Shown here in pieces: positions 1 through 64,000 of a DNA stretch of 64,000 bases. Origin of the DNA: Candidatus Riflebacteria bacterium HGW-Riflebacteria-1 (GTDB taxonomy: Bacteria; Muiribacteriota; Ozemobacteria; Ozemobacterales; Ozemobacteraceae). Under the pieces are notes generated by a model. That model had not been told where the DNA came from, made no database searches, and saw nothing but the letters and a program-made list of their open reading frames with translations. The stretch covers positions 64,001-128,000 of the forward strand of contig PGYB01000006.1 of the NCBI GenBank assembly GCA_002839445.1. The letters run 5' to 3'. A program made the position numbers and the translations under genes. How positions within the stretch are numbered: position 1 is the stretch's first letter; each line of letters begins with the position of its first letter.

Positions 1-755
1 GCTTTGCTGGCGGCGGCGGCGTCTTTGAGCTTGAGCTGCAGGCGGCAGCGCAGAAAGCTGGTTTCCAGTAAAAAGTCGTTGCTGACGGAGTCGAGCCAGC
101 CAAGGGCCACTTCGTAGTTGCCCTGGCGCAGATGCAGGTTGGCCAGCGCGAAAGCCGGCGAAGTATCGGTCGGATCGAGCGCGAGACATTCGCTGAATAC
201 CATCTCGGCTTCAAGAAAGCGGTCGAGGCGGCCGAGCACGGTGCCTTTGTTGAACAGCGCCGAACGCCTGACGTGCTCATTGTGAGCGAGCTGGTGTGCC
301 TGTTCGAAAGCGCTCAGTGCCTGTTCATTTTCGTCGACGCTCAGATACAGATTGCCAAGAGCGAGGTAAGCTTCTGGAAACTGCGCCTTGAGCTCTACTG
401 CTTTGAGCTGTGCCTGAACGGCCTCGGCGAACTTGTTGTTAAAGCTGAGCGCGAGGCCAAAGTTATACAGGGCTTCAGGTGAATTCGGGTTCTCGCCGAC
501 TGCCTGACCGAGAACAACCTCGGCCTCTTTTGTCTCTCCGGCGGCGAGAAGCCTGGCGCCTTCGTTAACCAGTGCCAGCGAGCCGAGACTTGCCGGGTCA
601 ACGGTTGCCGGGGAAGCCTTGCCTGTTGTAACCGCTGATTTCGCCGGGACAGGAGCGATAGCCTGATCGGCCAGTAGAGATGGCGCAGTTGCAAGGGTAG
701 CGCATACGGCGAACATTAAAAAAGAATTTCTTATCTGTTTGATCGAATTATTCAT
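1..755 (-). CDS. Secreted TPR-repeat protein; its C-terminal part runs off the window edge
   Basis: Minus-strand frame starting at ATG 755 reads MNNSIKQIRNSFLMFAVCATLATAPSLLADQA..., a signal-peptide-like N-terminus followed by TPR-like 34-residue repeats (A..Y..G..L motifs). The frame stays open to position 1 and is not in the ORF track because no stop lies inside the window. Confidence 0.65.
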   Translation of the reverse strand, partial: MNNSIKQIRNSFLMFAVCATLATAPSLLADQAIAPVPAKSAVTTGKASPATVDPASLGSLALVNEGARLLAAGETKEAEVVLGQAVGENPNSPEALYNFGLALSFNNKFAEAVQAQLKAVELKAQFPEAYLALGNLYLSVDENEQALSAFEQAHQLAHNEHVRRSALFNKGTVLGRLDRFLEAEMVFSECLALDPTDTSPAFALANLHLRQGNYEVALGWLDSVSNDFLLETSFLRCRLQLKLKDAAAASK

Positions 756-767
756 GAATTTTGTCTG

Positions 768-1958
768 TCAGTTTTCTTTAAAGGTCGCTGATGTGATAAT
801 GATCGGCGTTCCAACTTTTACCAGTGTAAACAACTCTTCGGCGTCGGCGGTGAACATGCGAACACAACCGCCAGAAGCGCGCGAGCCTATCGATGAAGGG
901 GCCGAGGTTCCGTGCATGCCGATACTGCCGCCCCAACCGGCGGTTATTCCCATCCAGCGGGTGCCGAGCGGATTGTTGGCTGCGCCGCCCTTGATGTCTT
1001 TGTATTGTGGGTTTACTGCCTTATTTGCTACCGAAAACGCACCTTCTGGAGTGCGTTTGTCACCGGTCACCTTTTTGCTTGCGCCATCAGGGTTTGCACC
1101 ATAGGCGATCGGATAGATTCTTACTACTTTGCCGTTTGAATAGAGGGTCGTAGTGAAGTTTGCCTTGTTGATGACGATCTTGTCGAGCTTGCTTTGATTG
1201 TTGCTTAGCTTTTTGACTTCGTCAGAGCCTTTAGCCAGCAGGCTGTAAATGCCGTATTTGGCTCTGAATTCGCGCAGCGCGGCCTGGCTTTCAGCATGAT
1301 TGATGCCACGTTTTGCTACCGACTTCGTGTAAATGTTGTAAGAGATCATGAATTCCTGCTGAGCAAATTCGACCAGCTTTGGTTCGGAGCGCTCTATCAT
1401 CTTTTCTGCGCTGATCAGCGCGACTTGAATCCACTCGTTTTGCTCGCTGATAACCGGAAAAGTTTTTCCAACAGTTGTAGTTGAAACAATCGAATGGCTG
1501 GTAGACGGCCCTGATCTCAGGTTAACTTTATCCTGCGTGATCAGAATGACTTTGCCGACCTGCGCGCACATGTCGTTGCGCAGCCAGGCTCCAGGCTGTT
1601 TGCCAACATCAGCAACTGCCAGCTTTATACAATGCCAGCCCGACTCACTTTTAACGACCGGGTAACGATCGCCACGGCTGACCTGTTGCAGCACCTCATA
1701 AGTGGTGCCTGGGCCAGACCTTACATTTACGGTTCCCTGGGTTATGCTCAGTTGCTTGTTCTCGACAATACCCATATCTCCGCGAACCCAGCCAGTTTTT
1801 TCGGCGGCATTTTTTGCTGCCAACACTCCGCCATTAGCAATGGTAGAAGAAGTTTTATCTACCTCAAATATCGACTGTGCAGCAGAAATAAGGGGAAACA
1901 CCAGCATGATAGCGAACATCAGCCAGATTACGGGGCGCATGAGACAACTTTTCTTCAT
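768..1958 (-). CDS. L,D-transpeptidase (YkuD domain) with two bacterial SH3-like domains
   Basis: HGT...SGGCVRM catalytic motif near the C-terminus. Two VN(V/L)RSGPxT SH3b-like segments. Signal peptide starting at the MKKS start. GGAGGG RBS lies 7 nt upstream of ATG 1958. Confidence 0.8.
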   Translation of the reverse strand: MKKSCLMRPVIWLMFAIMLVFPLISAAQSIFEVDKTSSTIANGGVLAAKNAAEKTGWVRGDMGIVENKQLSITQGTVNVRSGPGTTYEVLQQVSRGDRYPVVKSESGWHCIKLAVADVGKQPGAWLRNDMCAQVGKVILITQDKVNLRSGPSTSHSIVSTTTVGKTFPVISEQNEWIQVALISAEKMIERSEPKLVEFAQQEFMISYNIYTKSVAKRGINHAESQAALREFRAKYGIYSLLAKGSDEVKKLSNNQSKLDKIVINKANFTTTLYSNGKVVRIYPIAYGANPDGASKKVTGDKRTPEGAFSVANKAVNPQYKDIKGGAANNPLGTRWMGITAGWGGSIGMHGTSAPSSIGSRASGGCVRMFTADAEELFTLVKVGTPIIITSATFKEN

Positions 1959-2088
1959 AGTGATCCCTCCGAAGGGTGGCATACATTATTTGATTATACG
2001 GTTTGCAGCCACTTACGTCAAACAGCGGCGCGGCATTTTCCAGTCTGTGATCTGATTTCTAATTTCTGAAAAGTCAGGAATACCGCGT

Positions 2089-4365
2089 TCAGCGCCTGCT
2101 AAATGCCTGAAAAAGATTGGCATAGTCGTCTGTCCACAAACTGCATGCCCGTTCAACAACAATTTCTTCCCAGCGCTTGTAACGCTTTATCGCGGCAAAA
2201 GCCGCAGGGTCTGAGGCAACAGCGACCCATTGCGAGTTGAATATTTGTGCAAAATCATACCAGTCGTAACGTAATGAGTATCTTGTCGTGATGTCTCGCG
2301 AAATCAGGCAATAAAGGCCCAGTTCGTCGCAAATGCGTTTGATAACCGGTGCCAGGTCAAAATAGTTGTTGCTCACGTGAAAAAGCATCAAACCATCCGG
2401 TCTTGTTTTAGACTGATAGAGACGAAAAGCCTCAGTGGTCATGAGGTGAAGCGGAATTGCATCAGACGAATAGGCATCTAAAACCAGAAGATCGTATTTA
2501 TGATCAGGGATGCCCTGCAGGACAACCCGGGCATCGCCAACATGATTTTTCCAGGAAGCCTTTGATTTTGCAAGATAAGTAAACAACTTTGCGTCTTCTG
2601 CAATTTCAACCACTTTCGGGTCTATTTCAAAAAAGTCGAAGTGCTGCCATGGTCGACCATACCAGGCCAGAGTACCGACGCCAAGCCCCACTACTCCAAC
2701 CTGACGAAACCGACGCCCGACCAGCCCGGCTCTAAACGCAGCTCCTATTGGACTTTCCCTTGAATAATAAGCCAGGGGAAAAGCCCTCCGCATGCTGGTT
2801 ATGCGTCGCTCTATGCCATGCATTGTTGTACCATGCTGCAGAGTATAGAAAATATCTGTAAGTCCGGATACTGCCAAGTCCCGGTCGTTTTCTTTACCCT
2901 GGTTGGTTACGCGAGCGACCTTGAGCACGCCAAAAAAACTCCGTGCAGTAAACACAACATCTGAGGCCTTTTTCATCTGCACAAAAGGGCCGGCGGCGAG
3001 AAGAATGACTAAAGGAACCCAGACCAGTTTTTGCATGCGAAAAAAGGCATCGATAAACAGCAACCCGAGCGGCACGAGAAAAATGCCGCCCTGTTGCGCA
3101 AAACGCCTCATGTTGCCTTCATCCAGCCATGCCATTGCTACCATTGCCAGCAGAAACAGAGTATAGATCACGCACTTTCTGGCAAGCGAAAAATCCTGAA
3201 CTGTTAATTTCCGCGACATCGCAGAAGCGAGGATAACGGCAACAAAAAGCGTCAATAAGTATTCTGCCTGTGTCGCTAAAAGCATGGGGGCCAAAATACT
3301 GTTGAACAGGCCACCGAGAACTCCGCCAACTGACATCCAGACATAAAATGAATTCAAAAGCACGGGTGCGGGCCGGTCGTTGGCAAGACGCCCATGAAAA
3401 TACATACAGATCAGGAACATGGCGAGAAGATGTAATGGTATCGTCAGCCACATGCGTTCGACAAGCCCGAGATAATACATGATCATTGCCAGCAGAGCTG
3501 TCGGATACATATAGTTTTCCCATCTGATTTCTCGCCAGCGCGGGCTGCGCGCAAAAACCAGAATGAATGAAATCAGATAAAGTGATAATGGGATTACCCA
3601 CAGAAGCGGCAAAGAAGCAATGTCGGTCGATATATGCGTGGTAACAGCAAGCATGGCGCTGCATGGAACGAAGCCCATGAGGCACCAGAACAGCGACTGG
3701 CGCCAGGTTGACTGAGACTGAGCCGCTGCTGGTATGACGCTGTCTGAAATGTTCTGCGGTTGCCGGCGCTGACCGGTTTGCCAGAAGACAATGCAGCAGA
3801 TGGTTACCAGGCAGGTTTGCAGGACATAAAGAGCTGACCAGAGTTGGCGTTGAACGGTAAGCGTCATGAACGGCTCAATCAGCAGAGGGTAAGCCAGCAG
3901 AGCCAGCAGACTGCCGGTATTACTAGCTGCGTAGAGAAAATAAGGGTCGTGCGAATCTGTTTGCCCCGCCTGCGAATAATATCTCTGCAACAGCGGTGCA
4001 TTGGCTGAGATCATGAAAAACAAAAAACCGATCGAAGCAGACAATCTGGTCATAAGCCAGGTGACCGGATTATTGACGGCCGACCCGGCGGCACTGATAT
4101 CAATATGCAACGGCAGCAGCATAAAACCGCCGGTCATCAAAAGGATATGCAAGGTAGACTGGCGCTGACTGCCTAGATAGCGCAGGGCCTTTTCGGCATA
4201 GAGATATCCGCCCAGCAGCATCAACTGGAAAAAAAGCATGCAGGTAATCCAGACCGCTGGAGCACCGCCCATTGCTGGCAGCAGAAGCTTGCCAACCATT
4301 GGCTGAATCAAAAAAAGCAGGAAGGAGCCGACAAAGATACTCAATGAAAAAATTGCGGCTACCAT
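2089..4365 (-). CDS. Polytopic membrane protein fused to a spermidine-synthase-like (PABS fold) C-terminal domain
   Basis: About 480 hydrophobic N-terminal residues with many TM segments. C-terminal segment VVGLGVGTL...DLLVLDAYSSDAIP resembles the spermidine synthase methyltransferase fold. Confidence 0.65.
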   Translation of the reverse strand: MVAAIFSLSIFVGSFLLFLIQPMVGKLLLPAMGGAPAVWITCMLFFQLMLLGGYLYAEKALRYLGSQRQSTLHILLMTGGFMLLPLHIDISAAGSAVNNPVTWLMTRLSASIGFLFFMISANAPLLQRYYSQAGQTDSHDPYFLYAASNTGSLLALLAYPLLIEPFMTLTVQRQLWSALYVLQTCLVTICCIVFWQTGQRRQPQNISDSVIPAAAQSQSTWRQSLFWCLMGFVPCSAMLAVTTHISTDIASLPLLWVIPLSLYLISFILVFARSPRWREIRWENYMYPTALLAMIMYYLGLVERMWLTIPLHLLAMFLICMYFHGRLANDRPAPVLLNSFYVWMSVGGVLGGLFNSILAPMLLATQAEYLLTLFVAVILASAMSRKLTVQDFSLARKCVIYTLFLLAMVAMAWLDEGNMRRFAQQGGIFLVPLGLLFIDAFFRMQKLVWVPLVILLAAGPFVQMKKASDVVFTARSFFGVLKVARVTNQGKENDRDLAVSGLTDIFYTLQHGTTMHGIERRITSMRRAFPLAYYSRESPIGAAFRAGLVGRRFRQVGVVGLGVGTLAWYGRPWQHFDFFEIDPKVVEIAEDAKLFTYLAKSKASWKNHVGDARVVLQGIPDHKYDLLVLDAYSSDAIPLHLMTTEAFRLYQSKTRPDGLMLFHVSNNYFDLAPVIKRICDELGLYCLISRDITTRYSLRYDWYDFAQIFNSQWVAVASDPAAFAAIKRYKRWEEIVVERACSLWTDDYANLFQAFSRR

Positions 4366-4641
4366 TTTCAGACCATATTAATCTGAGAAAAAGTGTTTGA
4401 AGGAATCATGTCGGCAAGTCTATCACGATAAGCTGGAACCTTACTATCTGATTTATCAGATATATTTGAGATCGACCAGGTCCCCATAAATGCCAGCTCA
4501 GAATTGACAGAGAATAACTTGTAATTGCTCTCGAATCATTTGCTGTCCTGAAATTGACATTAACCATCCTTGATGATAGTCTCCCGGTTATGTCTGGGGA
4601 TTTATGGTGATCCGGGTCATCAAAATCAAAAAGGATAAAAT

Positions 4642-5199
4642 ATGAAAAATTTCTCGACCCTGTTTCTACTTGTTTGTCTGGTTTTCTGCTCATTTGTACC
4701 AGCTTTTTCGGCTGACGAATTCACCTACGAAGATGGCAAAGTTGATCTGGTATGTCCGGACGGCTGGAAACACACCATAACTGAAGAATCTCTCACCATG
4801 AGCTCTCCAGACGGTGCTGTTCAGTTCGTTTTTGAACTGCTCGAAGCAGACGATCTTGTGGCTGGCATTGAGCAGGCTCACAAAGAGATTAACGCTGCTG
4901 TTGGCGAAACCACTTTCGGCGAACCAGTTGAAGAAAAAATCAACGGTATGGATGCTTTGACGTTCACCGGCACCTGCCCCGCCAAAGGCCTCGAAATAAT
5001 ACTCTCAATCATAGACACTCCAGCCGACAACGCGCTCTGTGTTTATTACTTCGCCGCCAAAGCTGCAGAAGAAACTCACGCAGCCGGAATTGCCGAAGTC
5101 ATTAATGGCATTCGCCCGGCTGTCGTAGAAGCCGCCGGTGACGAAGAAACCGACGCCGACGCTGACGCTGGCGATGAAGAAGAAGGCGACGTAGAATAA
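4642..5199 (+). CDS. Secreted hypothetical protein with an acidic D/E-rich C-terminal tail
   Basis: Signal peptide MKNFSTLFLLVCLVFCSFVPAFSA. The C-terminus is rich in Asp and Glu. Confidence 0.55.
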   Translation: MKNFSTLFLLVCLVFCSFVPAFSADEFTYEDGKVDLVCPDGWKHTITEESLTMSSPDGAVQFVFELLEADDLVAGIEQAHKEINAAVGETTFGEPVEEKINGMDALTFTGTCPAKGLEIILSIIDTPADNALCVYYFAAKAAEETHAAGIAEVINGIRPAVVEAAGDEETDADADAGDEEEGDVE

Positions 5200-5236
5200 T
5201 TTCTGCTTTTCTTTTACGCTGCCCGGCAGGATTTTC

Positions 5237-5281
5237 AAAACAGGTGCTTGCTAAGATTCTTGGCAGGCGCCTGTTTTCATG
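5237..5281. terminator. Rho-independent terminator (bidirectional) between convergent genes
   Basis: 15-bp stem aaaacaggtgcttgc/gcaggcgcctgtttt with two G-U pairs and an 11-nt loop, flanked by an A-run and a T-run. Confidence 0.6.
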
Positions 5282-5343
5282 CTGGCAACTCTATTGTCTC
5301 AGCGAATCTGATTACTCAAAATTAGAGTATCGTACCTCTGCTG

Positions 5344-5745
5344 CTATATTTTTTGCAGGGATTCGAGCTTAAGTTCATCAATTCTGCTGAAGTGGTCTTT
5401 ATTGTTGGTTAATACTGATAAATTCATATACATGGCAGTTGCCGCAATCAGCAGATCCATGTCGTCCATTCTTTTGCCCGATGATTCAAGGCGGGCTTTG
5501 AGCTCGCCGAATACTTCCATTATGCCTTTGTTTATATCTATGACCGGAAACAGTTCGGCAACCCGATTGGCAGTTGCCATGTTTTTTTCGGGGTAACGCG
5601 ACTTTCGGGCTCCATAAACAAGCTCACCATAAGTGACAACAGAAATAAATTTTGGCAGATTCTTGTTTTCTAGCATCCACCGGTGTACCGTTTCATTCCC
5701 TTTAAGGCTGTAGATGATGATGTCGGTATCAATCAAAAATGCCAT
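5344..5745 (-). CDS. vapC: PIN-domain toxin (VapC family)
   Basis: MAFLIDTDIIIY... PIN signature with conserved acidic residues. It overlaps the upstream antitoxin gene. Confidence 0.8.
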   Translation of the reverse strand: MAFLIDTDIIIYSLKGNETVHRWMLENKNLPKFISVVTYGELVYGARKSRYPEKNMATANRVAELFPVIDINKGIMEVFGELKARLESSGKRMDDMDLLIAATAMYMNLSVLTNNKDHFSRIDELKLESLQKI

Positions 5746-6007
5746 TCTTCCCTCCAAAACGGGTTGAGCCGGTGCGGGCGCTTCTTATATCTGCAACAAT
5801 TTCTTCAGCGCTCTTCTCATCTTTCCAGCCGCCGGTGAGGGCAATAAACTCCTGGGTCGCGTTCGCCGAACCTGACTGCATCGAACTCAGGTAATCCTGA
5901 ATTATCGTTATGACTTCCTGACTGATAGAACGATTGTGCAGTTTGGCCGACCTCTTCAGAAAGTCGTATAACCGGTCATCTATATCTCTGACCTGCAATA
6001 TTGCCAT
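5729..6007 (-). CDS. vapB: Ribbon-helix-helix (Arc/MetJ-type) antitoxin partner of VapC
   Basis: MAILQVRDIDDRLYDFLKRSA... N-terminal RHH pattern. AGGAGG lies 7 nt upstream of ATG 6007. The gene overlaps the vapC start. Confidence 0.7.
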   Translation of the reverse strand: MAILQVRDIDDRLYDFLKRSAKLHNRSISQEVITIIQDYLSSMQSGSANATQEFIALTGGWKDEKSAEEIVADIRSARTGSTRFGGKNGIFD

Positions 6008-6043
6008 CTTCAACACCTCCTGCTCACTATAAGTATATTTATT

Positions 6044-6076
6044 TGCGCATGAATTTGCAAGCAAATTGCATGAAAC
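6044..6076. promoter_or_regulatory. Candidate operator for vapBC autoregulation, a semi-palindromic sequence
   Basis: tgcgcatgaatttgcaagcaaattgcatgaaac. It has a perfect inverted repeat atttgc-aa-gcaaat flanked by direct gcatgaa repeats, about 40-70 nt upstream of the vapB start. Confidence 0.3.
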
Positions 6077-6138
6077 TAGGGGTTTAGCCTTGCAAAAGCG
6101 TTCAAGCAGGCAAGTTCCTCTGATTATTTATTAAGGAA

Positions 6139-6570
6139 TCAGGCTCGAGTGAACAGTTCGGCTGGCAGCGAGAATCGTTTGGCCAGCAGGCCGGCGTGGC
6201 GCTTGTTGATGCGGCGTTTTCCTGACAGTATTTCGGAAACCACGCCCTGGCTGCCGATGTCTGCAAGGTCAACCTGCTTGAGACCCTGTTCGATCATCAG
6301 ATTGCGCAACAGTTCAGCTCCTGAGACCATCGGAATCTGATGATGTTCACGATCATAGTCTTCGACCAGCACTTCGAGGGTTTCCAGCAGACCAACCAAT
6401 GGATGCCGTGGGTCATCGTTCACCAGATCGGAAATATACTCCAGCGCATGCACTACCAGGTCATACTGCTTGCGCGAGCGAATCCGCGACAATGGAATAT
6501 CTCTGGTAAGCCTTGACCATGCCGAAACAAAATCATTGCCGAACAAAACCGGACTTGCGATACTACGCAT
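6139..6570 (-). CDS. higA: HigA-family antitoxin (C-terminal XRE helix-turn-helix)
   Basis: C-terminal ELLRNLMIEQGLKQVDLADIGSQGVVSEILSGKRRIN is a typical HTH. Its size and domain order match HigA. Confidence 0.75.
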   Translation of the reverse strand: MRSIASPVLFGNDFVSAWSRLTRDIPLSRIRSRKQYDLVVHALEYISDLVNDDPRHPLVGLLETLEVLVEDYDREHHQIPMVSGAELLRNLMIEQGLKQVDLADIGSQGVVSEILSGKRRINKRHAGLLAKRFSLPAELFTRA

Positions 6571-6706
6571 TTTTCCAGCTCCCTCTGTCGTATTCCGCGT
6601 GGGTCATTACATGACGCACATAAACCCGGCCGCGATTGAAATGGATCCCGCAGACGATCCGGGAGTTGTTGCCACCGACGTTAAAGACATATTGCCTGCT
6701 GAGCGG
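6563..6706 (-). pseudogene. higB: Remnant of a HigB/RelE-family toxin gene: only the C-terminal half remains, with no start codon and in-frame stops upstream
   Basis: Minus frame reads ...PLSRQYVFNVGGNNSRIVCGIHFNRGRVYVRHVMTHAEYDRGSWKNA*, matching the HigB C-terminal consensus (YVFNVGGNE...YIREVMTHKEYD). TAA and TGA stops lie just upstream in this frame. The neighbouring gene ends 27 nt away. Confidence 0.55.
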
Positions 6707-6732
6707 TTAAACTCAGGTTTGCAAAGGATTAG

Positions 6733-7323
6733 TCAGCCGGTGATTGCCCTGAGAATCTGGTTGCGGAGCTTGCCGATGTTGGCTTTTACGGCTGGTGGAA
6801 AGGGCAAAACGAACGCCTGCTCGGCCGTATCGCTGACAAAGCGGATGACAGCGCCGGAAAGCCCCCTGCCCTGCAGTGCTTCAGCGAAAAAGAAGCTTTC
6901 CATATCGACCAGGCTGGCATTGTGTTTTGTTGCCAGCTGTTCGCGGCTTTCTTTTGTTGTTGCCGGCTGATCAACCGTTACTATTGCTGCTGTCGGCAGA
7001 TCTGTGGTGTTCGGTAAATCGAGCTTGCGGTCGCCATAAATAAGCGTGTTGCAGCAGAACAGCTGGCCGATTTGCAGATCAGGCGTGAGCGCGCCGGCGG
7101 CGCCAAAAAGAATGACACGCAGATAGCCGGCGCGAGCAAGCTCGCGCTCCAGCAGCGCGATCAGCGGGGCACAGCCCGCCGCGTTGGCAGTGGCCAGCCG
7201 CCCGCCTGCGAAAGTCCAGGATGTTGCGTCGGTTTGCCGGCAATCGGGCAGAATGCCGGCCAGCAGTCGGGCTTCAGCCTTGAACGGCGAAAGAATAAGC
7301 GTTTTTCGTTCTGACGGGTTCAC
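6733..7323 (-). CDS. MTA/SAH-nucleosidase or PNP-family hydrolase (futalosine-hydrolase-like size)
   Basis: VDMESFFFAEAL and IRFVSD match the MTAN motifs VEMEATAIA and RAISD. It is about 196 aa. Confidence 0.7.
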   Translation of the reverse strand: MNPSERKTLILSPFKAEARLLAGILPDCRQTDATSWTFAGGRLATANAAGCAPLIALLERELARAGYLRVILFGAAGALTPDLQIGQLFCCNTLIYGDRKLDLPNTTDLPTAAIVTVDQPATTKESREQLATKHNASLVDMESFFFAEALQGRGLSGAVIRFVSDTAEQAFVLPFPPAVKANIGKLRNQILRAITG

Positions 7324-8369
7324 TTCTGCAAGCTCCGGTCGAGCATTTTTTTGAGGTCGGCGTTGGTGAAATTACACTGTTTAAGGCGTTCCCAGACTTC
7401 TGGAGTTTCCATGCACATGTAGACTGGCACGTCGGCAAAGTATTTCTGCAGGCCGGCGCGCGCGAAATTGTAGATCTGCTCGCGGAAAGGCCTGAAATAC
7501 CTGATTTTACCATCTGTTGACGGATAAAATTCTTCTGCAAAAATGCCGGTGTCGGGGTGATACTTTTCGACGTATTCCTGAAAGCCTTTTGGAAAGCGGA
7601 ACGTACCCAGCGAAATCCAGTTGATTTTAAGACCGTGCAGATATTCGTGCATAAGCGCGAAAACCTCAGAATACTTTTGTTGCCAATCTTGCAGTGGCAG
7701 CAGCGGGTCAAAATGAAACGCCAGGGCACAGCCTTTCTCGCGCGCGGCCGTGGCCGCAGCAGCAAGACGGTCGCGCAGTGACGCGGCGCCGTGTTCGAGG
7801 CGGTCGATGTATTCCTGCGGGTTGAGCGAAAAAGCGAGAGTGACATGACGGGCATCTTTTGCCTGAATGATTGGGGCAATATCTGCGCTTTTGCTTTTTA
7901 CTTCGAGCGTGAAATCGTGCATTCCGACGGTCCAGTCGATAATCGCAGCGTTGAGTGGGAATATCCCTTCAAGCGCGAGCGGGTCGCCGAACTGACCGGT
8001 GCCCAGACGGATTGGCCCGCTGATTCGCTTTCTGAGCTCGACAATCTCGCGCTGGCAGTCTTCCCAGTTCAAAAAGAGCGTCACATCGCCGGCGCCAGTA
8101 TAATTCTGAATTATGCAGTATTCGCACTCGAACGGGCAGCCCATACCCCACTCTACGACCCAGTAACCGCAGCAGACGCTGCCTTTCTGGCCAGGACAGG
8201 GTTTTATAAACGCGCCGCGGTTAAGCGTCAGCAGCAGGCCATTGCCAGGATGCTGCTCGCCGCTGACCTCGTGTTTATGCTCAAACTTGATCGCACTCTC
8301 GATCTGTTTTGCCAGCGGCAGGTCTTTGACCTCAGAGTCGATGTAAAGGTTTCTGAAGCTTAAAGTCAT
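7320..8369 (-). CDS. SPL-family radical SAM protein (spore photoproduct lyase-like)
   Basis: GCPFECEYC is a CxxxCxxC radical SAM cluster motif. Length is about 350 aa. It overlaps the downstream nucleosidase gene by 4 nt. Confidence 0.7.
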   Translation of the reverse strand: MTLSFRNLYIDSEVKDLPLAKQIESAIKFEHKHEVSGEQHPGNGLLLTLNRGAFIKPCPGQKGSVCCGYWVVEWGMGCPFECEYCIIQNYTGAGDVTLFLNWEDCQREIVELRKRISGPIRLGTGQFGDPLALEGIFPLNAAIIDWTVGMHDFTLEVKSKSADIAPIIQAKDARHVTLAFSLNPQEYIDRLEHGAASLRDRLAAAATAAREKGCALAFHFDPLLPLQDWQQKYSEVFALMHEYLHGLKINWISLGTFRFPKGFQEYVEKYHPDTGIFAEEFYPSTDGKIRYFRPFREQIYNFARAGLQKYFADVPVYMCMETPEVWERLKQCNFTNADLKKMLDRSLQK

Positions 8370-8572
8370 TGAATATCCTCAGGGGTTCTGGCCGGGCAAC
8401 TGTGAACCGGCTGCAGAATCTCACAGTTACCAAATCTTTCGTTGTCTTTGTCCGCAATACGAGGCGTTGTAGTTATCGGCATCCATTGAAAATGATAACG
8501 AGCAGAGGGTGATGCTGCTGTAATAATCGTATATTTTGCGTCCGGATTTGTTTTTTGAATTAGTGCAAGCAT
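8366..8572 (-). CDS. Small hypothetical ORF; may instead be an AT-rich promoter spacer
   Basis: 68-codon ORF whose stop overlaps the radical SAM gene start. GC is lower than in the flanking genes and it has no recognisable motif. Confidence 0.2.
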   Translation of the reverse strand: MLALIQKTNPDAKYTIITAASPSARYHFQWMPITTTPRIADKDNERFGNCEILQPVHSCPARTPEDIQ

Positions 8573-8575
8573 GCG

Positions 8576-9433
8576 TCACAGCTCTTCGACGGCGGCAAAA
8601 ATCGCGTCGACCGCGGCCTGCGCTTCGGTCAAACGACCGCTGTGCCGGCGTGTCAGATTGCAGGTCAGCTGAATACCGGGCTTTGAAAAAGTCTGGTCAA
8701 TTTTTAAGCTGATGCCGGGTGGCAGAGGGTTCTGCTCAAGCGCCCGCGCGAATTTGTCGAGCACATCGGTTCGCCGTGGTTGCGCCAGGCGCTGCAGGTT
8801 TTCGAGCACCTCGGCAGCGTCGTTACCAGGAAGATTCCCGGCAGCATCTTTGCCATGCAGATTTTCTGGCAAGACGCCTTTTCTCTGGGCCTGCCGCAAA
8901 AACATGGCGATATTGCGTTTTTCTGAAACTGTGCCGGGCATCTGCAGAAGCGGCAGAGCAAAACGAGCAATGTCCTCACCAAGATGGCCAAGCTCGCGCC
9001 AGATGTTAAGTGGCAGTTGCTGCGCAGGCTGTTTGCTACTGGCCAGAATATTGTCGGCAATATATCTGAGGGCCAGCTGCAGCTGCGGCGAATCAGCTGT
9101 GCCGGCACTGCTGAAAAAAGACGCTTCAGCACCAGCTTCTACCCCGGCAAAAGCTGCCGCCAGCTCAAAAGCGCTCAATTCTCGATGACTGTTCAGCTGC
9201 GTAAAAAGCAGCGCTGGCGACCCAGCTGCTTCAATGCATGGCGCGCTGGCAAAGCCAAGCTGTTTGAGCGCAGTCAATCGCCGGTGCCCGTCACAGAGCA
9301 TGTTCTGGCTGATAACCAGCGGCTGCAGAACACCGTATTCTTTGATACTGCGCACGAGATTATCGTCTGGTGCTGGAGTGGCAGAGCCGAGCAGCGGCTT
9401 AAGATCTTTTACGGGAACTTCAAATATTTTCAT
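8576..9433 (-). CDS. ParB/Srx N-terminal domain protein (ParB-like nuclease/CTPase fold) with an uncharacterised C-terminal region
   Basis: N-terminus GVLQPLVISQN...DGHRRLTALKQLG is a ParB box II-like GxRR motif. Confidence 0.7.
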   Translation of the reverse strand: MKIFEVPVKDLKPLLGSATPAPDDNLVRSIKEYGVLQPLVISQNMLCDGHRRLTALKQLGFASAPCIEAAGSPALLFTQLNSHRELSAFELAAAFAGVEAGAEASFFSSAGTADSPQLQLALRYIADNILASSKQPAQQLPLNIWRELGHLGEDIARFALPLLQMPGTVSEKRNIAMFLRQAQRKGVLPENLHGKDAAGNLPGNDAAEVLENLQRLAQPRRTDVLDKFARALEQNPLPPGISLKIDQTFSKPGIQLTCNLTRRHSGRLTEAQAAVDAIFAAVEEL

Positions 9434-9749
9434 GATGCCGAATTGTAACGCATCCCGGCATCTCCAGCAAGCAATATCAGTGAGCTCCGGTTAATCGCGA
9501 ACTACTCTGGCAGCAGGATACCGGTTTAGTTTTGCCGAGATGTTGATTTTCAGCAACTGAAGACAAGACGCCCTTTCCTGACTCAATGAGTTCGTTTGTA
9601 ACAGAATTGTTTGCTTAAAATGCAGTTTAATTCTGCCACAAGCGAATTAAAATTGAATTCCTGAAAAGCTAATAATTTGGTGCGATCTGGATAATATCGT
9701 TGTATTATCGCTCTGGTCAGTGAATAGATTAACAAATGGAGAGTCGCTG

Positions 9750-10208
9750 ATGCAGTCACCACAACAGAAGGTTTTCTACTATAAGCATGGCTGGAGAACG
9801 CTTTTCACCGTTGATACATTGTTCGTCTGCCTGATGATGCCAATCGCTTTTTATGGCTTTGCTCTTCTTTTGTTCGATAAATATGCTTTTCATACGATGC
9901 TTGTCTATGCTGTGATCGCCTTCATTCTAGCGATAAAAAGAGTCTTTAATGATCCGGTGCCTTTTGTCTGTAAGACTTCACAGCATCTGATAATTAATTA
10001 CGCAATGTTCGGTTTCATTTACAAATCTTACAAAATCGTGCTCGATCAGATCAACAATGTTGAAGTCTGGGAAACAACCTACAGAGGTGCAAAATCTGTT
10101 TACCTCAAGATTACAGCTGCAAAAAAAGTATTTAAAGTTCATGAAGAACTTTTGCAGTCCGCCAGTGATATCAATAAGATAGAGCAAACCATTCGCGAAG
10201 CTATGTAA
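9750..10208 (+). CDS. Membrane protein with two TM helices and a cytoplasmic domain, in an AT-rich segment
   Basis: GGAGAG lies 6 nt upstream of ATG 9750; a start at 9720 is an alternative. Two hydrophobic helices are followed by a soluble domain. Local GC is clearly lower than in the neighbouring DNA. Confidence 0.5.
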   Translation: MQSPQQKVFYYKHGWRTLFTVDTLFVCLMMPIAFYGFALLLFDKYAFHTMLVYAVIAFILAIKRVFNDPVPFVCKTSQHLIINYAMFGFIYKSYKIVLDQINNVEVWETTYRGAKSVYLKITAAKKVFKVHEELLQSASDINKIEQTIREAM

Positions 10209-10216
10209 ACAAGCTA

Positions 10217-12208
10217 CTAGCGTTTGCGTTTGAAAAGGTTTTCGAGGCCTTTGAGCAGTTCTTTGGCGGGGTCGGTCTTTTTGGTTGCGGGGGCGGTTTC
10301 GGTGCTGGCTGGTTCTTTGCTGCGGGGGTTCAGGATATCCTGCAGTATTTTCTGTCCTTGACGCTGCAGGCCCAGTTCAAGGAGTTTTCCTGAATTGAAG
10401 CCGGGAAAGGAGGGTGCCGTCAGAGTGCCTTCGACGCGGCTCGGCATGTTGGCGGTTTTGCCGTCGAGAGAAATCTGCCGCAGAACCTGGCTTTTAGCTA
10501 CAGCTGCCGGGGAGAAACTGATTGTGATGTTGCCTTTCAGGCTGGTGTCGAGACCGATATCGCCGCGATAATCAGCCCTGCCGGCTGAACTTAGAAAATT
10601 CAGGTCGTTGGTTGTCATAATTCCCTGATGGAGAACGAAAGTCCCTCTCGCTTCGGTTATGTCGCCCGAGGAAAATTCTTTGAGGTTGACCAGTGACAGA
10701 AAAGGTGTCACGACTGGCGGCGTGTTGTATCTGCCGTTTTGCATGAGCAGACTGCCGTTGCCGTTCCATGACGCGAGGGTTTCGACATCGCCGTCTGCTT
10801 TTAAAGTTACTCCCACTGGCCCGGTAATTACCTGCTTCTGTGTCGTGTTGCTGTCGAGAAAAGATTCGACGCGTAAACCGCTGGCCCTGGCATTAATCTG
10901 CAGCTGAACCGGATGTTTGTCATGAAAAACCTTGCCACTGCCGTCGAGAGTGCCGCCGAAAAGCTTTGCCTGCGCACTGGTGATGGTAAAATCATTCCCG
11001 GCATAGCTGAAACTGGCGTTGACATCGAGAAACGGAAATACGTATGAGCTGCGATTTGTCGACGATACCGGCACAGCAATATCAAAGCGCGGAACAAAAG
11101 CCGATCCGGTCAGAGAAAACTTTGTCGCAGCGCTTTCAGCCTGCAACTTTGCTGAAAGCTTATGCAATTCTATTTTTTTATCAGGAATAGAGAGTGAGGC
11201 ATCGGTAATCGCGATGTCGGCTGAAACCAGGCCGTCAGATATTTTTCCGGTTACCGCCATAGTGGCTGAAACTTGTTTAATTTCAGGGCTGGCGTTGTAG
11301 ACAATAGAATCGACATCGTGCAGACCAGCTGAGAACGAGAACTGAAGGGGCGCCGCTGCTGCCATGGCAAACTGGAGTTCTGCACCAGTTTTGCCGCCGG
11401 TCAGTCGCAGACCGTCGATGCGGTCTGGCATGAGTGCCTTGATGATTTCAAACAGGTTTTCGGCCGACGACGAGTCAATACTCATCGAACCTGAAGCCTG
11501 CAGAGGCGTGAGCGCCTGTGCTTTCAAGCTGACCTTTACTGGCAGCATCGAGGTTGCTGTAGCGTTCTTGGCGCCGGGCAGAGAAGCGTTACCGTTGAAA
11601 TCGACGGCTAATTCTTTGCCTGACTCAGATCTGGTAGCCGTTAGCGCGGGCAACTGTAACAGCACGGTTTTATTGGATTTTTGTGAAGTTACCCGCAGCT
11701 CAAACTTGCTGCCAATAATCTTATCAAAAGGAAGGTCTTTGATGCCTGATTTAAGACCAGACGAGACCGGCTTTTTTATGTCGCCCGGCACCGGCTTTTT
11801 TATATCGCCCAGCACGGGCTTTCCATCGGCATCAAGACTTACAGTCGCCTTTAATGACTTTATATTTACTTCTTTCATGACCAGATTGCCGCCGAGAAGA
11901 CTCATAAAATCGCAGGTAGCAGACAGTTCTTTTATCTCAGCCGAGGGCAGTTCTGGCCGTGCAGGGTCGCCGATTTTGACACCGGTCAGTTTAACGGTCG
12001 CATAACTGATTTTATAGTCTTTGACGGCAACCGGCATGCCAGCCAGTTCAGAAATTTTCTTTTCGAACTGCTCTTTGATGCTTATGGCCTGCTGTTCTTC
12101 GGCAGACAGCATGGTGGCTGCGAGCAGCGCAAAGCAGAATAATGCGACGATAGCCTTCCAAAAAGCTCGCCTTTGCGAGGAAAAGGGTAAAGTAATATTT
12201 CTGGTCAT
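10217..12208 (-). CDS. AsmA-family protein (N-terminal signal anchor, long periplasmic beta-rich region)
   Basis: N-terminal TM anchor, size of 663 aa and overall composition are typical of the AsmA/TamB-like family. It has an internal duplicated GDIKKPV segment. GAGAGG RBS is present. Confidence 0.6.
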   Translation of the reverse strand: MTRNITLPFSSQRRAFWKAIVALFCFALLAATMLSAEEQQAISIKEQFEKKISELAGMPVAVKDYKISYATVKLTGVKIGDPARPELPSAEIKELSATCDFMSLLGGNLVMKEVNIKSLKATVSLDADGKPVLGDIKKPVPGDIKKPVSSGLKSGIKDLPFDKIIGSKFELRVTSQKSNKTVLLQLPALTATRSESGKELAVDFNGNASLPGAKNATATSMLPVKVSLKAQALTPLQASGSMSIDSSSAENLFEIIKALMPDRIDGLRLTGGKTGAELQFAMAAAAPLQFSFSAGLHDVDSIVYNASPEIKQVSATMAVTGKISDGLVSADIAITDASLSIPDKKIELHKLSAKLQAESAATKFSLTGSAFVPRFDIAVPVSSTNRSSYVFPFLDVNASFSYAGNDFTITSAQAKLFGGTLDGSGKVFHDKHPVQLQINARASGLRVESFLDSNTTQKQVITGPVGVTLKADGDVETLASWNGNGSLLMQNGRYNTPPVVTPFLSLVNLKEFSSGDITEARGTFVLHQGIMTTNDLNFLSSAGRADYRGDIGLDTSLKGNITISFSPAAVAKSQVLRQISLDGKTANMPSRVEGTLTAPSFPGFNSGKLLELGLQRQGQKILQDILNPRSKEPASTETAPATKKTDPAKELLKGLENLFKRKR

Positions 12209-12690
12209 AATGTTTGCCTCTCGTATGTCTGGTTTGGCGGTGATTATTAACAGCTAACACCTATATTTGGGGGAGATCTCAGTCTCCGAAGCTGTCTCAG
12301 GTATCTATGAGATCGCTAAGACATCTTTCTGGTGCCTCGCGATGACAGGAATCATCTCTATATGGGTGTTTAACAAACCCCTGACCTAAAGATATGCATA
12401 ATACACCAAGAAAGCGAGATAAAAATGACGGTGCAGGATTTGTGAATTATTACACAGTCGAAAACAGCAGTTATTTCCAGGTCAACGTCGCCACCACTGC
12501 CCACGTCACCCGCAAAAAGTTGCTCACAGACTTTTTCGAGTCGTTTACCATGAGCTGGTAACGCTTCTTTTACTGAAACACAGATTTATCAAAAAAAGTT
12601 CCCCGAAGCTCCTCGAAATCGTGCGAATGGGTATTGCTGGTTGGGCAAATTTTCATTAAAATATAGATAAATATTTTAGGAGGATTTGAC

Positions 12691-13314
12691 ATGCTTTGTA
12701 GTAAATGGTTCAAAACACTGGCACTGGTAATGTTTTTTGCTGGTCTGGTTTCGGTTGCGCAGGCGGCCACTTATGGTTATATGGTTGTGCGCGGCAAGGA
12801 TCAGGCTATGATTGAACGCGAAATTACGACGATCGAGCGCCTGATCAAGACCTGGCCCAACGGCGAAGTTCTTTATGTTCATACCGTTAAAGCCGGCGCC
12901 ATGTTTTTCAAGCGCATTACCTCGACAATATTCTTTGCCGGCAACCGCACCGAGATTTCGAAATTCCTCACCCAGGGGCCCTATGAAGGCGATTATCTGC
13001 GTGACATTACCGTCAGCTTCAGCTACAGCAGTCTGCGCGACAAAAATGGTTACGATGGCGAAATCAACACAACTTTCACCCGCAAGTTTACCAATATCCG
13101 CAAGGCTGTTGAAACCGTGCAGGGCAAGAATGCCGAGATCCTCTGGAACGAGCTGAAAGACAGCAAGGTTTCTGCTTATAAAAAGCACCTGGTCAGCGAA
13201 GAACTGATCGCACCGCGCGTCAGCGTAGTGTTTTACAGCATGCAGCCAACCGAAGACAACCGTCTGCTCGGTATCAGCTACAGCGCAGACAAGGTCAGCA
13301 ACAGCCGCAAGTAA
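12691..13314 (+). CDS. Secreted hypothetical protein
   Basis: Strong AGGAGG RBS. Signal peptide MLCSKWFKTLALVMFFAGLVSVAQA. The longer antisense ORF 12676..13494 is judged spurious. Confidence 0.6.
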   Translation: MLCSKWFKTLALVMFFAGLVSVAQAATYGYMVVRGKDQAMIEREITTIERLIKTWPNGEVLYVHTVKAGAMFFKRITSTIFFAGNRTEISKFLTQGPYEGDYLRDITVSFSYSSLRDKNGYDGEINTTFTRKFTNIRKAVETVQGKNAEILWNELKDSKVSAYKKHLVSEELIAPRVSVVFYSMQPTEDNRLLGISYSADKVSNSRK

Positions 13315-13447
13315 TATATCGCACGCAAGAAGCGCTTTGGCATTAATGCTGCCAAGGCGCTTCTTTTGTATACAAAGGAATGAATCAATTTGGCGACATG
13401 TTTTTTCGTGAGGAATCAGAGATACTGATGAGCGATTGGCCAGTCGG

Positions 13448-13500
13448 TCGATTACGATCAGGATTCCGATTACGATTACCGCTGCGCTGAGCACGATTAA
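13448..13500. repeat. Weak copy of the CGATTA-hexamer intergenic motif (locus A)
   Basis: tcgattacgat...ccgattacgattacc...cacgattaa upstream of the cyclase operon. Confidence 0.4.
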
Positions 13501-13569
13501 AGCATTTTAGTTGCGCGACATTCAATGGTAGTAATATAATTAGTAACAGTGGATCAGGGAGCGTGAATC

Positions 13570-14373
13570 GTGAAAACACAGGCGATTGAGCGTATTGTAA
13601 ACAGTTTTGACACCATGCAGTTTTCGACTGACAGGCTGGCAACTGATTTTCTTGACGTGCTGGCCAGACTCGAAGATGCTGCGATACAAAAGCGCTTGCT
13701 GCAGGAACTGATCGGAAAATATGTAGAGCTGGAAAAGCGCGTCGATGGCTTGCTGCGCAATACGCTGCCTGAGAGCGTAGCCGACGAGATAAAATTCAAC
13801 AGTGAATACCCGCCGCGGGCGTTTGCAGGCACCATTTTCTTTTCTGACTGCGCCGGCTTTACCAGACTGGCTGAAAAAATGTCAGCTGAAGTTCTTATTG
13901 AGAGGCTTCATCTACTCTTTTCCGGCACTGACAAAATTATGGCGCGACATGGTGGCACCAAGATAAAAACCATCGGCGACTCATACATGGCTTGTTTCGG
14001 AGCGCCGATTGCGCAGGCTGAACATGCCCGTCGAGCAATTGATGCCGCGCTCGATGTTATTGAATTTCTGCGGGAATTCAATGCCGGCCAGCCTTTGCCG
14101 ATTGAAATGAGAATAGGCATACATTCTGGTAAGTTCATTGGCGGGGTTGTCGGCAAGGATCGCATGCAGTTCGACATATTTGGCGATACCGTCAATACTG
14201 CATCGCGCTTTGAATCATCTGGCGAAAAAGGCCGGGTGAATATATCCGGTGACACTTTCGAGCAGGTTATTAAATATTTCAACTTTGAAAGCCGTGGCGA
14301 AATCTCGCTGAAGAACAAGGATCCAATGAAAGCATATTTTGTAACAGGCCGCCAGAAAGAAGCGGCGAGGTAA
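13570..14373 (+). CDS. Class III adenylate/guanylate cyclase with an N-terminal coiled-coil-like region
   Basis: CHD motifs FFSDCAGFT, GDSYMACFGAP, IGIHSGKFIGGVVG and FDIFGDTVNTASR. GTG start with AGGGAG RBS. Confidence 0.8.
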   Translation: MKTQAIERIVNSFDTMQFSTDRLATDFLDVLARLEDAAIQKRLLQELIGKYVELEKRVDGLLRNTLPESVADEIKFNSEYPPRAFAGTIFFSDCAGFTRLAEKMSAEVLIERLHLLFSGTDKIMARHGGTKIKTIGDSYMACFGAPIAQAEHARRAIDAALDVIEFLREFNAGQPLPIEMRIGIHSGKFIGGVVGKDRMQFDIFGDTVNTASRFESSGEKGRVNISGDTFEQVIKYFNFESRGEISLKNKDPMKAYFVTGRQKEAAR

Positions 14374-14376
14374 TAA

Positions 14377-15186
14377 ATGGATATAAACGGTAACTACAAT
14401 CGACCAGTCAAGGTCGCTGATGGCATTTTCTGGATCGGCGTCTACGAACCTGAAGCTAATCTGCACTGTAACGCCTATCTCCTGGTCGAGGGTGAACACG
14501 CGCTTATAATTGATGGCGGCAGTCGCCCTGATTTTGCCAATATCATGATGAAGATACTGCAGGCCGGCGTTCAGCCACAAAAAATTGCTGGCCTGATTTA
14601 TCAGCACTACGACCCTGATTTGTGTGGTTCTCTGTCTAATTACATTGATCTTTGTGACAACAAAGATCTGAAAATATACTCAAAAGCCAGTAACAATATG
14701 TTTTTACGATACTACTTTGAGAAGAGCCATCATGCAAAGCTTACTGACATTGGCGTCAGCAATTACGAGCTTGATTTCTATGGTCGTCGGCTCAAGTTTA
14801 TCAAAACCCCTTACACTCACGCGGCCGGCAGCTTTGTAACCTTCGATGAGCTCACCGGCACGCTTTTTACCAGCGATCTGTTTGGCAGCTTTTCCCAGAA
14901 ATGGCGACTTTTTGAGGAATTTAACGACGGGTGCCTTACCTGTAATGAATATGGCAATTGCCCCAACCATGTTGATTATTGTCCGTTGCCTGACCTGATA
15001 AGTTTTCACCAACATGTCATGCCATGCAACAAGTCGCTGTCATATTCGATGGGATTGCTTGAAAAACTGCCGGTAAAAATCATCGCACCACAACATGGCA
15101 GTGTTTATAACAAAAAGCGCGATATCGCATTTCTGATTTCGTTGCTTAAAGACCTTAAAGAAGTTGGAATGGACGCTATCGCCTGA
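14377..15186 (+). CDS. Metallo-beta-lactamase-fold protein resembling the diiron domain of flavodiiron/ODP proteins; it has no flavodoxin domain
   Basis: Segments LLVEGEHALIIDGG, YQHYDPDL (degenerate HxExDH), APQHG. Unusual CLTCNEYGNCPNHVDYC four-Cys insertion. Only 3 nt separate it from the cyclase gene. Confidence 0.55.
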   Translation: MDINGNYNRPVKVADGIFWIGVYEPEANLHCNAYLLVEGEHALIIDGGSRPDFANIMMKILQAGVQPQKIAGLIYQHYDPDLCGSLSNYIDLCDNKDLKIYSKASNNMFLRYYFEKSHHAKLTDIGVSNYELDFYGRRLKFIKTPYTHAAGSFVTFDELTGTLFTSDLFGSFSQKWRLFEEFNDGCLTCNEYGNCPNHVDYCPLPDLISFHQHVMPCNKSLSYSMGLLEKLPVKIIAPQHGSVYNKKRDIAFLISLLKDLKEVGMDAIA

Positions 15187-15211
15187 AATCGATCTAGAAA
15201 GGAATGCTTTA

Positions 15212-15667
15212 ATGTCAAAAGTACAGGAGTTGCTCGATCTGATTGATGCTTTTACTGCTAACGAGCTGGCGCTTGCTGGTTATTACGAGCTTTGCGCCGA
15301 AAAGTTTCCGCAGGAGAGTGAGCAATGGAAACGGCTGATGGCCGAAGAAGAAATGCACGCACAGGTTTTCAGAAAAATTCGCAAATCGGTTGAAGAAAAA
15401 CCCGAAATGTGGAAAATCGGGCGTTTTACGATACAGACGGTTAATCTGATCTGCAAGTCGGTTAAAGACAAAACCGAAGAGCTTAAACGGGGATCAATAA
15501 ACCCCAAGTATGCGATAAATTTTATCGCAGATGTTGAGCAGTCACTTATCGAAGGTAATATCAGCAAGTCGCTTGATACAGAAGTTGAAGAGTTTCGTGC
15601 CCTCCTCAACAGAGTTCAGGAAGACACCACCGGGCACAAACAGCTGCTTCTCAGTCTGCGAAAATAG
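15212..15667 (+). CDS. Ferritin-like / rubrerythrin-like four-helix-bundle protein
   Basis: ELALAGYYELCAEKF...EEEMHAQ gives an E...Y plus ExxH diiron-carboxylate-like half-site. AAGGAA RBS lies before ATG 15212; the in-frame ATG at 15164 is an alternative start. Confidence 0.45.
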   Translation: MSKVQELLDLIDAFTANELALAGYYELCAEKFPQESEQWKRLMAEEEMHAQVFRKIRKSVEEKPEMWKIGRFTIQTVNLICKSVKDKTEELKRGSINPKYAINFIADVEQSLIEGNISKSLDTEVEEFRALLNRVQEDTTGHKQLLLSLRK

Positions 15668-15674
15668 CTGTTTT

Positions 15675-16211
15675 TCAGCTGGCTGCAGCTGGTTTGCGAT
15701 TATAGAAGCCGAGAATAATGCCGAGAGCGACCGACCATACGGCGGCAAGGCCGATTTGGTAAGGCTTTGGCAGAGCGAAAGTTACGCTGTGCGCCGGGAT
15801 CCAGAACCAGAGCAGCGACATGAAACCCTTGTCGATGTTGGCCCAGTTGCTTTTGCGCGCGATAAGATTGTCGAGCAGGCGATGCATCAGCACGAGAAAC
15901 GGCCCGAACTGAAGATTGGTCGCTGTCGAGATCGCTATTGCCCTGCCCCACCCGCTGAGCTCGGGCAGCATTTTGTGCTGCACCAGCGAATCAACAAAGC
16001 CGGCAAAGCCGGTAAAAGCGTATTTGATAAGAACAGCCAGTATAGCCCATTCAAGCATTTTCGCCAGCAGCGTGGCAAAGCCAAATGGCTTGCTGACGCG
16101 GCTTTCGATGATCCATTTGGCGATGACGTCGCCGAAAGTGCCGAGAACGGCAAACTGCAGCATGGCGGACACTATTGGCCAGGTAGTTACAAATTCAATA
16201 TAGTTCTGCAT
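15675..16211 (-). CDS. Integral membrane protein, hypothetical
   Basis: Several hydrophobic helices. The overlapping plus-strand ORF 15531..16274 is judged spurious. Confidence 0.5.
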   Translation of the reverse strand: MQNYIEFVTTWPIVSAMLQFAVLGTFGDVIAKWIIESRVSKPFGFATLLAKMLEWAILAVLIKYAFTGFAGFVDSLVQHKMLPELSGWGRAIAISTATNLQFGPFLVLMHRLLDNLIARKSNWANIDKGFMSLLWFWIPAHSVTFALPKPYQIGLAAVWSVALGIILGFYNRKPAAAS

Positions 16212-16247
16212 GAAGTATTCTCAATCTTTCAATTTAATCAGTTAATC

Positions 16248-16754
16248 TTAAGTAGTCGACTCTTCAAGGGTTAAAATAACGAGATCGCCGATTTTTTCGC
16301 TGGAAACGTAAATTACCGTTCTACGGTCATCGAGCCATTCAAATTCAGGACTGGCAGGGATACGAGTTTTGGGAAGCCCCGTTGAATGAGAGTAGCGCAT
16401 AGCCTGAAGCATGATACAGCTTCGACATTTATCTCTTCGACCGCAGCCTTCCGGTTCTTCTGCCTGTTGGCATTTTAAAACGTTGCCACATTTCATTCCG
16501 CGAATCTGGTCAGGCGTTACAGCTGAGATCTCAATCGCTTTACGGTTTGCGGCTAAGACGTTTTCTTCTGGGTCCATGACCAGAACAGGCCCCGGAAATC
16601 TGTCCAGAAATTCCTGCATTGGCTCAGACATAGTTTCGAACATCTTTCTTGCACAATTTGAGCAGATACCATGACTGATCAGGCGCGCAGGATGTTCGAC
16701 CTGATGGTCGGTTCCTGAAATTTTGCCGCACCAGGCGCATTTGTGTTGCATCAC
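16248..16754 (-). CDS. Cys-rich (zinc-ribbon-like) hypothetical protein
   Basis: CAWCG...ICSNCA and CGNVLKC...CGRRDKCRSC cysteine pairs. Confidence 0.5.
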   Translation of the reverse strand: MMQHKCAWCGKISGTDHQVEHPARLISHGICSNCARKMFETMSEPMQEFLDRFPGPVLVMDPEENVLAANRKAIEISAVTPDQIRGMKCGNVLKCQQAEEPEGCGRRDKCRSCIMLQAMRYSHSTGLPKTRIPASPEFEWLDDRRTVIYVSSEKIGDLVILTLEESTT

Positions 16755-17212
16755 TCGCTCCTCTGCTCTAAAACAGTTATTGGCATGCCGGGCTTGATAA
16801 TACCACCTTCGAGTATTTCGGCGCGCAGGCCACCGCGGTCGTGCATGGCGGTAAGCAGATCAGCGGCGAGCATCTCTTGCAGATAGCGGCATGGCTGGCA
16901 GAGTTCCCACGCGTAAAGAAGAACTTCGCCAACGCGAAACCTTTTGCCAAGCAGGCTGTTAAGTTCGATACCCTGCGTTATCAGGTTGCGTCTGAAATCA
17001 CCGGGGGCGAAATCGCTGCCAAGCTGGCGGTTACACGCCTGTATTGCCTCGATAGACTGCAGGGTAATCGCGCCTTTATTGGCAACATCGCTGTTTTCTA
17101 CAAAATAACGGTCGCCAACCAGGCCGCAGTCGGCTCTGGCAAAAGCTTCGCCGCGTTCAACCGTTTTGCTGCCGGTCTGGTCGCAGGTAAATATCTGTAT
17201 TATTTTTGCCAT
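16751..17212 (-). CDS. MOSC-domain protein
   Basis: YAWELCQPCRYL carries the conserved MOSC cysteine. About 150 aa. Confidence 0.75.
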   Translation of the reverse strand: MAKIIQIFTCDQTGSKTVERGEAFARADCGLVGDRYFVENSDVANKGAITLQSIEAIQACNRQLGSDFAPGDFRRNLITQGIELNSLLGKRFRVGEVLLYAWELCQPCRYLQEMLAADLLTAMHDRGGLRAEILEGGIIKPGMPITVLEQRSE

Positions 17213-17223
17213 GTTTTTCCTGT

Positions 17224-17820
17224 CTAATATTCAAAGCGCAATAAATTGTTAACAACACGAAATTCTGCAGTTGCGATGCGCTCGTAGATGCCGCGTTTGA
17301 GATAATATGGGTTCCAGCCAAAAATGAGCGAAGTTACTGCCTCCCAGATCGCTACCCAGGCGGCAACAACCACACCCTCCTGAAATATTTTCTTCCAGAG
17401 TTCGATCTCTGGCGTATCGGGCAGCTTATACAGGTAGACCATGGTGAACAGGACTACGCCAAGAAGCCCAAGCAGGCTGAATTTGCGCATTTCCTTGCGC
17501 AAATTGCGATTCTCGATCTGGTAAAGATAAGAAAAGTAATTGGCCACCGCTTTGCGCAAGATGTTTTCCTGCAGCATATTGTATTCCTGATCGATAGATA
17601 CTCTTATCAGAAACTCGCTGTCGCCTACTTCCTTGACGCTGTCTATGATGTAATCGACAAAGTCCTGGTCGAGTTCGCGTTTAACAAAAGTGGCCTTTTT
17701 GTCAAAGCTGTTAAACAGGTCATTCATTGACTCAACGCTGATGTCAATAATGGCCTTGCCATCTTTGGTAAATTCATACCGGTTTTCAAGAAGCCCCTGT
17801 TCCATAATCTCCAGCCTCAC
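17224..17820 (-). CDS. Hypothetical protein with a C-terminal membrane segment
   Basis: ORF with coding-like composition and a hydrophobic stretch LLGLLGVVLFTMVYLY. It is co-directional with its neighbours. Confidence 0.45.
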   Translation of the reverse strand: MRLEIMEQGLLENRYEFTKDGKAIIDISVESMNDLFNSFDKKATFVKRELDQDFVDYIIDSVKEVGDSEFLIRVSIDQEYNMLQENILRKAVANYFSYLYQIENRNLRKEMRKFSLLGLLGVVLFTMVYLYKLPDTPEIELWKKIFQEGVVVAAWVAIWEAVTSLIFGWNPYYLKRGIYERIATAEFRVVNNLLRFEY

Positions 17821-17898
17821 GAAATGCTATTGCGGGCAAACAAAGCTAATATATTCAAAAATGCAGTTCTGGCGACTACAATTTAGCAGACGCCCATT

Positions 17899-18261
17899 CT
17901 ATTGACGGTTAAGAATGCTTTTGGCGCGGTAGATCGACCCGAGATTATAGACATTGGCATACTGCCTGCCGCGAAGAATTCTGCGAGCCAGCGCTGATCT
18001 GGTGCCGCTGAGGCAGTAAACCAGCAAAGCCTGCTGCCGGTCAGGCGCAACACTTGTGATTTTTTCACCGAGCTGGTCAAGTGGAACATTGATTGCATCT
18101 TCAACATGGCCGGCGGCATATTCTTCAGCGCTGCGAACGTCGATAATGACAGCACCGGCATCTTTGAGCTCGCGCGCTTTCTGAGGGCTGATCTGACCCA
18201 GTCGTTTGAGCAGAAAAAAAATAATTATTGCCGCGATAATGATTAATTGTGAGTTTTCCAT
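17899..18261 (-). CDS. Rhodanese-domain sulfurtransferase with an N-terminal membrane anchor
   Basis: IIDVRSAEEYAAGHVEDAINVP...YCLSGTRS active-site Cys loop. Confidence 0.75.
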   Translation of the reverse strand: MENSQLIIIAAIIIFFLLKRLGQISPQKARELKDAGAVIIDVRSAEEYAAGHVEDAINVPLDQLGEKITSVAPDRQQALLVYCLSGTRSALARRILRGRQYANVYNLGSIYRAKSILNRQ

Positions 18262-18293
18262 ATTTTATCCATTTGTATCAGAAACGGTGAGCG

Positions 18294-21200
18294 TCAACTG
18301 AATGAGCCGTAGGCATGGTCTATTTCGACCTCACCGGACTCGAGCACTCTTGAGTCTTCAATGTTGTGGTAAACCAGAAAGATGCCCTGGCGGCCGTCCA
18401 TAACGACACCGAGCTTGTTCGAAAGTCGGGAGTGGGTGAAATACTTGTGCCGCTTAACCACCGGCTGGCTGCGCAGCCAGTTCCAGTCTATAAAGCCCTC
18501 GCCGGAGTCCTGGCGAACAGAGAAATAACCGATACCCATGGTGGTGACATTATGAAAGAAATGTGAACCCATCGAGGGGTCAACCCTGAAGCCTTCGAGC
18601 GAATACTCAATTATTACCTTGGCATAAGAAGTCTGTGGCCAGGTCACCGGAATGCCGAGCCAGCGATCGCGAGTGCCCCAGCGTCCGGGTCCGAGAAGAA
18701 TGTATTTTCTGCCGGCTTCTTTGTGCTCAAGGTTAAACGCCTCTACTTCGCGTGCCATCTCTTCGGTCTGTGACTTGTCGAAAAGATCAGGATCGATCCA
18801 GACGATGTCGCTGATCTCGTCGATACGGCCGTTACCCATGCCAGAATCAGCGTAGAGCATCAGTTTGTCTTTTTCGATACAGCTCTTATCGATGTTGAAA
18901 TCTTCGCTTTCTCGCAGCATATGTTTGAGTTGCAACAGATAGAACACCGGCTTGTCAAGGTTCTCAGCATCAACGTCTACGGCAAATTCAATCTCTACAG
19001 GAGTTTCGAGAGCTTCTTCTGAAACATTAAGAATATGCTTGATCGTTTTTGCAAGAGGTATTGATTCATACTGCAGAATATTGGCAAAATTGATCACCCT
19101 TGGGCCGCGCATCTGAAGACCAACGTCAAGGCGTTGTTCAAGATGACTCCATGTCGATACTACCTCTTGCAGAGTTCCGTCGGCTTCGGCTGCCGAAATA
19201 TCGAGCTTGACCAGCGTTGCGTCTTCGCCATTAAACAGATCAACTGTGTTCTTTTCGAGGTCGAGAACGGTAAAACGGCGCTGCGAGTTTTTGACCAGCT
19301 CTTCCGGGGTGAGAATCTCTAGTTTGGGAAAAGTCGGGCAGAATCTGAACGATCTTTCGCCACCGACGACATTGCGCCCCAACCCCAGCACCAGCATGCC
19401 AACCCCATCTTCGGGTTGAATGTACGAAAACGGATAGTAGTTAAACGATTGACCGACACCCGAAATCTGCGGGTAAAAATTATGACCGTGCCGTCGCCCG
19501 ACGATCTGTTGAATAACAACCGCCATCTTTTCTTCTTCGATGTTGTAGTTGATCGCGTCGAAATATTCGCGGGCTTCTTTTGAATATACCGAGGCGTATA
19601 CCAGCTTTATTGCCTCTTCAAGCTGCTTGAGGCGCACTTCTGCATCAGGATGATTGTTCGGTATGAAAAAGGTTTCATAAAGGCCTGACATCGAATGCGA
19701 AACCGAGTCTTCCAGTACTCCTGATGAGCGTATGGCCAGCGGGTAAGTAACCTTCTGCAAGACAATGCGCAGGCGATTGAGTATTTTCTCAGACAGTCGG
19801 CTTGCAATGAAGCGGCGTTTGATCGTCGCGTAATCGCGCTCAGACGAGACAAAATCGGCAAGATCGTTGGTCGTGATAAAATTGGTGAATTCATCGACAC
19901 CGATTATAAAGGTCTCAGGTATTCTGACCACGATGTCTGATACCGCTTCAAGCATCGACGAATTATAAAGCAGATAATTCATAAAAGCGATGCCACGACC
20001 TTTGCCGCCAATGGCGCCCTCGGCCAGTTTGCAGATGTGATGCCGGTTGTCGCCAATAAATGATTTATCAAAAGAGATAACCTTGCCGCGGGTCTTCATT
20101 CTGAACACCCAGTTACCCATGTTGATCAAAAAGTCGCGCAGTGACTCGACTTCATCAAATTCAGCAACATGAATACGTGACACAACCTTGGCAATCTGCA
20201 CCTCTCCGCGCGCCAGCAGCCAGGTCGAAAAGTTATTGCGACTGGCATGATACTCAATCGACTCAGCCGGTACAATGCGCAGACAATTGCGAAAATCGCC
20301 CATAGTGCGCGCTCGCGTAATTTCCTGACCCTGTGCGTTTCTGAATACGAAATCGCCAAAACCGAGATTCCGGTAGAAAAATTTAGACAGGCGTTTGGAA
20401 AGGAATTGCGATTCTTTGTGAACAAACGAGGCTCCGATGCGGTTCGCAGCCGATTCAATTTCTGGTTCGGAAGACTGTAGCAGAATTGGCAGGTCTGGTT
20501 GCAGCTCTTTAAGTTTCTTGGCCAGTTTTATACCGGCTTTTTCATCCAATATCCCGTCTTTTTTGTATTTAACATCAGAAATAACGCAGAGCAGGTATTC
20601 TTTATAATGTTCATACTGCTTCATGGCTTCTTCAAAATTTGTTGCCAGGATGATCTTGGGGCGACAACGCATGCGTAATACTTTTTTGCTTTCTTCCTGA
20701 AGCTCTTCTTCGACAAGTTTGGTCGTCTGCCGGATCAGCTCAGAATATAGATGTGGCAGATAGCGTGAATAGTAGCGTATCGAGTCTTCAACAAGCAGTA
20801 TAATGCGCACCTGAGCGATTGCCGTGTCTTTATCTGCATTGCGCCGGTCTTCAATATATTTGATCATCGCCAGAAAGATTTCTGAGTTGCCGTTCCAGAC
20901 AAAAACGTTGTCGTAATGCAACCAGAGATCACCCCGGTTATCAAGCGACTCCAGGTCGGTGTTGTCGTTGAGTAAAAGCAGCACAGGCAGGTCAGGCCAG
21001 AGTTCGTGAATTTTCTGTCCGCAATTGATGGTATCAGTTTTGCTCAATCGGCTCAGCACAACCACGAGGTCGAACTTGCGGCGCTCAAGCATCTCGATCG
21101 CCTCATCGGCAGACGTTACGCTGGTAATGCGCGGCGCACTGGTCAGATTGAGATTAAAATATTCACCAAAGATTTTTTCAGCGAGAAGGCCGTCCTGTTC

Positions 21201-21329
21201 TAGGGAAAATGCATCGAATACAGTCGCTACCAGCAGCAGTTCGCGCACTTTAAAGCGCATCAGGTCGTGAAAAATTTCGCTGTCAGACTTGAATTTTTTA
21301 AAGACCTGCATCAGTTCATCGTTGTGCAT
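18294..21329 (-). CDS. Large protein with tandem receiver-like (REC) domains fused to a PEP/pyruvate-utilising (PPDK/PEP-synthase N-terminal, ATP-grasp) domain
   Basis: N-terminal CheY-like segments. Central KLAEGAIGGKGRGIAFMNYLL resembles the GGKGANLAEM nucleotide-binding motif. 1011 aa. Confidence 0.65.
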   Translation of the reverse strand: MHNDELMQVFKKFKSDSEIFHDLMRFKVRELLLVATVFDAFSLEQDGLLAEKIFGEYFNLNLTSAPRITSVTSADEAIEMLERRKFDLVVVLSRLSKTDTINCGQKIHELWPDLPVLLLLNDNTDLESLDNRGDLWLHYDNVFVWNGNSEIFLAMIKYIEDRRNADKDTAIAQVRIILLVEDSIRYYSRYLPHLYSELIRQTTKLVEEELQEESKKVLRMRCRPKIILATNFEEAMKQYEHYKEYLLCVISDVKYKKDGILDEKAGIKLAKKLKELQPDLPILLQSSEPEIESAANRIGASFVHKESQFLSKRLSKFFYRNLGFGDFVFRNAQGQEITRARTMGDFRNCLRIVPAESIEYHASRNNFSTWLLARGEVQIAKVVSRIHVAEFDEVESLRDFLINMGNWVFRMKTRGKVISFDKSFIGDNRHHICKLAEGAIGGKGRGIAFMNYLLYNSSMLEAVSDIVVRIPETFIIGVDEFTNFITTNDLADFVSSERDYATIKRRFIASRLSEKILNRLRIVLQKVTYPLAIRSSGVLEDSVSHSMSGLYETFFIPNNHPDAEVRLKQLEEAIKLVYASVYSKEAREYFDAINYNIEEEKMAVVIQQIVGRRHGHNFYPQISGVGQSFNYYPFSYIQPEDGVGMLVLGLGRNVVGGERSFRFCPTFPKLEILTPEELVKNSQRRFTVLDLEKNTVDLFNGEDATLVKLDISAAEADGTLQEVVSTWSHLEQRLDVGLQMRGPRVINFANILQYESIPLAKTIKHILNVSEEALETPVEIEFAVDVDAENLDKPVFYLLQLKHMLRESEDFNIDKSCIEKDKLMLYADSGMGNGRIDEISDIVWIDPDLFDKSQTEEMAREVEAFNLEHKEAGRKYILLGPGRWGTRDRWLGIPVTWPQTSYAKVIIEYSLEGFRVDPSMGSHFFHNVTTMGIGYFSVRQDSGEGFIDWNWLRSQPVVKRHKYFTHSRLSNKLGVVMDGRQGIFLVYHNIEDSRVLESGEVEIDHAYGSFS

Positions 21330-21462
21330 CTATGTCTCCGAATGTGTTGTGTCGCATGATTATAGCAGACTCTCGACCACATTGCCGTATTTTTTTAAAT
21401 GGGAGGTTGCGACTTGTTGCCAGTGTGTTATAATAATGCATTATCATCCACGGAGGTCGCTC

Positions 21463-22131
21463 ATGAAATTGTTTAAAAGTATTTTTGCCTTTACTCTGGT
21501 AATAAGCATCCTGTTCTCTGCTGGCAGCGTGTTCGCAGCAACAGAAGACAATAAGACAGTAACAAATTTGTCGAAGGCTTATGAATCCTGGAAAAATCAG
21601 GGCATCAAGTATGTTGTTCGCGATAGCAAAGGCCAGTTTGTAAACTGGGCATATGGTCGCCTCGAATCCTGGGATACCAGATCCACATGGGTTGTAAGAG
21701 ATCCCAAAGGCCGCTTTTTGACCAAAGCTAACGGCAGCGTAGAAAACTGGAAAAACGGCCAGACCCGCCTCGTATTGCGCGACAAAAAAGGCCGCATGCT
21801 CACCCACGTGAACATCAGTCTGACTGAAAAATCAAGCTTTGCCGCTACAGTTGTTGGCCTGCGTCACCTCAAAAACGACAAGTTTCTCGCTTTCGTTCAA
21901 GACAGTATTGCCGACATCATAATTGCCGAACTCAAATCAGGGTTCAACACCAAAGCCAGCGTTCTGGTCAAATATCTCGACAAATACAAAAACGACAAGG
22001 GTACCGAGAACTTCAAACCGGTTCTGCGCAAAATCATTCCGGTTCTTGTTTTCATGTCGAATGACAAGCCAAACGATCTTAAAACCAAGAGCATCGTAGC
22101 AGATGCAAGAAAATTGCTGACAGAGCTCTAA
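21463..22131 (+). CDS. Secreted protein with three ~20-aa internal repeats (VVRDxKGxF...W)
   Basis: GGAGGT RBS. Signal peptide MKLFKSIFAFTLVISILFSAGSVFA. Repeats VVRDSKGQFVNWAYGRLESW, VVRDPKGRFLTKANGSVENW and LVLRDKKGRML. Confidence 0.55.
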   Translation: MKLFKSIFAFTLVISILFSAGSVFAATEDNKTVTNLSKAYESWKNQGIKYVVRDSKGQFVNWAYGRLESWDTRSTWVVRDPKGRFLTKANGSVENWKNGQTRLVLRDKKGRMLTHVNISLTEKSSFAATVVGLRHLKNDKFLAFVQDSIADIIIAELKSGFNTKASVLVKYLDKYKNDKGTENFKPVLRKIIPVLVFMSNDKPNDLKTKSIVADARKLLTEL

Positions 22132-22147
22132 TTCAACGTTTTCCCAA

Positions 22148-22181
22148 AAAAAAGCCTCCTACGTGGAGGCTTTTTTTTTAT
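22148..22181. terminator. Rho-independent terminator (bidirectional)
   Basis: aaaaaaaagcctcc-tacgt-ggaggcttttttttt, a perfect GC-rich stem between an A-run and a T-run. Confidence 0.75.
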
Positions 22182-22253
22182 TTATGCTAATAAAATCCAA
22201 CAAAGCAAACGAAGTATGTACCGTTAATTGAATCAACTTTCATAAGCAGGAAA

Positions 22254-22841
22254 ATGAGCAACAAAACTCATAAAAAGAGCAGTATCTTCTCTCTGCTGAG
22301 TGCTGGCGCATCAACGCGCTATTCGGCTCTAGCCTTTATTTTAGGCGGGGTTGTGCTGTTTATTGTTCTCTGGCACTACAAAGCGCCAATCAAGCTGATG
22401 GCGAAAGACGCAGTCGAAAACTTCGGCTACCCTGCCCTGTTTCTGTTGTGCTGGGCTGCTGATGTGATTATTCAGCCAATACCGGCTGATGTAATTGTTT
22501 TCGGCACAGCATTTGGCGGCGCTGACATCTGGAAGACTGCTTTTATAGCAGGTCTTTCCAGCGGGTTTGGTGGATTCACCGGCTATTTTATCGGTAAGCT
22601 TTTTGGGCCATGGCGGTTTCGCCGGCTTTTTGGGTCAAAACTTCTGCGCAGCGGCCGCGACCTTTTCAGAGATCATGGTGCTCTGGCTATTTTTGTGGCC
22701 GGGGTTACCCCGATACCTTATTCGGCCGTGTGCTGGATCGGTGGAATCTACCGCATGTCCCTCGTTAAAGTTGTCCTCGCCAGCTGGATAAGCCGAACCC
22801 TGCGTTACTTCGCAGTTGCCTGGCTGGCAAACATGTTCTAA
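22254..22841 (+). CDS. DedA/VTT-domain (YqaA-like) membrane protein
   Basis: Hydrophobic profile and Gly-rich motifs (FGGFTGYFIGKLFG) typical of the SNARE-associated/DedA family. Confidence 0.5.
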   Translation: MSNKTHKKSSIFSLLSAGASTRYSALAFILGGVVLFIVLWHYKAPIKLMAKDAVENFGYPALFLLCWAADVIIQPIPADVIVFGTAFGGADIWKTAFIAGLSSGFGGFTGYFIGKLFGPWRFRRLFGSKLLRSGRDLFRDHGALAIFVAGVTPIPYSAVCWIGGIYRMSLVKVVLASWISRTLRYFAVAWLANMF

Positions 22842-22854
22842 CGGAAAACTAATA

Positions 22855-23526
22855 ATGCGACAAACAGTTACACTACTTGGCGATTACTTCTACTACTCGT
22901 TTGTCTTGATATCTCTGGTGACTGTTCTGGCTGTATTGTTTACACCAGCACGTGACTTTGTGATTGCCGACTTTTATCGCCAGCTTGATACAAATGGACA
23001 AAAACGCGCGCTGGCAGCATTTGACGAAAAGCTCGACAATATCGGCCTCACTCGCGCCGAATTCAGCCCGCAGATTCTTATTCGCAAACGTAATCGCGAA
23101 ATGCTGGTTCTATCAGACGACCTCATCGTCGCCTCATACCCGGTAAGTCTGGGTCGCGCACCCCTCGGCATCAAGCTGCGCGGCAACGACATGAAAACAC
23201 CAGAAGGACAGTATTACATCTGCACCAAGATCGAAGGACACCGTTATCATCTTTTCCTGCAGATCAACTACCCGTCGCCAGACGATGCCAAACGCGGTGC
23301 AGTTCAGCAGATTATCAGGCCAGGTGAAGAAGCCAGGATAGAAGCGGCCTGGCAGCAGACACAACCCCCGCCCACCGACACCGCCCTTGGCGGACCTGTC
23401 GGCATACACGGTTTTGGCGCTGAAACGAACTGGACCACCGATGGCAGTATCGGTCTGCACAATATTCATATCGAAGAACTTTTCTGGAACATTGCTACTG
23501 GCACGTCAGTAGCGATAATTCCCTGA
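22855..23526 (+). CDS. L,D-transpeptidase-like (YkuD fold) protein with substituted catalytic residues; a probable pseudoenzyme
   Basis: YkuD-like core (YPVSLGR...IHGFG...TTDGSIGLHN) in which the canonical SHGC(I/V)R motif reads TDGSIG. Start is ambiguous between 22816 and 22855. Confidence 0.55.
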   Translation: MRQTVTLLGDYFYYSFVLISLVTVLAVLFTPARDFVIADFYRQLDTNGQKRALAAFDEKLDNIGLTRAEFSPQILIRKRNREMLVLSDDLIVASYPVSLGRAPLGIKLRGNDMKTPEGQYYICTKIEGHRYHLFLQINYPSPDDAKRGAVQQIIRPGEEARIEAAWQQTQPPPTDTALGGPVGIHGFGAETNWTTDGSIGLHNIHIEELFWNIATGTSVAIIP

Positions 23527-23595
23527 CCAGCAAGTTTCTCTTGATTTTACCCGTGTTCAGGACAATATTTATCTGAATGGATAAGGGAGAGAAAC

Positions 23596-25455
23596 ATGCG
23601 CAAAACAACTCTATGCATAATTCTGCTATTTGCCCAGATATGCTGCAGCAATCTCTCAGCCCAGCAACCCGAAATTCCTGTGCCCGGCGACTTCAGAGAT
23701 GAACGTATCTATTCGGTTATAACCAGTCGTTTTTATGATGCTGATGCAGAAAACAACTACTATAACTATGAACGCATCGACAAGGGCGACCCGCATTATC
23801 GTGGCGATTTTAAAGGGTTAGCGCAGAAGCTCGACTACATAAAAGATCTCGGTTTTACAGCAATCTGCATCACGCCTCCGGTTGAAAATCGTGGCGGTTT
23901 GGATTTTATGGGCCTTAACGCCTACGACTGGGAAACCTTCGAGCCGCGCCTGACCTCAAGTGATTTTGCTTATGGCGATCTCATCAGATCTGCCCACAGC
24001 ATTGGCCTCAAGGTCATTCAAACATTGGTGGTAAACCACTGTTCGAATTTTGGTATCCGCAACCACTACTTCATTCCACGACTGCCGCTTAAATTCTACC
24101 GTGGCCCGCTAAAACCGACCTGGCCATATGTCTATAATTTCGGTGACTACAAACATGAGTTTCGCATGAATAACGACAACCCCTGCGCTCCCGACTGGTT
24201 CAAGGATTTTCGCTTTCGTGACCCGTGGGGCGCCGGACCTCTCAAAGACCCGATCACGGGTAAAACTTTCCCAGCAGAAAATCAGCATCCCGAACGCTTC
24301 TTTGGCACTGATGAAAAATATCTACAGTCAGACTGGTTTCACCGTGAAGGTTGGATAAAGGCAGATGAAAACCTGACGGTAGCGCGCGTGCAGCGTGCTC
24401 ATCTTGACCAGAACAGCATTGACCTCGCCAGCGATAACTGGCATATAAAGCGGTTTTTTGCAAAGGTAGTCAAGAAATACATCGACCTCGGTGTCGACGG
24501 TTTGCGCATTCAATATGCCCGCAATTCAGACCGCCAGGATCTTGTACACATGGTCGAACTCTGGCGCAAGTTCAAGCCTGAACTCTATGTGTTTGCCGAT
24601 GTCGCGCCGGCTCTGGATGGCTTTGGCAAGCTGACCGGCGTTGAGCCAACTGAGCTGGTTCCCTGGTGGTATACCCGCAACACACCTAACCCGAACGAAC
24701 CTGATCTGGCTGGCAACTCCGGTATCGCGGTCATGGATTACCCGCTTTTTAAAAGTTTTGCAGCAAATCTTTCTTCTGGTCATTTCAATGGCGTCGGCAA
24801 TATCATCAAAAATGACTGGTTGTATGCTGATCCCAATCAGCTGGTAACCTTTTTTCACAACTATGACAGCGGGCCAGAAACCGGCAATTTAACAAGGTTT
24901 TCGAGCGACCAATGGAAAGCAGCCTGCGCATACAACCTGCTCTGGACCCTCAGAGGCGTGCCGATGCTGCTGATGGGCGAAGAAATTGAATTCATGAAAG
25001 GCATGCCGCAGGTCTGCGTGCTGCCGACCGATGTGCTCTCGCGCACAGGTAAAGCTTATTTCGGCGATAATCTCAGTGACGGCACGATCGCGCAAACAGC
25101 TTCACATGTGCTGGCACAACATATCAGGCGCCTTAACCAGATTCGCGCCGCGGTTCCAGCGCTCAGTCGCGGTCAGCTCGAAAGCGGCAATGAGTTTGTC
25201 TCAGGCATCAGTTTTATCAGAAATTACAATAACGCAGAGAGTTATGCGGTAGTCGGGCTTTCGGCCTTTATCGATCAGGATATCACGGTAACCCGTGTTT
25301 TGCCTGGCGACTACAGCGATGCGGTGACCGGACAGACACAAAGTGTTGCTACCAGCACGCGCACGCTCAGCTTCAGCGTCAAAGGCAATTCCGCTGGCAT
25401 CTGGGTGCGCAATGGCCCTGGCAAAATCGGCGTCGACGGCGAATATCTGCGCTGA
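23596..25455 (+). CDS. Secreted GH13 (alpha-amylase family) protein, possibly non-catalytic
   Basis: Signal peptide. GDFKGLAQKLDYIKDLGFTAICITP and LVVNH (region I). Region II reads VDGLRIQYARN instead of GFRLDAAKH. Region IV is FFHNYD. Confidence 0.7.
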   Translation: MRKTTLCIILLFAQICCSNLSAQQPEIPVPGDFRDERIYSVITSRFYDADAENNYYNYERIDKGDPHYRGDFKGLAQKLDYIKDLGFTAICITPPVENRGGLDFMGLNAYDWETFEPRLTSSDFAYGDLIRSAHSIGLKVIQTLVVNHCSNFGIRNHYFIPRLPLKFYRGPLKPTWPYVYNFGDYKHEFRMNNDNPCAPDWFKDFRFRDPWGAGPLKDPITGKTFPAENQHPERFFGTDEKYLQSDWFHREGWIKADENLTVARVQRAHLDQNSIDLASDNWHIKRFFAKVVKKYIDLGVDGLRIQYARNSDRQDLVHMVELWRKFKPELYVFADVAPALDGFGKLTGVEPTELVPWWYTRNTPNPNEPDLAGNSGIAVMDYPLFKSFAANLSSGHFNGVGNIIKNDWLYADPNQLVTFFHNYDSGPETGNLTRFSSDQWKAACAYNLLWTLRGVPMLLMGEEIEFMKGMPQVCVLPTDVLSRTGKAYFGDNLSDGTIAQTASHVLAQHIRRLNQIRAAVPALSRGQLESGNEFVSGISFIRNYNNAESYAVVGLSAFIDQDITVTRVLPGDYSDAVTGQTQSVATSTRTLSFSVKGNSAGIWVRNGPGKIGVDGEYLR

Positions 25456-25464
25456 GACGCCGAG

Positions 25465-25755
25465 TCAGTCTATACGTGGTTTAAGTTTGACCAGGGTGGC
25501 GCCCCAGTGCCCGGCGTCATGACCGGCAGGTTGCCAGGAGTCGACGATTTCTAGACGCGCCAGTGCGGCTTCAACAGTTCTTCTCAGGTTGCCGATTCCC
25601 TTGCCATGCACAATGCGCACGCTGTATATGTGTTTTTCGCGGCATGACGCAAGATAATCAGCGACAACTGCCGCTGCTTCACGAGGTTGAAAAGTGTGCA
25701 GGTCGAGAGTGCCATCAAGAGGCAACTCTACCGGATCAGGCGGCAGGTTTGTCAT
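25465..25755 (-). CDS. Smr-domain protein
   Basis: LDLHTF...EAAAVVADYL...VRIVHGKGIGNLR Smr signature. Confidence 0.7.
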   Translation of the reverse strand: MTNLPPDPVELPLDGTLDLHTFQPREAAAVVADYLASCREKHIYSVRIVHGKGIGNLRRTVEAALARLEIVDSWQPAGHDAGHWGATLVKLKPRID

Positions 25756-26149
25756 CAATCAGGCTGGCGCGCGCCGGAAGAAGCTCGAAAGGCGTTACGA
25801 TTTTTGCGCCTGCCACGCCGGGCACAATGATCTCGGCTTTTGGGCAGTAGTCGAGAAAGAGCTCGCGACACTTGCCACAGGGTGAAATTACTTCGCCAAT
25901 ACGGTTGACTACTACGAGAGCTTCAATGTCGGTAACGCCTTCTTCGGCGGCATTGGCGAGAGCGACCGCTTCAGCGCAGATTTCGGCACCGGCTATCGAG
26001 GCTTTCAGTTGAAGTCCGGTAAAAATTTTGCCATCTTTCGATTTGACGGCGGCGGCAAAATGATGCCGGTTTTCTTTAAATCTTTGTGAAATCAGCTTTT
26101 TAGCTGTCTCAATGAGATAGAAATGATTCTTTTTCAGCTGGTTAAGCAT
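25736..26149 (-). CDS. Cytidine/deoxycytidylate deaminase family protein
   Basis: CAEAVA and PCGKCRE zinc-binding motifs. Confidence 0.75.
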   Translation of the reverse strand: MLNQLKKNHFYLIETAKKLISQRFKENRHHFAAAVKSKDGKIFTGLQLKASIAGAEICAEAVALANAAEEGVTDIEALVVVNRIGEVISPCGKCRELFLDYCPKAEIIVPGVAGAKIVTPFELLPARASLIDDKPAA

Positions 26150-26164
26150 TTTTATCCTCTTTTC

Positions 26165-26587
26165 TTAAAACTCGCCTTTCAGTTCTTTGGCGAAGAATTC
26201 GCGCTCATCAGCGCCGTAACACACGAGACCGATGCGAACCGAGGTTTTGACCGGCTTGCTGCCCCATGGCCAGAAGGCGCAATACATGCACGCCTGTTCG
26301 CCGATTATCTTGCGGTAAAGCGTCTGTTCTTTGCGAGTTCCACCAACGCCGCGAACAAAACGGTCAAAATAATTCTTGAAGAATGCGCCTTCACCAGCGG
26401 GTTTGTACGGTTTGCCGAAGTATTCTTCAACTTCTGCCGCCAGAGCCAGTATCAGATTAGTGTCTGCCACGCCGCAGTATAACAACGGCTCATCGACATC
26501 GTGATTGGGCTTGATGTTGTATTTTTTTTCGATAATATCGATCAGTTTGAGCGTTTTGCGAATCTCGGGCAGGTAAGTCTTCATAGC
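26165..26587 (-). CDS. Hypothetical protein
   Basis: AGAGGTG RBS before ATG 26587 (MKTYLPEIRK...). The longer form back to 26806 would overlap the upstream gene. Confidence 0.5.
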   Translation of the reverse strand, partial: AMKTYLPEIRKTLKLIDIIEKKYNIKPNHDVDEPLLYCGVADTNLILALAAEVEEYFGKPYKPAGEGAFFKNYFDRFVRGVGGTRKEQTLYRKIIGEQACMYCAFWPWGSKPVKTSVRIGLVCYGADEREFFAKELKGEF

Positions 26588-26645
26588 ACCTCTTGTATTT
26601 AAATGCAGTATATCTGAAAAGCAAAATTTGACGCAATTAAAAAAG

Positions 26646-27470
26646 TTACTTGCGCACAACCTCTTTGCGGGCGGCCACCATGGCCTTAAGGCGATCCGGG
26701 TCCAGCGGGTTTTCCCAGAAACCATCATATTTAAGGCTTGAGCCGATGATCCAGCCGTCGGCGCGTGCGTAATCAGCAGCGTTCTCAGCGGTAATGCCCG
26801 AGCCAATCATGATTGGAATACGGCCAGCTGTGCGCGCGCGCTTTAAATCGTCTTTAGCTGCTGCCTTGCCGGTTGCGCTGCCGGTTATGATTACACCATC
26901 AATCCCGAAAAAGTCAGCGCCATGTACCCAGTCCTCAAGCGTCAGATCAGCAGTCACCGCGTGCGCCGAATGCTTTTTCTGAATGTCGGTCCAGATTCTG
27001 ATGCGGCCGGCGCCAAGTCTGGCCCGTTCACGCAGCAATTCACCAGCACAGGCTTCGATCCAGCCCTCGTCCGCAACATGACCAAAGACACAGCCCTCAG
27101 CTCTGATAAATTCGCAGCCAGAAATGTGCGCGACCGCAAGCGCTTCAATGTTAGCGCCGGCAAGAATCTGAATGCCAACCGGGAAATGCGTGCCAACGCT
27201 GCGTTTTACATCACAGGCGACGCGGGTCATCGCGGCAACGATCTCCGGTCCAACCGCACCCTTGAGGTAAGGCCTATCGTGCATGTTTTCGAGAATAATG
27301 CCATCAAAACCAGCGCTCTGCAGCATGCTTGCTTCGGCCACGGCAGTCGCGCTGATTTTTTCCATAGAATCTGTATTAAAAGGCGTTCCTGGCAACGCTT
27401 TCACATGTACCATTCCAAAAAGAGCCGGCATCGGCATGCGGGTGGTGACATCAAGAAGGGGCTTCATCAA
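26646..27470 (-). CDS. BtpA/SgcQ-family (beta/alpha-barrel) protein
   Basis: DGIILENMHDRPY...GIQILAGAN...IMIGSGIT pattern typical of the BtpA family. Confidence 0.7.
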   Translation of the reverse strand: MMKPLLDVTTRMPMPALFGMVHVKALPGTPFNTDSMEKISATAVAEASMLQSAGFDGIILENMHDRPYLKGAVGPEIVAAMTRVACDVKRSVGTHFPVGIQILAGANIEALAVAHISGCEFIRAEGCVFGHVADEGWIEACAGELLRERARLGAGRIRIWTDIQKKHSAHAVTADLTLEDWVHGADFFGIDGVIITGSATGKAAAKDDLKRARTAGRIPIMIGSGITAENAADYARADGWIIGSSLKYDGFWENPLDPDRLKAMVAARKEVVRK

Positions 27471-27477
27471 GATCTCC

Positions 27478-28455
27478 TTAGCTGAACGCGAATATCAGAA
27501 TGTTTCCGACAATCAATATGAATACATACCAGAAACGGCAGATTTTATCGAGATATATTGCCATATCAAAGCGGCGGCGCTTGGCGTAATTGTTGTTAAC
27601 CACGGTCTGCACCAGCGCGAGAAAAATGACGACGTAAAAGAGCATGAAAATTTTGTCTGACATCAGCAGATAGCCTACAGAAGGCAGCGCGTCAGCCTGG
27701 GAATTGTGCAGCGCGATTGCCGAGAGAAGTGCGGTGATGCAGATACCGCACTGCGCCTCGAACTCGCTGGCGTTTATGTAGAATACCACGTAAGCCATGC
27801 CAGCGATGATGAACAGCGGCAAAATGAACTTGATCAGATGCGGCAGAAACAGTCGTTTCAGGTTGACTCTGAATGTGAGGCGCGAATAACTCGAAGTTTT
27901 TTTTGAGCCAAGCCCAAAGTCGGTCTTGTAGTGGTGAGCGTCAATGTCGCACGCCGCGCCGTTGCGTTGCCAGTCTGGCACCAGCATTTCCGGCTCGAGC
28001 CAGAGGTTGTAGTCTGCCGAACTTTCCGTGTCAGGGGTGAATAGTATCTTTTCAACGGTGTTTTCAGCATCTTCGATCACTATAGGAAGACTTTGCCGGT
28101 CAAATGGATATGACTGCAACCTGAAATGGCCGCGAAACCTTCCTTTAATGCGTTGCGACCACTGTTTTTTGCCCGACGCACTCGTGGCACTGGCAATTGG
28201 CGTGGCGCTCTCGATGTTGCCATTCATGAATTCGATGTTTTCTGGCACCCAGCTGCTTTCGGGAGGCGCCTTATACCAGATGTAAAAATCAGCGAAGAAT
28301 TCGCTCTCTTTAACATCGAGATGCGCGATGTCGAGAATATACAAGCCAATTTCGATCTTGGTGGGTTGCGTCTCAGTCGCGTAAACAGACGGCAAGACCA
28401 GCAGTGTCATGAATAAAACGGCAAACAGAGTAATCTTCAGCTTGTGAATTAGCAT
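27478..28455 (-). CDS. Prokaryotic pentameric ligand-gated ion channel (pLGIC, GLIC/ELIC-like) homologue
   Basis: Signal peptide, then about 200 aa of beta-rich extracellular domain with SYPFDRQSLPIVIED (the FPFD loop motif, no cysteines). This is followed by four hydrophobic helices M1-M4 and a post-M2 ALPSVGYL motif (compare GLIC SLPKVSYV). Confidence 0.75.
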   Translation of the reverse strand: MLIHKLKITLFAVLFMTLLVLPSVYATETQPTKIEIGLYILDIAHLDVKESEFFADFYIWYKAPPESSWVPENIEFMNGNIESATPIASATSASGKKQWSQRIKGRFRGHFRLQSYPFDRQSLPIVIEDAENTVEKILFTPDTESSADYNLWLEPEMLVPDWQRNGAACDIDAHHYKTDFGLGSKKTSSYSRLTFRVNLKRLFLPHLIKFILPLFIIAGMAYVVFYINASEFEAQCGICITALLSAIALHNSQADALPSVGYLLMSDKIFMLFYVVIFLALVQTVVNNNYAKRRRFDMAIYLDKICRFWYVFILIVGNILIFAFS

Positions 28456-28759
28456 GCTTTAAATCTAGCAAAAAATCCAACATTTTTAAACAAAATCATT
28501 CTGGGACAGCACCCTTTGGGAAAAGCGCACTGGCGAAGTTTGCACATCGCAATCGCATCAAACCGTCATCCTGCACGCAGTCGCAGGATCCAGAATGACA
28601 GAGAGAAGTCAGCAGAATGACGAATAGAAGGCATTAGAATGCTCAAACAAGGATTCGTCATCACTGCGCCCAGTCACAAAACATCTATTATACTTTTCAT
28701 AAAAGATTCGTTCACAGCAAAAGACTAGACACAGAGTTGCCGTTGCAATTGCCAGCAGC

Positions 28760-28831
28760 AGCGATTACGATTGCGATTACGCGCACGAAAAAGTAAACCC
28801 CAGAACAATGCAGAAGGTATTTACGAACGAA
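28760..28831 (+). repeat. Dispersed intergenic repeat, copy B (CGATTA hexamer tract plus conserved 17-mer AGGTATTTACGAACGAA)
   Basis: cagcgattacgattgcgattacgcgcacgaaaaagtaaa...caatgcagaaggtatttacgaacgaa. It is about 75% identical to copy C at 49989..50068 in the same orientation and abuts the esterase stop codon. Confidence 0.6.
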
Positions 28832-28832
28832 G

Positions 28833-29516
28833 CTACTGGCTTAGGGCTTCGAGAACCCAGGTGAGCGCTTCTTCGCGAATTTCTTCGGGCGCGGTGCGAT
28901 GGCCGCCCTCGAACTCATACCACTTTATCTGCCAGTCGAGGCTTTTCAAAAACTTGCGGTCCTCTTGCATCAGCTTGTAATTAAAGTCGGTCGGACTGGT
29001 TAAAAAGGCACAGACCTTGCCGCGCGGGTAAGTGTCTTTGTGCTTGAGACTGTTTTCATGAATATACCCGACGCTGGTGATTACCGCCGCAACTGTATCT
29101 GGATGAAAAAAAGAAAACAGATGCGAAGCCATGCCGCCGCCAGAAGTTCCCACCGCTATGATGCGGTCAGGCCTGATCGAGTATTGCACTGCGACGCGTT
29201 CGTGAATGAGGTTGCGCAGGCGATTGAGGTAGTTCGGTATATCCATGCCGTTCTTGATAATTTTTGACGCCAGAATAATGCATTTATGGTTGTCGGCGTG
29301 CCCGCGCCAGGTAGCGACAGTGTCTTTGGCATTGGCCGAAGGCGAAAAGCCGACGATCAGCGGATACCTTTCTCCAGCCGCAAGACCTTCGGGAACATAA
29401 ATCAGGTATTCATTTTCTTCAAAAGTGCCGCTGGTAACCGTTTCGTCAGCGCTGCAGATACCAGGCAGATAAGTCAGCAGAAAAACAACAGCTAACAGAA
29501 TATTGCAGATTCGCAT
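28833..29516 (-). CDS. Secreted alpha/beta-hydrolase (esterase/depolymerase-like)
   Basis: GTSGGG nucleophile elbow (GxSxG). Signal peptide starts at MRICNILLAVVFLL. GAGGT RBS lies before ATG 29516. Confidence 0.65.
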   Translation of the reverse strand: MRICNILLAVVFLLTYLPGICSADETVTSGTFEENEYLIYVPEGLAAGERYPLIVGFSPSANAKDTVATWRGHADNHKCIILASKIIKNGMDIPNYLNRLRNLIHERVAVQYSIRPDRIIAVGTSGGGMASHLFSFFHPDTVAAVITSVGYIHENSLKHKDTYPRGKVCAFLTSPTDFNYKLMQEDRKFLKSLDWQIKWYEFEGGHRTAPEEIREEALTWVLEALSQ

Positions 29517-29553
29517 ATTTACCTCTAACTGACTACGCCCAATAACGATGTTG

Positions 29554-29796
29554 TCAGTGCATAAGATACAAGGCACCCAGAAGCAGAGCAAGCACAATAA
29601 AGCTAACCAGCAGCAGTGAAAGCGCACCCAGCTTTTCGAGCAGGAACTCAGAATACGTCTGTCCATCGTCAGGAGAGAGCTTGAAGATAACTTTTATCGT
29701 GTCAATAATTACCGAGAAATTGGCGCCAAGAGCTCCGGCCATCGAGTCTTCAGCCTCATGACGTGAGCCCCCGGGATTTTTACGTCTAAGAAACAT
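29554..29796 (-). CDS. Small protein with a C-terminal TM helix, hypothetical
   Basis: 80-codon ORF with C-terminal LGALSLLLVSFIVLALLLGALYL. Confidence 0.35.
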   Translation of the reverse strand: MFLRRKNPGGSRHEAEDSMAGALGANFSVIIDTIKVIFKLSPDDGQTYSEFLLEKLGALSLLLVSFIVLALLLGALYLMH

Positions 29797-29863
29797 CCTT
29801 GTCTCCTGGAATTATTATACAGGTAAGCCTTTGTTACACTTCTACCGCCGGGCTCTCGGCAGT

Positions 29864-30931
29864 CTAGTTTTTGTCCTGGGTGTTGTGGTATGGGCAGGCG
29901 ACAAAGTGACCGGGTTCGATTTCGAGCATCGGTGGCGACTCTACCGCGCAATCATTGCGCGCGATCGGGCATCTGGTTCTGAATCCGCAGCCAGATGGCT
30001 TTTTCATCGGGCTTGGTACATCGCCCTGCAGAACGATACGCTTTTCCTTTTTGATGTTGGGGTCCGGGTGCGGGATCGCCGACATGAGCGCGCGCGTGTA
30101 CGGGTGGCGCGGGCTTTTGAAAAGCACTTCGGCGTCTGCCAGTTCAACGATATTGCCGAGATACATTACCGCGATACGGTCTGAAATATGCTCAACCACT
30201 GCCAGATCGTGCGCAATAAAGATGTAGGTCAGGCCGAATTCTTCCTGCAGATCCTGCATCAGGTTGATTACCTGCGCTTGAATCGACACGTCGAGAGCTG
30301 ATACCGGCTCGTCAGCAATGACAAGTCGAGGATTGGTGGCCAGTGCGCGAGCGATACCTATGCGCTGGCGCTGCCCACCCGAGAATTCATGCGGGTAACG
30401 TGTTGCCTGCTCAGCCGACAGGCCGACTTTTTCCATGAGCCAGCCAACCTTGTCGAGCATTTGCGCCTTGCTCATTTCAGGCATGTGTATGCCCAGGGGT
30501 TCCATGATGATGTCGCTGACTGTCATGCGTGGATTCAGTGACGCGTAAGGGTCCTGAAAGATCATCTGAATTTCAGAGCGATAAGGCCGCATCTGGTCAT
30601 TGTTCAATTTCGCGAGATCGACCGGAGGCAGCGCTGCGCCTTCCTGCCTGGCGTTAGCGCCAGCTTTTTTCACTGATTTATTAGTATGAAAAATGATCTG
30701 CCCGGCAGTTGGCTGATTCAGATTTACTATGCATTTGCCGGTAGTAGACTTACCGCAGCCTGATTCACCAACCAGGCCGAGGGTCTCGCCTTCGCGCAGG
30801 TCAAATGTCACGCCGTCTATCGCTTTGACATCGGCGACCTTGCTGCGAAAGACCCCGCCAAATACCGGAAAGTACATTTTGAGATTGTTAACTTCGAGAA
30901 GCGTTTTGCCACTTTTTTTATTTTCGGTCAT
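29864..30931 (-). CDS. Peptide ABC transporter ATP-binding protein (OppF/DppF-like)
   Basis: Walker [18 protein letters not shown] signature and C-terminal oligopeptide-transporter extension. Confidence 0.85.
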
Positions 30932-30935
30932 TGTT

Positions 30936-31943
30936 TTACTCCCTGTCAGCCCTGTTCATCTCTTTGGCCAGATGGCATCTGACAAAGTGTCCGGGTGCGG
31001 TTTCAATCATCGCTGGCGGCGTGTTTTCGCACATTGCAAGCTTCTGGCTGCATCTGGTGCAGAAACTGCAGCCTTTTGGCAGATTGAACAGCGAAGGCAC
31101 AATCCCGTCGATAGTGCTGAGTCGTCGCACCTTCAGACCGGGTTTGGGCAATGATGCGAGAAGACCCTGTGTATACGGGTGCTGCGGCGAATTAAAAATG
31201 GTCTTTACATCGGCGATCTCTTGAATTTTGCCGCAATACATGACAACGACGCGATGACAGGTTTCGGCAATTACTGCCATATCATGCGTGATCAGCAGAA
31301 TCGCGGCGTTCGAAGTCTTTGCCTTGACGTCGAGCATCAGTTCCAGAATCTGCGCCTGAATGGTCACGTCGAGCGCGGTAGTCGGCTCATCGGCGATCAG
31401 CAGCGCCGGGTCGCACGACAGCGCCATGGCGATCATCACGCGCTGCCGCATTCCACCCGAGAACTGGTGTGGGTATTCGTCGAGGCGCTCACGCGCCGAA
31501 GGTATGCCAACGAGCTCAAGCATCTTTACCGCCTGTTCGCGCGCTTCTTTCTGCGTCATGTTGCGGTGATGAATCAGCGATTCGGCAACCTGTTCGCCGA
31601 TGGTGAACACAGGATTCAGGCTGGTCATCGGCTCCTGAAAGATCATCGATATCTTGTTGCCGCGAATCTTTCTGATCAGGTCGTAGTCCTTGCGGCGATA
31701 GGCGTCGAGCAGATCAACACCCTCGAAGATGATGTTGCCATCGACAATATCACCGGGCGGATTCGGGATCAGCTGCATAATTGAAAGCGAGGTAACTGAT
31801 TTGCCAGATCCCGATTCACCGACAATGCCGAGAACTTCGCCGGGCATGACATCGAAATCGACACCATCAACGGCTTTGGCTACGCCGGCTTCGGTGCGGA
31901 AGTAGGTTTTGAGGTTTTTAACTTGTAAAAGTGGGGTGGCCAT
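30936..31943 (-). CDS. Peptide ABC transporter ATP-binding protein (OppD/DppD-like)
   Basis: [17 protein letters not shown], Walker [13 protein letters not shown]. Confidence 0.85.
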
Positions 31944-31958
31944 GTGTTGTCTCCTGCT

Positions 31959-33473
31959 TTATCTGAGCCGCGAATACTGCTTCGGGTCGAAGGCTTCTCT
32001 GATCGCTTCACCAATAAACGATACGAGCAGCAGTGTCAGGAACATGGCGAGCATCGGCGAGAGAATCAGCCAGGGCTTGGTCAGGTTGCCAAGCCCCTGC
32101 CCGAGCAGTTCGCCCCACGACGGGGTCGGTGCCGGCAGGCCGAAACCGAGAAAGTCGAGTGAGACCAGTGCGCCGATATCGGCTACCACCGCGAATGGCG
32201 CGAATGAAATAACCGGAGTCAGCGAGTTGGGCAGAATATGCCGGAAAATAATCGCCCCGTCGGTACAGCCGATCGCGCGGGCCGCTGAGACGTAATCACG
32301 CGACTTCTCGCGCAAAAATTCGGCGCGAATGTAATAGGTCATGCCCATCCATTTGAAAATGACCAGTATCATCACCAGCATCCAGAAGTTCGGAATCATT
32401 ATCGCGGCGAAGATCATGACCGTGTAAAGAAACGGCATTGCCGACCAGATTTCGACGAAGCGCTGCATGATGATATCGAACTTGCCACCATAGAAGCCAA
32501 GCAGCGCACCAATGGTAATGCCGATCAGGTAACAGAAGAAAGTAACCAGCAGCGCGAATGACAGCGAGGTTCTGAAGCCATAGACCATGCGCGCGAAAAC
32601 ATCGCGGCCGCGGTCGTCAGTGCCGAGAATATGCTGAAAAGTGCCGGGTTGCCTGACTTCAGGCTTAAGTTCGAGCAGGCCGGCGTGTGCCATCTGCAGA
32701 TAGAGCTGTGCTGGCTCAAGATCTACCCATTCCGGACGCTTGAATTTGCTGGTGATTTCTTCGGGCGTAGGCAAAGTTTCAGGCAGAGTGTAAAGCGACT
32801 CTTCGACATAAGCTTTGCGCCACTCACCGGTCAACCAGGTTGGCGGGTGCGGCGGCCGTGTCGGCAATTCGTCTAACAGCGATTCAAGCGGGCTGTATGG
32901 ATAAAGCGTCAGCCATACCCAGTCATCGCCCCATTGCGCGTATTGACGGTCTTCGTCATTTGCCGTGCCGGTTTTGACGCGTTCGGCCCGCTCATTGTTG
33001 CGAACCTTGAGCAAGTCTTTGAGCATGCGGTAATTCGGCATGCCGTAACCGCGCATGCCAAAGGTGCGGGCGCTGATGAACTTGAACAGCGTGAAATGAT
33101 ATTCACCCTTGTATTTAACCATGATCGCGTTGCCATTTATCAGAAACTCCGCGAACAATGATACGACAAACAGGGCAATGATGAGAATAAACGCGTAATA
33201 ACCGCGCTTGAGAGTTTTGAATTTACCCCAGCGCCGCTTAAAAATCGGGCTGGTAATGAACATTCTGAACGAATCAGCGCCAGCTACCAGCAAGGGCAGA
33301 ATATAGACAATAAAGCCCGCTGCCAGGACCAGCGAAATGACAGCTTCGGTTGTGTAAGACGGCTCAATCGCCTTTTCGCCAATTTCTGGCATCAGCCAGT
33401 AAAAAAGCGGCCAGGCAATAAATAGAACCAGCGTTTTGATAATAGTTTCGTATTTTTTCCAGGTTTCTATCAT
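31959..33473 (-). CDS. Peptide ABC transporter permease (OppC/YejE-like, long N-terminal extension)
   Basis: ILGTDDRGRDVFARMVYGFR permease signature and multiple TM helices. Confidence 0.8.
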   Translation of the reverse strand: MIETWKKYETIIKTLVLFIAWPLFYWLMPEIGEKAIEPSYTTEAVISLVLAAGFIVYILPLLVAGADSFRMFITSPIFKRRWGKFKTLKRGYYAFILIIALFVVSLFAEFLINGNAIMVKYKGEYHFTLFKFISARTFGMRGYGMPNYRMLKDLLKVRNNERAERVKTGTANDEDRQYAQWGDDWVWLTLYPYSPLESLLDELPTRPPHPPTWLTGEWRKAYVEESLYTLPETLPTPEEITSKFKRPEWVDLEPAQLYLQMAHAGLLELKPEVRQPGTFQHILGTDDRGRDVFARMVYGFRTSLSFALLVTFFCYLIGITIGALLGFYGGKFDIIMQRFVEIWSAMPFLYTVMIFAAIMIPNFWMLVMILVIFKWMGMTYYIRAEFLREKSRDYVSAARAIGCTDGAIIFRHILPNSLTPVISFAPFAVVADIGALVSLDFLGFGLPAPTPSWGELLGQGLGNLTKPWLILSPMLAMFLTLLLVSFIGEAIREAFDPKQYSRLR

Positions 33474-34687
33474 GAGAATCTTATCCTCGGATCAATTAAG
33501 CAGTAAAGGAAGTCTGAAACGATGTTGCCGAAAAGCTTGAGCATCGAACCGATCACGAGAATGCCCAGAGTTACCGGGTAATCGCGTGCGATGAGTGAAT
33601 CATAGCCTAGCAGGCCGAACCCGTTGATGTTGAAAACTTTCTCGATGAGATAAGAGCCGGCCAGAATGATCGAAAGCATGTGGCCAAGACCAGTCGCGAT
33701 AGGAATCAGCGAGTTGCGCAAGGCGTGCTTGAAAATGACTACGCGTTCCGAAAGTCCCTTGGCAAAGGCTGTGCGCACGTAATCCTGCCCAAGGTTTTCC
33801 ATCAGTGAGTTTTTCATCAGCACCGTGCTTGAAGCGAACATACCAAGTACATAACAGAAAACCGGTAGAATCATGTGCCACATCGTATCGAGCGTGCGCC
33901 CGATAATGTTCAGATCCGAGTGACTGCCCTTCTTCAGATTGAAGCGCTTATCAGCCGGAACATGCTTGAATGCAGGGTGACTAGAGTTTATCGTCTGATT
34001 TTTTTCAAGTTTGGGAAATTCCTTGCTGATCGCTTCGGGCAGATCTGCTACCAGTGCGCCTTTCTGCAAAAACATTGCCAGTTTTGAGCCTTCCAGTATA
34101 GTCCCACTCTCTTTGCCACCTGAAGGAACAATGTCGAGAAATGCGTTTCCGCCAAGAAGCATCAGCAGCAGCACGCCTGCAGTCCAGCCCGGTATAGAGT
34201 AGGCAATGAAAACCAGAACAGAGCTGCCGGTGTCAAAGGCTGAGCCGTGTTTCACCGCTTTCCAGACACCAAGCGGAATGCAGATCAGATATGAAAGTAA
34301 GAAGCCGCTAAGGCCAAAAATAATCGAAATAGGAAACTTCTCCTTGATCAGATCCCATACTGGCCGCGAGTATGTGTCAGAAGTGCCGAGATCAAAATGC
34401 AGCACCCGCCAGAGCCAGTGCCCGTAGGCTATGTAAAAGGGCTTGTCAAAGCCATAAATGGCCTTGAGGCTTTCCATCATTTCATCAGAAATCTGTCCTT
34501 GTTCCATCTCAGTGTTTGAGGTGCCACCACCACCCTCGCCGCCCATGGCCATTGCCTGCTGGTAGCGCAGAACCGCCTGCTCAACCGGACCACCCGGAAC
34601 AAAGCGGGTGACTGTGAAGCAGAGGAAGGTGATACCGATAAAAGTCGGTATCATCAAAAGAAACCTGCGGATAAAGTAGCTGTACAT
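33470..34687 (-). CDS. Peptide ABC transporter permease (OppB/YejB-like)
   Basis: MYSYFIRRFLLMIPTFIGITFL start typical of OppB-type permeases. It has a large periplasmic insertion. Start and stop overlap the neighbouring genes. Confidence 0.8.
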   Translation of the reverse strand: MYSYFIRRFLLMIPTFIGITFLCFTVTRFVPGGPVEQAVLRYQQAMAMGGEGGGGTSNTEMEQGQISDEMMESLKAIYGFDKPFYIAYGHWLWRVLHFDLGTSDTYSRPVWDLIKEKFPISIIFGLSGFLLSYLICIPLGVWKAVKHGSAFDTGSSVLVFIAYSIPGWTAGVLLLMLLGGNAFLDIVPSGGKESGTILEGSKLAMFLQKGALVADLPEAISKEFPKLEKNQTINSSHPAFKHVPADKRFNLKKGSHSDLNIIGRTLDTMWHMILPVFCYVLGMFASSTVLMKNSLMENLGQDYVRTAFAKGLSERVVIFKHALRNSLIPIATGLGHMLSIILAGSYLIEKVFNINGFGLLGYDSLIARDYPVTLGILVIGSMLKLFGNIVSDFLYCLIDPRIRFS

Positions 34688-34692
34688 GGTTA

Positions 34693-36714
34693 TTATTCTC
34701 CTGCAGACGGCGGGTAATGTTCATCCCACCAGCGTATTTCCTGGGGTCCCGGGTCGAGCCTGGTCTTTTTTTTGCGCGCATCCTGAAGTATGCGGTCTTT
34801 CTCTTCGTCATACCACCACAACGACGCTATTGATCGCTGATCGCCGGTTTTGTCGAGAAACTGCGGAGGCATGCTGAACTTGTTCCAGTAAAGAATGCGC
34901 GTGCTGGCCAGAAACCAGCCGAGCGCGTAGAGATGCTCGCGGGTGACGATGCCGTCAATTTCACGCACAGCCTTCATGCGCTCTTTAGGGTCAAACATCG
35001 TCGGGTATTGTTCGCAGATCTCATCGACACGGGCGTTCTTAAAGCCCCAGATGTTATTGTTGTTTTTTTTGTCAGCAAACTTCGAGTGCACCGAGCTTTC
35101 GGGGTTAGGGAAAAGAAGGCCGCCGTAGGCTCTTGAACTCAGCTCAAACGTGCGTTCGCCAACTTCTTTGATATCGGTGGCCCAGGTAACCTGCTTAAGA
35201 TTGAGTTTGATGCCAATGTCGCGCAGGTCTTCCTGAAAAATGGTGAGAATGCGCTCTGAGCTCTTCTGAACATAGTTGATAGAAAGTTCAAAGCGTTTGC
35301 CATCCTTGACCAGCCACCCGTCAGAGTCGCGATCCTTCTGCAGCCAGCCGGCTGCTTCGAGCAGCTCAACCGCCTTATCAGGGTCATACCTGGTTTTGGG
35401 ATTATCAGGATTCGCGTAGGGCGAGTTCGGGTAGAACGAGTCGAGATACTCATACTCGTTGAAAAACAGCTTATCCATCATCTTTTCGCGGTTATAAAGA
35501 TGCGCGAAGGCCTGGCGCACACGGATGTCATTAAATGGCGGCTTGCGCATGTTGAAGGCTATGCCGGAAGTCCCGATCGGGCGATGCGTGAAAACCTTGC
35601 GTTTCTGAATGTAGCCGTAGGCAAGCTCGGCCAGCATGGCCGGAATGAACTCCTGATGCCACTCGCGCGCCACGTTAATGGCGATCCAGTCGAGTTCGCC
35701 CTTCTTGAAGCGCAGTTTAACCAGATTTTCGTCTGAAATGAAGATAAAGTGCAGGCGGTCGAAGTTGTAGTAGCCGGTGTTTTTTTCAGCGTCTTTCTGC
35801 CACCAGTCCTGACGGCGGTTGAGAATAATCTCTTCGTTGACTTTCGAACTCTCGAAAGTATAGGGGCCTGATCCTGGCATGAGCTTATTCTGATACTCGC
35901 TCAAATAGCCCTTGCCATCGAGTTTTTCGATTATGTGACCGGGAAGAATGGTCATAAAGCCGATCGACATGAAGGCACGCCAGTTGAGCAGCTTTGATTT
36001 GATCATTACCACGCTCTGCGACAGTGCAACCGGTTTTTCGTATTTGTTCCAGTAGTCTATCGAGAAGGGGTCTTCGATGCCGGGGTCAGTGTAAAGTTCC
36101 CAGCTGCGAACGACATCTTCGGCAACTACCGGTTGGCCATCAGACCAGCGCGCGTTTTCATCGATCTCGAAAAAGAAACAGACCTTGTCGTCGGCCATAG
36201 CCCAGCGCCTGGCCAGGTTTGGCACATAATCAAAGGTTACCGGGTCGAGATCGAGCAGACTTTCGTAACACAAACCGGTCAACATGCTGTTAAAAGTCGA
36301 ATTGGCATTCTTGCCGACAGTTCTTAAAGACGGAGGGTAAGAGGTTTCAGCGTATTTGAGGGTGCCGCCTTTCTTTGCCTCACGACTGCCGAAACCCTTG
36401 AATTCGCTGTTGGTTTGCCAGTTCAGAGAAACAAGCATGGTTATGACTTCAGGGCTGACATTGTCATAAATTTTGTCGCGCAGTCCTGCTGCAGCCAGAA
36501 GCGCCTGGCTGACTTCTGCCGACGGGATATTCTCGGGCAGCAACGAATGGATAACACCTTCGGGTTCGACTGCCGGCGTGGTGGTCGCGACTTCTTCTGT
36601 CTGCGCCTGCAGCGTGCATGTAAACGAAAGCAGCATTAAAAATAGTGCAAAAATCAGATGTCTGGTTTTCAAGAAAGCACTCCTTCCGTGTCGACGGTCC
36701 TTGTATGTTTTCAT
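34693..36714 (-). CDS. ABC transporter substrate-binding protein, family 5 (OppA/YejA-like)
   Basis: About 670 aa with an N-terminal signal peptide. It sits at the head of the permease and ATPase operon. Confidence 0.75.
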   Translation of the reverse strand: MKTYKDRRHGRSAFLKTRHLIFALFLMLLSFTCTLQAQTEEVATTTPAVEPEGVIHSLLPENIPSAEVSQALLAAAGLRDKIYDNVSPEVITMLVSLNWQTNSEFKGFGSREAKKGGTLKYAETSYPPSLRTVGKNANSTFNSMLTGLCYESLLDLDPVTFDYVPNLARRWAMADDKVCFFFEIDENARWSDGQPVVAEDVVRSWELYTDPGIEDPFSIDYWNKYEKPVALSQSVVMIKSKLLNWRAFMSIGFMTILPGHIIEKLDGKGYLSEYQNKLMPGSGPYTFESSKVNEEIILNRRQDWWQKDAEKNTGYYNFDRLHFIFISDENLVKLRFKKGELDWIAINVAREWHQEFIPAMLAELAYGYIQKRKVFTHRPIGTSGIAFNMRKPPFNDIRVRQAFAHLYNREKMMDKLFFNEYEYLDSFYPNSPYANPDNPKTRYDPDKAVELLEAAGWLQKDRDSDGWLVKDGKRFELSINYVQKSSERILTIFQEDLRDIGIKLNLKQVTWATDIKEVGERTFELSSRAYGGLLFPNPESSVHSKFADKKNNNNIWGFKNARVDEICEQYPTMFDPKERMKAVREIDGIVTREHLYALGWFLASTRILYWNKFSMPPQFLDKTGDQRSIASLWWYDEEKDRILQDARKKKTRLDPGPQEIRWWDEHYPPSAGE

Positions 36715-36782
36715 TTGGCCGTACTTTCGGTTCTGTGTGTATAACTTACAGGCTGTAACACCATGTTGGCAAGCGCAAAATT

Positions 36783-37367
36783 TCAGAAAACGCGATAACC
36801 CTTTTCAGAAGCTATTTCCAGCATTTCCTGGTCGCCGCGTGAATCGCCATAGGCGTAGATCTGTTCGTATTTGTCGAGTTCAACGACTTCTTTTATGCGT
36901 CTGACTTTTTCGGGCCCCCAGCAGTTCGCTGTGGCAAAACGACCAGTCAGCCGTGCGTCTTTTTCTTCGAGCCTGGTAGCGATCAGTTCGATCCCGTGCT
37001 GCGCGCACCAGAACTTGAGGTAATCTTCAAACGAAGCAGAAACAAGTATGACGCGATGCTGTTGCTGCAGATGCCACCTGATCTTTTCGAGAGCCGCCGG
37101 GCGCACGATGCCGTTTAGTTTTTTCGCGACGAAATCTTGCGCGGAACGGTCAAATTCGCTTCGGCTCATGCCGCTGAAAAACGCCTGGGTAATTTTCTGT
37201 TTGGCAGTCTGGTTACTGATAAGGCGCAGCAGGTAGGCCAGCAACCATGGTGAAGCTGCAACCATGCGCACCAGAAACCGTTTCATACCTGCCACGAAGA
37301 TCAGAAAATCTCTGAAACTATCATGTGTTGTCACTGTACCGTCAAAATCGAACAGGGCCAGTTTCAT
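36783..37367 (-). CDS. HAD-superfamily (subfamily IB-like) hydrolase
   Basis: MKLALFDFDGTVT is HAD motif I. The start overlaps the stop of the upstream gene (ATGA). Confidence 0.7.
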   Translation of the reverse strand: MKLALFDFDGTVTTHDSFRDFLIFVAGMKRFLVRMVAASPWLLAYLLRLISNQTAKQKITQAFFSGMSRSEFDRSAQDFVAKKLNGIVRPAALEKIRWHLQQQHRVILVSASFEDYLKFWCAQHGIELIATRLEEKDARLTGRFATANCWGPEKVRRIKEVVELDKYEQIYAYGDSRGDQEMLEIASEKGYRVF

Positions 37368-39454
37368 CTGGCTGTCTCCAGACCGGTCTGCCACCTTATA
37401 AACATCCATTGATCGGTTTGCTCTTCAACAGTAATGTTGAGCGGCTTGCCCATGCCGTGGCCGCTTTCGCGGTCGACCCATAGCAAAATCGGCTTTTCAT
37501 GAGTGTTTGCAGCATTAGCCTGCATTGCCGCTGTCATTTTGCGTGCATGCATCGGGTGCACCCTGGTGTCGTTTTCACCAGTATAAAGGAAAACGGCCGG
37601 GTATTCGCGATTGCGACAGATGTTGTGATATGGGGAATAATCGACGAGCCAGTCAAAATCTTTTTCATTCTCGGCACAACCATACTCAGGCACCCAGTAA
37701 CGCGCCATAAGAAAAAGGTGGTATCTGACCATGTCGAGCAGAGGTACTCCGCAGAGAACGGCCTTAAAAAGATGCGGTCGGCGTATGAGACATGCTCCGG
37801 TCAGCAACCCGCCGTTCGAACGTCCGCTGATTGCCAGCTTTTCGCTGCACGTGTATTTTTGCGCAATCAGCCATTCGGCGGCTGCTTCAAAATCTTCAAA
37901 AACCAGCTTCTTTTGGGAAAGCATGCCAGCCTGATGCCATTTATCGCCGTATTCGCCGCCCCCGCGCAGATTGGCTACCGCATAGATGCCTCCATCCTGT
38001 ATCCAGGGTATAATCAGTCCTGAAAAAGCTGGAGTCATACTTATTCCAAAGCCGCCATAGCCATAGAGCAATGTTGGATTCTGACCATTTTTTTTAACGC
38101 CATCACGGTATACCAGAAACATGCTGACCCGGGTGCCGTCTTTTGACTCGTAAAAATGCTGCTCTACCCGCATGTCGCTCAAGTCGACCGCGAGTTCGCA
38201 TTTCCACCAGGCCTTGCGGCTATTGCTGGCGCAGTCGTAATAGATGATACTCGGGCAAAAATTAAAAGACTCGTAGCGTATAAAAAAGTCTTCTTTACTT
38301 TCGCTGCAGGAAATGCTGGCTGAGCCGATACCAGGCAGGCTGATTTCTGACTGCTGAGCTGTCGCCAGATCGAATTTAACCAGTTCGCTGGCAGCGAACT
38401 TCTGGTAACTGACAATCAGTGAGCTCCTGGTAAAATCCCAGCCCTCGATGGTTGCATCAGTGCGTTCAGGTATCAGAATTTTCCAGTTTTTGCGAGATGG
38501 TTCGGCGGGGTCAACCTGGTAAATCTGGCCGTTCGGGGTATCTTCGTTGCTGTGAATATAGAGGCTGCCACCGATAACCCTGGCGTGCGTCATACTGTCG
38601 CAGTCGACAATGATCTCGCGCTTTTCGAACTCGCCGCTGTCGTTCCAGTTGTGAAAGTCGATGAGCCACAGATCATTTGAGCGCGTACTGGTGTAATAAG
38701 AGAGCAAGAGCCATCTGCCGTCTTCGGAGAGCGACGCGAACGGGCCCCAGGTAGTTGCCAGCGGGCCCTCCTTATACTGAGCGTAGATCAGGCGGTCATC
38801 ATCAGTTTTGTCGCCGAGATAATGCAGTCTTATTTCGCGGGAATACGGGTTTTTGATATCAGCGAGGCGCGAATAGATAAAGCCAGAGTTGTCTGCGAGC
38901 CAGAACACATTGATAACCTTGTTGCAGATTTCGTCGCCGAGATGAGTTCCGTCTTTGACGCGCATTATTTTGAGTCGATAATTCTCATCACCGCTTCTTG
39001 CCATACCATAGGCCAGCAATTCGCCGTCATGCGATGGCGAGAACCATGCAACGTTGGTCAGACCGGTCTTGTCGATAAGTTCAGGGTCTATCAGCAGTTG
39101 TTCTTTGCCCCAGACACTGTCTACCATGAAAAGACATGGCTGGTTTTTGTGGCCTTCACGACGAAAATAAAAAATTCTGCTACCGGCAAAAACCGGCAGA
39201 CTGTTGTCGCTGCGCTCAAGAAGAGGCGTAATGCGCTGTTTGAGAGGCTGTCGTCCGGGCAGATTATCCAGTATTGATCTGGTAAAAGCGTTCTGTTGGT
39301 TGGTCCATTCAGCTACTTCAGGCGTAATTTTGCCATCTGCGTCGCCCTCGAGCCAGCGAAAATCATCTTTGCACTGAACGCCGTGTATTTCTTCTTTTAC
39401 TGCTACAATCTTGCTCTTCGGGTAATCTGGTTTCTTCTTTGCCATGTCGAACAC
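37364..39454 (-). CDS. Prolyl oligopeptidase family (S9A) peptidase
   Basis: N-terminal beta-propeller region. C-terminal GRSNGGLL nucleophile elbow and HG...GHG catalytic region. Confidence 0.85.
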   Translation of the reverse strand: MFDMAKKKPDYPKSKIVAVKEEIHGVQCKDDFRWLEGDADGKITPEVAEWTNQQNAFTRSILDNLPGRQPLKQRITPLLERSDNSLPVFAGSRIFYFRREGHKNQPCLFMVDSVWGKEQLLIDPELIDKTGLTNVAWFSPSHDGELLAYGMARSGDENYRLKIMRVKDGTHLGDEICNKVINVFWLADNSGFIYSRLADIKNPYSREIRLHYLGDKTDDDRLIYAQYKEGPLATTWGPFASLSEDGRWLLLSYYTSTRSNDLWLIDFHNWNDSGEFEKREIIVDCDSMTHARVIGGSLYIHSNEDTPNGQIYQVDPAEPSRKNWKILIPERTDATIEGWDFTRSSLIVSYQKFAASELVKFDLATAQQSEISLPGIGSASISCSESKEDFFIRYESFNFCPSIIYYDCASNSRKAWWKCELAVDLSDMRVEQHFYESKDGTRVSMFLVYRDGVKKNGQNPTLLYGYGGFGISMTPAFSGLIIPWIQDGGIYAVANLRGGGEYGDKWHQAGMLSQKKLVFEDFEAAAEWLIAQKYTCSEKLAISGRSNGGLLTGACLIRRPHLFKAVLCGVPLLDMVRYHLFLMARYWVPEYGCAENEKDFDWLVDYSPYHNICRNREYPAVFLYTGENDTRVHPMHARKMTAAMQANAANTHEKPILLWVDRESGHGMGKPLNITVEEQTDQWMFIRWQTGLETAR

Positions 39455-39619
39455 CTTGCTTCTCGTGATTACTGGTCGACTTTACTTCTAACAGTGCGGT
39501 TCGACCCGGGACATCAGGCACCAACAAATTTTCCAATACGCTTGTAAGCCGAGACATATGTTAATAGCTGGCTGAAAAACTGTAAAGTAAAATCGCGCGA
39601 TGCTGTTCGGGCGCAAACA

Positions 39620-40609
39620 TTGCTGGCGAAAAAGTGTCAGATCGATTATATTCAGGGTATGGCTATAGCTGTAAAAGGAATTCAGTATTCTTATCAGATA
39701 GACTTTTTCAATCAGGTCCCGACTCATGTTAAGAGTCAGGTACACGACCTGCCAGTTCTTTCTGTACTGCAGCCTACCCCTCTTGATCGCACTCAGGCCG
39801 GAGACACCTACCTGCCAATGTCTGATCAGGCATTCTCTTTTGCAGGCCCGCGCGCGACGGCACCCAGCCCGATAACAAGTCCGCTTGACCCGTTGCCATC
39901 AATAGCGCCGACATCTCTGCTCACTGCTCTCGCCGACCCGAACGGGTCGCCGGTCGGCGAACCAGCTGGCCGTGTTGCCAGCACACCACAGTTTGCTTCG
40001 GCAATCGCTGAACCGGCTCAGATTGCTCGCAGCATGCCAGCCGTCAATGCCAACCTGCGGCCAGCCTCGCCGCTGGCCGCCGAAACCGAAACCAGCAGCC
40101 CGCTCATGCCTGCCGAATTGCCGAACCCGTTACCTGAAACCTTGCCAACCGCAGAAGCAAGGCCAGACGAACAGGTTAAAGCGGTGCCGCGCTATGAATA
40201 CAACCTTGCTCTGCGCGCTTATAAGCCAGATGCCGGGTCATTTTTGCAGCCTGGTGGCTACGAAAAATCAGATTTTGCCCGTGCCGACTTTTTTGCTGAA
40301 CCGTCGCGCACAGTAACTGAACCGCCAGCATTGCCCCAGGCATCATCACAGGTTGCAGTAAATCCGCTCAGCGAGAGCGAATCGAAGGTGCAACCTGCTG
40401 TTGCCGCTCGCGAGCCGACAGAAACTGCCGGCGAAGCTCTCTTGCGCAACGAACGCGAGCAGCCACTCACCGCAAAAACTGAACAGCCCGAGCAAACACA
40501 ACGCCTGACCGGCGAAAATTTTCTTGCCCGCCAGGCTTTCAGAATCTACGACATGCTTACCGCACCGGCAATGTTCAACACCGGCAACCTCGTCGATCTG
40601 AGATCGTAA
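39620..40609 (+). CDS. Pro/Ala/Ser-rich low-complexity hypothetical protein
   Basis: Long ORF with a P/A/S/E-rich repetitive composition. Start is uncertain. Confidence 0.4.
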   Translation: MLAKKCQIDYIQGMAIAVKGIQYSYQIDFFNQVPTHVKSQVHDLPVLSVLQPTPLDRTQAGDTYLPMSDQAFSFAGPRATAPSPITSPLDPLPSIAPTSLLTALADPNGSPVGEPAGRVASTPQFASAIAEPAQIARSMPAVNANLRPASPLAAETETSSPLMPAELPNPLPETLPTAEARPDEQVKAVPRYEYNLALRAYKPDAGSFLQPGGYEKSDFARADFFAEPSRTVTEPPALPQASSQVAVNPLSESESKVQPAVAAREPTETAGEALLRNEREQPLTAKTEQPEQTQRLTGENFLARQAFRIYDMLTAPAMFNTGNLVDLRS

Positions 40610-40647
40610 CGAGATTCTGGCCGCGCCGCGCACCAGTTGCTCTAAGC

Positions 40648-40836
40648 CTACATTCCACCAGTAGAAGCGAATTCTACCTTGTCAGATAACGCTAGCATAA
40701 GCAGAAGCGCTGCCACAAACAGGCCGACCATTACCATCATGACCTTGCGATGGGCCGCCTGCAAATCCATTTTTTCAGGTGGGCCGATTTCAACGTTTTC
40801 AGTTTTTGTAGAATCTTTTTCTTTTACTTTTTTCAT
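40648..40836 (-). CDS. Small membrane protein, hypothetical
   Basis: AGGAGA RBS. The C-terminus has a TM helix MVMVGLFVAALLLMLAL. Confidence 0.4.
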   Translation of the reverse strand: MKKVKEKDSTKTENVEIGPPEKMDLQAAHRKVMMVMVGLFVAALLLMLALSDKVEFASTGGM

Positions 40837-40976
40837 AGTATCTCCTGTTATGGCAACATCTAAGGGCTATCGCGGTGCACAATTATAAGCCTTGCGTCAA
40901 TCTCTTGTAAACAATATACTACATCGACTTAAAATTATGAACAAATCTGCGATAGTGCGGCGCAAGGAGATATAAA

Positions 40977-43442
40977 ATGAAGGTGTTGAAATTCGGCGGA
41001 ACCTCTTTGGCAAACTGGCAACGCTTTTCGCAGGCCGCCGATATTATTCTTGCCGCGGCAAACCATGAGAAAGCAGCAGTTGTTCTATCTGCGCCGGCAA
41101 CAGTTACCAACAGTCTCCTCGAAATGATGGAAAAGGCCTGTCGTAACGAAGATTACCAGTCTGTTCTTGTGCGCGTCGAAAAACTGCTGCGTGACCTTTT
41201 CGCTGCGGCAGACAGCACACTGACCACCGACCAGATTCAACTGCTCAGCGCGATATTGAATACGCAGCTCATCTTCTGGCAACACAAGGCCGAGGGTGTC
41301 GCGTTGCTTGGCGAGTGCCCCGACACAATAACAGCCGCCGTTGCGGTGGGCGGCGAGTATATGTCGGCCGCACTCATGGAACAGCTGATGATCGCGCGTG
41401 GCAGAACCTGTGCCCAGCTCGACCCGGCACGACTTCTCCCGGCATATGGCCCGACACTTGACGCGATGGTCGATGTCGAACAGGGCCGCAAACTGTTCGC
41501 TAATGTTGCTATTAATGAACGTGACATCTGGATCATGCCGGGTTTCGCGGCGAGCGACCGTAATGGTCGCGTGGTAACACTTGGCCGCAACGGGTCAGAC
41601 TATTCAGCAGCTGTTCTCGCGGCTTGCATCAGCGCCGACAGCTGTGAAATCTGGACAGATGTCGACGGAGCCTTCAGTGCTGACCCGCGCCTGGTTTCTG
41701 ACGCCGCGTTTCTCGCGCAACTCAGCTACCAGGAAGCCATGGAAATGTCATACTTCGGCGCCAAGGTGCTGCATCCCAAAACGATCGCGCCGATCGCGCA
41801 ATATCACATACCATGCTACATCAGAAACAGCCTCAAGCCTGATTTTGCCGGCACGCTTATCTCAAATGCGACTGACCGGACAGGCATGCAGGTTAAAGCG
41901 GTTTCTCACCTTGAAAAGCAGACAATGTTCAATATTTCGGGGCCGGGAATGAAGGGCATGGTTGGTATGGCCAGCCGCGTGTTTGGCGCTATTTCACGTG
42001 CCGGTGTCTCGATATCGCTTATTTCGCAGAGTTCTTCGGAATACAGCATCTGCTTCTGCGTGGCGACAGACTGCGCTGACAGGGCCGAACAAGCTTTGAA
42101 CGCCGAATTTGAGCTGGAACGGCGCAGCGATCTGCTCGAACCCTTCGCGCTGCAACACGGACTGGCAATTGTGTCTTTGATTGGCGATGGCATGCGCACC
42201 CGTCGCGGTCTCGCGGCAAAATTTTTCAAAGCATTGGCTCAGGCCGGCGTTAATATTATAGCAATAGCTCAGGGAGCTTCTGAGCGCTCGATTTCTGTTG
42301 TCATCGACCAGAAAAAGGCAGGTCAGGCGGTTATTGGCTGCCATCAAATCTTTTTCGACGTACAGCAGTATCTCGACCTTTTTCTTGTCGGTTGCGGCAA
42401 CATCGGAAAATCTCTTCTGCGTCAGGTTCTGCAGCAGAAAGAAATGCTTCGCAAAAACAACATAACTATTCGTACCTGCGCCATAGCGAATTCAAAGCGA
42501 ATGATTTTCGATGCCCGTGGCATAGATCTCGAAAACTGGCAACAGCAGCTCGAAGAAAAGGGTGTCGCCTGCGATCTTTCACAAATGTTCAGCTGGGCAA
42601 GCGAACAGCTGCTGTCAAACCCGGTGTTCATGGATTGCACCAGCAGTCAGCGCGTAGCGGATTGCTATATCGAAGCGATGAATGCCGGACTGCATGTGGT
42701 CACGCCCAATAAAAAAGCGAACACCAGAGATTACAACTATTACGCGGCCATGCGTGAAACAGCATTGCGCCAGAAACGGCAGTTTTTATATGAAGCAACA
42801 GTTGGTGCTGGTCTGCCGGTTATCGACAACCTCAAAAAACTGATATACGCTGGCGACGAACTGCTGCGTTTTAAGGGTATCCTGTCAGGCTCGTTGTCAT
42901 TCATATTCGGCAAGCTTGACGAAGGTGTGTCAATGTCTGAAGCTACGAGAATTGCCCGCGAAAAATGTTACACAGAACCTGATCCACGCGATGACCTCAA
43001 CGGTATGGATGTTGCCAGAAAAGTTCTTATTCTGGCCCGCGAAGCAGGCCTTAAGCTTGAACTGTCTGATGTGACGGTAGAAAGCGCGCTGCCGGCTGAA
43101 TTTGACGCCAGCGGAAGCGTTGATGAATTTATGGCTCGTCTGCCCGAGGCTGATGCAGCCATGGAACGGCGTGTGAAAGCCGCGCGGGCCGAGAACAAGG
43201 TGCTGCGTTATATCGGCGAAATAGATGCCGGCGTGTGCTGTGTCAAGGTCTGCGAAGTCGGTGCTGACGACCCGCTGTACAGCGTTAAGGGCGGCGAGAA
43301 TGCGCTGGCATTCTATAGTCGTTATTATCAGCCGATTCCTTTTGTTCTGCGCGGCTATGGCGCTGGCAATCAGGTTACCGCCGCCGGGGTTTTCGCTGAC
43401 CTGATGCGCACCTTGAACTGGACAAGAGAGACCGTAGCATGA
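40977..43442 (+). CDS. thrA: Bifunctional aspartokinase I / homoserine dehydrogenase I
   Basis: [13 protein letters not shown]... aspartokinase N-terminus. Two ACT regions. C-terminal homoserine dehydrogenase ([13 protein letters not shown] site). AAGGAG RBS. Confidence 0.9.
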
Positions 43443-44407
43443 CCATTACCGTTTACGCGCCGGCAACCATAGCAAATCTCAGCGTCGGTTTCGATCTGCT
43501 CGGCGCGGCAATAGCGCCGATAGACGGCAGCAGTCTCGGTGACCGCCTCAGTGTTTCGCGGACAACTTCAGGGATCAACCTCGCGTGTTCCGGGCCGTGG
43601 AGTGGCAAATTGCCTGTGGACCCGACCGAAAATATTGTTTATCAGTGTGCGCAACATTTTAACGAATGCCTTTCAGAACAGTCTCGCAGCGGTCTGGATA
43701 TCAGTCTTGAAAAAAATCTTCCGGTGGGCAGCGGCCTGGGGTCAAGTGCCAGTTCTGTTGTTGCCGCTTTTTACGCATTGAACGAACTGTTCGCGCACCC
43801 ATTCTCTGCTGACCGTCTTCTGCTGATGATGGGCGAATTCGAAGGTCGCGTCAGCGGCTCAGTTCATTATGACAATGTTGCCCCCTGTTTTCTTGGCGGG
43901 TTGCAGCTTCTGGTGCAAGCGCCTGACTGCTTTTGCGCTAAAATACCGCATTTTAATAAGTGGTACTGGGTTGTTGCCTACCCTGGCATTTCTCTCTCTA
44001 CCGCGAAAATGCGCGCGCTGTTGCCGCAGGAATATAAGCGTTCAGACATGATCAGCTATGGCCGCTTCCTGAGCGGATTTATTCATGCGTCACATGAAAA
44101 CAACCGCCAGCTGGCCGCAGCCATGCTTAAAGATATTGTCGCCGAGCCATATCGTAGCCCGCATATACCGAACTATGAGCGCGCGAAACAGTCTCTGTAT
44201 GAACTTGGCGCCCTTGCCAGCGGTATTTCAGGCAGCGGGCCTTCGATGTTTGCAGTGACCGACGATCTGGTGATCGCGCAAAGAAGTGCGCTCTGGCTTA
44301 AAAATCACTATTTAAGCGAACCCGGCGGATTTGTGCACGTCTGCCAGATCAGCGACTCCGGCGCGCGCGTAATCAAGAATCAGGATATTGCCCATGAAAC
44401 TCTATAA
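43439..44407 (+). CDS. thrB: Homoserine kinase
   Basis: GHMP kinase motif [12 protein letters not shown]. It overlaps the thrA stop (ATGA). Confidence 0.9.
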
Positions 44408-45671
44408 TCTGCGCCATCCCGACGAACAGGTCAGCTTTGCCGACGCGGTTAAGCTTGGCATGGGTCGTGACCGCGGCCTTTTTTTCCCGACCGTTATACC
44501 GCGTCTGCGAGACGTTCAGAAACTGCTGCAACTGCCTTTTGTCGAGCGCAGTCAGCGGATTATCGAAGCCTGGATCGGCAGCGACCATGGCAGCGAAATT
44601 GTCTGTCGCATGGTCGAAAAGGCCTTTAATTTTCCGCTTGATCTGGTCAAGGTCGACGCGCAACGTCAGGTGCTTGAGCTTTTTCACGGGCCGACCCTTG
44701 CTTTTAAAGATTTTGGCGCGCGCTTTATGGCGCAGTGTCTGAGTGAATTCGCGGCCGGGCAGCAGACAACAATATTGACGGCAACTTCAGGCGATACTGG
44801 CGCAGCGGTTGCCCACGCCTTTTACGGGCTGCCGGGAATCAATGTCGTGGTGCTCTATCCTGAAGGCAAAATCAGTCCGCTGCAGGAAAAGCTTTTCTGT
44901 ACACTCGGCAAAAACATTCGCACGATATCGGTCAGTGCCGACTTTGATGCCTGTCAGGAACTCGTCAAACAAGCTTTTGTCGACGATGATCTGCAACGCG
45001 CCCTTAACCTTAATTCTGCCAATTCGATCAATATAAGTCGGCTGCTGGCGCAGATATGCTATTATTTTGAAGCTGTCGCCACCTGCGAGCCCGACAATCC
45101 GCCAGTGATCGCGGTACCCAGCGGCAACTTTGGCAATCTGACTGCCGGCCTGCTGGCCCGCGCCATGGGTTTGCCGGTTAAGCGCTTTATTGCAGCGACC
45201 AACAGCAATGATACCGTGCCGCGTTATCTGCACGACAGAGTCTGGGCGCCGGTAAAAACCGTGGCGACAGCATCGAATGCCATGGATGTTGCCGAACCCA
45301 GCAACTGGCCAAGAGTTGAAGCCGTCTTCGCCGCGATGAATCAGTCTCTCGAAGAGCTCACCGGGATCGCTATTTCTGAAGAACAGACGCGCGACTCGTT
45401 ACTTGAACTCAACCGCCTCGGATACCTTTCAGAACCACACGCGGCTGTTGCCGCTGCCGCTCTGCGCCAGTCATTGCAACCCGGCGAACAAGGCATATTT
45501 CTCGGCACTGCCCACCCTGCCAAGTTCAAAGAATCGGTTGAGATGATTCTCGATCTGCACGTTGAACTGCCAGCCGCGCTGCAGGCGGTTGCTGACCGCG
45601 AAATATTGTCAACGCGTCTCGCCGCAGATTTCCAGCAGCTGAAAAATTATCTGTTGAATTCGGCTATTTGA
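44394..45671 (+). CDS. thrC: Threonine synthase
   Basis: [24 protein letters not shown]... matches the enterobacterial ThrC N-terminus. PLP lysine motif FKDFG is present. Confidence 0.9.
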   Translation: MKLYNLRHPDEQVSFADAVKLGMGRDRGLFFPTVIPRLRDVQKLLQLPFVERSQRIIEAWIGSDHGSEIVCRMVEKAFNFPLDLVKVDAQRQVLELFHGPTLAFKDFGARFMAQCLSEFAAGQQTTILTATSGDTGAAVAHAFYGLPGINVVVLYPEGKISPLQEKLFCTLGKNIRTISVSADFDACQELVKQAFVDDDLQRALNLNSANSINISRLLAQICYYFEAVATCEPDNPPVIAVPSGNFGNLTAGLLARAMGLPVKRFIAATNSNDTVPRYLHDRVWAPVKTVATASNAMDVAEPSNWPRVEAVFAAMNQSLEELTGIAISEEQTRDSLLELNRLGYLSEPHAAVAAAALRQSLQPGEQGIFLGTAHPAKFKESVEMILDLHVELPAALQAVADREILSTRLAADFQQLKNYLLNSAI

Positions 45672-45678
45672 GATTCTC

Positions 45679-46479
45679 TCAGCGATTGTAGTAATTTATG
45701 TTGGCTTTTTGCCAGCTGGTGCGTTTTTCGAGGTCGCGCAGACTGACCTGACCTTCGACCGGGTTGTTGTCCATGCTGGGGCCCATGAGCATCACGTGGG
45801 CGTTTTTGCCGGCAATTTCGAGAACCATAACCTGCTGCGCGGTCGGTACTTTGACGTCGCCGAGCTTAAGATATTTAGCGGTAATCGCGTATTTTTGCGT
45901 GCGTTTTGGAATAATGGAAACCTGTTCTTTCAGCCTGGCGATTTCTGACGGGCCAAACTGTTTGTCTTCGCGAAACTGCGCGATAACCTGATTATAAAGG
46001 GCCATGACCAGCATACTCGACTTCAGAATTGCTGCCTTAAAACCGCTATCGATGCGCAGATTTTTCATGACCCCGGTCATTCCTTCGAAGAGTTGAAACT
46101 TGGCTGCGTAAATCTGGGCGAGAATACGCAACTCTTCGGGCAGGCGCGGTTCAAGTTGACGGTAAAAGCCGATCGCGTTAGTGAATTTTGTTTTTACTTC
46201 AGGCATCTTGCCGAGCACGTTCAAATATTTGAGATCATGAAAGTAGCCCTCAAATTCGTCGATGAAAGAAAACATCTGCATAACCTGTTCACGATGGTTA
46301 ACTGGTTTTTTCGAGGCAGCTGACAGCGTAACCGCCTTTGGTTGCGGGGTCATGCAGCCGGCGCAGAATGTGGCGTTATCAGGCATTTCGGCACTGCAGC
46401 CGATACATGACTTGGCAGAAAGCTGTGGACAGAGTGCACTCAACATCATAATTGCAATGAGCAGATAGCGGTGTTTCAT
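45679..46479 (-). CDS. Secreted hypothetical protein with an N-terminal zinc-ribbon-like CxxC...CxxC motif
   Basis: GGAGA RBS. Signal peptide MKHRYLLIAIMMLSALCPQLSA. Motif CIGCSAEMPDNATFCAGC. Confidence 0.55.
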   Translation of the reverse strand: MKHRYLLIAIMMLSALCPQLSAKSCIGCSAEMPDNATFCAGCMTPQPKAVTLSAASKKPVNHREQVMQMFSFIDEFEGYFHDLKYLNVLGKMPEVKTKFTNAIGFYRQLEPRLPEELRILAQIYAAKFQLFEGMTGVMKNLRIDSGFKAAILKSSMLVMALYNQVIAQFREDKQFGPSEIARLKEQVSIIPKRTQKYAITAKYLKLGDVKVPTAQQVMVLEIAGKNAHVMLMGPSMDNNPVEGQVSLRDLEKRTSWQKANINYYNR

Positions 46480-46612
46480 ATTTTCTCCAGCAAGTGTATT
46501 CGCTACATGATGCCTTTTTTTTTGCAGCAAGGCAATACCGCTCTATCGTTTTATGTTTGAGCTTTAGACTTTGCTCTTGCCAAAATCATGAAGTTGCATA
46601 GTTTATGAGCTT

Positions 46613-47203
46613 ATGGTTGAAAGAAAAAAATCGGCGCGCAAGATGGCGACTGCATTCTTTTGCAGCGCTGCTCTGGCAATGCTTACTGTTTTTTGCCTCG
46701 AACCGGCACAGGCCGGCGGCGAACAGTCTTTCCCACCATTTTATGTGAGAAAGGTCGCACCTGGTGATCAGTTCACCCCTTTTTCACTCGTCGATCTCAA
46801 CGGAAAAACCTGGTCAAACCGCGACTACCTTACGCGGCCGCTGTTGTTGATCACCGGCAAGTGGGAGTTGCGGCATGATCTGCGCAAATGGGCAGAGCAC
46901 CTTAACCTTAATTACATTCAACAGGCTGATATATTATGGGTCTTCAACCCGTCAAATAATTCCTGGTTTACTGATCGACTAAAAAGATCCCAGGAAGCCT
47001 TTACAATCTTTAATCCCAAGGTTCCAACTGTTATTGATTCGCACTCGATGATCGGGCGCAGTCTCAAAATCGAGTATGATATTCCGACTATCATTGGTAT
47101 CGACCGGCAAAACCGTTTTCAGTTCACCCTCGAAAGCCCATTTAATAAGCCTGGCAGCGATAAGCTGGCCGCGCTGGTTCGAACAAAGCTTTTGCACAAC
47201 TGA
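46613..47203 (+). CDS. Secreted hypothetical protein
   Basis: Signal peptide ...MATAFFCSAALAMLTVFCLEPAQA. Start is either 46613 or 46643. Confidence 0.5.
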   Translation: MVERKKSARKMATAFFCSAALAMLTVFCLEPAQAGGEQSFPPFYVRKVAPGDQFTPFSLVDLNGKTWSNRDYLTRPLLLITGKWELRHDLRKWAEHLNLNYIQQADILWVFNPSNNSWFTDRLKRSQEAFTIFNPKVPTVIDSHSMIGRSLKIEYDIPTIIGIDRQNRFQFTLESPFNKPGSDKLAALVRTKLLHN

Positions 47204-47283
47204 TCCACGCATTTACACGCAGACTTGCGCTAATTGCGCAGACGGTTTTGGGCAGCTGCAAAAAATACAATGAAAACTGCGGG

Positions 47284-47311
47284 ACTTACAATATTCTGCA
47301 AATTTGTAAGT
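47284..47311. promoter_or_regulatory. Perfect 8-bp inverted repeat (acttacaa-N12-ttgtaagt) about 215 nt upstream of the pfaD-like gene
   Basis: Seen directly in the sequence, in an AT-rich leader. Confidence 0.3.
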
Positions 47312-47525
47312 TGCCAACGTTTAAATAATCTGCGGTAATCCTTAAATCTGTGGATACTCTTCAGAAGAGCTCGTATGATTATTATGATCAGCTTGTCCGA
47401 GAACATAGTTCAAACCAGACATCTCGCAAAGTCCTTATGAATAGGCAAATGGATTGTTGTCTATAGACTTTTAGAGCAATTCAGGTTATTATCTTGCCAA
47501 AATTACAGCATGGGGATAACCAATA

Positions 47526-49196
47526 ATGAACTATTCAGATGTAGCAGCGTGCCCGGCGGTCTTGCAGCAGAAACATATTGCGTGGTGGCAGGGTGATCAC
47601 GAACAGCTGTCCGTGATGTCTGAAGCCGTAGCCAGAACTCTTTCCGAAATCAACCGGCCTGTCTTTGTCATTCTCAAAGATGGCCAGCTTGCTTTTGCCG
47701 CAGCCGGCACCCTTTCTTTTGATCTGACAACAAGACCGGTCAAAAGTCTGCCGCTGCTCGCCATGCTCCCCCCCTGCCCGCTTGAGAATCTTGGTGACAC
47801 CTCGTTTTGCCGCGATCACGGTCTGAAACTGCCTTATGTTGGCGGTTCGATGGCGCACGGCATCAGTTCGCCAGAGATTGCCATCGCGCTTGGCCAGCAC
47901 GGGATGATAGGTTTTATCGGCGCTGCCGGCGATTCCCCGGCCAAGGTCGAAAAAGCTATTTTACGTATGAAAAGCCTGCCTGAACCAATACCGTTCGGCT
48001 TTAACCTTATTCACAGCCCCAACGAGAAAGGGCTTGAAGACGAAATCGTCGATCTATATCTCAGACATGAAGTGAGATTGCTCGAAGCCTCGGCTTTCCT
48101 CGCCATGTCATTGCCGCTGGTGCGTTATCGCGTCACCGGTATTCATGAAGATGAAAACGGCAATATTATCACGCCAAACCGCATTATTGCAAAAGTCAGC
48201 CGTGTTGAAGTCGCGTCGAAGTTCTTCGCGCCGCCGCCGGATAAAATGTTGCAAAAGCTTGTGGACACAGGAGTGATTACTGAGCAGCAGGCAAAGCTGG
48301 CCGCACAAATTCCGGTAGCGCAGGATCTGACTTCTGAAGCAGACTCTGGTGGGCATACTGACAATCGTCCGGCGGTATCACTGCATCCAACAATGGTCGC
48401 GCTTAAAAACCGCATGCAAAAAGAATATAACTATAAACAGCCGTTGCGCGTCGGTTTTGGCGGCGGCATCGGCACGCCGGCTTCGGCGGCAGCCTCGTTC
48501 GCCATGGGCGCTGCCTACATCGTGGTCGGCTCGGTGCATCAGGCATGTAATGAATCCGGCACTTCTGACGCGGCGCGAGCTATGCTTGCCGGCGCCGGTC
48601 AGGCAGATATTGCCATGGCTCCAGCTGGCGACATGTTTGAAATGGGTGTAACCGTGCAGGTTCTCAAGCGCGGCACCATGTTCGCCATGCGTGCCCAGAA
48701 ACTCTATGAAATTTACCGCAAATACGAAAGCATCGAGGCAATACCTGCAGCTGATCGCCAGATGCTCGAAAAATCAGTCTTTCAGGAAAACCTCGACACG
48801 ATCTGGGCGCAGACTGCCGATTTTTTCAGGCAGCGCGATCCATCACAACTCGAGAAAGCCGAAAACGACCCGCACCACAAAATGGCACTGATTTTCAGAT
48901 GGTATCTCGGCAAGTCTCCGCGCTGGGCAGTTGCCGGCGAAGAAGCGCGCAAGGTCGACTACCAGATATGGTGTGGCGCTGCCATGGGCGCCTTTAACGA
49001 ATGGGCGAAAAACAGTTTTTTTGAAGACCAGATAAATCGAAAAGTGGTCGACGTAGCCATGAACCTGCTTTATGGTGCAGCTCTTGAACTGCGCCTGACG
49101 CAGCTGCGCAACCAGGGCATTGTTCTGCAGGCAGCTCTGAATCAGGTTTCCCCCAGGCCGCTTGACCAGATAGAAAAACTTGCTGACGCCTGCTGA
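47526..49196 (+). CDS. PfaD-family enoyl reductase (FMN-dependent, nitronate-monooxygenase-like fold; trans-acting ER of PUFA/polyketide synthases)
   Basis: LKLPYVGGSMAHGISSPEIAIALGQHGMIGFIGAAG matches the PfaD core. About 550 aa with an N-terminal extension. Confidence 0.7.
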   Translation: MNYSDVAACPAVLQQKHIAWWQGDHEQLSVMSEAVARTLSEINRPVFVILKDGQLAFAAAGTLSFDLTTRPVKSLPLLAMLPPCPLENLGDTSFCRDHGLKLPYVGGSMAHGISSPEIAIALGQHGMIGFIGAAGDSPAKVEKAILRMKSLPEPIPFGFNLIHSPNEKGLEDEIVDLYLRHEVRLLEASAFLAMSLPLVRYRVTGIHEDENGNIITPNRIIAKVSRVEVASKFFAPPPDKMLQKLVDTGVITEQQAKLAAQIPVAQDLTSEADSGGHTDNRPAVSLHPTMVALKNRMQKEYNYKQPLRVGFGGGIGTPASAAASFAMGAAYIVVGSVHQACNESGTSDAARAMLAGAGQADIAMAPAGDMFEMGVTVQVLKRGTMFAMRAQKLYEIYRKYESIEAIPAADRQMLEKSVFQENLDTIWAQTADFFRQRDPSQLEKAENDPHHKMALIFRWYLGKSPRWAVAGEEARKVDYQIWCGAAMGAFNEWAKNSFFEDQINRKVVDVAMNLLYGAALELRLTQLRNQGIVLQAALNQVSPRPLDQIEKLADAC

Positions 49197-49911
49197 TACA
49201 AATCCTGATTTTACCAGACCACGCGCTGATATCTGGATAATCGATTCCGGCCGTTTTGCCGACAGCGCTGAAACATTGCGCGGTTTACTGGCGCCAGATG
49301 AGTTGACACGCTATGAGCGCTTTGCCTGTCGGCAGACCGCTCTTACCTGGTTGACGGCAAGAGCCAGTCTGCGCTTTCTGCTTGGCAGATATCTCGATCT
49401 GCCGGCGCGCGAGCTCGCGATTCATACCAGCGAAAATGGCAAACCATTTGTCGAAAACATGTATGATCTCTACTTCAATGTCAGCCACAGTGCTAATATT
49501 GTTGTGATTGCCATGACCGGCTGGGCGGTCGGCATAGACGTCGAAAATCTCAGCCGTAAGGTCGACAGCGCGGCGGTGCTGCGCCGCTTCTTTTCGCCGA
49601 CTGAGCAGGCCAGCTGCGCCGCAAATCAGGTGATCGACGCGCAGAAAACTTTTTTCAGAGGCTGGACACGCAAAGAGGCTGTGCTAAAAGCTACTGGCGA
49701 AGGCATTGCCGGCCTCGCGCACAACGAAATCAACTTTGCCCCCGGCTTGACCAGAGCCATGCTCACCTATCGTGGCTCACAAGAGGCTGCCAGCAGTTGG
49801 TTTTTTTACGAGTTCGAACCGGCACAAGGCTATATCGCCGCACTCGCCTGCCAGTCGCCTGCGCTGGCTATAAGCGAAAAGCGACTGCAGCCAGCTTCCC
49901 TCAACGACTGA
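49180..49911 (+). CDS. 4'-phosphopantetheinyl transferase (Sfp/EntD type)
   Basis: GIDVE, FSPTEQ and WTRKEAVLKATG motifs. Non-ATG (TTG) start overlaps the upstream stop. Confidence 0.7.
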   Translation: MLTPADTNPDFTRPRADIWIIDSGRFADSAETLRGLLAPDELTRYERFACRQTALTWLTARASLRFLLGRYLDLPARELAIHTSENGKPFVENMYDLYFNVSHSANIVVIAMTGWAVGIDVENLSRKVDSAAVLRRFFSPTEQASCAANQVIDAQKTFFRGWTRKEAVLKATGEGIAGLAHNEINFAPGLTRAMLTYRGSQEAASSWFFYEFEPAQGYIAALACQSPALAISEKRLQPASLND

Positions 49912-49988
49912 ATCTACGGGCAAAAGCTCAGATCGTCTGGCGATGAACAACGGTCTTAGAATGTTTACTGAATCATTTTTGTAAGCCG

Positions 49989-50068
49989 GCGATTACGATT
50001 ACGCACACGAGAGTGATTGCGAGCAGCCAAAAGAAAGCAAAACAATGTCGCAGGTATTTACGAACGAA
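49989..50068 (+). repeat. Dispersed intergenic repeat, copy C
   Basis: gcgattacgattacgcacacgagag...caatgtcgcaggtatttacgaacgaa. It shares the hexamer tract, acgcRcacga, aacaatg and the 17-mer with copy B. Confidence 0.6.
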
Positions 50069-50154
50069 AATAACTGTAATTGGTAATACTCGCTTGATCC
50101 TGTGTGAGTTTCGTGGCAAAATCAAAAGCGACCAATAAGTTATGGAGAATTAAA

Positions 50155-50784
50155 ATGGCGGGTAAAGCTCAGCGTCAACCGAAAACAAAGTCTGAATTTA
50201 CTTACGGGGATTACCTCACATGGCCTGACACAGAGAGATGGGAACTGATCGACGGTGACGCCTACGCGATGACTCCGGGTCCCGACGCAGATCATCAACG
50301 TATTCTGGTCAACTTCTGTGTTACCATCGGTATATTTTTGAAGGGTAAGAAATGTGAGATCCTTCCGGCACCTTTTGATGTTCTGCTGCCCATCGGCGAC
50401 GAGGCCGATGAAGATGTTAAGACCGTTGTTCAACCTGACGTAATTGTTGTCTGTGACCCTGATAAAATAACCCGACGCGGTTGCCGTGGCGCACCGGACT
50501 GGGTTATCGAAATTCTTTCGCCTTCGACCGCCAGTCGCGACCAGATTTTAAAACGGCGGCGTTACGAAAAGGCCGGCGTTAAAGAGTATTGGATCTGCAA
50601 CCCGACTGACCGTGTGATTTTCGTTTATCATCTGCACAAAAACAAACTTGTCCTGTTCGAAATCTATGATGACAAGGCAAAAATCGAAGTAGCAACGCTG
50701 CCCGGGTTGACACTTGACTGCAGTGAGGTTTTTCCGCCAGCCCCGCCGGTAATTGTCAGAGAATCGCCGGCGGTTTATCTCTGA
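50155..50784 (+). CDS. Uma2-family (DUF820, PD-(D/E)xK-like) endonuclease
   Basis: GGAGA RBS. Motif pattern WELIDG...E...DVIVV...PDWVIEILSPST typical of Uma2. Confidence 0.65.
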   Translation: MAGKAQRQPKTKSEFTYGDYLTWPDTERWELIDGDAYAMTPGPDADHQRILVNFCVTIGIFLKGKKCEILPAPFDVLLPIGDEADEDVKTVVQPDVIVVCDPDKITRRGCRGAPDWVIEILSPSTASRDQILKRRRYEKAGVKEYWICNPTDRVIFVYHLHKNKLVLFEIYDDKAKIEVATLPGLTLDCSEVFPPAPPVIVRESPAVYL

Positions 50785-50889
50785 GCAACGGTGCCTGTCA
50801 CATAGATCAGAACAGTTGAATCATGGCTGAAGGCATGCTATCTTTTTTTTATCAACAGAATGCTTATCTGACCAGGAGAATTTTGATCT

Positions 50890-51594
50890 ATGGAACCTCT
50901 TCTTCAGATTCGCGAGGTAACGCGAAAATTCGGTAATGTGTGCGTGCTCGATCGCCTTACGCTGACCGTGGAACGCGGTGAAATTTTTGGGCTGCTTGGC
51001 CTGAACGGCGCCGGCAAGACCACCCTTTTCAAATGTATTTTAAAGCTGATCGCCCTTAACGAGGGTTCTATCCTTTATGGCGACAAACCGCTTGATCTCG
51101 CGACTATTCACGCCAAGATCGGCTATCTGCCTGAATTTTATCTGCCGCCGGGCGAACTGCGGGCCGGCGAATATCTGCGCCTGCTCGGCCTCGCGGTTTC
51201 TGGCCCGCGCCCCGATGTCGATTTTCTGTTACAGAAAACCGGTCTTGACGCTGACAAGCTGATTGGCGACTATTCTCGCGGCATGATTCAACGCCTCGGG
51301 CTCGCGATCGCACTGCTGAAATCGCCAGAATTTGTCATACTCGACGAGCCAACGCTCGGGCTAGACCCGCATGTAAGGCTCAAATTGCTGGAATGGCTCA
51401 GAGAACTGAATTCCCAGGGCAAAACCATTCTGCTCTCTTCGCATGATTTCGCGCAGGTCGCCAAGGTCTGCAAGCGTATCGCCGTTCTGCATGAGCACCA
51501 GCTCAGATACATCGGGCCGCTGAACGATTTTCTAGACCAGCATAAAACCTCTTCTCTCGAAGAAGCCTTTCTCAAGGAGACAGGCAATGCGTAA
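50890..51594 (+). CDS. ABC transporter ATP-binding protein (ABC-2 exporter type)
   Basis: Walker A GLNGAGKTT, signature YSRGMIQRL, Walker B ILDEPTLGLD. Confidence 0.85.
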   Translation: MEPLLQIREVTRKFGNVCVLDRLTLTVERGEIFGLLGLNGAGKTTLFKCILKLIALNEGSILYGDKPLDLATIHAKIGYLPEFYLPPGELRAGEYLRLLGLAVSGPRPDVDFLLQKTGLDADKLIGDYSRGMIQRLGLAIALLKSPEFVILDEPTLGLDPHVRLKLLEWLRELNSQGKTILLSSHDFAQVAKVCKRIAVLHEHQLRYIGPLNDFLDQHKTSSLEEAFLKETGNA

Positions 51595-52348
51595 AATATT
51601 CTCAATGGCCGCGATTACATTTCTACAGGGCTTTAGAACGCAGACGTTCCGGATTGTCGGCATGCTCTTTGTGGCGATCATGGCAATGACTTACGCTTTG
51701 CGCGTTCTTTCGATCGGGCATAAAGAAATGATGCTGCGCAGCTTTGGCCTGTCTGTCATGGAAATCAGCAGTCTTCTGCTGATCATTTTTGGTTGTGTGG
51801 CAAGCTTTTATCGTGAGCGCGAAACACGCCTGCAGGCGATACATCTGACTTACGTGTCGTCTTTCGATCACGTTCTCGGCCGCCTGCTGGGCAACTGCCT
51901 GCTGGTCGGCGCCTACACTATACTGGCAACGCTGGCCTGCGCGCTGGTGTTGTGGCACGAAAACGCCTGGAGCTGGGCATTTGTTATCGGCGCCTACTCG
52001 ATTTTTCTCAAACTCTGCATTGTCTGCGTGTTCTGCTCGCTTTTTTCCAACCTGCTCTCTTCGTCGATTTTCGCGTCGCTGATGACTGTTTTCGTCTATT
52101 TCGCGGCCGAATACGCTTCATACCCGCTTGCTATGATGCGGCGCACGCCCTCAGTAATTCCAGACTGGTTTTCGCGCGTGGTTTATCACCTGCTGCCGAA
52201 TTTTGATAAAATCGACCTCAAGTATTCGGCTATTCATGGCGAAGGCGTCGCGGCGCTGCTGCTTGTAGAAATTACACTGTATTCGCTGCTGTACATTGCT
52301 GTGGTTTTTATTCCTGCGTGGAGGGCTTTCGCACGCCATGAGCATTGA
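51587..52348 (+). CDS. ABC-2-type transporter permease
   Basis: Six hydrophobic helices. It overlaps the ATPase stop. Confidence 0.6.
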   Translation: MRKIFSMAAITFLQGFRTQTFRIVGMLFVAIMAMTYALRVLSIGHKEMMLRSFGLSVMEISSLLLIIFGCVASFYRERETRLQAIHLTYVSSFDHVLGRLLGNCLLVGAYTILATLACALVLWHENAWSWAFVIGAYSIFLKLCIVCVFCSLFSNLLSSSIFASLMTVFVYFAAEYASYPLAMMRRTPSVIPDWFSRVVYHLLPNFDKIDLKYSAIHGEGVAALLLVEITLYSLLYIAVVFIPAWRAFARHEH

Positions 52349-53165
52349 GAACGTTATGGAGCGGTATTGCTGGCTGATTTTTCTCGTTCTTTTTAGCGTT
52401 ACTCTGGCGTTTTCGTTTCAGCTGGGCAGCGACACGCCGTCGGTGCGTGGCGGGCTGTCTTTTGTGCCGCAACCAGAGTATGTCGAGCGCGTGAGCGGAA
52501 CTTTCAGGTCTGCCGTCGCGCAGTTCTTTTATATGCGCGGCGCTCTCGAACTGGCCGGCGATACATCAAAAAAAGTCGACATGCTTCTTGAACTTTTTCA
52601 TCTGGCACTGCGCCTTGACCCCCGGCTCGTTCAGGCCGCTTTTCTCGGTGGCATGGTCGCGCCAGGCAGCGAAGAAGATCTCAAAAAAGCCGCGGTTTTT
52701 CTTGATAAGGCCGTTGAACTGAACCCGAATAATTGGCGCATTTTATATTGGACCGGCTTTACTTATCTCGAACTTGGCGATATCCGCAACGGCACTGACC
52801 GCTACTGGAAAGCTTCGCTGCTGCCAGGTGCCCCACCCTTTCTGCGCTTTTCGGCTGCCAATCTGCCGACGAAGGGACGCACACTCGAACAGTCAATCAT
52901 CGAAACCGAAGGAATGCTCGAATCGGTAGACAACGACGATGCTCGCGAGTGGATAATGCTGCGCTTGCTGTGGTTGCATAACATGTTGATGCTTGAGAGC
53001 AAGGCAAGAGAATTCAAAGACCAGGTCTACCGCTACCCGGTCGAGCTCGAAGAACTGGTTGAGCGCGGCCTGATCAAGGAAATCCCGAAAGACGACATCG
53101 GCAACGGCTTCTACCTCATGCATCCCGGCGATCCCGAACAGGGATATATGGTGCGCAGCCTTTAA
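52338..53165 (+). CDS. Hypothetical protein with TPR-like helical repeats, co-transcribed with the ABC-2 transporter
   Basis: N-terminal TM segment followed by an alpha-helical repeat composition. Start is ambiguous (52296 or 52338). Confidence 0.45.
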   Translation: MSIENVMERYCWLIFLVLFSVTLAFSFQLGSDTPSVRGGLSFVPQPEYVERVSGTFRSAVAQFFYMRGALELAGDTSKKVDMLLELFHLALRLDPRLVQAAFLGGMVAPGSEEDLKKAAVFLDKAVELNPNNWRILYWTGFTYLELGDIRNGTDRYWKASLLPGAPPFLRFSAANLPTKGRTLEQSIIETEGMLESVDNDDAREWIMLRLLWLHNMLMLESKAREFKDQVYRYPVELEELVERGLIKEIPKDDIGNGFYLMHPGDPEQGYMVRSL

Positions 53166-53475
53166 TCGTTTTTTTTTGCGTCATCGCTAAAATCTTTTTT
53201 AAATTAACCACTCCCATTGTAACCCGCTTTAAAAGACGTGTTTCATGTGGACATCTATTTTTCGCAGCAAATGCGATCTATGCGCAATTTGCAGGACCGC
53301 CACGAAAATGCGCAATAATAGAAACACCAATTAGATTTCAGGGCGGTACACCTCAGACGGATTCAGCAGCATTTTTTTTGGCTGCAATCCGACCTGTGAA
53401 ATGCGCTTAAACAGGCGTATTATCACGCTTCACACCTGCCGATAGTAGTATTAAGCAGCAGTACAGGAGCAGCAT

Positions 53476-54714
53476 ATGTCGTTACTTACAGTCGTTCCTT
53501 TTATCGCATGGTTGTTAACCATAGCCCTGGCACCATTATTATTCGAACACTTCTGGGAAAAAAATTCCAACAAGGCTGTGTTGAGTTTTCTTTTCGCGTC
53601 GCCAGTTCTGGCCTATCTGCTGACCCATAACATGAGCCATGAGCTCTGGTTGAGCACCGAAGAGTATTTTTCATTCATTGTACTGCTCGCGTCATTGTTT
53701 ATTGTTTCAGGCGGCATTCTCGTCGAAGGCGATATCGAGGCAACGCCGCGAAATAACATTTTTCTCTTCATCATCGGCGCGATTCTGGCCAACTTTATCG
53801 GCACCACCGGTGCCAGCATGGTGCTGATCAGACCACTGCTCAAAATCAACTCGCAGCGCACCCGCATGTCACATGTTCCGATCTTCTTTATTTTCATCGT
53901 CAGCAACATCGGCGGCTGCCTTACCCCGCTTGGCGACCCGCCGGTTTTTCTCGGCTTCCTCAAGGGTGTGCCGTTTTTCTGGACTCTGAGCCTTTTCCCG
54001 ATGTGGCTCTTAAACATGACATTTATTCTGACCATATTCTACCTGATTGACAGCTACAACTATAACCGTGAACCTGCAACAGCTCTCAATCGCGACGCTG
54101 CTGAAATTCGTCCGATCAAGGTTTCGGGAAAACGCAATACCTGGTTTCTGGTTGGCATTATCGCTGCTGTTTTCCTGCCGGCACCAGCAAGAGAAGTAAT
54201 GATGATCGCAATGAGCATGATGTCACTGCGCGTAACTCCTACTCGATGCCGAGAACAGAACAGCTTTTCATTCACGCCGATAAATGAGGTCGCCATACTT
54301 TTTGCCGGGATATTTGTCACCATGGTTCCCGCCTTGCTTCTGCTCAAGGAGCGCGGTGCCGAACTTGGCCTGACCCAGCCCTGGCAGTTTTTCTGGGTAA
54401 CCGGCGGTCTCTCGTCGTTTCTCGACAACGCCCCGACCTATCTGACAGACTTGTCGCTTGCTCAGAGCATGGCGGCCCACGACAGCAGCCTTGCCAAAGA
54501 AGTGGTTGGTATTCCGGCCGTGTATCTAAGAGCTATCAGCGCCGGCGCAGTGTTTATGGGCGCCAACACCTATATCGGTAATGGGCCAAACTTCATGGTT
54601 AAGACGATCTCTGAATCTTCAGGTGTGAAGATGCCATCATTCTTCGGTTACTTTGCTTATGCCTGCGCGATTCTGATTCCGGTTTTCCTGATTGACACCT
54701 GGTTGTTCTTCTAA
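53476..54714 (+). CDS. ArsB/NhaD-superfamily (ion-transporter) membrane permease
   Basis: About 11-12 TM helices. Segments IGGCLTPLGDPP and NAPTYL resemble NhaD/ArsB-type permeases. Confidence 0.6.
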   Translation: MSLLTVVPFIAWLLTIALAPLLFEHFWEKNSNKAVLSFLFASPVLAYLLTHNMSHELWLSTEEYFSFIVLLASLFIVSGGILVEGDIEATPRNNIFLFIIGAILANFIGTTGASMVLIRPLLKINSQRTRMSHVPIFFIFIVSNIGGCLTPLGDPPVFLGFLKGVPFFWTLSLFPMWLLNMTFILTIFYLIDSYNYNREPATALNRDAAEIRPIKVSGKRNTWFLVGIIAAVFLPAPAREVMMIAMSMMSLRVTPTRCREQNSFSFTPINEVAILFAGIFVTMVPALLLLKERGAELGLTQPWQFFWVTGGLSSFLDNAPTYLTDLSLAQSMAAHDSSLAKEVVGIPAVYLRAISAGAVFMGANTYIGNGPNFMVKTISESSGVKMPSFFGYFAYACAILIPVFLIDTWLFF

Positions 54715-54737
54715 AAGCGTCATTAAGCAGCACGCAT

Positions 54738-54770
54738 GCGGTCGGTGATATCACCGGCCGCTTTTTATTT
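54738..54770. terminator. Rho-independent terminator after the transporter gene
   Basis: gcggtcggtga-ta-tcaccggccgc stem followed by tttttattt. Confidence 0.65.
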
Positions 54771-54785
54771 GCGCCACTATGGGAC

Positions 54786-54864
54786 TTACGATTGCGATTA
54801 CGATTACGATTACGATTAAGAGAACGAGAACGAGAACGAGACGAGACGAGACGAGAACGAAACA
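54786..54864. repeat. Microsatellite-like tract: (ACGATT)x5 followed by (GAGAAC)x3-(GAGAC)x3-GAGAAC
   Basis: ttacgattgcgattacgattacgattacgattaagagaacgagaacgagaacgagacgagacgagacgagaacgaaac, 60 nt upstream of the first pseudopilin-like gene. Confidence 0.7.
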
Positions 54865-54926
54865 AGTCGAATTGATTGGCGCGGTTATGATTTCGCAGAC
54901 TGGCAATTTGCGGTATACTCTCAGAA

Positions 54927-55442
54927 ATGCTGAGCCACTACTCAAAAACTTCTGCGACAACACTGGTTGAGATTCTTATCGCGACAACGATTCTCGCGTT
55001 CACCATGGCGCCGATCGTCGCCATCTTTACCTTCGCCTCGCGCAGCATGGGTTCAAGCGTTCACCGCATTCAGGCGCAGTTTCTCGCGCACGCTGTTCTT
55101 GAATCGATAAAGGCCGAAGTTCACCGCAATCCTTCCGCGATCAATCAGTATCCCAGCCGCTTCGAAGTTTCGGCGGTGCGCAAACCGCTTGGCTTTTTCG
55201 CAACGTCGCGGGTTAATTTTTTCAACAACGTGCTCGGGCCTGACAAGCCGATCACGCCAGATTCGCCGCTCTACAAGGAGTTTGACCAGTTTCGCATAAT
55301 AGTTACTGTTCTCGGCACCGGCAAGGTGTCTGAGCTCAGTGTTACCGCCGAGTGGGCCTTTGACGGCAAAGATCAGAAGCTCGAAATAATTGGAAAAATC
55401 GACTCGCGACCGTACCGCTTTTCCAAATTCGAGCGCTATTAA
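54927..55442 (+). CDS. Prepilin-type N-terminal domain protein (minor pseudopilin-like) with Ala at -1
   Basis: MLSHYSKTSA|TTLVEILIATTILAF: a short leader, then the [FT]TL[IV]E motif with Glu at +5 and a hydrophobic helix. Confidence 0.5.
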   Translation: MLSHYSKTSATTLVEILIATTILAFTMAPIVAIFTFASRSMGSSVHRIQAQFLAHAVLESIKAEVHRNPSAINQYPSRFEVSAVRKPLGFFATSRVNFFNNVLGPDKPITPDSPLYKEFDQFRIIVTVLGTGKVSELSVTAEWAFDGKDQKLEIIGKIDSRPYRFSKFERY

Positions 55443-55446
55443 AGTT

Positions 55447-55944
55447 ATGCGAGAAAATCACGCAACAAACGCCCCGGCCCAATCGCGTCAAATCGTTCAG
55501 CGGCGCGCTTTTACGCTGGTCGAAGTGGTGGTCAGCATCGCGCTGTTTGCGGCGCTGGTCATCGTTGTCAGCTCGATGTACTCGTTTATCAGGCGCTCTT
55601 TTGTCAGGGTCGACAGCAAAAGCGCCGCGAGCTCTCAGATCGAAAGGTTTCTGCTGCGCCTTGACAACGAACTGCGCTCGGCCAGAGATGTCACTGTGCC
55701 GTCTTCTGACGCGCGATCAAACTGTCTGACCTTCGTTAACAAAGAAGGCAACGAGATTGCCTACGAATTTTCTGAAGATGGCACGGTAACGCGAATTGAT
55801 TTTCATAACGACAATCAGCGCGTGCTGATGCATGATGTTGCCAGTCTCAGCTTTTCGCGATTTACCCGCGGACTTGTCGAAATCTCGATCACGATCGGTC
55901 AGGTTCCGATTTTGACCGCGATTCATGTCTGGAATCTGCCATGA
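55447..55944 (+). CDS. Prepilin-type N-terminal domain protein (GspI/J-like pseudopilin) with Ala at -1
   Basis: ...QRRA|FTLVEVVVSIALFAALVIV almost matches the GFTLLEVMVALAIFA consensus except for G to A at -1. Start is either 55390 or 55447. Confidence 0.5.
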   Translation: MRENHATNAPAQSRQIVQRRAFTLVEVVVSIALFAALVIVVSSMYSFIRRSFVRVDSKSAASSQIERFLLRLDNELRSARDVTVPSSDARSNCLTFVNKEGNEIAYEFSEDGTVTRIDFHNDNQRVLMHDVASLSFSRFTRGLVEISITIGQVPILTAIHVWNLP

Positions 55945-56495
55945 CAACACTTGCCAGAAAATATTCGCGTCGCCAGCTTTCGTTACCTGCCACCGACAAA
56001 CGTGCTGGCATGGCCATTCCCATGGTGCTCGGATTCATTTTCGTCGCTACCATACTTGGCACTACGCTGCTGTTTCTGTCAAAAACCCGCGGCGCTGATA
56101 CGGTGCGCACGATCGGCAGGTTTCAGCACCAGCACCTGACTCAATCTGGCCTCAGCGAAGCGCTCGCAATAATCAAGCCAATGCGCATCTCTGAATTAAT
56201 CGCCAACCGCGGCGTGCAATGGAACTTTAACACTGTGCAACAGAACTTCGGAAACGCTGTCGGCTGGTGCGAAGTCACAGTCAAAACCCGAGGCAGCAGC
56301 GAACTCGAAATTGTCTCGACTGGCTGCTGGCAAGATCGCGACTCGCCTCTCCTGCGCCGCAGTTTTTCGTGTGTCGCGCGCTATTCAGAGACCAGGTCTA
56401 CTGAGTCAAACCTGTATTTAACTATGGTAAAGATAAATGGCGAATGGAAAGTCGGCAACTTCAGCGAAGAACTGCCAAAAAGCGATAACGAGTAA
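55941..56495 (+). CDS. GspK/PilX-like pseudopilin-type protein (no Glu +5)
   Basis: KRAGMAIPMVLGFIFVATILGTTLLFL follows the R-x-G-[MV]-A-[LI] pattern of GspK/PilX N-termini. It overlaps the previous gene's stop. Confidence 0.45.
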   Translation: MTTLARKYSRRQLSLPATDKRAGMAIPMVLGFIFVATILGTTLLFLSKTRGADTVRTIGRFQHQHLTQSGLSEALAIIKPMRISELIANRGVQWNFNTVQQNFGNAVGWCEVTVKTRGSSELEIVSTGCWQDRDSPLLRRSFSCVARYSETRSTESNLYLTMVKINGEWKVGNFSEELPKSDNE

Positions 56496-56505
56496 CTCAA
56501 GCTTT

Positions 56506-56541
56506 GCTTGAAATCTTGAATCTTGAACCTTGAACCTTGAA
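56506..56541. repeat. Tandem heptamer repeats (YCTTGAA) x4-5 immediately upstream of a membrane-protein gene
   Basis: gcttgaa-a-tcttgaa-tcttgaa-ccttgaa-ccttgaa, ending 16 nt before ATG 56557 and overlapping its RBS region. Confidence 0.7.
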
Positions 56542-56556
56542 AGGAACCTGTCTGGT

Positions 56557-56946
56557 ATGAAAGTGTTAGCTGTTTTGACCATGTTCCCGAATCTTCTGAT
56601 ATTGTTCGTTTCTTTCTACTCGCACCTCTTTGCCATACCCCTGATCAAAGATATGCTCGCCAAGCTGTCGCCACTGGCGCAGCAGCGTTACCAGGAAAAT
56701 GTTGTGATAACGATCAGCGGCTACACAGCCGAATTCTGCGACATGCTGTTTAACTGGTGGTTTATCATAATTCCATTACTGGCGCTTTTTTTAAACCTGG
56801 TTTTCTATCAGCTGAAGAAAACGAGCGAAATCGCCGCATTTGCCAGCGTGTTGTTATTGATCACGCTGGCTTCGACAGTTTCTTTTTTGAGCATGTCAGT
56901 GAATTCGCTGGCAGTCTTCATGCTCGTAGCCAATTTTATAAAGTAG
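56557..56946 (+). CDS. Small integral membrane protein, hypothetical
   Basis: AAGGAA RBS. Four hydrophobic helices. The ORF-track start 56530 is a TTG inside the repeat tract. Confidence 0.5.
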   Translation: MKVLAVLTMFPNLLILFVSFYSHLFAIPLIKDMLAKLSPLAQQRYQENVVITISGYTAEFCDMLFNWWFIIIPLLALFLNLVFYQLKKTSEIAAFASVLLLITLASTVSFLSMSVNSLAVFMLVANFIK

Positions 56947-57038
56947 TCCAGAACTTAAGGTGTTCTGACAACAAAATGTGACAGAATGATCTGTTGCGCG
57001 ACCACGCCCCTGGATGTGGCGGTGATGAAATTGTCTGA

Positions 57039-58028
57039 TTATTCGCTGGTAGCCCAGTCAATGACCTTTTTGGCCCGCCACGGCAGTGACATCAGATTGG
57101 TTTTGCGCAGATGACGATGGAAAGTCTCAAGCTCTTTAAACTTTGCAGGGTCCGGGTTCCGGCCTACAACGGCGCTGAGGGCCTGCTGGCTTACTTCGTT
57201 CCAAGATTTAATCCAGTAGCGAAATTGTGGAACAGAGAGAACGGTCAGTTCCTTGACGTCTTTTTTGACCAGCCCCTGCAGCTGATTAAGATATTCTGGA
57301 GTGATAGCTCTGGTAACATTCTGAATACCGCTCGAAACACAGTTTGCTCCGAAAATATTGTATTTCTGAAATATTAGTTCATCACCACGATCCGGGTGTT
57401 CAGCTCTGAGCGCCCGCAGATGGGTCATGGCGGCCAGTCGCGCGCACTCTTCAACATGGGCGAGGAAAAACAGCTGCAGATCAAGTTTTTTCGGGTTCAC
57501 CACATGGCGGAATTTGCTATTCAGCGGGCTGCGGCTTTCGTAATATTCAAGCGAGAAAACGCGCATCTGAATGAGCTGCATACCAACAATGCCCTGAACG
57601 CTGAAATCCTTTTCTGGTCCGGTGCCCATTAATAGTCCCCTGATCTTTTTGGTCTGCCCGCTGCTATTTTTGATTGTGACTTCTTCTTTAAAATTAAAAA
57701 TAGTGGCAAAATGAAAGGCTCCCGGAAGAATCGGCAGATTAAGAATTTCGCTGCTGGAAATCTGATCGAGTCTGAAAGTGCCGCTCCAGAGTTCTTTGCT
57801 GTCATGAATACTGAAAAGCTTTACTGCCTGTCCTTCAGCTATGGCTCCAACTGTCGAAACTCTGTCAGTTTTGGGAAAAAGCAGACGTCGGGCGTAGCCA
57901 TTCTGCAGAACTGTGTTTTTAATGCTCTCAGCCAGGTCGTCGTTGCAGAATTCGAATCCTGATGCAAAGACCGGGGAAAGAGCAAGCAGAAGTGTCAGGG
58001 TTAAAACAAATTTCAATGTTTTTTTCAT
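57039..58028 (-). CDS. Secreted hypothetical protein, lower GC than surrounding genes
   Basis: Signal peptide MKKTLKFVLTLTLLLALSPVFASG. No recognisable motif. Confidence 0.55.
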   Translation of the reverse strand: MKKTLKFVLTLTLLLALSPVFASGFEFCNDDLAESIKNTVLQNGYARRLLFPKTDRVSTVGAIAEGQAVKLFSIHDSKELWSGTFRLDQISSSEILNLPILPGAFHFATIFNFKEEVTIKNSSGQTKKIRGLLMGTGPEKDFSVQGIVGMQLIQMRVFSLEYYESRSPLNSKFRHVVNPKKLDLQLFFLAHVEECARLAAMTHLRALRAEHPDRGDELIFQKYNIFGANCVSSGIQNVTRAITPEYLNQLQGLVKKDVKELTVLSVPQFRYWIKSWNEVSQQALSAVVGRNPDPAKFKELETFHRHLRKTNLMSLPWRAKKVIDWATSE

Positions 58029-58180
58029 CTGAAAATCTTACCTCGCTAAAAATACTAAAAATATTATAACAAATTTTTAGCCAGTCGTGTTGTATACCAA
58101 GTCCATACTTGACTACCCACTTAGCCTATTTTCCGCGGCCACGAAAACACTTAAAAAAATCTCCAGGCGTGAGCTATTTG

Positions 58181-58210
58181 CTTGCCCGCTTACCCGCTTG
58201 CCCGCTTGCG
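58181..58210. repeat. Tandem octamer repeats (CTTGCCCG) about 3.75 copies
   Basis: cttgcccg-cttacccg-cttgcccg-cttgcg between ChrA and the secreted hypothetical gene. Confidence 0.65.
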
Positions 58211-58253
58211 TATCTGCGCAACTGAAGCCATTTCCTGAGAACGGCCGCAGCAC

Positions 58254-59393
58254 TTAAATCAGACGCAGAAGATAGCCGGCAAGTGAACCCCATATGACCA
58301 CCCAGGCGGCGTTCAGCTTTTTCCAACGATAACTCATGGCAAAAGCGCCAATGGCAATAATTAACAACCGCCAGTCTGCTGCCAACCCATAACCAAGATC
58401 AAGAATTACAGCAGCCATAAGCCCGACGGAAGCGACATTTACCGCATCAAGAAAGCGCGCCGCTGCTGGCGAACGGCGTAGATATGGCAAAACCGGGTTC
58501 AGCAGCAGAACAAAGAAAAAGGACGGTAAAAAAATACCTATAGTCGCAGCAGCTGCGCCTTCTATGCCAGCAATCTGATAACCGACAAAAGTTGCGGTTG
58601 AAAGCACCGGACCAGGAGTGAACTGGCCGATGGCGATAGAATCCATAAGCACCTGAGGGGTCAACCAGCCGAGTTTATGCACCAGCTCATCATTGAGAAA
58701 GGCGACAAGGACATAACCGCTGCCGAAGAGAACTGCGCCAATTTTAAGAAAGACCAGAAACAGATGCGAGGTGGTCACCGCAACCGCCGGAAGCGCAACC
58801 GCGCTGCCAGCACCGAGAATCGGCACCGCTACCTGCATGAGTGCGCCAACAGAGATTTTCGCCGGTGAGCGGTTGATCATGCCGACAACTCCCAGGCCGA
58901 GAATGACAGCAACAGCAGGCAGGCCCAGCAGTGAAAGAATTATGGCGACCAGCCCCAGGCCGGCAAGCATGCGACTACTCACTGCTTTGCGCCCAAGAGT
59001 GATAACCGCATTGCAGATTATCACAAGAACAGCGGCCTTGATGCCGAAAAAAAATGGTTCCACATCAGGCAGTGCGCCATATTGCGCGTAAAACCAGGCG
59101 ATCAGGCCGGTTAACAGAACGGCCGGTATGATGAAGCAGATTCCGGCAAGCAGCAACCCGGCTGCTCCAGCTCGAATATAGCCGCAGTGAATTGCCATTT
59201 CGGTAGAATTCGGGCCCGGAATCAGGTTGGTTACGCCTACCAGATCGAGAAACTGCTGCTCAGTCATCCATTGGCGGCGCTGAACGACTTCTTCCTGCAT
59301 CATGGCAATATGAGCCGCCGGGCCGCCAAAAGCCATTATTCCCAGCTTGAAAAACACTCCAGCAACTTCACGCAATCTGCAGAAATCAGTCAT
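58254..59393 (-). CDS. chrA: Chromate transporter (full-length, two CHR halves)
   Basis: MAFGGPAAHIAMMQEEVV... and a repeated GxxxFGGG-type half. About 380 aa with about 12 TM helices. Confidence 0.85.
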   Translation of the reverse strand: MTDFCRLREVAGVFFKLGIMAFGGPAAHIAMMQEEVVQRRQWMTEQQFLDLVGVTNLIPGPNSTEMAIHCGYIRAGAAGLLLAGICFIIPAVLLTGLIAWFYAQYGALPDVEPFFFGIKAAVLVIICNAVITLGRKAVSSRMLAGLGLVAIILSLLGLPAVAVILGLGVVGMINRSPAKISVGALMQVAVPILGAGSAVALPAVAVTTSHLFLVFLKIGAVLFGSGYVLVAFLNDELVHKLGWLTPQVLMDSIAIGQFTPGPVLSTATFVGYQIAGIEGAAAATIGIFLPSFFFVLLLNPVLPYLRRSPAAARFLDAVNVASVGLMAAVILDLGYGLAADWRLLIIAIGAFAMSYRWKKLNAAWVVIWGSLAGYLLRLI

Positions 59394-59434
59394 TGTATTT
59401 ATCTCCGTTCAGACAACCGCTTCTGTATGCCTGC

Positions 59435-60655
59435 TCAACGAGCTTTAAGCTGCTTCTCGACGGCTTTTGCCTGGCGATTGCGGCATTCCATGCTTATGCG
59501 CGCGCAACCGTTAAAAGCGGCGAATTCGATTATTCTGCCCGCCAGCGCTCCGGCAAGTGTTTTGCTGGCAGCTGCATTGGCCGGGAAATCTGCCAGATGA
59601 AGGTTTTTAACGATAAGTTCTTTGTGCGCCCGATCGGCCTTCGCGTCAATCGAACCGATCAGCTCGGTTCCAGCCAGGATCGGGCATGAGAAATAACCAA
59701 ACCTTCTTTTTGCCTCAGGAACATAACACTCAAAAACATAGTCAAAAGCGAAAATCTTTTTGATGAAATCGCGGCGAATAACCATGTTATCAAACGGCGA
59801 CAGAATGTGGATCTGCCGCCCCAGTTCATCGAGATCTGCCTTTTTTGCCGCGCGTGCTGGCATTGTTTTCTTTACTGCTGATTTAAGCGCATACCAGGGT
59901 TCGGTAATGTTTTCGATTGCAAGCTGAACAGCTTCTTTTTCTTCGATCATGGCGTTAAGCGCGGCTGTAGCTGCCGCCTTGTCTTTGACGAACCAGAGCA
60001 GTTCGGCCTTGCCGGCAACGCCCAGCGTGCGCAGCACGCGCGTCACATGATGGCGGTGGGTTTCTTCACAGCTCGGCATCGAAGTGTCGGGTTTTTCGGC
60101 AGCCTGCGCCAGCACGCGTTCGCTGAGTTCGTAGTAACGTCTGAAGTTTTTGCGGTGCGAAATCATCAGTTCGCCCTGCCAGTAGAGTACTTCGAGCACC
60201 TGTTTTGCCGGCTTGCGGTTCCACCAGCCGCCGCTGAATCCGGCCGGGGCGTCAAATTCAGCTGCTGAAAGCGGGCCTTCTGCCGTGATGCGGCGGCGGA
60301 TTTCTTTTGCCAGCTGCTTGTTGGCGGCAAGTATTTCGCGACAGTCTTCGCGTTCGCGAAAGCGCTGCATGATCGGCAGTGCGAAGCGATAATCCTGCAT
60401 TGGCAGATATGACATCGCGTGCGCCCAGTATTCAAAGATTACATGCTGCTTCGCGTGCAGTTCTTCGAGTTCAGGCGGCCTGAAATGCGGGCAGCGCGAC
60501 CACAGGGTATGATGGTGCGCCCTTTCGATAACGTTGATCGAATCGATCTGCACGTAGCCGAGATGGTTGATGACCTCAATGGTCGAGCCATTAGAGCCGG
60601 TCAGCCCCTGCTGTCTGAGCACGATCTCGCGTGCTTCTGAATTTGAAATCTTCAC
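59435..60655 (-). CDS. YcaQ/AlkZ-like winged-helix DNA glycosylase family protein (DUF1006)
   Basis: VQIDSINVIERAHHHTLWSR matches the YcaQ family QxQ/HxxLW signature region. Confidence 0.65.
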   Translation of the reverse strand: MKISNSEAREIVLRQQGLTGSNGSTIEVINHLGYVQIDSINVIERAHHHTLWSRCPHFRPPELEELHAKQHVIFEYWAHAMSYLPMQDYRFALPIMQRFREREDCREILAANKQLAKEIRRRITAEGPLSAAEFDAPAGFSGGWWNRKPAKQVLEVLYWQGELMISHRKNFRRYYELSERVLAQAAEKPDTSMPSCEETHRHHVTRVLRTLGVAGKAELLWFVKDKAAATAALNAMIEEKEAVQLAIENITEPWYALKSAVKKTMPARAAKKADLDELGRQIHILSPFDNMVIRRDFIKKIFAFDYVFECYVPEAKRRFGYFSCPILAGTELIGSIDAKADRAHKELIVKNLHLADFPANAAASKTLAGALAGRIIEFAAFNGCARISMECRNRQAKAVEKQLKAR

Positions 60656-60835
60656 CTGCCGATGTCTCCAGGCTGTAACGTTCTGCGGCCAGTATTATAA
60701 CTCAAAATAATTCCATTTTTCGCCTGATATTTCACAATTTGCTAAGCGACTTGGCAAAAAAAATCTGATTTCCTGCGCCGGATGTGTGATATTTTTGAAA
60801 AAAGCTCATCTGATTTTCAGAGCAGGAGGCGGCAA

Positions 60836-61681
60836 ATGCAGGAATATCGAACAATAGCAAGAGTGGTCACCGGCATGGAAACCACTGACGGCGCTGGCGT
60901 CAGGCTGGTGCGTGTATTTGGCAATCGTGATGTTGTTGATTTTGACCCGTTTCTGATGATGGACGCTTTTGATAACACGAAACCGGAACAATACATCAAG
61001 GGGTTTCCGTGGCACCCGCACCGTGGCATCGAGACGATTACCTACCTGATCGAAGGAAACGTCGAACACGGCGACAGCCTTGGCAACAAGGGCAATATTT
61101 ATGATGGCGACTGCCAGTGGATGACCGCCGGCAGTGGCATCATCCATCAGGAAATGCCGCAGCCGCCAGGAAAAATGCTCGGCGTACAGATCTGGCTCAA
61201 TCTTCCAGCCAAGGACAAGATGACCGCGCCGGCTTATGGCGATATCGTTGCGGCGAATGTGCCGCATATCGACGATCAGGGCTGTGAAGTGCGCCTGATT
61301 GCCGGCAGACACAAGGGTCGCGACGGGGCATTTACCGGTCGCTACATCAAGCCGCTGTTCATGGACGTAAAGGTGCCGCCCCAAAAAACCTGGGAGCTCG
61401 ACACCGTAGCCGAGCAGACTCTTTATACCTATACATTTTCTGGTTCTGGCAGCTTTGAGGCTGACTCAAAGAAGGTTCACGGCAGCAAGGTAACTCTGCT
61501 GTTCAAGCCGGGCAAGAAACTTCGGGTAAGCGCCGGGGCCGATGAACTGCGCTTCATTGTGCTTTCCGCGCCTCCGTTGAAAGAATCAGTAGCCTGGGGC
61601 GGGCCGATTGTCATGAACACCCAGGCCGAGCTCGATCTCGCTTTCCGCGAACTCGAATCCGGAACCTTTATCAGAACTTGA
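60836..61681 (+). CDS. Pirin-family (bicupin) protein
   Basis: AGGAGG RBS. FPWHPHRGIETITYLIEG...MTAGSGIIHQE metal-binding His motifs. Confidence 0.85.
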   Translation: MQEYRTIARVVTGMETTDGAGVRLVRVFGNRDVVDFDPFLMMDAFDNTKPEQYIKGFPWHPHRGIETITYLIEGNVEHGDSLGNKGNIYDGDCQWMTAGSGIIHQEMPQPPGKMLGVQIWLNLPAKDKMTAPAYGDIVAANVPHIDDQGCEVRLIAGRHKGRDGAFTGRYIKPLFMDVKVPPQKTWELDTVAEQTLYTYTFSGSGSFEADSKKVHGSKVTLLFKPGKKLRVSAGADELRFIVLSAPPLKESVAWGGPIVMNTQAELDLAFRELESGTFIRT

Positions 61682-61851
61682 CTATCACCTGGCTGTTGCC
61701 TTTGGCCAACCAGAGGCATACTGCATGGTAGAATTGCCGTTAAGCTCTGCTGTTCAGTCCAGTTCTTTATCGGCGTCGGGTTGCTGGCAGCTGCTTTGGC
61801 AAAACCGGCTCCAGCACAGCTGTTGAAGCAAGCTTTGCCCGCCCCGGTCGC

Positions 61852-63606
61852 TTATTCTTCGCTGGCGGCGGCTATGGCTTGCTGGATGGTGTTTCTAAGA
61901 TCCCTTAAGCTATAAGGTTTTTGCAGAAAGGCCCGAGGAAGTGCGGAATGTCTGTCTCCCATAACCATGGCTTCATTGTAGCCGCTGGCAAGAATAACCG
62001 GAATTTCGGGTGCAATCTCACGCAGAATCTTCAGGGTTCCCCAGCCGTCCATGCGCGGCATGGTCAGATCACACAGCACGCAGATTATTTTGTCCCGGTG
62101 CCGCTGAAAAAGCTCAATGGCTTCGACACCATCGCTGGCTTCGATGACCTCCAGGCCTATGCTTTTTATTGAGGCTGCCGTCATTTCTCGTATCATCGGC
62201 TCGTCATCGACCACCAATATTTTGCCGACTTTCGCTTTCGCCTTGAGTTTTTGTGATTGTATGTCTTTCAGGGGAGCAGGTTTGTCTGACAGTGGCAGAT
62301 ATACGCGGAAGATACTGCCATGACCAGGCTTGCTCTCCAGCGTGATACAGCCATTATGGCTTTTTACGTGGCCAAGAACAACGGCAAGTCCCAGCCCTCG
62401 ACCGGTGAAGCGGGTCGAGTAAAATGGGTCGAAGAGTTTAGCGATGTCAGCTTTGGCAATACCACAGCCAGTGTCTTTAACTTCCACACAAGCATAATCA
62501 CGTGCTTCTGGCTGAAAGTTACCGGGGAAACGATTAACATCGCTGATCTTCTGCGGGCTCACACTCTTGAAGAAAATTGAGATGGTGCCTTGTTGCTCTG
62601 CTATTGCCTCACGGGCGTTAGTGATCAGGTTGCTCAGGATCTGTTTCAACTGACCGCTGTTTGCGCTGACGGCCAGAGCAAAAGCAGGAAGAGCCTGTTC
62701 AACGTTTATATTCGGGGGCATGTCTGCGCAGATATCGGCCAGACACTGGCTAAAGGCTTCAGAAAGGTCCAGTGGCGAACGTCTGGTCGAGGTCTGTCCC
62801 AGGTAGGCAAGCATCAATGCGCCAACTTCGGCAGCGCGATTGGCGGCACTCATGGCTAACGACAGTTTCATGGCAGGAAGACTGCCAATTGATGGAAACT
62901 CCATGGCCTGTTCCAGGTTTCCTATGATGATAGTGAGGAGGTTGTTGTAGTGATGTGCGATGCCGGCGGCCATTTGCCCCAGGCTCTCGACTTTCTGTGC
63001 CTGATGAAGCTGGCATTCAAGGTCTAGTCGAACTTTCTCTGCCCGCACGCGCTCGCCGATGTCATTCATGATAATGCAACAGGTGGGAGTATCGTTTTTC
63101 TGAACGAAAGTAGCTCTTAACTGTATCCATATTGGTTGACCATCTGCCTTTACCATACGCAGATCGCATTCCTGATGCGCCTTGGTCGTAAAAAGTGCTT
63201 TACGGTGCAGGTAGTAGATGTCCTGGTCATCGCTCATGATGAACCTGGTAAGTGGTTGTCTGACCACTTCGCTTTTGGTCAAATTCAGCATTGAGGCGGC
63301 GGTGAGGTTGGCTTCCAGGATAATTCCCTCTTCGTTGAGCGTAAGATAGCCAACCGGCGCAAGGTCATAAAAATTGAAATATTGCGCCCGGGAAGCTTCC
63401 AGCTTTAGCTGTGTCGCGCATAATTCCTCGTTCTGCATCTCAAGCTCAATCTGGTGCACTTCTAGTTCGTGAAGTTTCTTATATATTTCTTCAGGCGATA
63501 AATCCGGGTCGCTTTCGCGTGATTTAAATGATTTTTTGCCGAGTTTCTGTTCGGCTGCTGCGCGTATTCTGGTTAAATTGTCAGGCGGGGTTTTGTTATT
63601 TGTCAT
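61852..63606 (-). CDS. Hybrid sensor histidine kinase (PAS - HisKA - HATPase_c - receiver)
   Basis: H-box AAGIAHHYNNLL, N box and G boxes (DTGCGI, GRGLGL). C-terminal receiver domain (VLVVDDEP...CDLTMP). Confidence 0.8.
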   Translation of the reverse strand: MTNNKTPPDNLTRIRAAAEQKLGKKSFKSRESDPDLSPEEIYKKLHELEVHQIELEMQNEELCATQLKLEASRAQYFNFYDLAPVGYLTLNEEGIILEANLTAASMLNLTKSEVVRQPLTRFIMSDDQDIYYLHRKALFTTKAHQECDLRMVKADGQPIWIQLRATFVQKNDTPTCCIIMNDIGERVRAEKVRLDLECQLHQAQKVESLGQMAAGIAHHYNNLLTIIIGNLEQAMEFPSIGSLPAMKLSLAMSAANRAAEVGALMLAYLGQTSTRRSPLDLSEAFSQCLADICADMPPNINVEQALPAFALAVSANSGQLKQILSNLITNAREAIAEQQGTISIFFKSVSPQKISDVNRFPGNFQPEARDYACVEVKDTGCGIAKADIAKLFDPFYSTRFTGRGLGLAVVLGHVKSHNGCITLESKPGHGSIFRVYLPLSDKPAPLKDIQSQKLKAKAKVGKILVVDDEPMIREMTAASIKSIGLEVIEASDGVEAIELFQRHRDKIICVLCDLTMPRMDGWGTLKILREIAPEIPVILASGYNEAMVMGDRHSALPRAFLQKPYSLRDLRNTIQQAIAAASEE

Positions 63607-63860
63607 CGCTTCCCTACGTCAACTAAGGCTTATGCATGGAACGAAGATGTTTTATCTGTTTCGGCAGCTGCAAAGAAAGCAGCCTGCGTCAGTGCTGCTT
63701 CTTTGCTTCCGGGCTCATATCACGTTGTTCCTCTTGCGATCTCACAGGCTAGGCAGACGCTGTTTTTTACAGTTTTTATGAATGGTCTGTCGTAGCAAAC
63801 GAATTCTATCACCCAGATATCTATGAGTCAACCGCATTGATCGACCGCAGAATTCATAAT

Positions 63861-64000
63861 TCAATGATTACTATTCTGGTAGCTCAGAATGGGTTTAACG
63901 CGCTCAAAGATAAAACGCGGTCCGCCGAGGTGAATCTTGCGTTTCGCTGCCCAGACGCAGAGGCGGCCTTCGAGATTATCGACGACTTTTTTCTCGTGTT
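63861..64000 (-). CDS. 3' end of an unidentified gene; the rest lies beyond the window edge
   Basis: Minus-strand frame open from the window edge: ...HEKKVVDNLEGRLCVWAAKRKIHLGGPRFIFERVKPILSYQNSNH*. Confidence 0.3.
   Translation of the reverse strand, partial: HEKKVVDNLEGRLCVWAAKRKIHLGGPRFIFERVKPILSYQNSNH

Follow-up and report, generated by a model that had tools for sequence, protein, structure and literature searches.

Between a CitMHS_2 transporter gene and a four-gene pseudopilin-like cassette of an environmental, uncultured Riflebacterium lies a 76-nt tract of short tandem repeats (54788–54863). Positions are those of the window, that is, the whole 64-kb stretch of DNA that was analysed. 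The features around the tract are as follows.

53476–54714: CitMHS_2 transporter gene (Pfam CitMHS_2/CitMHS on the product)
54738–54771, plus strand: intrinsic-terminator-like hairpin (54738–54761) and T-run, at the end of the transporter gene
54788–54817, plus strand: (ACGATT)5 array, with ACGATT at 54788, 54800, 54806 and 54812 and GCGATT as second unit at 54794
54818–54863, plus strand: AA junction (54818–54819) and GAGAAC/GAGAC array, with three GAGAAC (54820–54837), three GAGAC (54838–54852), GAGAAC (54853–54858) and GAAAC (54859–54863)
54892–54926, plus strand: promoter-like block, TTCGCA, 16 nt, TATACT, then 7 nt to the ATG
54927–56946, plus strand: pseudopilin-like cassette of four genes
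54927–55442, plus strand: cassette gene 1, PilV/GspI-like N-terminus (PilV/GspI/ComGE matches weak and below cut-off)
55447–55944, plus strand: cassette gene 2, N_methyl motif and ComGF/GspJ-like match
55941–56495, plus strand: cassette gene 3
56557–56946, plus strand: cassette gene 4, with an AGGA ribosome-binding site upstream

Anatomy and setting of the tract

The earlier note had described a regular compound hexamer/pentamer tract at 54786–54864, with a terminator on one side and, on the other, the first pilin-like gene, whose start is about 60 nt away. Both the tract and its placement are real, the ATG of the first cassette gene (54927) lying 63 nt downstream of the last repeat, and only small corrections are needed: the repeats run from 54788 to 54863, the second hexamer is GCGATT, two A residues join the arrays, and an extra GAGAAC and a GAAAC close the second one, giving (ACGATT)5, AA, (GAGAAC)3, (GAGAC)3, GAGAAC, GAAAC. 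In an ACGANN register, the tract reads (ACGATT)5 AAGAGA (ACGAGA)2 (ACGAG)3 ACGAGA ACGAAA, with every unit beginning with A and carrying GA at positions 3–4. When ACGATTACGATT is searched for with at most one mismatch, eight matches are found in the window against 0.24 expected, a count reached by none of 100 shuffles, and an exact-periodicity scan returns only four perfect arrays of period 5–7 in the 64 kb, three of them within the tract. The tract is no assembly artefact, because it is found unchanged in six other assemblies and as a variant allele in a seventh. Its being a piece of a larger dispersed element was rejected, as neither flank recurs in the window or among the Riflebacteria loci compared.

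The terminator-like hairpin has 10 pairs (eight of them G-C) and the tail TTTTTATTTG, appears in both the MFE and the centroid folds, and is separated from the tract by 26 nt of unique DNA. RNA of the tract itself folds no better than shuffled sequence (z = 0.39 and 0.61) and Rfam has no match anywhere in the window, on which grounds RNA structure or a known RNA family was rejected. The promoter-like block, the only sigma-70-like site in 54300–55300, begins with its −35-like hexamer 28 nt after the end of the tract, which is thus wholly upstream of it. No Shine-Dalgarno sequence is found upstream of the ATG at 54927, and the promoter of the pilin-like operon probably gives a leaderless mRNA, as suggested by the −10 hexamer 6–7 nt before the ATG, by its conservation in relatives and by the lack of a Shine-Dalgarno sequence. 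If transcription begins at the ATG (a predicted start), the tract sits at about −139 to −64, outside the −35/−10 spacer, outside conserved open reading frames and outside any mapped leader, a position from which no on/off mechanism therefore follows; were transcription to begin upstream of the tract instead of at the predicted start, the tract would fall in the 5′ UTR.

Other repeats in the window, all read on the plus strand, are the following.

56515–56541: imperfect tandem array of the heptamer CTTGAAC (3.9 copies, 95% matches by TRF), downstream of cassette gene 3 and just 5′ of the AGGA ribosome-binding site of gene 4
58180–58209: imperfect tandem array of the octamer GCTTGCCC (3.8 copies, 90% matches by TRF), in the intergenic region that comes next
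13449–13479: degenerate array of CGATTA units in an intergenic region elsewhere, with a terminator on one side and the next gene on the other
28761–28831: GCGATT ACGATT GCGATT ACG..., then a 31-nt block ending in GGTATTTACGAACGAA, directly after the stop codon of a minus-strand gene (28833–29666)
49989–50068: GCGATT ACGATT ACGCAC ACGAGA..., then the same 31-nt block, including an identical 16-mer, as at 28761

The tract and the first two of these arrays, which are the window's only three clear tandem-repeat loci, cluster within 3.4 kb (loci placed at random would lie this close with P about 0.009, in a test chosen after the cluster was seen); the other three, together with the tract, are the four ACGATT-type sites of the window. 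The GC skew of the window is uninformative on the replication strand.

Variation between strains and comparison with relatives

Lookups by the flanking proteins yielded a single variant strain (Logan SRR22387815; 99.3% identical over 4.3 kb), and the variation reported here is that between one pair of strains. A comparison of copy number with a related strain, which the earlier note had put forward as a check, does reveal a difference in tract length in this one variant: 11 nt (54830–54840) are missing, equal to one GAGAAC plus one GAGAC. One unit is also missing from the CTTGAAC array 1.7 kb downstream of the tract, and these two are the only indels between the strains in the 7.4 kb compared, with two of the three clustered tandem-repeat loci varying. 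The degenerate CGATTA array at 13449–13479 has the same length in both strains, one SNP there perfecting a unit. Four substitutions are found within or beside the ACGATT array, in which the G-variant units are numbers 3 and 4 in the second strain instead of number 2. Their density at the tract (4/79) exceeds that over the whole 4.3 kb (p = 3e-5) and is comparable to that of another intergenic region in the same strain pair (7/255; p = 0.30), and a substitution hot spot was rejected for this reason; we take only the indels, not the substitutions, to be repeat-specific. The comparison of this one strain pair supports the view that the tract is hypermutable in the way that slipped-strand mispairing predicts. 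A flank-anchored pattern with a variable gap gave no matches in metagenome_contigs, a collection apparently without samples holding this species.

The tract is absent from all seven relatives' loci examined, two of which belong to more distant relatives. The promoter-like block, in contrast, is kept in five relatives with a 76–92% identical pilin-like protein, and in four of the loci, none with a repeat, the full arrangement of TT(T)CnCA, 16–17 nt, TATACT, 6–7 nt and ATG can be followed; one of these four has the same gene order, from transporter to pilin, across a repeat-free spacer of 96 nt. The CTTGAAC array is likewise not present in the relatives. To judge from these comparisons, the promoter of the pilin-like operon is older than the tract.

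A polar class of intergenic hexamer arrays

Scanning both strands of 185,579 species genomes (596 Gb) for (ACGATT)3 gave at least 120 loci, against about 17 expected by chance according to our own calculation. Most of the matches listed are intergenic compound arrays in which, as in the tract, (ACGATT)n is followed by ACGA-type units; these units lie 3′ of the ACGATT run in 20 arrays and only 5′ of it in 3, and 112 of 131 arrays continue in the A..A.. register past the three seeded units (both counts among the matches listed). The class consensus unit is A-N-G-A-N-N, with 3′ units such as ACGAGC and ACGACA, and ACGAGA in the tract. Carriers belong to at least 10 phyla, among them Verrucomicrobiota, Planctomycetota, Acidobacteriota, Chromatiaceae and Riflebacteria (four of the latter among the matches listed), with several loci per genome, and their genomes are generally rich in tandem repeats of period 6–9. 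Cultured carriers include Lamprocystis purpurea DSM 4197 and Pseudidiomarina mangrovi ZQ330; Rifleibacterium amylolyticum and an Acidobacteriota contig of 5 Mb (JAXGLX010000002) also belong to the carriers. GAGAAC alone is not diagnostic of the class, because the matches to (GAGAAC)3 in a metagenome scan were mostly coding or eukaryote-like low-complexity DNA, with few class members (five loci).

Among the matches listed, inverted pairs make up 26 of the 75 intergenic arrays. They could fold into long imperfect hairpins near the 3′ ends of genes, and their layout is 5′-(NNTCNT)n-core-(ANGANN)n-3′ in 25 cases and the opposite in one. For one-armed arrays in the same set, the stop codon of a gene lies no more than 30 nt away in 15 of 29 cases on the ACGATT-3′ side and in 3 of 24 on the opposite side (p = 0.0035). 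Arrays face gene 3′ ends 80 times and 5′ ends 58 times; the gene calls behind these counts are crude (a longest-ORF heuristic). Between co-directional genes, 18 of the arrays listed are forward and 19 reverse. The 122 proteins flanking the matches listed show no enriched Pfam family and no transposases, and N_methyl occurs in 2 of them. The earlier note's reading of the tract as a device for surface-structure genes is not supported: arrays of the class adjoin unrelated genes, and the seven relatives do without the tract.

The cyanobacterial STRR heptamers are tandem repeats of a short specific unit, and TAACTGA heptamer direct repeats occur between genes in Beggiatoaceae, Cyanobacteria and Bacteroidetes (MacGregor, 2015; PMC4679880). 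The ACGATT unit resembles both in standing in tandem at many intergenic sites, in scattered lineages, with no functional pattern in the neighbours. It differs from TAACTGA in being another unit and a hexamer, in the lineages that carry it (the PVC group, Acidobacteriota, Chromatiaceae and Riflebacteria) and in facing gene 3′ ends more than 5′ ends among the matches listed. TAACTGA sets are mostly forward-oriented and end within a few nucleotides of the start codon that follows them (PMC4679880); the tract, which precedes the promoter and stops 63 nt short of the ATG, does not follow the TAACTGA rule of a place directly upstream of the start codon, overlapping the ribosome-binding site. The inverted pairs, about a third of the class among the matches listed, recall REP/BIME elements in lying near gene 3′ ends. 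However, the stems of the class are tandem hexamers of variable number with no RAYT-type or other transposase associated, and the tract itself has no inverted hexamer array within 200 nt and no stable hairpin (z = 0.39). A repeat of ACGATT, in any rotation, was found in no bacterial paper of the literature searched, and as far as that literature shows, the class is not previously described.

Interpretation of the tract

On balance, we read the tract, with modest assurance, as a lineage-specific, slippage-prone compound microsatellite belonging to the widespread intergenic hexamer-array class, not as a dedicated switch of the pilin genes, and a role in regulating these genes is unlikely. It would have arisen or expanded in the spacer between the transporter terminator and the older promoter of the pseudopilin-like operon, and its length would change by replication slippage between units. 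The tract is presumably not transcribed with the operon, and because it lies outside the core promoter, changes in unit number should at most modulate expression, by shifting upstream elements relative to RNA polymerase, with no on/off switching. Its adjacency to surface-structure genes would then be coincidental, whatever the process or function by which the class is maintained. The closest described category is that of the LSSR5-11, long simple sequence repeats with 5–11-nt units (Mrazek, Guo and Shah, 2007, as summarised in PMC4679880 and PMC11868660), with which the tract shares units of 5–6 nt, a length beyond the random model, a non-coding location, a host that is an environmental non-pathogen with other repeats of period 6–8 and length variation by whole units. 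LSSR5-11 are, however, defined there by statistics and not by sequence, whereas the class of the tract is one unit family (ANGANN, with an ACGATT core) with one order and a polarity; no description of such a polar family was found in the LSSR work as summarised.

It is conceivable, and we hold it as a tentative alternative, that the tract has a function common to the whole class, its units being sites for a putative sequence-specific partner that marks intergenic boundaries. This partner could be a DNA-binding or nucleoid protein, or an RNA-binding factor acting on the NNUCNU-sense (minus-strand) transcript, such as a termination factor directed against antisense or read-through transcription. 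That a single unit recurs in a single order in at least 10 phyla is, together with the 25-to-1 orientation of inverted pairs among the matches listed, hard to explain by neutral slippage alone and hints at a sequence-specific function that might also act at the tract. The stop-codon bias of the one-armed arrays listed points the same way: with the stop codon on the ACGATT-3′ side, NNUCNU-sense RNA would be made right after it. In that sense the UC is invariant, and minus-strand RNA of the tract would be 76 nt long and pyrimidine-rich, the tract being unstructured. The bias was measured, however, with the crude gene calls, half of the listed arrays between co-directional genes are in the other orientation, the arms of inverted pairs lack co-variation (by eye, in one example), and the tract itself is in the other orientation, with no minus-strand gene reading into it. 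In the commonest unit C is not above G, unlike in a typical Rho site, and a Rho-type loading site was set aside as speculation.

A bolder form of this alternative appears improbable to us. The polar ANGANN arrays would be orientation-dependent intergenic boundary elements, (ACGATT)n followed by ACGAGN- or ACGACA-type units and in many copies inverted pairs facing outward from a short core, read by a conserved protein either on DNA or on NNUCNU-sense RNA made immediately downstream of stop codons. Their length would be adjusted by slippage, and the tract would insulate the leaderless promoter of the pilin-like operon from neighbouring or antisense transcription. The units of the tract may, as the earlier note suggested, be spaced binding sites.

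We also think it unlikely that the tract is a promoter-distal contingency locus, in which unit number would set the distance or phase of an upstream-bound factor or DNA relative to RNA polymerase and so make expression of the pseudopilin-like operon graded, heritable and reversible, in the manner of the TAAA tract of Neisseria meningitidis nadA. The earlier note had proposed a phase-variation device: the 11-nt deletion of the second strain bears out its slippage-type length variation, and the position upstream of the promoter block speaks against on/off switching. Of the marks of a contingency locus, the whole-unit length difference between strains is present and, given the predicted transcription start, an expression-altering position is not. 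The polymorphism in unit number between 99.3% identical strains, at the tract and at a second repeat inside the cassette, counts for such a locus; so do the tract's adjoining the upstream edge of the conserved promoter block and the tandem-repeat cluster around the cassette, which is what a contingency island would look like. A deletion of 11 nt, close to one helical turn, would moreover keep the rotational phase of upstream DNA and promoter, as expected if spacing mattered. Yet relatives use the same promoter without any tract, similar arrays adjoin housekeeping genes of every sort, and the organism is environmental and uncultured, without known host immune pressure. Mrazek and colleagues are said to have found in 2007 that long repeats of 5–11-nt units occur mostly in non-pathogens and are not linked to phase variation, a pattern that also weighs against a contingency locus.

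Two described systems sharpen the comparison. The nadA tract, a precedent for a repeat upstream of the core promoter with a strain-variable number of units, acts through differential operator spacing (Metruccio et al., 2009; PMC2791445). In that surface-protein gene of a host-adapted pathogen, however, NadR operators flank the tetranucleotide tract and an IHF site is present (PMC2791445); the tract described here shows no flanking operators or IHF site and no regulator gene in its neighbourhood, its left flank is only 26 nt of unique DNA after the terminator, and its promoter is used by relatives that lack the repeat. The (ATCTTTC)n repeats of Haemophilus influenzae hmw1A/hmw2A are comparable in being of the 7-nt class, upstream of an adhesin gene and graded rather than on/off in output, but they are transcribed in the 5′ UTR, where a long hairpin is cut by RNase III (PMC12721329), whereas the tract lies after a terminator and before the predicted promoter and has no predicted structure.

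Two further candidates are very improbable. The minus strand could encode a small hydrophobic peptide (ORF 54751–54963, 70 aa, including VLVLVLLIVIVIVIAIV), perhaps a membrane peptide resembling type I toxins, with the repeats as Val, Leu and Ile codons, and one minus-strand frame indeed reads all unit variants of the class as aliphatic dipeptides (GTA ATC, GTG CTC, GTT GTC, TTA ATC); but a T at each third base yields hydrophobic codons automatically, the three pentamers place Ser-Ser-Arg in the middle of the would-be helix, and the ORF shares sequence with both the promoter and the beginning of the pilin gene. It was rejected because the 11-nt deletion of the second strain shifts the frame, because the frame is no more open than others in 99 arrays among the matches listed (median 14 codons upstream and 25 downstream, against 21 and 23) and because it is random relative to upstream stop codons.

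The RNA site for the ring protein TRAP of Bacillus follows the rule (G/U)AG-N2-3, a TRAP-type site having at least 6–11 such triplets in a transcribed leader. The seven GAG triplets of the tract, separated by AAC or AC with spacings of 3, 3, 3, 2, 2 and 2 nt, fit this rule, but a TRAP-like site here is scarcely credible, since the tract lies after a terminator and upstream of the predicted promoter and so is probably outside the operon mRNA, most class units (ACGATT, ACGACA) hold neither GAG nor UAG, and most (GAGAAC)3 matches in metagenomes fall in coding DNA of low complexity.

With the tract read as a slippage-prone copy of a widespread array class, the result is mostly deflationary for the pilin-like operon: a repeat beside surface genes in an environmental bacterium should not be taken for a phase-variation switch unless evidence from position and population variation says so. 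Of more interest is that a single family of hexamers, its internal order fixed and its inverted pairs polar at 25 to 1 among the matches listed, extends from Verrucomicrobiota to Chromatiaceae and Riflebacteria without mobile-element genes, a coding signal or a matching paper in the literature searched. If the arrays are neutral, they would point to a sequence-specific slippage or repair bias common to distant phyla; should they have a function, they would amount to a new type of intergenic signal in bacteria, on a par with REP elements or the unexplained TAACTGA/STRR repeats and open to study in cultured carriers.

Anatomy and setting of the repeat tract

The tract belongs to an uncultured Candidatus Riflebacteria bacterium and occupies the spacer that separates a transporter gene from a four-gene pseudopilin-like cassette. 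Re-reading of the sequence and a periodicity scan bear out the regular compound repeat described in the earlier note, as well as its placement between a terminator and the first pilin-like gene (ATG at 54927).

Features of the spacer (window positions, forward strand)
53476-54714: CitMHS_2-type transporter gene, upstream of the tract
54738-54771: strong terminator-like hairpin with T-run, at the end of the transporter gene
54788-54817: five hexamers, ACGATT, GCGATT, ACGATT, ACGATT, ACGATT
54820-54837: three copies of GAGAAC, preceded by AA
54838-54852: three copies of GAGAC
54853-54858: GAGAAC
54859-54863: GAAAC

Read in a single register, the tract is (ACGATT)5 AAGAGA (ACGAGA)2 (ACGAG)3 ACGAGA ACGAAA. 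Allowing at most one mismatch, ACGATTACGATT has eight matches in the window against 0.24 expected, and none of the shuffles attains eight. When searched for exact periodicity, the 64 kb yield just four perfect arrays of period 5-7, three of which fall within the tract. Because the region is base-for-base identical in six other assemblies (ENA, JGI, Logan), the tract is not an assembly artefact. The 6-bp inverted repeat that brackets it (GCGCCA, 54771-54776; TGGCGC, 54877-54882) is paired in the MFE fold and is probably a coincidence, with a chance expectation of ~0.15 by rough estimate.

The first cassette product gives weak, below-cut-off PilV/GspI/ComGE-like N-terminal matches and is 92% identical to its counterpart in Riflebacteria bacterium GWC2_50_8, 78% in HGW-Riflebacteria-2 and 76% in Ca. 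Rifleibacterium amylolyticum; in the second, an N_methyl motif accompanies a ComGF/GspJ-like match. Between 54300 and 55300 there is a single sigma-70-like site (TTCGCA-16 nt-TATACT, 54892-54919), which ends 7 nt 5' of the ATG, with no Shine-Dalgarno sequence between. GGAG/AGGA sites are present at other window genes (Uma2, 50155; cassette gene 4, 56557). Given the positions of terminator, promoter and ATG, the tract covers roughly -139 to -64 as counted from the ATG, 26 nt from the terminator stem and 28 nt from the -35-like hexamer.

Relatives and a second strain

At the homologous locus, none of seven relatives has a tandem repeat upstream of the pilin-like gene. The promoter pattern TT(T)CnCA, 16-17 nt, TATACT, 6-7 nt, ATG is kept in all five relatives with at least 76% protein identity, which supports a conserved promoter from which the pilin-like operon would be transcribed, from the predicted start, as a leaderless mRNA. 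With the repeat missing from all seven and the promoter kept in five, the tract is a recent addition in this lineage, outside the conserved control region. In HGW-Riflebacteria-2, the same transporter-to-pilin gene order is found with a 96-nt spacer free of both hairpin and repeat.

The TATACT hexamer 6-7 nt from the ATG, without Shine-Dalgarno sequence, is seen in the window (54892-54929) and at ~2440-2503 in GWC2_50_8 (L009), a further relative (L015), Ca. Rifleibacterium amylolyticum (L016) and HGW-Riflebacteria-2 (L019). Upstream of the cassette, L009 and L015 carry a sensor histidine kinase and in some cases a PDZ protein, and the window, L016 and L019 carry an ABC transporter, a TPR protein and sometimes CitMHS; since gene order here varies among close relatives, cassette and promoter appear to move as a unit. 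In the GWC2_50_8 spacer 5' of the pilin gene (L009 2283-2429), a 48-codon minus-strand ORF looks like a gene fragment: its product (MGLVAIILSLLGLPAVAIILGLGVV...) duplicates part of the interior of the window's chromate transporter (gene at 58254-59393).

A second strain (L004, a contig of Logan SRR22387815) is 99.3% identical over 4.3 kb, and within the 212-nt spacer it departs from the window nowhere but in the tract or right next to it. Eleven contiguous nucleotides are missing (54830-54840: one GAGAAC, one GAGAC), A and G are exchanged three times where ACGATT units begin, and a C directly 5' of the array is replaced by A. Copy number, which the earlier note proposed to compare across read data or related isolates, thus differs in this one variant strain. 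L004 is also one unit short in a CTTGAAC array (56515-56541) between cassette genes 3 and 4; this imperfect heptamer array, which the relatives lack, lies directly 5' of the gene 4 ribosome-binding site. At the degenerate CGATTA array at 13449, the second strain has 21 SNPs in 3.2 kb, one of which perfects a unit, and no indel. The 7.4 kb compared for this pair therefore contain two indels in total, both whole-unit changes in tandem repeats, and on that ground this single strain pair demonstrates slippage-type hypermutability of the tract. The tract's substitution density, 4/79, is high relative to the region as a whole (p = 3e-5), with no excess over the pair's other intergenic DNA (7/255, p = 0.30). 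A metagenome contig scan for further tract alleles gave no match, the collection apparently being without samples of this species.

A wider class of hexamer arrays

A search of 185,579 species, each represented by one genome, for exact (ACGATT)3 gave at least 120 loci, compared with ~17 by chance (calculated for 596 Gb, both strands). Class totals are minimum values, and the order of scanning may have skewed the range of taxa. Among the matches listed, a few are coding (EDDYDYDF aminotransferase motif), and 112 of 131 arrays run on past the seed without a change of register, keeping A at positions 1 and 4; the extra units are mainly AGGATT, AAGATT, ACGACA, ACGAGC and ATGATT. The listed carriers include many Verrucomicrobiota, Planctomycetota, Lentisphaerae/Kiritimatiellae and Acidobacteriota, together with Chromatiaceae (Thiodictyon, Lamprocystis purpurea DSM 4197), Haliangium, Hydrogenedentota, Nitrospiraceae, Sumerlaeia and three Riflebacteria species (GWC2_50_8 with two loci, Rifleibacterium amylolyticum and an Ozemobacteraceae MAG); several listed genomes have multiple array loci. 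The GWC2_50_8 array, (ACGATT)5(ACGAGC)4, is built like the tract in the window, (ACGATT)5(ACGAGA)n, and in the listed arrays ACGA-type units lie 3' of the ACGATT run in 20 cases and 5' only in three.

Gene calls for the class statistics were heuristic (crude longest-ORF), and by these 79 of the 131 listed arrays are intergenic, many of the others sitting in short ORFs created by the arrays themselves. Still among the matches listed, arrays between co-directional genes divide 18 to 19 by orientation, and convergent spacers hold 14 arrays against five for divergent ones. An inverted partner array within 200 nt is found 25 times on the 5' side and once on the 3' side, hence the arrangement 5'-(NNTCNT)n-core-(ANGANN)n-3'. 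One-armed listed arrays have an opposite-strand stop codon within 30 nt of the ACGATT-3' end in 15/29 cases and on the other side in 3/24 (Fisher p = 0.0035; heuristic gene calls), with no frame preference relative to that stop. Among the 122 flanking proteins examined for these matches, no Pfam family is enriched and transposases are absent (N_methyl, 2/122). Carrier genomes are generally rich in period 6-9 repeats, with 50 further arrays >500 nt from seeded ones in 0.85 Mb.

In one Verrucomicrobia MAG (TH-08apr19-195, labelled Akkermansia muciniphila), loci L114 (~58-241) and L138 (~3631-3814) match each other over ~60 nt to the left and in ACGAGAAGATCTGGAAAAATCTGAGA to the right of arrays of 4+1+2 and 4 units, and L045 (~23-200) has part of that right flank; here the array is the variable core of a dispersed element. 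The window tract, unlike such copies, has unique flanks. In the Ozemobacteraceae MAG (L115, ~3850-3880, minus strand), (ACGATT)4 ends 13 nt 5' of a TAAAAT -10-like hexamer, with an ATG 6 nt further, and would extend across the -35 position of what may be another leaderless gene.

Within the window, imperfect ACGATT arrays are found in three further intergenic regions (13449, 28761, 49989), the last two of which also have a 31-nt block in common. At 28761-28831 and 49989-50068, short GCGATT/ACGATT units and an A-rich stretch precede AACAATG..GCAG..GGTATTTACGAACGAA, which includes a 16-mer identical between the two; both elements contain a plus-strand ATG (MQKVFTNE... or MSQVFTNE..., 13-18 aa), and the former directly follows the stop codon of a minus-strand gene (28833-29666), in frame with it. 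A 22-nt unit with CAGAATGAC (2.3 copies, 28570-28641) has the 15-mer TCGCAGGATCCAGAA in common with the spacer 5' of the Ca. Rifleibacterium amylolyticum pilin gene (L016 ~2350-2420) and may be another dispersed motif of Riflebacteria. The 24-nt tandem repeat ACCGGCTTTTTTATATCGCCCAGC (2.4 copies, 90% matches, 11766-11822) lies in or beside a 663-aa minus-strand ORF, and an imperfect GCTTGCCC octamer array (58180-58209) lies between a 329-aa gene (57039-58028, minus) and the chromate-transporter gene.

The window tract fits the long simple sequence repeats with 5-11-nt units, a statistical category which PMC4679880 and PMC11868660 summarise from Mrazek et al. 2007. Closest among described phenomena are the intergenic TAACTGA heptamer repeats of Beggiatoaceae, Cyanobacteria and Bacteroidetes, which are unexplained (PMC4679880) and from which the ACGATT class differs in unit, lineages and position. 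A full-text literature search with all rotations of ACGATT found no bacterial paper.

Possible roles of the tract

On balance, we lean towards the tract being a lineage-specific, slippage-prone member of the hexamer-array class, one that came to rest in a spacer with a terminator on one side and an older leaderless promoter on the other. Anatomy, absence from the relatives, whole-unit polymorphism and membership of the class are observed directly, whereas slippage as the cause, the start of transcription and the absence of a regulatory effect are inferred. The polarity of the arrays and the conservation of the unit across phyla would favour a class-wide functional element, either a binding array or a boundary element, which we regard as unlikely. 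Promoter-distal phase variation of the nadA kind seems improbable. In its favour, the three clear tandem-repeat loci of the window (54788, 56515, 58180) all cluster in 3.4 kb around the cassette (P ~0.009, tested after the cluster was seen), and the 11-nt deletion has the size of a helical turn. The precedents for regulation by promoter-upstream repeats, nadA (PMC2791445) and hmw1A (PMC12721329), require flanking operators or a transcribed hairpin, neither of which is seen at the tract. The GAG-N2-3 pattern of a TRAP-like site is present, but its location upstream of the promoter and the class unit make-up speak against such a site. Minus-strand coding (ORF 54751-54963, ...VLVLVLLIVIVIVIAIV...) was rejected: the reading frame is shifted in the second strain, the pentamers bring in Ser-Ser-Arg, the frame is no more open than others in 99 arrays among the matches listed, and all class unit variants are aliphatic codons in it automatically because T stands at every third base. 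The tract has no RNA structure beyond shuffles, and the window no Rfam match.

The earlier note had also proposed phase variation: unit number does differ between strains (one pair), but the position outside the core promoter does not fit a contingency switch. A device serving the surface-structure genes is not supported, given that position, also outside the predicted transcript, the relatives without a tract and the missing class link to pilin genes. On the array-class reading that we favour, unit number would drift by slippage, the tract, being outside core promoter and predicted transcript, would at most modulate the operon, and its adjacency to pilin-like genes would be incidental.

Follow-up and report, generated by a model that had tools for sequence, protein, structure and literature searches.

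Which filament could be served by three small genes whose products look like prepilins, two of them with alanine where glycine is expected at the prepilin peptidase cleavage site, and with no assembly machinery encoded in sight? The question is raised by positions 54927-56495 of the window, meaning here the whole stretch of DNA that was analysed, 64 kb from a Riflebacteria MAG. A preliminary description had pointed out, in this interval, three consecutive small genes with class III signal peptide-like N-termini. Both the coordinates and the motifs agree with the ORF list, in which three consecutive ORFs lie on the forward strand at exactly these positions:

54927-55442, forward strand: P1, resembling I-type minor pilins, 171 aa
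55447-55944, forward strand: P2, predicted J-type minor pilin, 165 aa
55941-56495, forward strand: P3, putative Glu5-less cap-type minor pilin, 184 aa

The answer proposed here, which we regard as probable, is that the three genes are one operon for a minor-pilin complex of three subunits, part of a type IV filament whose machinery and major pilin are encoded elsewhere in the genome. Type IV pilus, competence pilus and type II secretion system (T2SS) pseudopilus are the filaments considered under this reading.

The coding layout is very compact. Only 4 nt separate P1 from P2, and the P3 gene, third in the operon, overlaps the P2 stop codon through the sequence ATGA; the three genes are translationally coupled within one operon. 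The start of P2 is placed at ATG 55447 by the gene callers and by the orthologues, the ORF list also offering TTG 55390. The preliminary description had left room for upstream in-frame starts that would restore a canonical glycine site. These were checked and are ruled out, none being possible: position 54927 is the first start codon past the preceding stop, with no in-frame start upstream of it, so that re-annotation of P1 cannot recover a canonical glycine. The orthologous P1 leaders are of the same length.

[quoted passage not shown] The N-terminus of P1 reads MLSHYSKTSA↓TTLVEILIATTILAF, where the arrow marks the predicted cleavage site (MLSHYSKTSA↓TTLVEILIA). Its 10-residue leader ends at Ala10 (54954-54956), and the predicted mature start is TTLVE, with Glu+5 at 54969-54971. 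The +1 residue of P1 is Thr, Ile or Leu, not Phe, which is a further harmless deviation. P2 starts with MRENHATNAPAQSRQIVQRRA↓FTLVEVVVSIALFA, a basic leader of 21 residues (...QRRA↓FTLVEVVVSIALFA) ending at Ala21 (55507-55509), followed by the predicted mature start FTLVE, with Glu+5 at 55522-55524. The 23-residue leader of P3 (...ATDKRAG↓MAIPMVLGFIFVATILG) ends at Gly23 (56007-56009), and the junction reads ...KRAG↓MAIPMVLGF. The predicted mature start of P3 is MAIPM, with Pro+4 at 56019-56021 and Met at +5, hence a mature signature M1-A2-I3-P4-M5 that lacks Glu5. What had been noticed earlier about these sites is thus correct, namely alanine at -1 together with Glu+5 in the first two proteins (P1 Ala10, P2 Ala21), and a third protein without Glu+5; the latter has Met at +5, Gly at -1 and Pro at +4. 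P1 and P2 fit the PilFind motif, [GAS]-X4-[DE] plus at least 14 uncharged residues. Glu+5 is invariant among the orthologues of both proteins (15/15 for P1, 15/15 for P2) and is absent from P3, as in K-type cap subunits.

Profile searches give a graded picture of the family relationships. P2 scores above the curated cut-offs of two prepilin N-terminal models, PF07963 N_methyl (23.9 vs 21.2 bits) and TIGR02532 (17.8 vs 16.3). Its sole near-full-length match is ComGF, which comes just under the cut-off with the Pfam model (PF15980, 26.2 vs 27, residues 58-149) and well under it with the NCBIfam model (NF041002, 32.4 vs 80 bits, residues 20-149); GspJ (TIGR01711) reaches 20.3 against a cut-off of 64.85. 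Across the P2 family, ComGF and PRK10557 match 15/15 members and GspJ 14/15, the best E-value for ComGF being 3.4e-11. PRK10557 is a 'prepilin peptidase-dependent protein' model, which we take to be that of E. coli PpdB. P2 is therewith predicted to be a J-type protein.

The case of P1 is less clear-cut, with 13.5 bits for PF07963 N_methyl against the cut-off of 21.2. The I-type profiles PilV, XpsI and GspI all match 15/15 members of its family, ComGE matching 14/15, and the best E-value is 1.3e-6 (PilV). The scores of the window protein are all below the cut-offs, namely 23.3 vs 52.2 bits for PilV (TIGR02523), 17.1 vs 44.35 for GspI (TIGR01707) and 17.9 vs 49 for ComGE (NF041013), and its matches are limited to the N-terminal ~60 aa. 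On these profile scores P1 resembles the I-type minor pilin family, the equivalog level being missed. The AlphaFold2 (AF2) model of P1 comprises a helix (residues 7-67) and a beta-sheet (pLDDT 72.7).

P3 has no match in Pfam or NCBIfam, GspK, PilX_N and ComGG included, and only one member of its family reaches ComGG_2, with an E-value of 0.18. The HMM check proposed in the preliminary description therefore holds for P2, which passes both the N_methyl and TIGR02532 cut-offs, but not for P1, which stays sub-threshold, nor for P3, which has no match. Searched exhaustively against 1.84 billion representatives, the HMM of the P3 family gave 15 matches at E<=1e-3 and no tie to a known family; the P3 family is thus small and lineage-specific. 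Within it, the motif G↓MAIP(M/L)V is kept in 11/11 members, the residue at +5 being Met or Leu.

The predicted structure of P3 brings further insight. Its AF2 model consists of a helix (residues 26-78) followed by a six-stranded antiparallel sheet (pLDDT 70.1). A Foldseek search against the PDB gave nothing significant. The model matches minor-pilin structures, including GspK, to which ~95 residues corresponding to the pilin fold are aligned. Since the alignment covers the pilin fold only, the helical insertion domain of GspK is absent from P3. The proteins had been described as shorter than canonical GspK or PilX. This is right for GspK, P3 being about half its size, but not for PilX, since the P. 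aeruginosa protein is similar in size to P3 (184 aa); ComGG is smaller than P3. The models of P1 and P3 share a ~50-residue N-terminal helix and an antiparallel sheet, a lollipop fold predicted with moderate confidence (pLDDT 70-73) from shallow alignments of 12-15 sequences. Searched against PDB sequences, the profiles of the three families returned only weak N-terminal-helix matches to pilins, or noise, and nothing relevant for P3.

Taken in gene order, these assignments follow a familiar pattern, since the succession I-type, J-type and Glu5-less protein is the order of gspIJK, pilVWX and comGEFG. The designation as a minor-pseudopilin-like cassette is upheld at the family level, with I-type matches in 15/15 P1 members, J-type matches in 14-15/15 P2 members, and a Glu5-less P3 with a pilin-like model.

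Across Riflebacteria MAGs the trio is conserved as a stand-alone operon. The window itself matches contigs of 'Candidatus Riflebacteria bacterium HGW-Riflebacteria-1' (P0017) at 100% identity. Intact, adjacent orthologues of all three genes are found down to ~50% identity, in unrelated genomic contexts. The full trio with flanks of at least 2 kb is found at the seven loci checked (L007-L012 and L017), in L007 on a 5.2 Mb chromosome. All three genes are also present on the 3.3 kb contig of L013, and L016 carries P1-like and P2-like genes and, downstream of them, an ORF whose N-terminus reads G↓LAIPIVL. The trio extends to L020 and L023, distant low-GC relatives reached through the P3 HMM search. 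Wherever the flank suffices, the genes adjoin each other with coupled starts, and the flanking genes are unrelated between clades. In a scan of GTDB species representatives, the family was found in MAGs labelled Riflebacteria/Ozemobacteraceae, and in several others named just 'uncultured bacterium'. One family-bearing contig has the label Methylomirabilis, probably through a binning error. An AsmA/YhdP-like gene is present, suggesting a probable diderm envelope.

Across the whole 64 kb, no large ORF gave a Pfam match to T2SSE, T2SSF, secretin or Peptidase_A24, nor is there any machinery gene among the annotated called genes of the 10 kb beyond the right end of the window. The absence of machinery within 10 kb that had been reported at the outset is thereby borne out and extended to the 64 kb window plus 10 kb on the right. 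Up to +-10 kb around the trio, the called genes of L007-L009, as annotated with Pfam, include no machinery gene, and none was seen for L010-L017 by ORF listing and prepilin-motif scan alone. The motif scan revealed no further prepilin-like ORF, H-type included, in the window and up to +-10 kb at the homologous loci (less on short contigs). Many experimentally verified pilins sit in operons without biogenesis genes (PMC3244431), and the orphan status of the trio is thus ordinary. A literature search on Riflebacteria pili found nothing relevant.

Comparison with known systems helps to place the trio. The closest precedents for its isolation are E. coli ppdA-ppdB-ygdB-ppdC and P. aeruginosa fimU-pilVWXY1E, which are stand-alone minor-pilin operons apart from the machinery genes. 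The trio shares with them its distance from the genes for ATPase, platform, peptidase and secretin. However, these operons encode four pilins (H, I, J and K), with PilY1 in addition in Pseudomonas, whereas the trio has neither an H-type protein nor a PilY1-like adhesin. Set against the GspI-GspJ-GspK and XcpV-W-X tip (PDB 3CI0, 5VTM), the trio stays under the curated cut-offs with all its scores, its P3 is without the large helical insertion domain of GspK, and it lies outside any gsp operon and has no GspH or GspG. ComGE-ComGF-ComGG are likewise small proteins encoded in the same order, with a third subunit devoid of Glu5, but the scores of the trio are sub-equivalog (ComGF 32 vs 80 bits). 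In contrast to comGEFG, it is found outside a comG operon with its ATPase, platform and major pilin, and in a Riflebacteria MAG, not in a Firmicute.

Another point of comparison is the PilABC complex of Streptococcus (S.) sanguinis. The class III signal peptide of PilA is degenerate, lacking Glu5 and having an uncommon Pro4, and the protein is a structural homologue of the I subunit that is the first to join a complex of three pilins located at the tip (PMC9934059). P3 shares this Pro4/no-Glu5 signature with PilA (PDB 7O5Y), at an identity of 9%. The partner subunits differ, PilB and PilC being large adhesin pilins of modular build, P1 and P2 small proteins without modules; the PilABC genes lie inside the pil machinery locus, whereas the trio is stand-alone. 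The Verru_Chthon cassette (TIGR02596-02600; Verrucomicrobia, Chthoniobacter) is also a lineage-specific, multi-gene set of proteins with N-methylation motifs. Its protein C gives weak matches to 10/15 P1 and 12/15 P2 members. These matches cover the N-terminal helix only (17 vs 256 bits), and protein sizes and gene number differ. Since every cut-off of the curated equivalog models is missed, the trio is at that level not a member of GspI, GspJ, GspK, ComGE or ComGF. It is best filed as a lineage-specific minor-pilin tip complex, of a kind already known.

How such a complex might work can be outlined from the crystal structures of GspIJK and XcpVWX, taken as analogues, and from the model set out in PMC9934059. 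As in GspI-J-K, PilV-W-X or ComGE-F-G, each protein would insert into the cytoplasmic membrane via its class III signal peptide, and a PilD-type prepilin peptidase would trim the short basic leader after Ala in P1 and P2 or after Gly in P3. The I-type P1 and the J-type P2 would then pair in the membrane, with P3 capping the pair from on top, a position suggested by its lack of Glu5 and its Pro4. The resulting P1-P2-P3 trimer would prime the major pilin to polymerise beneath it, remaining itself at the filament tip. Processing, complex formation and tip location are inferred from this analogy, and the filament served is an inference as well.

A more specific version of this outline is put forward tentatively. 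The trio might be a self-sufficient minimal tip complex in which I and J subunits are joined by a small PilA-like cap with Pro4 and no Glu5, making it a 'rudimentary HIJK' of a candidate phylum that is probably diderm, with a peptidase that processes Ala(-1) as well as Gly(-1). If so, the repeated Gly/Ala toggling described below would show that the peptidase handles Ala(-1) and Gly(-1) alike.

As to the filament served, the trio could belong to a competence (Com-type) DNA-uptake pilus and be the Riflebacteria equivalent of ComGE/ComGF/ComGG, which we consider rather doubtful. ComGF is the best as well as the sole near-full-length match of P2 (26.2 vs 27; family best E 3.4e-11), ComGE is matched in 14/15 P1 members, a TfoX_N gene is located ~8.5 kb downstream on the same contig, and a DprA gene ~4 kb downstream in L007. 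The ComGF-like P2, TfoX_N and DprA weakly favour a competence-type pilus. However, every Com match stays below the curated cut-offs, P1 fits PilV and GspI better than it fits ComGE, and no ComGA, ComGB or ComGC is found nearby. Moreover, the TfoX and DprA neighbours vary across loci, so that their presence may be a coincidence.

A role of the trio as the pseudopilin tip (GspI/J/K) of a T2SS appears unlikely. The GspI/J/K similarities, together with a probable diderm envelope, leave room for a T2SS or a type IVa pilus. Against the T2SS, GspK is about twice as large as P3, which is devoid of its helical insertion domain, neither GspH nor GspG is encoded nearby, and pseudopilin genes in known T2SS loci are normally embedded in the gsp operon.

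The residue at position -1 is the other peculiarity of the locus. It is Ala in 9/15 and Gly in 6/15 P1 orthologues, Ala in 8/15 and Gly in 7/15 P2 orthologues, and Gly in 11/11 members of the P3 family. The -1 sites of P1 and P2 vary independently and all four combinations occur across genomes:

Ala in P1 and Ala in P2: the window, L010
Gly in P1 and Gly in P2: L007, L008
Gly in P1 and Ala in P2: L009, L014, L017
Ala in P1 and Gly in P2: L011, L012, L013, L016

The switch between Ala and Gly is a one-nucleotide GGN/GCN change, which has occurred repeatedly. Distant relatives have Gly at -1 in all three proteins (RIMG↓MSLLE, TKKG↓FTLIE and RHG↓MAIP). Judged from these alignments, Ala(-1) is a substitute for Gly that this lineage tolerates and that drifts, and not a regulatory device.

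The preliminary description had seen in Ala(-1) the sign of an atypical peptidase or of regulated processing. Such a reading, in which a specialised prepilin peptidase or a deliberately slowed processing of P1 and P2 would account for the alanine, can draw on the fact that Ala(-1) is truly present in both window proteins, and on the PilA mutagenesis of Strom and Lory in 1991, where the G-1A variant was reportedly cleaved less efficiently. According to one review, the last residue of bacterial leaders is 'invariably' Gly (PMC4471445), which makes Ala(-1) a minority state, yet a recognised one. Indeed, the canonical prepilin motif is given as (A/G)X4(D/E) in the PilFind paper, with [GAS] at -1 and cleavage by PilD at glycine or alanine (PMC3244431). 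Close orthologues swap Gly and Ala independently at the two sites, in four combinations, and distant relatives have the canonical Gly. Because P3 has Gly and P1 and P2 have Ala within one operon, a single peptidase must handle both residues in the same cell. The atypical-peptidase explanation is very improbable in view of these observations, and the earlier suggestion is not retained.

The view that the three are no pilins at all, and just unrelated small bitopic membrane proteins with helices resembling class III signal peptides by chance, could invoke the lack of a family match for P3, the sub-threshold, helix-restricted matches of P1 and the absence of machinery in view, but is hardly credible given the invariant Glu+5 of P1 and P2 orthologues and the conserved gene trio.

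Several consequences follow for annotation and for pilin biology. The sources that name P1, P3 and their relatives call them 'hypothetical protein'; they become recognisable as parts of an I-J-cap minor-pilin operon. The trio implies that a type IV filament is built by Riflebacteria. The family offers a clean natural case of Gly/Ala interchange at the prepilin cleavage site, and a Pro4/no-Glu5 cap like S. sanguinis PilA is found outside Firmicutes. Neither the Gly/Ala interchange nor the Pro4 cap challenges current models of type IV filaments.

The surroundings of the trio were also searched for transcription signals and additional partners:

54738..54761, forward strand: intrinsic terminator of the upstream CitMHS_2 transporter gene, 10-bp stem with 8 GC pairs, then TTTTTATTT
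54892..54919, forward strand: promoter-like site TTCGCA-16-TATACT from a consensus scan, putative function
56557..56946, forward strand: polytopic membrane protein of 129 aa, 61 nt past P3, no family match

The identity of the upstream transporter is clear (PF16980, 2e-154), and its terminator is the left boundary of the pilin transcription unit. The -10 box of the promoter-like site ends 7 nt 5' of the P1 ATG, so that the mRNA would be leaderless or nearly so, and the (G)TTATACT-N7-ATG layout is kept in the four closest species (L010-L013). The upstream terminator and the promoter-like site before P1 together make the trio its own transcription unit. Two other readings of the upstream region were discarded. 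A sigma-54 promoter in CTGGCAATTTGC upstream of P1 was rejected by eye, the GG-to-GC spacing being 8, not 10. There is no evidence that the tandem repeats of hexamers and pentamers at 54786-54860 bring about phase variation, the 212-bp intergenic region being identical in six independent assemblies.

On the other side, no forward-strand terminator was found between P3 and the gene of the 129-aa membrane protein, which is possibly co-transcribed with the trio. This protein was rejected as a fourth component of the conserved unit, being absent from distant loci; no counterpart was seen beside the trio in L007-L009. Its counterpart lies directly downstream of the trio in L010, and ~1.4 kb downstream of it in L012.

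The start of the operon formed by the three minor-pilin-like genes, P1 (54927-55442), P2 (55447-55944) and P3 (55941-56495), all on the + strand, is closely preceded by a -10-like box, (G)TTATACT (window 54912-54929), which is kept in the window and in its four closest relatives (loci L010-L013), and whose end lies only 7 nt from the P1 ATG. From this short distance, the operon mRNA is predicted to be leaderless in these five cases. The more distant homologous loci (L007-L009, L014 and L017) have instead, some 45 nt upstream, a TATAAT box with an AGG-rich leader. Dense microsatellite-like tandem repeats are found 5' of P1, in a promoter-proximal intergenic position, and a heptamer repeat lies on the other side of the trio:

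54786-54860, TTACGA x5.5, GAGAAC x7.3 and ACGAG x6.2
56515-56541, CTTGAAC x3.9, in the 61 nt that separate P3 from the downstream gene of a 129-aa membrane protein

Six independent assemblies of the window species all have the same repeats at 54786-54860, and thus give no sign of phase variation through repeat number.

One labelled carrier falls outside the Riflebacteria and Ozemobacteraceae labels. Contig DYKG01000025.1 (L016), binned as 'Candidatus Methylomirabilis sp.', encodes P1- and P2-like proteins (about 51-55% identity), with a downstream ORF of N-terminus G|LAIPIVL. Since the other labelled trio carriers are all Riflebacteria or Ozemobacteraceae, this contig has probably been mis-binned, rather than reflecting a horizontal transfer.

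In the source contig, the trio is followed about 8.5 kb downstream by a gene with a TfoX_N domain (L001 18562-18930, at about 64.5 kb, just outside the window), and in an Ozemobacteraceae chromosome, about 4 kb downstream, by a DprA (DNA_processg_A) gene (L007 14434-15288). These non-conserved neighbours are possible hints of a link to competence. In L008, another homologous locus, a faint ComGC_C match comes from a very large protein (1854 aa), whose gene (18545-20471, - strand) lies some 8 kb away from the trio and is covered by the locus for its C-terminal part only.

Elsewhere in the window, domain matches were obtained for these genes:

18294-21329, - strand, 1011-aa fusion of response-regulator receiver and pyruvate-phosphate-dikinase-type ATP-binding (PPDK_N) domains
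27478-28455, - strand, 325-aa protein matching neurotransmitter-gated (Cys-loop/pentameric) ion channels over ligand-binding and transmembrane domains
47526-49911, + strand, PfaD-like enoyl reductase (NMO, FabD helical insert and PfaD_N domains), then an Sfp-type 4'-phosphopantetheinyl transferase

The 325-aa protein is a prokaryotic pLGIC homologue, and the 47526-49911 pair may belong to, or be left over from, a pathway of the polyunsaturated fatty acid or polyketide type. No Pfam match was obtained for the products of four sizeable window ORFs, 2089-4365 (-, 758 aa), 45679-46530 (-, 283 aa), 46613-47203 (+, 196 aa) and 57039-58028 (-, 329 aa); the N-terminus of the last one, judged by eye, looks hydrophobic and signal-peptide-like.
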